A stretch of DNA of 19,184 nt from Zygophlyctis sp. KS116 (Eukaryota > Fungi > Chytridiomycota). Where the stretch lies: positions 1-19,184 of the forward strand of contig BAAFSQ010000189.1 in assembly GCA_054661495.1 (NCBI GenBank), written 5' to 3'. The notes beneath the pieces are model-generated. The model worked only from the letters and a program-made list of their open reading frames with translations, was not told the origin of the DNA and searched no databases. The translations under genes and the position numbers were made by a program. This document shows positions 1-19,184 of the stretch, one piece after another (position 1 is the first letter of the stretch; the number at the start of each line of letters is the position of its first letter).

Positions 1-515
1 AACAATTATCAATAGTTCAATCTTGTCAAAAACCAATGTTTCTTCACTGTAGAAACGCAGCACAAGATTTAATATCTATTTTAAAAGAATATCATGACTA
101 TTGGTCTGAAGGAGTTGTACATTCTTTTGATGGAACTCTTCAAGAAGCTCAAGAATTTATGTCTATGGGATTGTATATTGGTATTAATGGTTGTTCCTTA
201 AAGACTGCTGAAAATCTAGATATTGTATCTCAACTTCCTCTATCAAAGATCATGATAGAGTCTGATGCCCCTTGGTGTGGAATTAAGAAAACTCACGCAT
301 CTTTCCAGCTTAGCCCTTTATTATCTGCTGTTCCATTAGTAAAAAAGGAAAAATTCCTTCTTGGATCAAGAGTCAAGGATCGTAATGAGCCTGCATCTTG
401 CTTAGATATTCTACATGTATTGTCAAAATTATTTCAGAGGCCTTTGGAGGAATTATCTGAAACCATTTATCAGAATACAGTTAAGTGTTTTTTTCCGGCG
501 GGTAACAATCAATAA
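1..515 (+). CDS. TATDN1: TatD-family DNase, eukaryotic TATDN1 type; 5' part lies outside the window
   Basis: Frame is open from base 3 (QLSIVQSCQKPMFLHCR). TatD motifs FLHCR, GVVHSFDG, YIGINGCSLKT, MIESDAPWC and RNEP are present. Stop TAA at 513-515. Confidence 0.93.
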   Translation, partial: QLSIVQSCQKPMFLHCRNAAQDLISILKEYHDYWSEGVVHSFDGTLQEAQEFMSMGLYIGINGCSLKTAENLDIVSQLPLSKIMIESDAPWCGIKKTHASFQLSPLLSAVPLVKKEKFLLGSRVKDRNEPASCLDILHVLSKLFQRPLEELSETIYQNTVKCFFPAGNNQ

Positions 516-516
516 A

Positions 517-1874
517 ATGATTTCTGCATTTTTCATATTTAATGGAAGGGGAGATGTACTGCTTTCTAGAGTTTATCGGCAGGATGTCAAAAGGTCCTTG
601 ACAGATGTATTTAGAGTTCATGTTCTTGCACAAAATATTAAAACTCCAATCTTGACTTTGGGAAGTACTTCTTTTTACTACATTAAACATGAAAACTTAT
701 TCCTTGTCGCCGTTTGCAAATGCAATCCTAATGTTGCATTGGTCTTTGAATTTCTTTATAAAGTGGTGTCGTTGGGCGTCAAGTACTTTAATCGTTTTGA
801 TGAAGATTCAGTAAAGGACAATTTCACTTTTTTGTATGAAATCATGGATGGTAATTTGTTTTAAATTTAACTGAAAGAGATTTGTGATTTTGGATTTCCT
901 CAAAATACAGATTTGGAAGCATTGTCTGCTTCAGTCACGACAGACTATGTAAAAAGCGATACTGTACTTTAATATTTGACTAAATTATAGGCTTCAATAG
1001 TGAAAAAGCTTATTGTACAGGCAACAGGGGTAGTATCTTGGAGAAGACAGGATATTAAGTATCGTAAAAATGAGGTTTTTGTGGATGTCATTGAAAAAGT
1101 AAATTTATTAATGAGTTCAGAGGGTAAATAAACTTAATGTAAAAAGTAGGATCAGTATTAAGATCAGATGTATCTGGTCAAGTAATGATGCGTGCTAATT
1201 TAACTGGAATGCCTGAATGCAAATTTGGACTAAATGATAAACAATTGGTAGACTCTGAAAGAAAGGCCTCAGGACAAGATTCCAATAATAAACTGCTCAT
1301 TGAATTAGATGATTGTCAATTTCATCAATGTGTTAGATTGGGAAACTTTGGAGAAACAAAGAGTATTAATTTTATTCCTCCTGACGGGGAATTTGAACTC
1401 ATGAAATACAGAACCACAGAAAACGTCTCATTACCTTTTAAAGTCAGAGCAATCTTGAATGAAACAAATTCTCGAGTGGAATACAGAGTGGTTTTAAGAG
1501 CATTGTTCCCACCAAAAATATCAGCACAAAGCATTATAGTTAATATTCCAACTCCTACAAACACCTCTGATGCAAAAATATCAATTTCAGGTGGGAAATG
1601 TAAGTATAAAGGGAGCGAAAATTCACTCATTTGGAAAGTCGCTAAAATGCAAGGTGGTCAGGAACTTTCTCTAACGGCGACAGCTGAACTATCTTTAACT
1701 ACTACTAAAAAAACTTGGACACGACCTCCAATTTCTGTTGATTTTCAGGTGATCATGTTCACATCATCAGGTCTGCTTGTAAGATATCTAAGAGTCTTTG
1801 AAAAGTCAAACTATATTCCAATCAAGTGGGTAAGATACATGACAAGAGCTGGATCATATCAAATTAGGATTTAA
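517..1874 (+). CDS. APM4: AP-2 clathrin adaptor complex mu subunit (AP2M1/Apm4 type), 425 aa, 4 exons: 517-850, 878-963, 991-1123, 1150-1874
   Basis: Starts [23 protein letters not shown]. Splicing GT-AG introns 851-877 (27 nt), 964-990 (27) and 1124-1149 (26) restores [71 protein letters not shown] and the C-terminal [19 protein letters not shown] is 1278 nt, a multiple of 3. Confidence 0.95.
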
Positions 1875-1924
1875 AACAACAATTACCATAACACGAGAAT
1901 TTTGAAGATTTTTTGAGCTTAAAA

Positions 1925-2672
<748 letters not shown>

Positions 2673-2678
2673 ATATGA

Positions 2679-4973
2679 TTAGTTTGACTCTTTCTTGATT
2701 CGTTTGAAATGCAGAACAAAGGGTCCGTTATTTTTGAAATAAAAGTACTTTACGGTTGCAATGGACAGCCTTGGTGAGAGTATTTCATTCCCCAAAAATA
2801 TTCTTGTTTCTAAATCTTTTTCGATGGGGATTTTACCATCTATATATTCAGATAATTTGAGCAAACGCATCATTTTGTTGCAATTTAATTGATTATGCCT
2901 TCAAGGTTAATAATCAAATGTTTTACCCTCCTGGCAATGCAGCTGTATTTGATTTTGGATACGGATCAAGAATGAAATTGATTTTTGAAATTTCCCTTTT
3001 AGGTGTAACGCTCTTATGTTTAATATAAATGCATGTACCTGTAGTAGCCAATTAGACAAGAATTCTGGGACCACTTTCTTGAGCTTTTGAACTTCTTCCA
3101 GATCTTCAAGTAGAGCTTTTGGTGAAGAAGAGAACAAAACTAGATAAGTGAATAAATCATCCGAATCTTTAACACTGATTTTTAATTTGACATTAGCTGG
3201 AAGAGATATCCACGGAGTATCAATGGTACTTAAAAAAGGAAATTGATCTAAGAAAACTGTTCTAGTCTAAAATTAGTAAAATTGCACATACATGTGATTT
3301 TGGTGATTTGAATGTATTTCCGTCCAACGATATATCAGCTGAATATATACATGATGTGTTCCCTAACAAAGCTGGAGCATCTAAAGCAGATTTTTTTTCA
3401 GACTTAATATAGCCTAGAAAGAGATAAGTTAATATCCAGGATGCGAGGTTTACTAATAATGAAGACAAAATTCATACTGCGATAATTTTTTTCGTAGTCT
3501 TGACTTAAGTTTGGGATTTCTAAATCATCCAAGTAAGTTTCAGCATCGTAACAGCTACCATCAAATATATGAACAACCAATATCTGTTTATTAAATAAAA
3601 AAGCTTACCCCTGTTTTTATTTCCAGACTGCACCAGTTTGCTACCCACACTTTTGAGTTTAACTGAGTAATTATATCTTCAAAGAGTAGGTTTGATTCAT
3701 ACTTTTTGATGATAGAGCATGCAATTATATCTACTAAAAATTTTGTCTTCTTTGAATTTTCTGTCAGCACATGTCTTTTATTATTAAGCATTACAGCTTT
3801 TATAATTCTCGGGTATCCTTGTACGTAAATCTGTGGCATTTTACCTTTGATTCGCATTTTCGGGCTTATATTTAAAGGTTTCCTTATATCTTTAAAATCG
3901 GTTTGCAAATCCGGTGAAGATGTGCCAGGCTCTGACGTTAAATCTTTATCCACGCGAATATTTAAAGATTGGTTAAAATCGTCTTTTGAGGGGATATCAT
4001 TCCAAGCAGTTAAGTCAAAAGATCCAGTCCATACCAATTCTCCATCTAAGCCATCAAGCGCCATAATCCCGGTAGATTCTTGGCCTAAGCATACAGACTG
4101 ATTATGGTTTCTGCTAGTCTTCCATAAAAAACCTACAAATTAATAAAGTGAACAAACCATTCTTTGTCCCCACCCAAAAAGTTTTCAGATCTGAATCTTT
4201 CGAGACAATTTTCCAGATAGAATCATTATAATGATTTATTGTTTGATACGGTGTAGTAGGAACTGCTAAATCCCAAAAATTGACCATAAAATCAGAACCA
4301 CCAGAAATCAAATAATGCCCATCATCGCTGTAATCAAAAAATTAACAAATACCTTAGTTGAAGTGTTCTAACCATATCATTATGACCATAAAATTCCAAA
4401 ATTTGCTGATTTGATCTGGAATCAAACAATTTGACTGTATTACCAACTGAAGTAGCAGCAGCAATAATCGAGCCAGCGCAAGATATTGCATATACTGAGG
4501 AGTGAGTTATAATTTCGGCTAAAATTACTAAAAACTATCATACATGACATTTGCAAAACTGACAAATCCCAAATACGTATCTTCTTATCTAACCCCGCAG
4601 AAGCAATCATATTTTGAGTATTTAGAGCTGATAACGCAGTCACCGAATCATTATGATTTCCAAGATAATGATGCTGTAGATTTTTAGTAATTTTAACTGT
4701 TGAATCTGCGGAACAGGAGACCACTTTTCCATTAATTAGAAATTCTTACACGAATCGTTTATATGCAAAAGATCATTCACCCAATCTGAATGAATACTGG
4801 AAGAGTTTAAAATTTCTGTTTCATTAAATTCATAAATCTTCCCATCTCTCCCTTTGATTTTAAAAATATAAATTACCACCAACCCATACTCTATCATTGC
4901 AAAGTTTAAGACTTTTGACTCCTGTAAATGTCTCTGGCTCTAAAAAAGAATAAGAAATTCTATATTTTTTCAT
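2679..4973 (-). CDS. WDR48: WDR48/UAF1 (Duf1/Bun107-like) deubiquitinase activator: WD40 repeats plus C-terminal DUF3337-type region, 679 aa, 11 exons
   Basis: ATG at 4973. Ten GT-AG introns: 4852-4876, 4724-4749, 4519-4543, 4328-4352, 4133-4157, 3584-3608, 3453-3477, 3267-3291, 3013-3038, 2899-2926 (25-28 nt). Splicing gives one 2040-nt ORF with RISYS..GVKSL..GGRDG, HSDWVND, GHNDMVRTL, ANWCSLEIKTGILVV, RINLASWILTYLF, LNCNKMMRLLKL and LSIATVK, all matching the WDR48/UAF1 family pattern. Confidence 0.88.
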
Positions 4974-5053
4974 AATCCAACTCAAATCCTGTAAACGTTA
5001 ATCTCAGGTCAAGGCTCTTGAGTCAAGAAATATCGTATTTATATATTCAAATA

Positions 5054-5695
5054 TTATCTCCCAGTTTGCAACTGCAATTGCCTTTCCAACAATGTGATCT
5101 CTTCCAAACTCTTTGCTTGACTTAGAGCTAATTTCAATTTTTCTATAGTTTCCTTTGAAGGTCCTGATTTCTCGACAGTCGTCTTTACTATTTCGTCTTT
5201 TAGACTAGAGTCTTGGAACATTATTGAGGAGACTTTTCTTTCTTCCATTGTAACTTTTTTATAGTCCAAAATTTTTAAAGATTCCAAATTATTAATCATA
5301 TATTCTCTGTAATGTAACAATTTAGAGACAGGATTTCCCAAAAGAATAAGAACCTCTAGTTTCTTAAAATGTGAAAGTTGTACATCTCCTAGTTCTTTTA
5401 AATCATTATTGGTGAGAACTAGAGTTTTTAAGTTGTGCAATTTCAAACCAAGAGAAGGATCAATTTTAGAAAGATTGTTATTTGAGACAAAAAGAGTTTT
5501 AAGTCTTGGTAAAAGTGGAAAGTTTTCCAATTTTTTTAATTCATTATTTGAAAGATCTATAGTGTCAAACTGGTTCTTTGTAAGGATTAAATTTTCAATT
5601 TCTGCTATTTTTAGACTTTTGAGAGATAGTTCTCGATCACCTAGCGGATTGAGTCCAGAAGGAGAATCATGTATGAGATCATAATCTATTTTCAT
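5054..5695 (-). CDS. LEA1: U2 snRNP A' (leucine-rich repeat protein, Lea1/SNRPA1), 213 aa, intronless
   Basis: N-terminus LNPLGDRELSLKSLKIAEIENL..FDTIDLSNNELKKLENFPLLPRLKTL, LRR cap GNPV..HYREYMI..LKILDYKKV, and C-terminal helix ALSQAKSLEEITLLERQL. Confidence 0.93.
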   Translation of the reverse strand: MKIDYDLIHDSPSGLNPLGDRELSLKSLKIAEIENLILTKNQFDTIDLSNNELKKLENFPLLPRLKTLFVSNNNLSKIDPSLGLKLHNLKTLVLTNNDLKELGDVQLSHFKKLEVLILLGNPVSKLLHYREYMINNLESLKILDYKKVTMEERKVSSIMFQDSSLKDEIVKTTVEKSGPSKETIEKLKLALSQAKSLEEITLLERQLQLQTGR

Positions 5696-6330
5696 TTTAG
5701 AGCTCAGGGTTGAGCCTGAACCTATTGTGTCTTTGGAACCAAGATCATAATTGTCAACAAATGGATTTTAAGTAAATTGCAAATCCTATTTTTACTATTC
5801 TTTGCAGAGCTTGTAGACAAAAATACATATATCAAAAAGAAACTAATTTTTAGTTTCAAATTTTTTGTAAATTGAAACGGTAGCTGCAAATCAATATTCT
5901 ATTAATAGATGCAATTTCGCCACTCAGATCATCACGAATTTCTTTTAGAGCTTACCAATTGCAATTTCAGAATCATTATATTAGATTATTCACGTTTTAA
6001 TTGTTCGAAGAAGACAGTTTTGCCCCGAGAAATATACGTTTAGATAAACTAAATTATAGCTATGAGTTCAAAATATAATAAAGCAAAGATTAAAGTAATC
6101 AAGAAAAATACAAAATGCTTCACTTTTATGCAATGTCTGCTATGGTTAACATGGTAGAGGCGGAAGATGAAGGAGGTGGGGAAGGGCCGCGTTTCAATGA
6201 GACGGTGGGTTCTGTCTAAAAATAAGGTTCAAAAACCTAAAGGCAATTCGGCACTGATAGTGATCCTATAAAGTCTGTCTCTTAAAGACCAATGGAATCA
6301 AAAATCAAATTCTTTCATACAATATCTTTC

Positions 6331-6866
6331 TGTAATAAGGAGGAGTAGGTTAGAATCTTTCTAGATTTAGGAAGAAAAACTAGGATTCATCACATAAAAG
6401 TTAGTTGATATTGTAATTGCCTAATAAATAAATTACACTAAATTGAATATTTTTTTTCGACGGGCAAACATAACAGCAGCTCAAAAATAGAGATCCCTCA
6501 TCATGATTATATATATGGTACATTTATACAATGAACAAATCAGCTATGAGCCCATTCACTAAATGATGGCAGGATGGGTCTAGGGGCAAGGTTGATCCCA
6601 CGTATGGTTAGTTTGGTAGTTAATCAATTAAGCCACGGCGGAGTTTATTTAAATAAGCTTTTTAATTTGTTCACGCTAGCACGGGGTTTAAACTAGAAGG
6701 GTCAAAAAAATGAAAACAACACAAGAAAAAAGGTAATATAACTATAACATTAGGATCAAATTAAATCCCTTGAAAAAAAGGATTAAAAAGATTTAAAACC
6801 TAGACTCTGATTATCACAACATGAATTAGCCCCAGACTAGGCTATTCCTAGACCTAGTATACGACA
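6331..6866 (-). repeat. Candidate 3' LTR of the adjacent Gypsy element
   Basis: On the minus strand it begins TGTCGTAT at 6866, directly after a polypurine tract. The distal end (…TTATTACA at 6331) is a guess because no second LTR is present in the window. Confidence 0.45.
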
Positions 6867-6878
6867 TCACCCCCCTCC
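6867..6878 (-). other. Polypurine tract of an LTR retrotransposon
   Basis: Minus strand reads GGAGGGGGGTGA followed immediately by TG, about 60 nt downstream of the integrase stop at 6941. Confidence 0.75.
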
Positions 6879-6940
6879 AGCTCTTCATTAGCTCTAATGA
6901 TACAGTTCAATAAAAAAACCCGTGGTAAAAAAGCAATCTG

Positions 6941-8165
6941 TCATTTTGACGTGAGTTTGAATCGAACTTTGAGTGGGTTCTTTTTAGATCTCTTGGATGG
7001 GCTCTCGTATTTTCTTATGAGTTCATCGGATACGAAATCTCTCTTATGGATTACTTGAGTATCCTTGTGATTCTTGAATTTAACAACATAATGGTCTGGT
7101 CCTTGTTTGACGACTATCTTTCGAATTTTGTGATACTGAGATTCGTCGTTTTCATAGAATGGCAAGCTCGTTAATTTGAGCTGTGACGGAGACCGAGTAT
7201 ATTCACGCCCATCTTTGCCCTTAATTAGATAAGCACCTCCATTGTTTCTTCAAATTACCATGAACGGATCTTCAAATCGTGGTTCCGTCTTGGCTGATCT
7301 TGTATCATTGCGAGCCATAACTATCGCTCCTTTTTTGAAGTTGTCCTTTGAGATTATTAGATGACTTTTAACATATTTTGTGGCATCTTTTTGACAATTA
7401 TTCTTAATTTTCTCTCTAATGGCTGGATACAGGAAAGAAGTGATGAATTCTAATCTTTTCTCAATAATCTGCTGCTTCTCTTCTTCCGTTTTGTCCAACG
7501 CTCTTTTTTCGTCTCTGGTCCAATCTTTTGGAGATCTGGCAAATACAAGAGAATAAGGAGCCGATCCGTGGCGTAAAGTCACCTTTATATGTGTAAAGTA
7601 TTGAACAGATTGATAATGTTGATCCCACAATTGATCTTTACCTTCTAGGAGTTTATAAATGGACAATTGTATAGTTCCAATCCATCTTTCAGCATCACCA
7701 TTAGCTTGAGGATGGTACGCTGTAATCGTCCTTTTTTCTACCTGAGCAATTTTAAATATTTCATCGATTATTGAGTTACAGAATTCCTTTCCATTGTCAG
7801 ATTGAAGTATTTTTGGGAATCCGAGAAGCAGGAAGACCTCTACCAAGTCTTTGGCGACTTCCTTTTTTTTCGTCTTCAAAGCCTTTAAGATAACGAAACG
7901 GGTAAAAATATCAGGGTTATTCCATAGATATAATCATGAAATTTTTGTAATGAGAATATAATAGCCAGTAACTCCCTTTGAGTTGCACCATAATCGAGCA
8001 GCAAATGAGATATATTTCTGACTTTCACTGTCCTTTTGAAAAAGCACCCCAGCTATTCCCGATTGAGACGCATCAGTTGCAATATAAAATGGTTTACTGA
8101 AATTGGGGAAGGATAATATCATGTTACTTGCTAATATCCCTTTTACTTTATCAAATATCATCTAT
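6941..8165 (-). mobile_element. Ty3/Gypsy LTR retrotransposon pol relic: RT-RNase H fragment joined by deletion to integrase, GPY/F module and a degenerate chromodomain
   Basis: LSFPNFSKPFYIATDASQSGIAGVLFQ and frameshifted YGATQRELLAIIFSLQKFHDYIYG (RNase H). The sequence then jumps to DIFTRFVILKAL..GFPKILQSDNGKEF..TAYHPQANGDAER (integrase core), EDPFMVI*RNNGGAYLI (in-frame TGA at 7250-7252) and a chromo-like tail. Confidence 0.9.
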
Positions 8166-8179
8166 CCTTTTTTTACCAG

Positions 8180-10280
8180 GATAATGTAGTCTCACCTCAA
8201 AGGGCCATTGCTTTTATAGGTCAAGAAGTTTTATTCCAGCCTCGAAAGAAAAAAGGTCGAAAGAGTGCAGAGCAAAAAAAAATCGAACAAGAAGCTGCAA
8301 TGCTTAGAAGGCAACGGATAAGAGGTATTTCAGATAACCTTAATGATTTAGATACACATAATGACATTACCTTAGAGTCCCTGGAATCTTTGGATTTTTC
8401 AAAAGTTGATTGTGGCTATAAAACTGTTACAGGTTATGTTAGCGCTATATGTGACTTATTTACATTTCAATCACAATATCAAAACAATAGCCATGGCCAT
8501 CCAAGGACAAAGGAGATGAATAAACTCATAGAAGCAGTTAAAAAAATTTTGTTGAAAGAAAATGATGAAGGATTTCATGATAGGTTGAAAGATACGGCGC
8601 TAGATACAGTCACCTTCACCCAATATATGGAAAATGCTTCGTTTCTTGGCTTTAATGATAAAAATGAAGCTGTTTGTATAGGATATCGCCTAGACGCGCT
8701 ATTGATGTATAGTACCATGGGACGTTCTCAAATTACAAGAAACCTGCGTCTTTCAGAAATCGGTGTTGAGTATGTGTCATCAAACGAACGTCAGGATAAA
8801 AAATGATTCACTGACATATCAAGAGCAGCGAAAGTATGTAATAGCTTCCTTTGAACATTTTGATTTGAGTTGCAGTAAAAAAACACATATTGGTAGGGAT
8901 GTTGCTGTCTCAGTTGGAACAAAAGCTGGGTTATCCGAAAATTCCATGAAAAGACATGGTATTTTTAAATTAAATTTTTTTAAAATATAGGATTTTGGAA
9001 GTTGGACTCGTTTTCTGTAGCATTCCAATCAAGGACACTGCCGTACGACGTAATACGCGTACTTGCAGGGTTTGGAGCAGAGGAATTGTCATACCGCCTA
9101 CTAAGAGACTTTGTTGACCCCCCTAAGGACTTGGAAAAGTTGATATTCCCTTGGGTGGGAGATTCAATTACTCTCATTCAAGATTTACTTAAAAGAAGGG
9201 TAATCCAGAGTGAGCACTCTGGCCTTGGATTCTTGAAGCTATTGCTGCTGCTGCGACGTGTTTTTTTACAGGACGCAGCAGCATTTTATTTGAATTCTGA
9301 TCTTTCGAAATATGAAGTCTCTCAGCTGCCCTTGTTTAAAACGGCCGAATTTGTTGACTTTCAGAAAAAAATTACAGATTGCATTACTGATCCATCTATT
9401 CAAATGCTCTACAAAGCTGGAACCGAAACTAAACTCAATCAAGTCAAAGAAACGCAGGCTGCTCAAGAATCTTTTCAAGAAAAAGGATTTAAAAGGTTGA
9501 ATGAGAAAATGGACGAAGTATTGGCCACAATAGGTTTTCTTACATTTTTAACTAAAATTAGAGGGAGGTAATAAAAAAATGAGAAGAATGCAAAAGAGAC
9601 TCCATAATGTGTATGTGAAAACCTTGGAAGCTGTTCATGAAGTAGCTAATTCGTCTTTATCCGATGTCTCTGATACTGATTCATCGGAGCCTGCTGTAGT
9701 TGTCGCCAGGAAGTCTAAAAAACAAATCGTCGAAAAAGATGCCGGTTTACAAATGAATGTTCAAAAATTGTTGTTTGAAGAGGCAGAGGCAACTCCCAAA
9801 TATCGCATGGCATCATATAAAGTTGTTTCGACCGTTTTGCTAGTCTATAAGGAATGGTATGAAGGTTGGGACGGTCGTCCCAGCATAGTTGAATTAATTG
9901 AAAAATATAACTTGATGTGGAGATATAAGCAGGATGAGAAAAATTTCTCAAGAAGAGGAAAGATGATACGTGAAATCCAGAAATTGGTAAAAGAAGGAAT
10001 TGGAATTGAATCAGCTATTTGGAATTTGGAAACAAGAAGGGGCAAAATAGCTGTTTCTTCATTCGCTGATTCATTGTGTTGTGAAATAAATAATTGATTA
10101 AAATTAATTTTAAGTTTTTATAAGTTTCAATTCAATCATCATCATCATGATTTGAAATCGAATTAGCATCTGAATCTGAATTGTAAGTGAGGTTGCATTG
10201 AATTGCATGACCATCCCATTATTAAAGTTTTCAATTTTACCTCGGGTAAAATTCGTGACCGGAAAAAAAGTACTTGATTA
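8180..10280 (+). mobile_element. CryptonF tyrosine-recombinase DNA transposon (Crypton 1), 5'-truncated and internally deleted; coding part 8180-10097 with Ndc10-II-like YR domain and C-terminal GCR1_C domain
   Basis: GYKTVTGYVSAICDLF, MGRSQITRNLRLSEI, SKKTHIGR, RHG|FWKLD (intron 8959-8990, 32 nt), LPYDVIRVLAGF, PPKDLEKLIFPW, LRRVFLQDAA. Intron 9534-9561 (28 nt) joins to a GCR1_C pattern, YRM..TVLLVYKEWYEGWDGRPSIVELIEKY..WR..FSRR. A frameshifting deletion lies near 8790. Confidence 0.9.
10233..10253. repeat. 21-bp palindromic box near the 3' end of Crypton 1
   Basis: AATTTTACC-TCG-GGTAAAATT has perfect 9-bp arms and is 19/21 identical to 15199-15219. Confidence 0.85.
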
Positions 10281-11264
10281 CTAAGTTTTATGTTGGTAGC
10301 ATTAAAACTCGAAGAGAAAAAAATCTTTACTAGGCCTTGGGCAGGAAAAACGGATCGGTACCAGACAATTTTTTTAAGCGGAGGCTAGGTTTGAAACTCA
10401 ATTACTCAAAACGAAGGCTATGCCTCTAGTGCAATAGCAATTTCAAAGTTGTTGACATCTTTACTCTGTGTTCAAGAGTCTGTGCACACTCTCGTTCTAG
10501 CCTTTAGCTTTTCTGTTTGTAGTTAAGTAAAAACTACTATAATAATTGGAAAAGAGGAATTATCTGACAAATGAATTGATCCATTATAAGTTCTTATTGT
10601 TAAGGTCATAGAAAAAGATTCTAGCCGGAGTCAAATGATTGATTCTGTTGACCATTCTTCAAATAAGACCACTCTTTCACATTCGTTTTCATTTGATGAA
10701 TTTTCATTATATCTTTAATATTTAGTATCGCATGCTGGATCTGGTCCTGCTCTAACTGAGTCAGCTCATTCCACGATTTGTTGGTTCTCCCTTATTTCAT
10801 TTTTTATTTATATTCAACCTCCGTATATTTCTTAAGGGGTCCAAAAGTTCCCACGACTATGCTGTTCATTCAGATCGTTTTCGCTATGTAGCACTGTTTG
10901 TATGCGGGATTGGCAGTTATTGTTGAAACTAAGTCTTGAGGCACTGAACAGTTATGTGAGTGTTAAACGGTTGGTCCTGTAGCAGCTGTACAAAGCCATA
11001 AATAAACCTGAAACTCAAATTGGATGCAACTTTATTTGTTTTCTTTTATAATCAGATTATCTAATTTTAAGTAATCGCTATTGTTGGGTGCAGGTTTCTG
11101 AGCTCTTAAGCCTTGATAAACCCTCATATAATTGTCCATGAGTAAAAACAGGCTCCGGCAAATAAAGCCAAACACTTGTGACTTATGGATTTTCAGCTCT
11201 ACTGCCTTTAACTATAACTGGACGTATTTGTCTAACCCTTTTTTACATGCACAATTGTCCGACG

Positions 11265-11750
11265 TTGGTCCAATTTTAAATCTAGATTGCGCAGTTCTAC
11301 CACCCATTATTAAGCCTGAAGCGATGCCATAAGATGCAACAGGTAATGCTTTTTTAACTTGGTTGCGCTAGATTTAAACAAGGAAAAATAAACATGATTT
11401 CAAATAGATTTATCTCCTAAACGCGCTATGCGAGTAAGCTGATTTTTAGTATGCTCATCTGAGATGAGACAAATCTTGACTTCAGTATGTTTATTGTACC
11501 TGAATCGAAATTTTGTTTTTTCATTTAACAAATACCTATTATTCCAAAGTCACTTCCTCTAAAAAGCTCTTTTGGCATACCAATATACGAAACAGGGAAT
11601 AAATCTAGATTCATTATACTTGATAAATTCTGTTTCATTGTAGAACGGTTCAACTGCAGTATATTGAAGACAACGACAGCATATTTTATTTAATTTTCCT
11701 GTAGCACTTACATGGTCAATGGGCTTTTGGCATTTTGAGCAGAAAATATA
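11265..11750 (-). mobile_element. Helitron-type relic: Cys4 zinc-finger fragment and Pif1 helicase fragment
   Basis: Minus strand ~11355-11267 reads KKALPVASYGIASGLIMGGRTAQSRFKIGP, matching the Helitron Pif1 consensus VASSGIAA.LL.GGRTAHSRFKIP. 11750-11664 reads FCSKCQ..TGKLNKICCRCL. Surrounding frames are full of stops. Confidence 0.65.
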
Positions 11751-12939
11751 TCACGCTAGGGTTACAAATTCATTTGAAATTTAGTCAAGTCTTTATAAAT
11801 TCTGAATAAGTTGAGTCGGGCTCTATCTCGAGCGGTTTTTCATATCTCCTGCATACTCTTTTCTCTTATTTCATTTCTAAGTTTTTGTTGGAGGATGAGA
11901 GTATTGATTCTACTTCTGCAAATGGAAGCATTTCACATAATTGTGAAAGTTTGATTATTTGATGAGATTCTTTTAAAAGTTTAGACAGAATTACATCCGT
12001 ATTAGTAATTTCATCCTTCTTAAAATATATTATCTTTTGAACAAGAGAAAACCCTAGGTCTCAGAACGCGACAAAGCCTTTTTGGACCAGGTGTTACAAG
12101 AATATCTGCATGATTAACGAACTCAGAACTGAATTTACATTTAAGGTTTTGATCGCGCATACAAAATTCCATTTGTGTTCTTTATCTCTAGCAGCTCTAA
12201 TCAACGGGTTACCTATGTATCAGACCACTTTCTTGCCCAATTATTCTGCTTTTTCAACTTTAACCCAAACCTACATTCCACAACAAAACGATAATTCTGC
12301 TCTAACCCTCCGCCTGATACTGACTTCGTTCAACGGCTGCTCTTCTAGCCAGTCCTAACTCCTCAAAAGTACGCGCTTTGAATTCACCACGTTCCTCAAG
12401 CATCGCCAATTCATTTAAAGGAATCATTGTGGACCGAGGTGGAGGTGGTTTAGGTGGGGTTAGTTCCTCTAAATTTTGCAGTTAGATAAATTTTAAAGAG
12501 TTCAAATTGATCTTTCAAATGCTAATCAGTTTTATTTTATTGATCATAGAACATTCAAGAAGTGGCTTATTTAGACAAGAAGTGTCTCGGGTTTTCTTTA
12601 GAAAATAATTTATTTTCTTCATGTCAATCCTGTTATAAATTGGGATTAGGGATATATTGATGTATATTGATGATGGAAAGAACATGGTTGTCGGTGTAAC
12701 TTCATTGACTAAAGGAAAACATACTGTGAATTTCTTAATTTCATTCATGGTTTTCCGTTGATGAAAGGGAACAAAGTCCAGTTTCAGTATGTGAAAAGAA
12801 GTTGTCGGGTTAGATGGTTATGATGATGTATCTAGTTTGATTGGTGGGAAAGAGCTTGACAAACCGCTCAAGTTAGATGAAATAGTTTATGTCAAATAAG
12901 TAGACATTTATCCTACTTACAGCCGGCTATGAGGATCGA

Positions 12940-13390
12940 TAATAGATTGGCGAATGCAAGAGTTTATAGCGAGCTGGATGCTTCTTGGTGAATCCAGTGG
13001 CACCAGAAGATATTGAAAATCTAACATTCAACTCGATCATACGAGTCCTTGGTAACACCGTTTGGATTAAAGAATTCACCTAGTCTGATTTTTAAATCGG
13101 TTATATTGATGTATATTGATTTACTCTACCAATTTGGATGATTATTTAAAGCGTCTAGAAATCATAGCAAAACTTTTCGACGAACCTGCAGATTAAGGAT
13201 TAGCGAGTTTTTAAAGAAGTCTGTTCTGTACTTGGGTATTAAGTTGAAAATTGAAAAGCAAAAATTGATCCAGAGAATGTTTAATTGTTAGATCAGGGCC
13301 CGTACCGACTAATTTGTCGGCTGTGCGGTCATATCTGGGGTTTTCAGGGCATTATAGAAAATTTCAGACCGTGGAAACCCCTTTATTGCA
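12940..13390 (+). mobile_element. Heavily decayed Ty3/Gypsy reverse transcriptase fragment
   Basis: Collinear RT motifs across frameshifts: LANARVYSELDA, YESLVTPFGLKNSP (PFG at 13058), SVLYLG, IDPENV, PVPTNLSAVRSYLGFSGHYRKF (from 13299), KPLY. Confidence 0.8.
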
Positions 13391-13391
13391 T

Positions 13392-13498
13392 ATAAAAAAA
13401 ATCTCCTCAGTAAAATTTGATTATATCTATACATCCAGAGTCTATAATACGATTTTTAAATCGTCATGAGCAAAATCATGATGGCTTAATCGAGCGAT
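13392..13498 (+). pseudogene. 5' piece of a DUF3987/YfjI-like putative helicase/ATPase gene, split by Crypton 2
   Basis: Reads SPQ*NLIISIHPESIIRFLNRHEQNHDGLIER and joins in frame to 15336 onward when 13499-15335 is removed. The family call rests on resemblance to the ..QP..DG(L/F)..RFL motif. Confidence 0.5.
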
Positions 13499-15335
13499 AT
13501 AAGAATATTACTTTACAGATAAAAAATTTTAAAACATGTGAGTCCGGACTTGGTCCGCTTGCAAATTTAGTGTTAATACAAAGAATGGTTTTGATAACCT
13601 ACTAAATTTCAGTTAGAACTGCTGCATCTTGCAGGATAACAGTACGAAAATATTCTATCATTTCAAAAATATTCTTCCCTATTCTGTAAGATACGTCATT
13701 ATTTACCTGCAATATCATTTGAATCGTGAGATTTTTTAAAAATTTCTTTTTGTTCGACAAATAACGAAAGAATTTTTTTTTCTATCAGGTGAGAATCCAG
13801 AGAGCACACGAACAGCCTCCCAGGGAATAGCATTATGCGCATACGCGACATTTCTAGATTTAGTTGCCCAGTGTCCCTGCTTGTCCACAGATGCTGCACT
13901 GGCACCTAAATGTTCAGCCTACACCTGTAAGAAACAATAAAACCAACCTCTGCTGCAATTTTTCTACCTGATTGAGTGACAACAGAAGTAGCGATGTCTG
14001 CTTCTAAAAATTTTTTCTTAATGTTTACGTACTGCTGGCGGTAGGACAAACTATGAGTATCTTATTTCCCCTTTAAAACAAAGATATTATACCTGAAAAT
14101 TATTAGAATTAAAAATATACCAGTTTATCTTAGCAGAAAAATCTGGGGCCAATCTTTCAAATCTAAAAAAAATAAAATGCCAAAGCTCCAATTGCACACA
14201 GAGAAGCATCTTTGTGCCTAATGATGAATGCATTGAAGCTCACATTAGTGTTGTGGTCTGCTGGACATTACCGAATTGATTTTTTTAGAACGTCTCCAAA
14301 CAGTTCTAAGCACATAAGCCCCCTTCACTCCCTCCGAATTAAAAAATTTCAGCCCAATTTCCGATATCTTCAAATTTCTGATTTGATCCCCTCGGCTGCC
14401 AAAGCTGCTGAGAGTAAAAAGTCAGCGCGGTGCTTTAAACCAACCTAGAGTAACAAACTCAATAAATACCTCAGTATTATCCTCCCAAAAACGATGACTA
14501 ATTGATTCAAATGATTGGGGAGTCACCATGTCTATCATGGTGTTTTTTCCTCTGTCCACCAATTGAAGTTCCTCCTCATTCATTTCTTCAATTTTCTTCA
14601 ACTTCAGCATTGTTGAAACTCGCTCTGGACGAGTCCACGGTGGTCCGGGGTAAGAGTTATTTGGACCTGCTGACAACTACCTATCAATTTTTGAATTTTA
14701 CCGAGTGCTGATCAGTCCACAAATTGACAATTGCATTCGCATATTGACATAAAGAAGAATAGCCAATCTTATTTTTTGTTAGATGAATCATCTGCTTGTT
14801 CTCTAATTCATGATGTGTCACCATGATTCTTCTTTCGTCTAGCACCTCTTTTGTACGTAGTTCTATCCTTCATCTCTTCTAAAAACAGAACCATTTGGTT
14901 TTCTGTCACATTACAATATTCATATCCTTTTCCTGCTGACCATTCCTATCATTAAAATTATTAATAAATATACAATGAATTCTAATGCCTTGGGGTCATA
15001 CACTCTCTTGTTAGCTGAAGGAGCAAGTGATATCTTTCTTAATTGGACCGCTTTGATAGCGGCTTGCTCTTGTAGAAAAAGAGATAATTGATTTTCTCTG
15101 ATACTTTGCATTTGAGAAGTTGCTTAGTTAGGATTATTCAATTTTTAAAAAGGAAAATTTTCCTGTGATGCGTAAGTTTTATCTTAGGTTGATACGTGAA
15201 TTTTATCTCAGGTAAAATTGCCCTTTGAAATTAATATCCCGGCTAAAATTATAGACCAGTCTGCGGACCGCTCACTTTGAGACGTAAAATTTTGCGCGTT
15301 TTTTGGGACCGGAAAAAATATACTTTATAGTAGAT
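13499..15335 (-). mobile_element. CryptonF tyrosine-recombinase transposon (Crypton 2) with both termini retained; YR pseudogene from ATG 15111 to ~13570, six tiny introns, several frameshifts, no GCR1_C
   Basis: Introns 14946-14973 (28), 14677-14701 (25), 14445-14469 (25), 14093-14120 (28), 13919-13947 (29), 13679-13706 (28). Motifs: YDPKALEFI|EWS..VTENQMVLFL, IGYSSLCQYANAIVNLW, DRGKNTMID, RGDQIRNLKISEI, RHKDASLCAIGALAFY, PDFS..W|Y, LSYRQQ, TQSGR, GHWATKSRNVAY, VRVLSGF, FRTVILQDAA. The boundaries are set by the in-frame rejoining of the interrupted gene, with GAT at both junctions. Confidence 0.88.
15175..15250. repeat. Array of three related 21-bp boxes upstream of the Crypton 2 recombinase ATG
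   Basis: 15199-15219 AATTTTATCTCAGGTAAAATT; degenerate copies at 15175-15195 (AGTTTTATCTTAGGTTGATAC) and 15230-15250 (ATTAATATCCCGGCTAAAATT). Confidence 0.65.
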
Positions 15336-16046
15336 TTTTAATAACAACATTTAATGTCGAATTTCGATCGATGTCAGAAATTAGAAGAGATTTTTTTAAG
15401 ACAGACATTTTGCGAGGTATTTTATTATACTGTTATTATATATCTATTTTATTTTATTTAATAAGGCACAGATATCCTCAAAAAAGACAGTTATCATTCC
15501 GGGAGGAGAGGCTCAAAAAATGTTTGATCAAATTTATGATGACATAAGAATTTTAAGAAAAACCTACTCAAAATTACCTACGGTAGTTCTCAGAGCTTCA
15601 AGTCTTAAAAAAAGTAAAACTGTTCATTTTAAATAATAGGAATTACAAAAAGAGGATCTATTAACTAGCTCTATATCATCAAAAACCTTTTTGAAAGCAT
15701 TTAAATTGGCTCATTTTTACATGCAACAAAGGTAAATTTATAATTGTAACTATTTAGAGTAATTTTAAGTTCGGGAAAATTGAATGAATCAAATATAACG
15801 CTCTCCTCGACTGTGAATGAGGACTTGATCTGTCCATTCAGCACCGTCATATTTATGGCTTAAAGAATACTATACTTGAATGGAAAAAAATTGGCAATTT
15901 AAGATGTTATAAGAGCAAAAAGATCAGAAAATTCAAAAATTCAAGGGATTTTCGAGCTGATTGTTCATGCCGGATTTGGAGAAATTTGCACCATTTGTAG
16001 CCTAATCAATCGAAATCGCGATGAAAATATTCTTAAATCAACTTAA
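15336..16046 (+). pseudogene. 3' piece of the DUF3987/YfjI-like pseudogene, with host-style tiny introns
   Basis: FLITTFNVEF..PGGEAQKMFDQIYDDI..YSKLPTVVLRASSL..ISSKTFLKAFKLAHFYMQQR, with introns 15614-15639 and 15732-15757 (26 nt each) and probably a third ending at 15465. Frameshifts and stops are present, and the end coordinate is approximate. Confidence 0.5.
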
Positions 16047-16066
16047 TTTAATTCTGTAACTGTAAA

Positions 16067-16086
16067 CTCTACCGCTAGCGGTAGAG
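16067..16086. repeat. Perfect 20-bp palindrome
   Basis: CTCTACCGCTAGCGGTAGAG is its own reverse complement. Confidence 0.9.
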
Positions 16087-16399
16087 GAAGGTTTAAGTTA
16101 TTTTAAAGAACCTTCGGAGCTTGATGCAACTTTGGAAGTTTTGGATTAAATCAATATAATTAATTCATATTCCTAACCCTTGCTTTATCACTAGAGATTC
16201 TAAATATTTAAATAAAAAATGTATATTTATCTAAATCTGACCATGTTTTTGGTATTTTTTTTAGCATTATACTTGTTTATAGATTCCTAAGCAAGGCCGT
16301 ATCATTTTCCATTAATTCTTAATGACTACCTTTCTTCCATAAAATATAAAGCCAAATTATAAGACTTATAAAATATATCGTCATCAATATACTTGCATG

Positions 16400-17475
16400 G
16401 TAAATTCTTTATTCTTCATGTTTAACTAAATGCCCGCATAAAAAAATTTGACTGTTAAAATTTGCACAGCTACAAACCCAGTTTGAGCTGTCAAATATGG
16501 CATCAGTCTGATTGATTCCATTCCCTCATCATGTCATAGAACCAAAGAGGAATTCTATGGTTTGCTTCTGTTTGTTTCGTTTTGAATATGAAAGACGGCA
16601 ATAGCCACCTGCAAGTTATCATTATAAAATTATTTAAATTCTATCAATTAGATAATAAAATAACAGGGTGACCAAACATTGTGAAAAAGTCCCTCTTGAG
16701 AATTCTGTAATGAGATTCAGCAAACATGGCTGTCCAATAGCGACATACATATTTTTCTTGCACTGATCGCATCCATAGACTACAACTTGATAAACTATAC
16801 GATTCAGTATATAAGTAATTAATGCAGTCAATAACTTCTTTTCTAGGCAATATTCAAACATTTCAGAAATTTCATTTTATGTTTGTTATTTTCCATCTAC
16901 GGGAATAAGTGGATGTTTGAGAAAATACCGTTTTACCATCTCAAGAATTTGACTTGTTTCATTTTTAGACGGGATTTGAGTTTTTCCCTTTAGTTGATAT
17001 AATTTTAGTTTTTGATCTAAACATGTTTCACTTTTGTCAGTAAATATTAAAATCACTTTGAAAAATCAATGACTTTTATCTCCTTTGGATCTGAAAGGCT
17101 TTTTTAATGGCCCTCAAAACATGCCATAAACAGAAATTAATAGTAGCATTTGGCCAGAAATATTGAGCCGCCCAAATTTGGCAGCGATCTTTGTCCATTT
17201 TTATGAATACAGGATTAATGCCGAATTTTTGAAGCTGAAATGATGTACCTGAATTTGACTCCTGTAAGGTCACTTACGAATCCATGCAAGTTCTGCCATT
17301 CCAGGAAATCATTAGAAATTAGAAGATAAGACTAAGTATAGAGAGCTAATTTAGTCCAAATCATCAATTACAAAACGTTTTGAACATTTAGATTTTTAAG
17401 GCATTTATAACAGAGCTTCGTAATTTTTCCGGATTGAGTAATATAAGGATAACGATTGCATTTAAGGCAGTACAT
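16400..17475 (-). mobile_element. Mutator/MULE transposase relic of fungal type, with SWIM zinc finger
   Basis: MYCLKC..GKITKLCYKC (17475-17401), GINPVFIKMDKDRCQIWAA..WPNATINFCLWHVLRAIKK, FLKHPLIP, EMFEYC, LWMRS..TAMFAESHYRILKRD and WVCSCANFNSQIFLCGHLV (SWIM, ~16425-16480). Many deletions and stops. Confidence 0.85.
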
Positions 17476-18169
17476 TCCAAATATAGGTTAATTGACCTAC
17501 ATCCTGAAATCAAGAGTATTTGAAATTTGTACGTAATGATTATTTTTTTGTATATTGGAATCGTTTTTGTAGAATATACTGTTTTATATTTACACTTTTA
17601 TTCAATTAATTTTTTCTTAAAACTTATACTTATACAATAAAAATATATATACTTCAATGTTTAGTGGCGCGTCCGCGGGGTTGGGTTAACCTAACCTGAC
17701 TAGGATATGATCGTGCTGCTGCATATCATAATTCGGCGGCTCAAGCTGTCAGAATGAATAAATATTATGGAACTAAAAAGAAAACAAAAGTATCACATTA
17801 TCATCGAAATCTAAGTCTTGAACTAAAAAAGCTAAGAGAACCTAACCCCAAAAGCGATGATAGAAACTATCGCCAACGATTGTTCCTCAAAGTATCAATT
17901 TAAGGTTAACCAACTGGAGATGGAAGTGCAAAAGGAGCCTGATGATGTTGAACCGTCGATTCAATCTAATAAGAATTTGCTGGAAGTTCCATTCCAAACC
18001 TTGAAAGAATTACTTAATTTCGAAATTGACTCTAAAATCCATTCGGAAATTAAAAGAAAAAGAGAGCTCAAACGGCTACATGTTTCCTTTTTACAAAATC
18101 AAACAAAAATACTCAAGAATATTTTTTTTTCTTCAAGCGTATTCATGTTTTCTATGAGGACCAATACCT

Positions 18170-19100
18170 CAAGATGTATGAAACTCATAATTGACTCTCG
18201 CTGCTCAGACCATATGGTGCAGGATGAAGGTATTCTTTTGAACAACCACAGTTAAGTCTTTCAAAAAACACTGCATCAGGACTAAGCAGTTCAGCAGTTC
18301 GAGATGTCGTAATATAATGAAAAACACCCAACTTTTGTTCTCAATAATGTAATTGGATGTCTTTCACTAGGATATAATCTCCTGTCTGTATCAAAGATGG
18401 TCAAGTATGGTCATTTTTGTATGATGAGGGAACTTATGTAGTAGAAAGCACATGCTTCTAAATCTTCTGACGAGCGCTAAGAAAAATGCTTAGATAACTG
18501 GAATCCTGAAGAATGAGTCAACTACCCAATCTAGTTAAAATAGCAGCTAACACCACTAATATGTCGAAAGAAAATTTTTTACGATGGCATCAAAGACTTG
18601 GCCATTCAACTACATTGACATCAGGCTTCTCGAAGAATAGTGCGCTGGATTAAAGCTTAATTGAAGTCTAGATGAGTGTGAGACATGTATCATTTCAAAG
18701 TCGAAATGGAAAACCTACCCATCATGGGAAAATCATGCAAAGCGAGCTGGAGAGATCATTCACTTTTATGTTGGTGGAATTAATTTAGTATCTGCACAAG
18801 GCAACAAATATCATTTACTGTTCGTGGATGATTTATCAAGATATAACATAATCTACTGCATCAAAAGAAAAACCCTAATAATGGTTAGGTCTGACAATGC
18901 AACACAATTTTTCATAAATAAACTGAATTCATACATCTTCATGAGAGGAGTCATTGGCTAAACTCACGAGCAGGTTGGACTAGTAGAAAGAATGAATCCC
19001 ACTATGTCAACTGCTCTTCACTGTTTTTGTTGGAATCCGGCTTTTATAAACTAATTCTTGTCTTCGTTTGATAATTGAATTAAGTTGAAAAGTTTATATC
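18170..19100 (+). mobile_element. Ty1/Copia pol relic (protease, GAG-pre-integrase, integrase)
   Basis: IIDSRCSDHM (protease), YNLLSVSKM, WHQRLGH (~18585), CETCIISK, AGEIIH, LLFVDDLSRY, VRSDN and GLVERMN, in Copia order and broken by stops and frameshifts. Confidence 0.88.
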
Positions 19101-19184
19101 TTTGGTTATATAAAGATATCCGGTTTCCCAGACTCTAACAGTTTGAAAAGACCTCTAAATCTTGTATTCTTAATCTCTGAAATT

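Follow-up and report, generated by a model that had tools for sequence, protein, structure and literature searches.

The window, meaning the whole stretch analysed (19,184 nucleotides; positions 1 to 19,184 of contig BAAFSQ010000189.1 of Zygophlyctis sp. KS116), probably contains decayed CryptonF-type elements that have two unlike ends and are bounded by direct repeats, with a Crypton-2-like element having left its inverted 5' end at positions 10233-10277, beside a truncated Crypton 1. A preliminary description had taken this segment for the right end of Crypton 1 and had proposed that a single signature of two boxes, A and B, marks both ends of the elements in inverted orientation. Judging from sequence comparisons, this segment most likely represents another decayed element's stray 5' end and not the back end of Crypton 1.

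Two decayed Cryptons and their ends

The features of the two loci, in window coordinates, are as follows.

8164..10219, + strand: Crypton 1 remnant (family 1), cut short at both ends
8984..9352, + strand: tyrosine recombinase, C-terminal part (Pfam NDC10_II)
9825..10040, + strand: GCR1_C domain of Crypton 1 (E 1e-14)
10220..10277, - strand: putative 5' end, orphaned and compact, of an element resembling Crypton 2; sibling copy C403 lacks it
10233..10253, no strand: box A, a palindrome matching the family-2 box at 19/21 positions
10257..10277, - strand: terminal arm B and core-like heptamer (10271-10277), 18/21 to the 5' terminus of Crypton 2
10270..10320, + strand: LINE-family 5' leader fragment, likely target sequence (C380; two further matches on C873)
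13425..13508, + strand: left flank, part of the multicopy host gene (an exon plus a broken intron) that Crypton 2 entered; resumes at 15328
13509..15327, - strand: Crypton 2 (family 2), with its two ends intact
13509..13515, + strand: terminal direct repeat TACTTTA, 3' copy
13539..13556, - strand: GC-rich 3' subterminal box, also on C507, diverged in C109
15166..15189, + strand: tandem duplication of 15190-15213 (24 bp, 20/24 matching), lacking in C131 and C109
15199..15219, no strand: palindromic box A of Crypton 2; the probable ATG (15111) lies ~90 bp downstream
15254..15275, - strand: GC-rich 5' subterminal box, kept in C131 and the C109 mini-element
15307..15327, - strand: 5' terminal arm B and core of Crypton 2
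15321..15327, + strand: terminal direct repeat TACTTTA, 5' copy

The NDC10_II match in Crypton 1 identifies a Crypton-type tyrosine recombinase (YR) gene. This element lacks ~225 bp relative to copy C403 and carries a premature stop codon (8804-8806) and a phenylalanine at the position of the catalytic tyrosine (9023-9025). The family-1 5' end occurs at eight genome sites, and scanning with it did not detect Crypton 1's own 5' end on its contig. At the left edge of the element, a Ty3-like fragment abuts position 8164.

Crypton 2 contains frameshifts and an internal deletion that removed GCR1_C, a domain kept in its C109 relative, and is non-autonomous. In tblastn, with coding pieces searched exon by exon, its pieces matched Crypton 1 and other copies; the proteins of the two families are 30-40% similar. 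Family 2 shows QxxR in place of the HxxR usual in tyrosine recombinases, and a W-x8-Y motif is present in C403, C647 and Crypton 2. The genome has ~25-30 Crypton loci. On C267, elements of both families lie nested, and on C109, C131 and C378 they form clusters; the copies on C873, C293, C360 and C926, among others, are known by position only. A protein word search returned three relatives, one of them a locus with DNA, and a metagenome scan led to the same contig.

The elements are bounded by direct repeats of 6-7 bp. The edges of Crypton 2 and its 7-bp repeat were verified by empty-site paralogs of the host gene on C484 and C131, and in family 1 the terminal repeats match at 5-6 of 6 bp in C403, C647 and C162. 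The 3' copy of the core is nearly invariant and derives from the element, while the outer bases of the 5' copy vary and this copy derives from the target. Family-1 elements terminate 3' in a conserved sequence with its own core, found at 12 genome sites (none of them on Crypton 1's contig) and at no control site. It is also conserved in L059, a locus from another metagenome with 57% protein identity. In the family-1 copies C378, C267 and C64, the 3' ends have likewise been replaced or cut.

Boxes A and B at 5' ends

The two box matches of the preliminary description were reproduced with exact coordinates: 10233-10253 and 15199-15219 agree at 19/21 positions (box A), and 10257-10278 and 15307-15328 at 19/22 (box B). 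In genome-wide scans, the box A pattern had five sites compared with none in controls, and the box B pattern, at two mismatches, seven matches compared with three. A generic repeat finder recovered only box B, amid a flood of AT-rich chance pairs. The arrangement at 10219-10278 is not a misassembly, because one 5036-bp unitig crosses the junction without differences in three runs, two of which could come from the source sample itself.

Box A is a palindrome whose pattern lies in the 5' regions of both families and at none of the mapped 3' termini. B-type termini lie 5' of Crypton coding sequence in the same orientation on C189, C131, C601 and C267. On sequence grounds, box B is the 5' terminal arm of Cryptons, homologous between families 1 and 2. 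That the motifs instead constitute a separate MITE unrelated to Cryptons, as might be suggested by B-like sites at C286:6573 and C131:11921 without detected Crypton coding sequence nearby, is scarcely credible: orphan B sites are expected as decay products, and B coincides to the base with the end of Crypton 2 and stands ahead of Crypton coding sequence on four contigs, which refutes the idea for 15307.

The earlier assignment of the motifs to Crypton ends holds insofar as they do belong to ends and B is a true terminus, exact at Crypton 2, but not for the presence of A and B at both ends. Crypton 2 and a mini-element on C109 have A and B at the 5' end only; neither lies at the 3' end of Crypton 2, and family-1 3' ends are without A. 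The preliminary description had itself named a placement of the Crypton ends elsewhere by multi-copy alignments as the outcome that would tell against it, and this is what we observed, since family-1 3' ends map elsewhere and the 3' end of Crypton 2 lacks A and B. Non-autonomous elements, which it had suggested looking for, do exist in the form of the C109 mini-element (C109:27062-27241), which comprises 180 bp, carries both family-2 ends and is bounded by a 6/7 direct repeat. A 5'-only fragment of family 2 is present on C131.

The segment behind Crypton 1

Crypton 1 and its 90%-identical sibling C403 part at 10219, ahead of the motif. If 10233-10278 were nevertheless the true right end of Crypton 1, so that A and B marked right ends and inverted left ends alike, it would be suitably placed, 160 bp past the stop codon and outward-pointing. 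In addition, the 13-mer 10254-10266 is similar to the beginning of the 3' arm in family 1 (11/13, with a pattern built from family-1 sequences) and the 3' arm of a third family on C131 (13/14). However, five family-1 copies in the genome and L059 share a different 3' end, the sibling lacks the motif, and 10257-10277 in register matches family-1 3' ends at only 8-9/21 positions, as opposed to 18/21 for the 5' end of Crypton 2. Multi-copy alignment largely refutes a right end, which we regard as unlikely. We also considered a hybrid of a shortened family-1 3' end and rejected it, as identity reached ~60% at best, compared with 90% over the remaining element.

The segment 10233-10277 aligns with family-2 5' ends base for base (p 0.001, versus p 0.17-0.20 for family-1 3' ends), and its core-to-CCGG spacing is 8 nt, as in family-2 5' ends. 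The distance from A to B is 3 nt here and 87, 87 and 82 nt in three family-2 copies. This compact gap has no other instance in the assembly and therefore presupposes either a deletion of ~84 bp or a subfamily not yet seen.

The LINE leader seems interrupted at the motif core, because C380 and the 10233-10277 locus diverge immediately left of it, in a comparison that extends over only four C380 bases on that side. The final 8 letters of the 22-nt motif that starts at 10257 also occur in the leader. This overlap would fit a patchwork in which the 3' arm of Crypton 1 was cut after 13 bases and fused by deletion to the leader, the box B match being partly due to chance, and the Ty3-like fragment at 8164 shows that the locus has other deletion junctions. 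Such a patchwork is improbable, as it leaves the adjacent 19/21 family-2 box A unexplained and requires the leader to supply a core-like TACTT at the exact family-2 distance, for which a rough estimate gives a chance below 1%.

Family-2-type ends might also have captured Crypton 1, or been invaded by it, and moved it as cargo; the nesting and clustering of the two families and the existence of a mini-element with both ends lend this composite some appeal. Yet searches left of 10220 found no family-2 3' end, body or coding remnant, and the arrangement is single-copy, making a composite very unlikely. We prefer a stray 5' end: a Crypton-2-like element would have integrated, inverted, into the LINE leader, and later deletions would have removed the body of this element together with ~170 bp from the end of Crypton 1, juxtaposing the two.

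Inverted similarity between ends

An inverted end architecture, as proposed before, survives in part. Family 1 appears to have a subterminal inverted repeat of 15-19 bp (p 0.01 in C403 and 0.002 in C647, whereas C162 gave no significance and the outcome for L059 varied with the parameters), and the 5' termini of both families are homologous; the termini are not inverted copies of each other. In Crypton 2, 13539-13556 and 15254-15275 show a weak inverted likeness whose alignment takes three gaps, and the GC-rich box alone is equalled at several unrelated sites within 172 kb. The end-to-end inverted similarity of Crypton 2 depends on parameters (p 0.18 and 0.22 with strict gaps, top 0.3% with lenient gaps), and a strict inverted-repeat test gave no significance for Crypton 2 or the C109 mini-element. 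Part of the "box array" upstream of the ATG is the 24-bp tandem duplication, which is confined to the Crypton 2 copy.

A tentative model of end recognition

Following the Goodwin model, the YR would most likely excise the element by recombination between its two short cores; the circle junction would join the 3' arm, a single core and the 5' arm, and the circle would integrate at an AT-rich, core-like site. WTTTTAT half-sites in box A and the termini are putative YR-binding sites, through box A the element might repress its own promoter, and the subterminal repeats of the GC-rich GAC(C/T) type are candidate accessory sites for GCR1_C. We tentatively entertain, as a possible but doubtful generalization, that CryptonF ends may follow an att-like grammar, with a shared 5' arm and palindrome, inverted half-sites brought together around the core in the circle junction alone, and accessory repeats that differ by family and are read by GCR1_C. 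The modelled circle-junction palindrome reaches 10 bp in C403 only (6, 5, 3, 4 and 4 bp elsewhere, not significant); it is perfect in one of the four copies of family 1, and family 2 has none. The contigs of four runs, which drop rare forms, contained no circle or empty-site joints. If the grammar held, shared 5' arms could let the recombinase of one family act on the end of the other, and such action could yield chimeras such as the 10219-10277 junction.

Comparison with known systems

In prokaryotic YR att sites (lambda Int, Tn916 Int), the core lies between inverted half-sites at the circle junction, with accessory arm sites in addition. Family 1 may hint at a similar layout, differing in that the junction palindrome is perfect in a single family-1 copy and missing from family 2. 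The general layout of YR sites is quoted in PMC3212892.

By their domains and ends, the elements are assigned to the CryptonF type (Kojima and Jurka 2011, PMC3212892), with which they share a YR with a C-terminal GCR1_C, the lack of classical TIRs, and short terminal direct repeats (4-6 bp), 6 bp in family 1 here; the 7-bp repeat of family 2 differs. Long terminal repeats are likewise absent, and the only inverted repeat is the short, offset, apparent one in the subterminal regions of family 1. The Crypton pieces that were scanned contained no reverse transcriptase or DDE transposase; RT/integrase pieces occur in the flanks, beyond the elements. Non-autonomous derivatives are known in other Crypton groups, and yeast Gcr1, Hot1, Msn1 and Ndc10 acquired GCR1_C from Cryptons (PMC3212892). 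The same paper describes no subterminal boxes, cross-family 5' arm or subterminal inverted repeat; the present copies show the first two and apparently the third.

For the most part, these are ordinary Cryptons whose ends are usefully well defined, and because the claim of shared inverted termini fails, their value lies in a testable map and not in a new kind of element. Crypton ends have been described as hard to define, and our literature search found no paper mapping their protein-binding sites; exact ends, cores, the 5' palindrome and the 180-bp mini-element provide substrates for testing end recognition by a YR with GCR1_C. In Chlamydomonas, CryptonF-1_cRei is active and has a GC-rich CACCG core (Lopez-Cortegano 2023, PMC9977147), whereas the copies here are dead and their cores AT-rich. 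Starships (Gluck-Thaler and Vogan 2024, PMC11162782) are also YR elements, have short direct repeats and sometimes short TIRs, but they are giant cargo carriers with DUF3435 captains, whereas the present elements span 1.8-2.8 kb, encode NDC10_II/GCR1_C and carry no cargo.

Setting of the Cryptons

The genome is fungus-like, with tiny introns, and searches of coding sequence used individual exons. In the window, 7250 to about 16000 is a heap of transposon remnants, with the following features:

Within 7250 to about 16000: Ty3-like integrase/RNase H fragment
Within 7250 to about 16000: RT remnants
8164-10219, plus strand: Crypton 1 (family 1), with NDC10_II and GCR1_C domains
10233-10253 and 15199-15219: palindromic box A
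10257-10278 and 15307-15328: box B
11035-12481, minus strand: degenerate remnant between the two Cryptons with a PIF1 helicase piece, probably Helitron-like
13509-15327, minus strand: Crypton 2 (family 2)

At 8161-8164 the Ty3-like RNase H fragment directly adjoins the 5′-truncated Crypton 1, marking a deletion junction. Genome-wide, GCR1_C gave 22 and NDC10_II 32 domain matches, and at least two well-sampled Crypton families, about 30-40% alike in protein, are present. Further Crypton families lie at C131:9806-10975 and C378:1330-3900, with 3′-side arm motifs resembling the family-1 3′ arm.

Box B is the 5′ terminus of Crypton 2

All four motif copies were recovered where the preliminary description placed them, with identities of 19/21 (box A) and 19/22 (box B). 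The box A pattern has five sites in the 12.7 Mb genome and no control matches; box B has seven sites genome-wide versus three controls. In an alignment of C189 (the window contig), C131, C109, C601, C755, C267 and C286, similarity ends right after box B, which on C189, C131, C601 and C267 sits 5′ of a Crypton coding sequence in the same orientation. At C286:6573 and C131:11921, B-type termini stand as orphans: no coding sequence of a Crypton was detected near them.

Crypton 2 has its 3′ end at 13509 and is bounded by the direct repeat TACTTTA (13509-13515 and 15321-15327). When the flanks are joined over one TACTTTA copy, they form an exon-intron-exon arrangement collinear with paralogs on C484 and C131 that carry no interruption. 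Box B is therefore the true 5′ terminus of Crypton 2, whose ends obey the known short-direct-repeat rule of Cryptons. The only other exact copy of the 17-mer at the 13509 end is at C109:27062. It forms the start of a 180-bp non-autonomous mini-Crypton (27062-27241 in assembly G000) that is closed by box B and thus carries both family-2 ends, together with a 6/7 direct repeat. This mini-element offers a minimal substrate for assays.

Inverted similarity had also been proposed between GC-rich stretches at 15254 and 13539. This pairing takes three gaps to align. Under strict gap settings the 130-bp ends show no significant inverted similarity (p 0.18), whereas lenient settings place them in the top 0.3% of real-DNA tiles, leaving a weak hint; unrelated sites match the GC-rich box by itself equally well. 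A 24-bp tandem duplication, private to the Crypton 2 copy, makes up part of the box array 5′ of the ATG.

Family 2 has QxxR (QSGR, QTGR; 13909-14061 in the window and C267:6400-6720) in place of the usual HxxR seen in family 1; as it is present in two independent copies, it is probably a family trait rather than decay. In three runs, unitigs at 15043-15600 reach about one third to one half the depth of the unitig covering 9968-15003; this could reflect heterozygosity or amplification bias, contig depth not being copy number.

Crypton 1 lacks both family-1 ends

The closest copy of Crypton 1, on C403, matches it at 90% identity over 8164-10077 and 10174-10219, and then diverges. A common 3′ end, with TTTATTCACTAAATA as its closing sequence, is found in C403, C647, C735, C754 and C162. 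In genome-wide searches, this 3′ end pattern gave 12 matches (no controls) and the family-1 5′ end eight, none of either on the window contig; the window copy of Crypton 1 therefore lacks both family ends. It is further damaged by an internal deletion, a premature stop and a Phe at the catalytic Tyr position.

Complete family-1 copies carry a 6-bp direct repeat with a fixed 3′ copy and a 5′ copy variable at its first base, as likewise found in CryptonF-1_cRei (PMC9977147). Both family-1 ends are present in L059, a locus from another metagenome with 57% protein identity, where 399-3050 is an apparently complete family-1 Crypton. On C267, a 311-bp perfect inverted duplication (5122-5432 and 6538-6848) lies inside nested family-1 and family-2 Cryptons.

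The motif behind Crypton 1 resembles a family-2 5′ end

Boxes A and B had been read as inverted bipartite termini common to both Cryptons, with 10233-10278 as the 3′ end of Crypton 1. This reading is not supported: the 3′ end of Crypton 2 has neither box, and the motif fits family-2 5′ ends instead. On the minus strand, 10233-10277 is in register with these termini, with the same 8 nt from core to CCGG; in-register identity is 18/21 to Crypton 2 versus 8-9/21 to family-1 3′ ends, and local alignment gave p 0.001 versus 0.17-0.20. The box A palindrome pattern lies at +57 in the 5′ ends of family 1 and at +105 to +110 in those of family 2; none of the mapped 3′ termini has it.

A misassembly at the junction behind Crypton 1 is ruled out by a single 5036-bp unitig that spans 9968-15003 and is free of differences in three runs, two of them possibly being the source sample. 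Sequence from 10270 on corresponds to the leader of a C380 LINE (ORF1 plus endonuclease-RT; two more matches on C873), and the four bases left of the core differ between C380 and the window. C380 carries two apparently intact LINE-type elements in tandem (25-4463 and 4836-7823); window fragments resemble its leader (10270-10320) and the stretch between its two LINEs (13375-13425).

The 10233-10277 region thus looks like a 5′ integration junction, an element arm followed by a presumably target-derived core. In the simplest history, a Crypton-2-like element would have inserted, in minus-strand orientation, into the leader of a LINE, and its body and the end of Crypton 1 would then have been lost to deletions. 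In family-1 copies, 3′ ends are frequently cut or replaced (C378, C267, C64), and C131 holds a family-2 fragment with the 5′ end only. Two features are not accounted for by this history: the compact A-to-B spacing, unique in the assembly (3 nt, versus 87, 87 and 82 nt in three family-2 copies), and the resemblance of 10254-10266 (11/13) to the beginning of the family-1 3′ arm, probably a trace of a single ancestral arm motif employed at both ends.

A possible att-like layout of the ends

Families 1 and 2 have homologous 5′ termini (core, T run, then CMGG). In family 1, an inverted copy of the 3′ arm lies at about +79 counted from the 5′ end (14/15 in C403, p 0.01; 18/19 in C647, p 0.002); this copy is not significant in C162 and was seen by eye in L059; between L059 and C647, two inverted-arm positions changed together at both ends. 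The modelled circle junction of C403 forms a perfect 10-bp inverted repeat around 5 bp, weaker in other copies and absent in family 2. An att-like layout, distinct from the A+B signature, is therefore plausible but only partly shown.

The Cryptons thus have defined boundaries and cores, two asymmetric ends, a 5′ core varying in a target-like manner and a mini-element. Following the Goodwin model as cited in PMC3212892 and PMC9977147, they would excise to a circle and integrate at core-like AT-rich sites. No circle joint was seen in the contigs, which does not establish its absence. Judging from sequence, the tyrosine recombinase (YR) may bind WTTTTAT-like half-sites in box A and at the termini. 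Box A sits some 90 bp 5′ of the ATG, a position from which it could repress the promoter. The short GC-rich repeats may be bound by GCR1_C; sites of the Hot1/Gcr1 type consist of short words that contain GC (PMC11267847).

Comparison with known Cryptons

We found no description of Crypton subterminal boxes in a literature that left out most subscription papers and Repbase entries; Cryptons are described with short direct repeats only (PMC3212892, PMC13465315). The general YR site layout is given in PMC3212892, and an att-like layout is what YR chemistry predicts. By predicted domains and by ends, the elements are CryptonF-type (PMC3212892); what is new is additional members of this type with a useful map of their ends.
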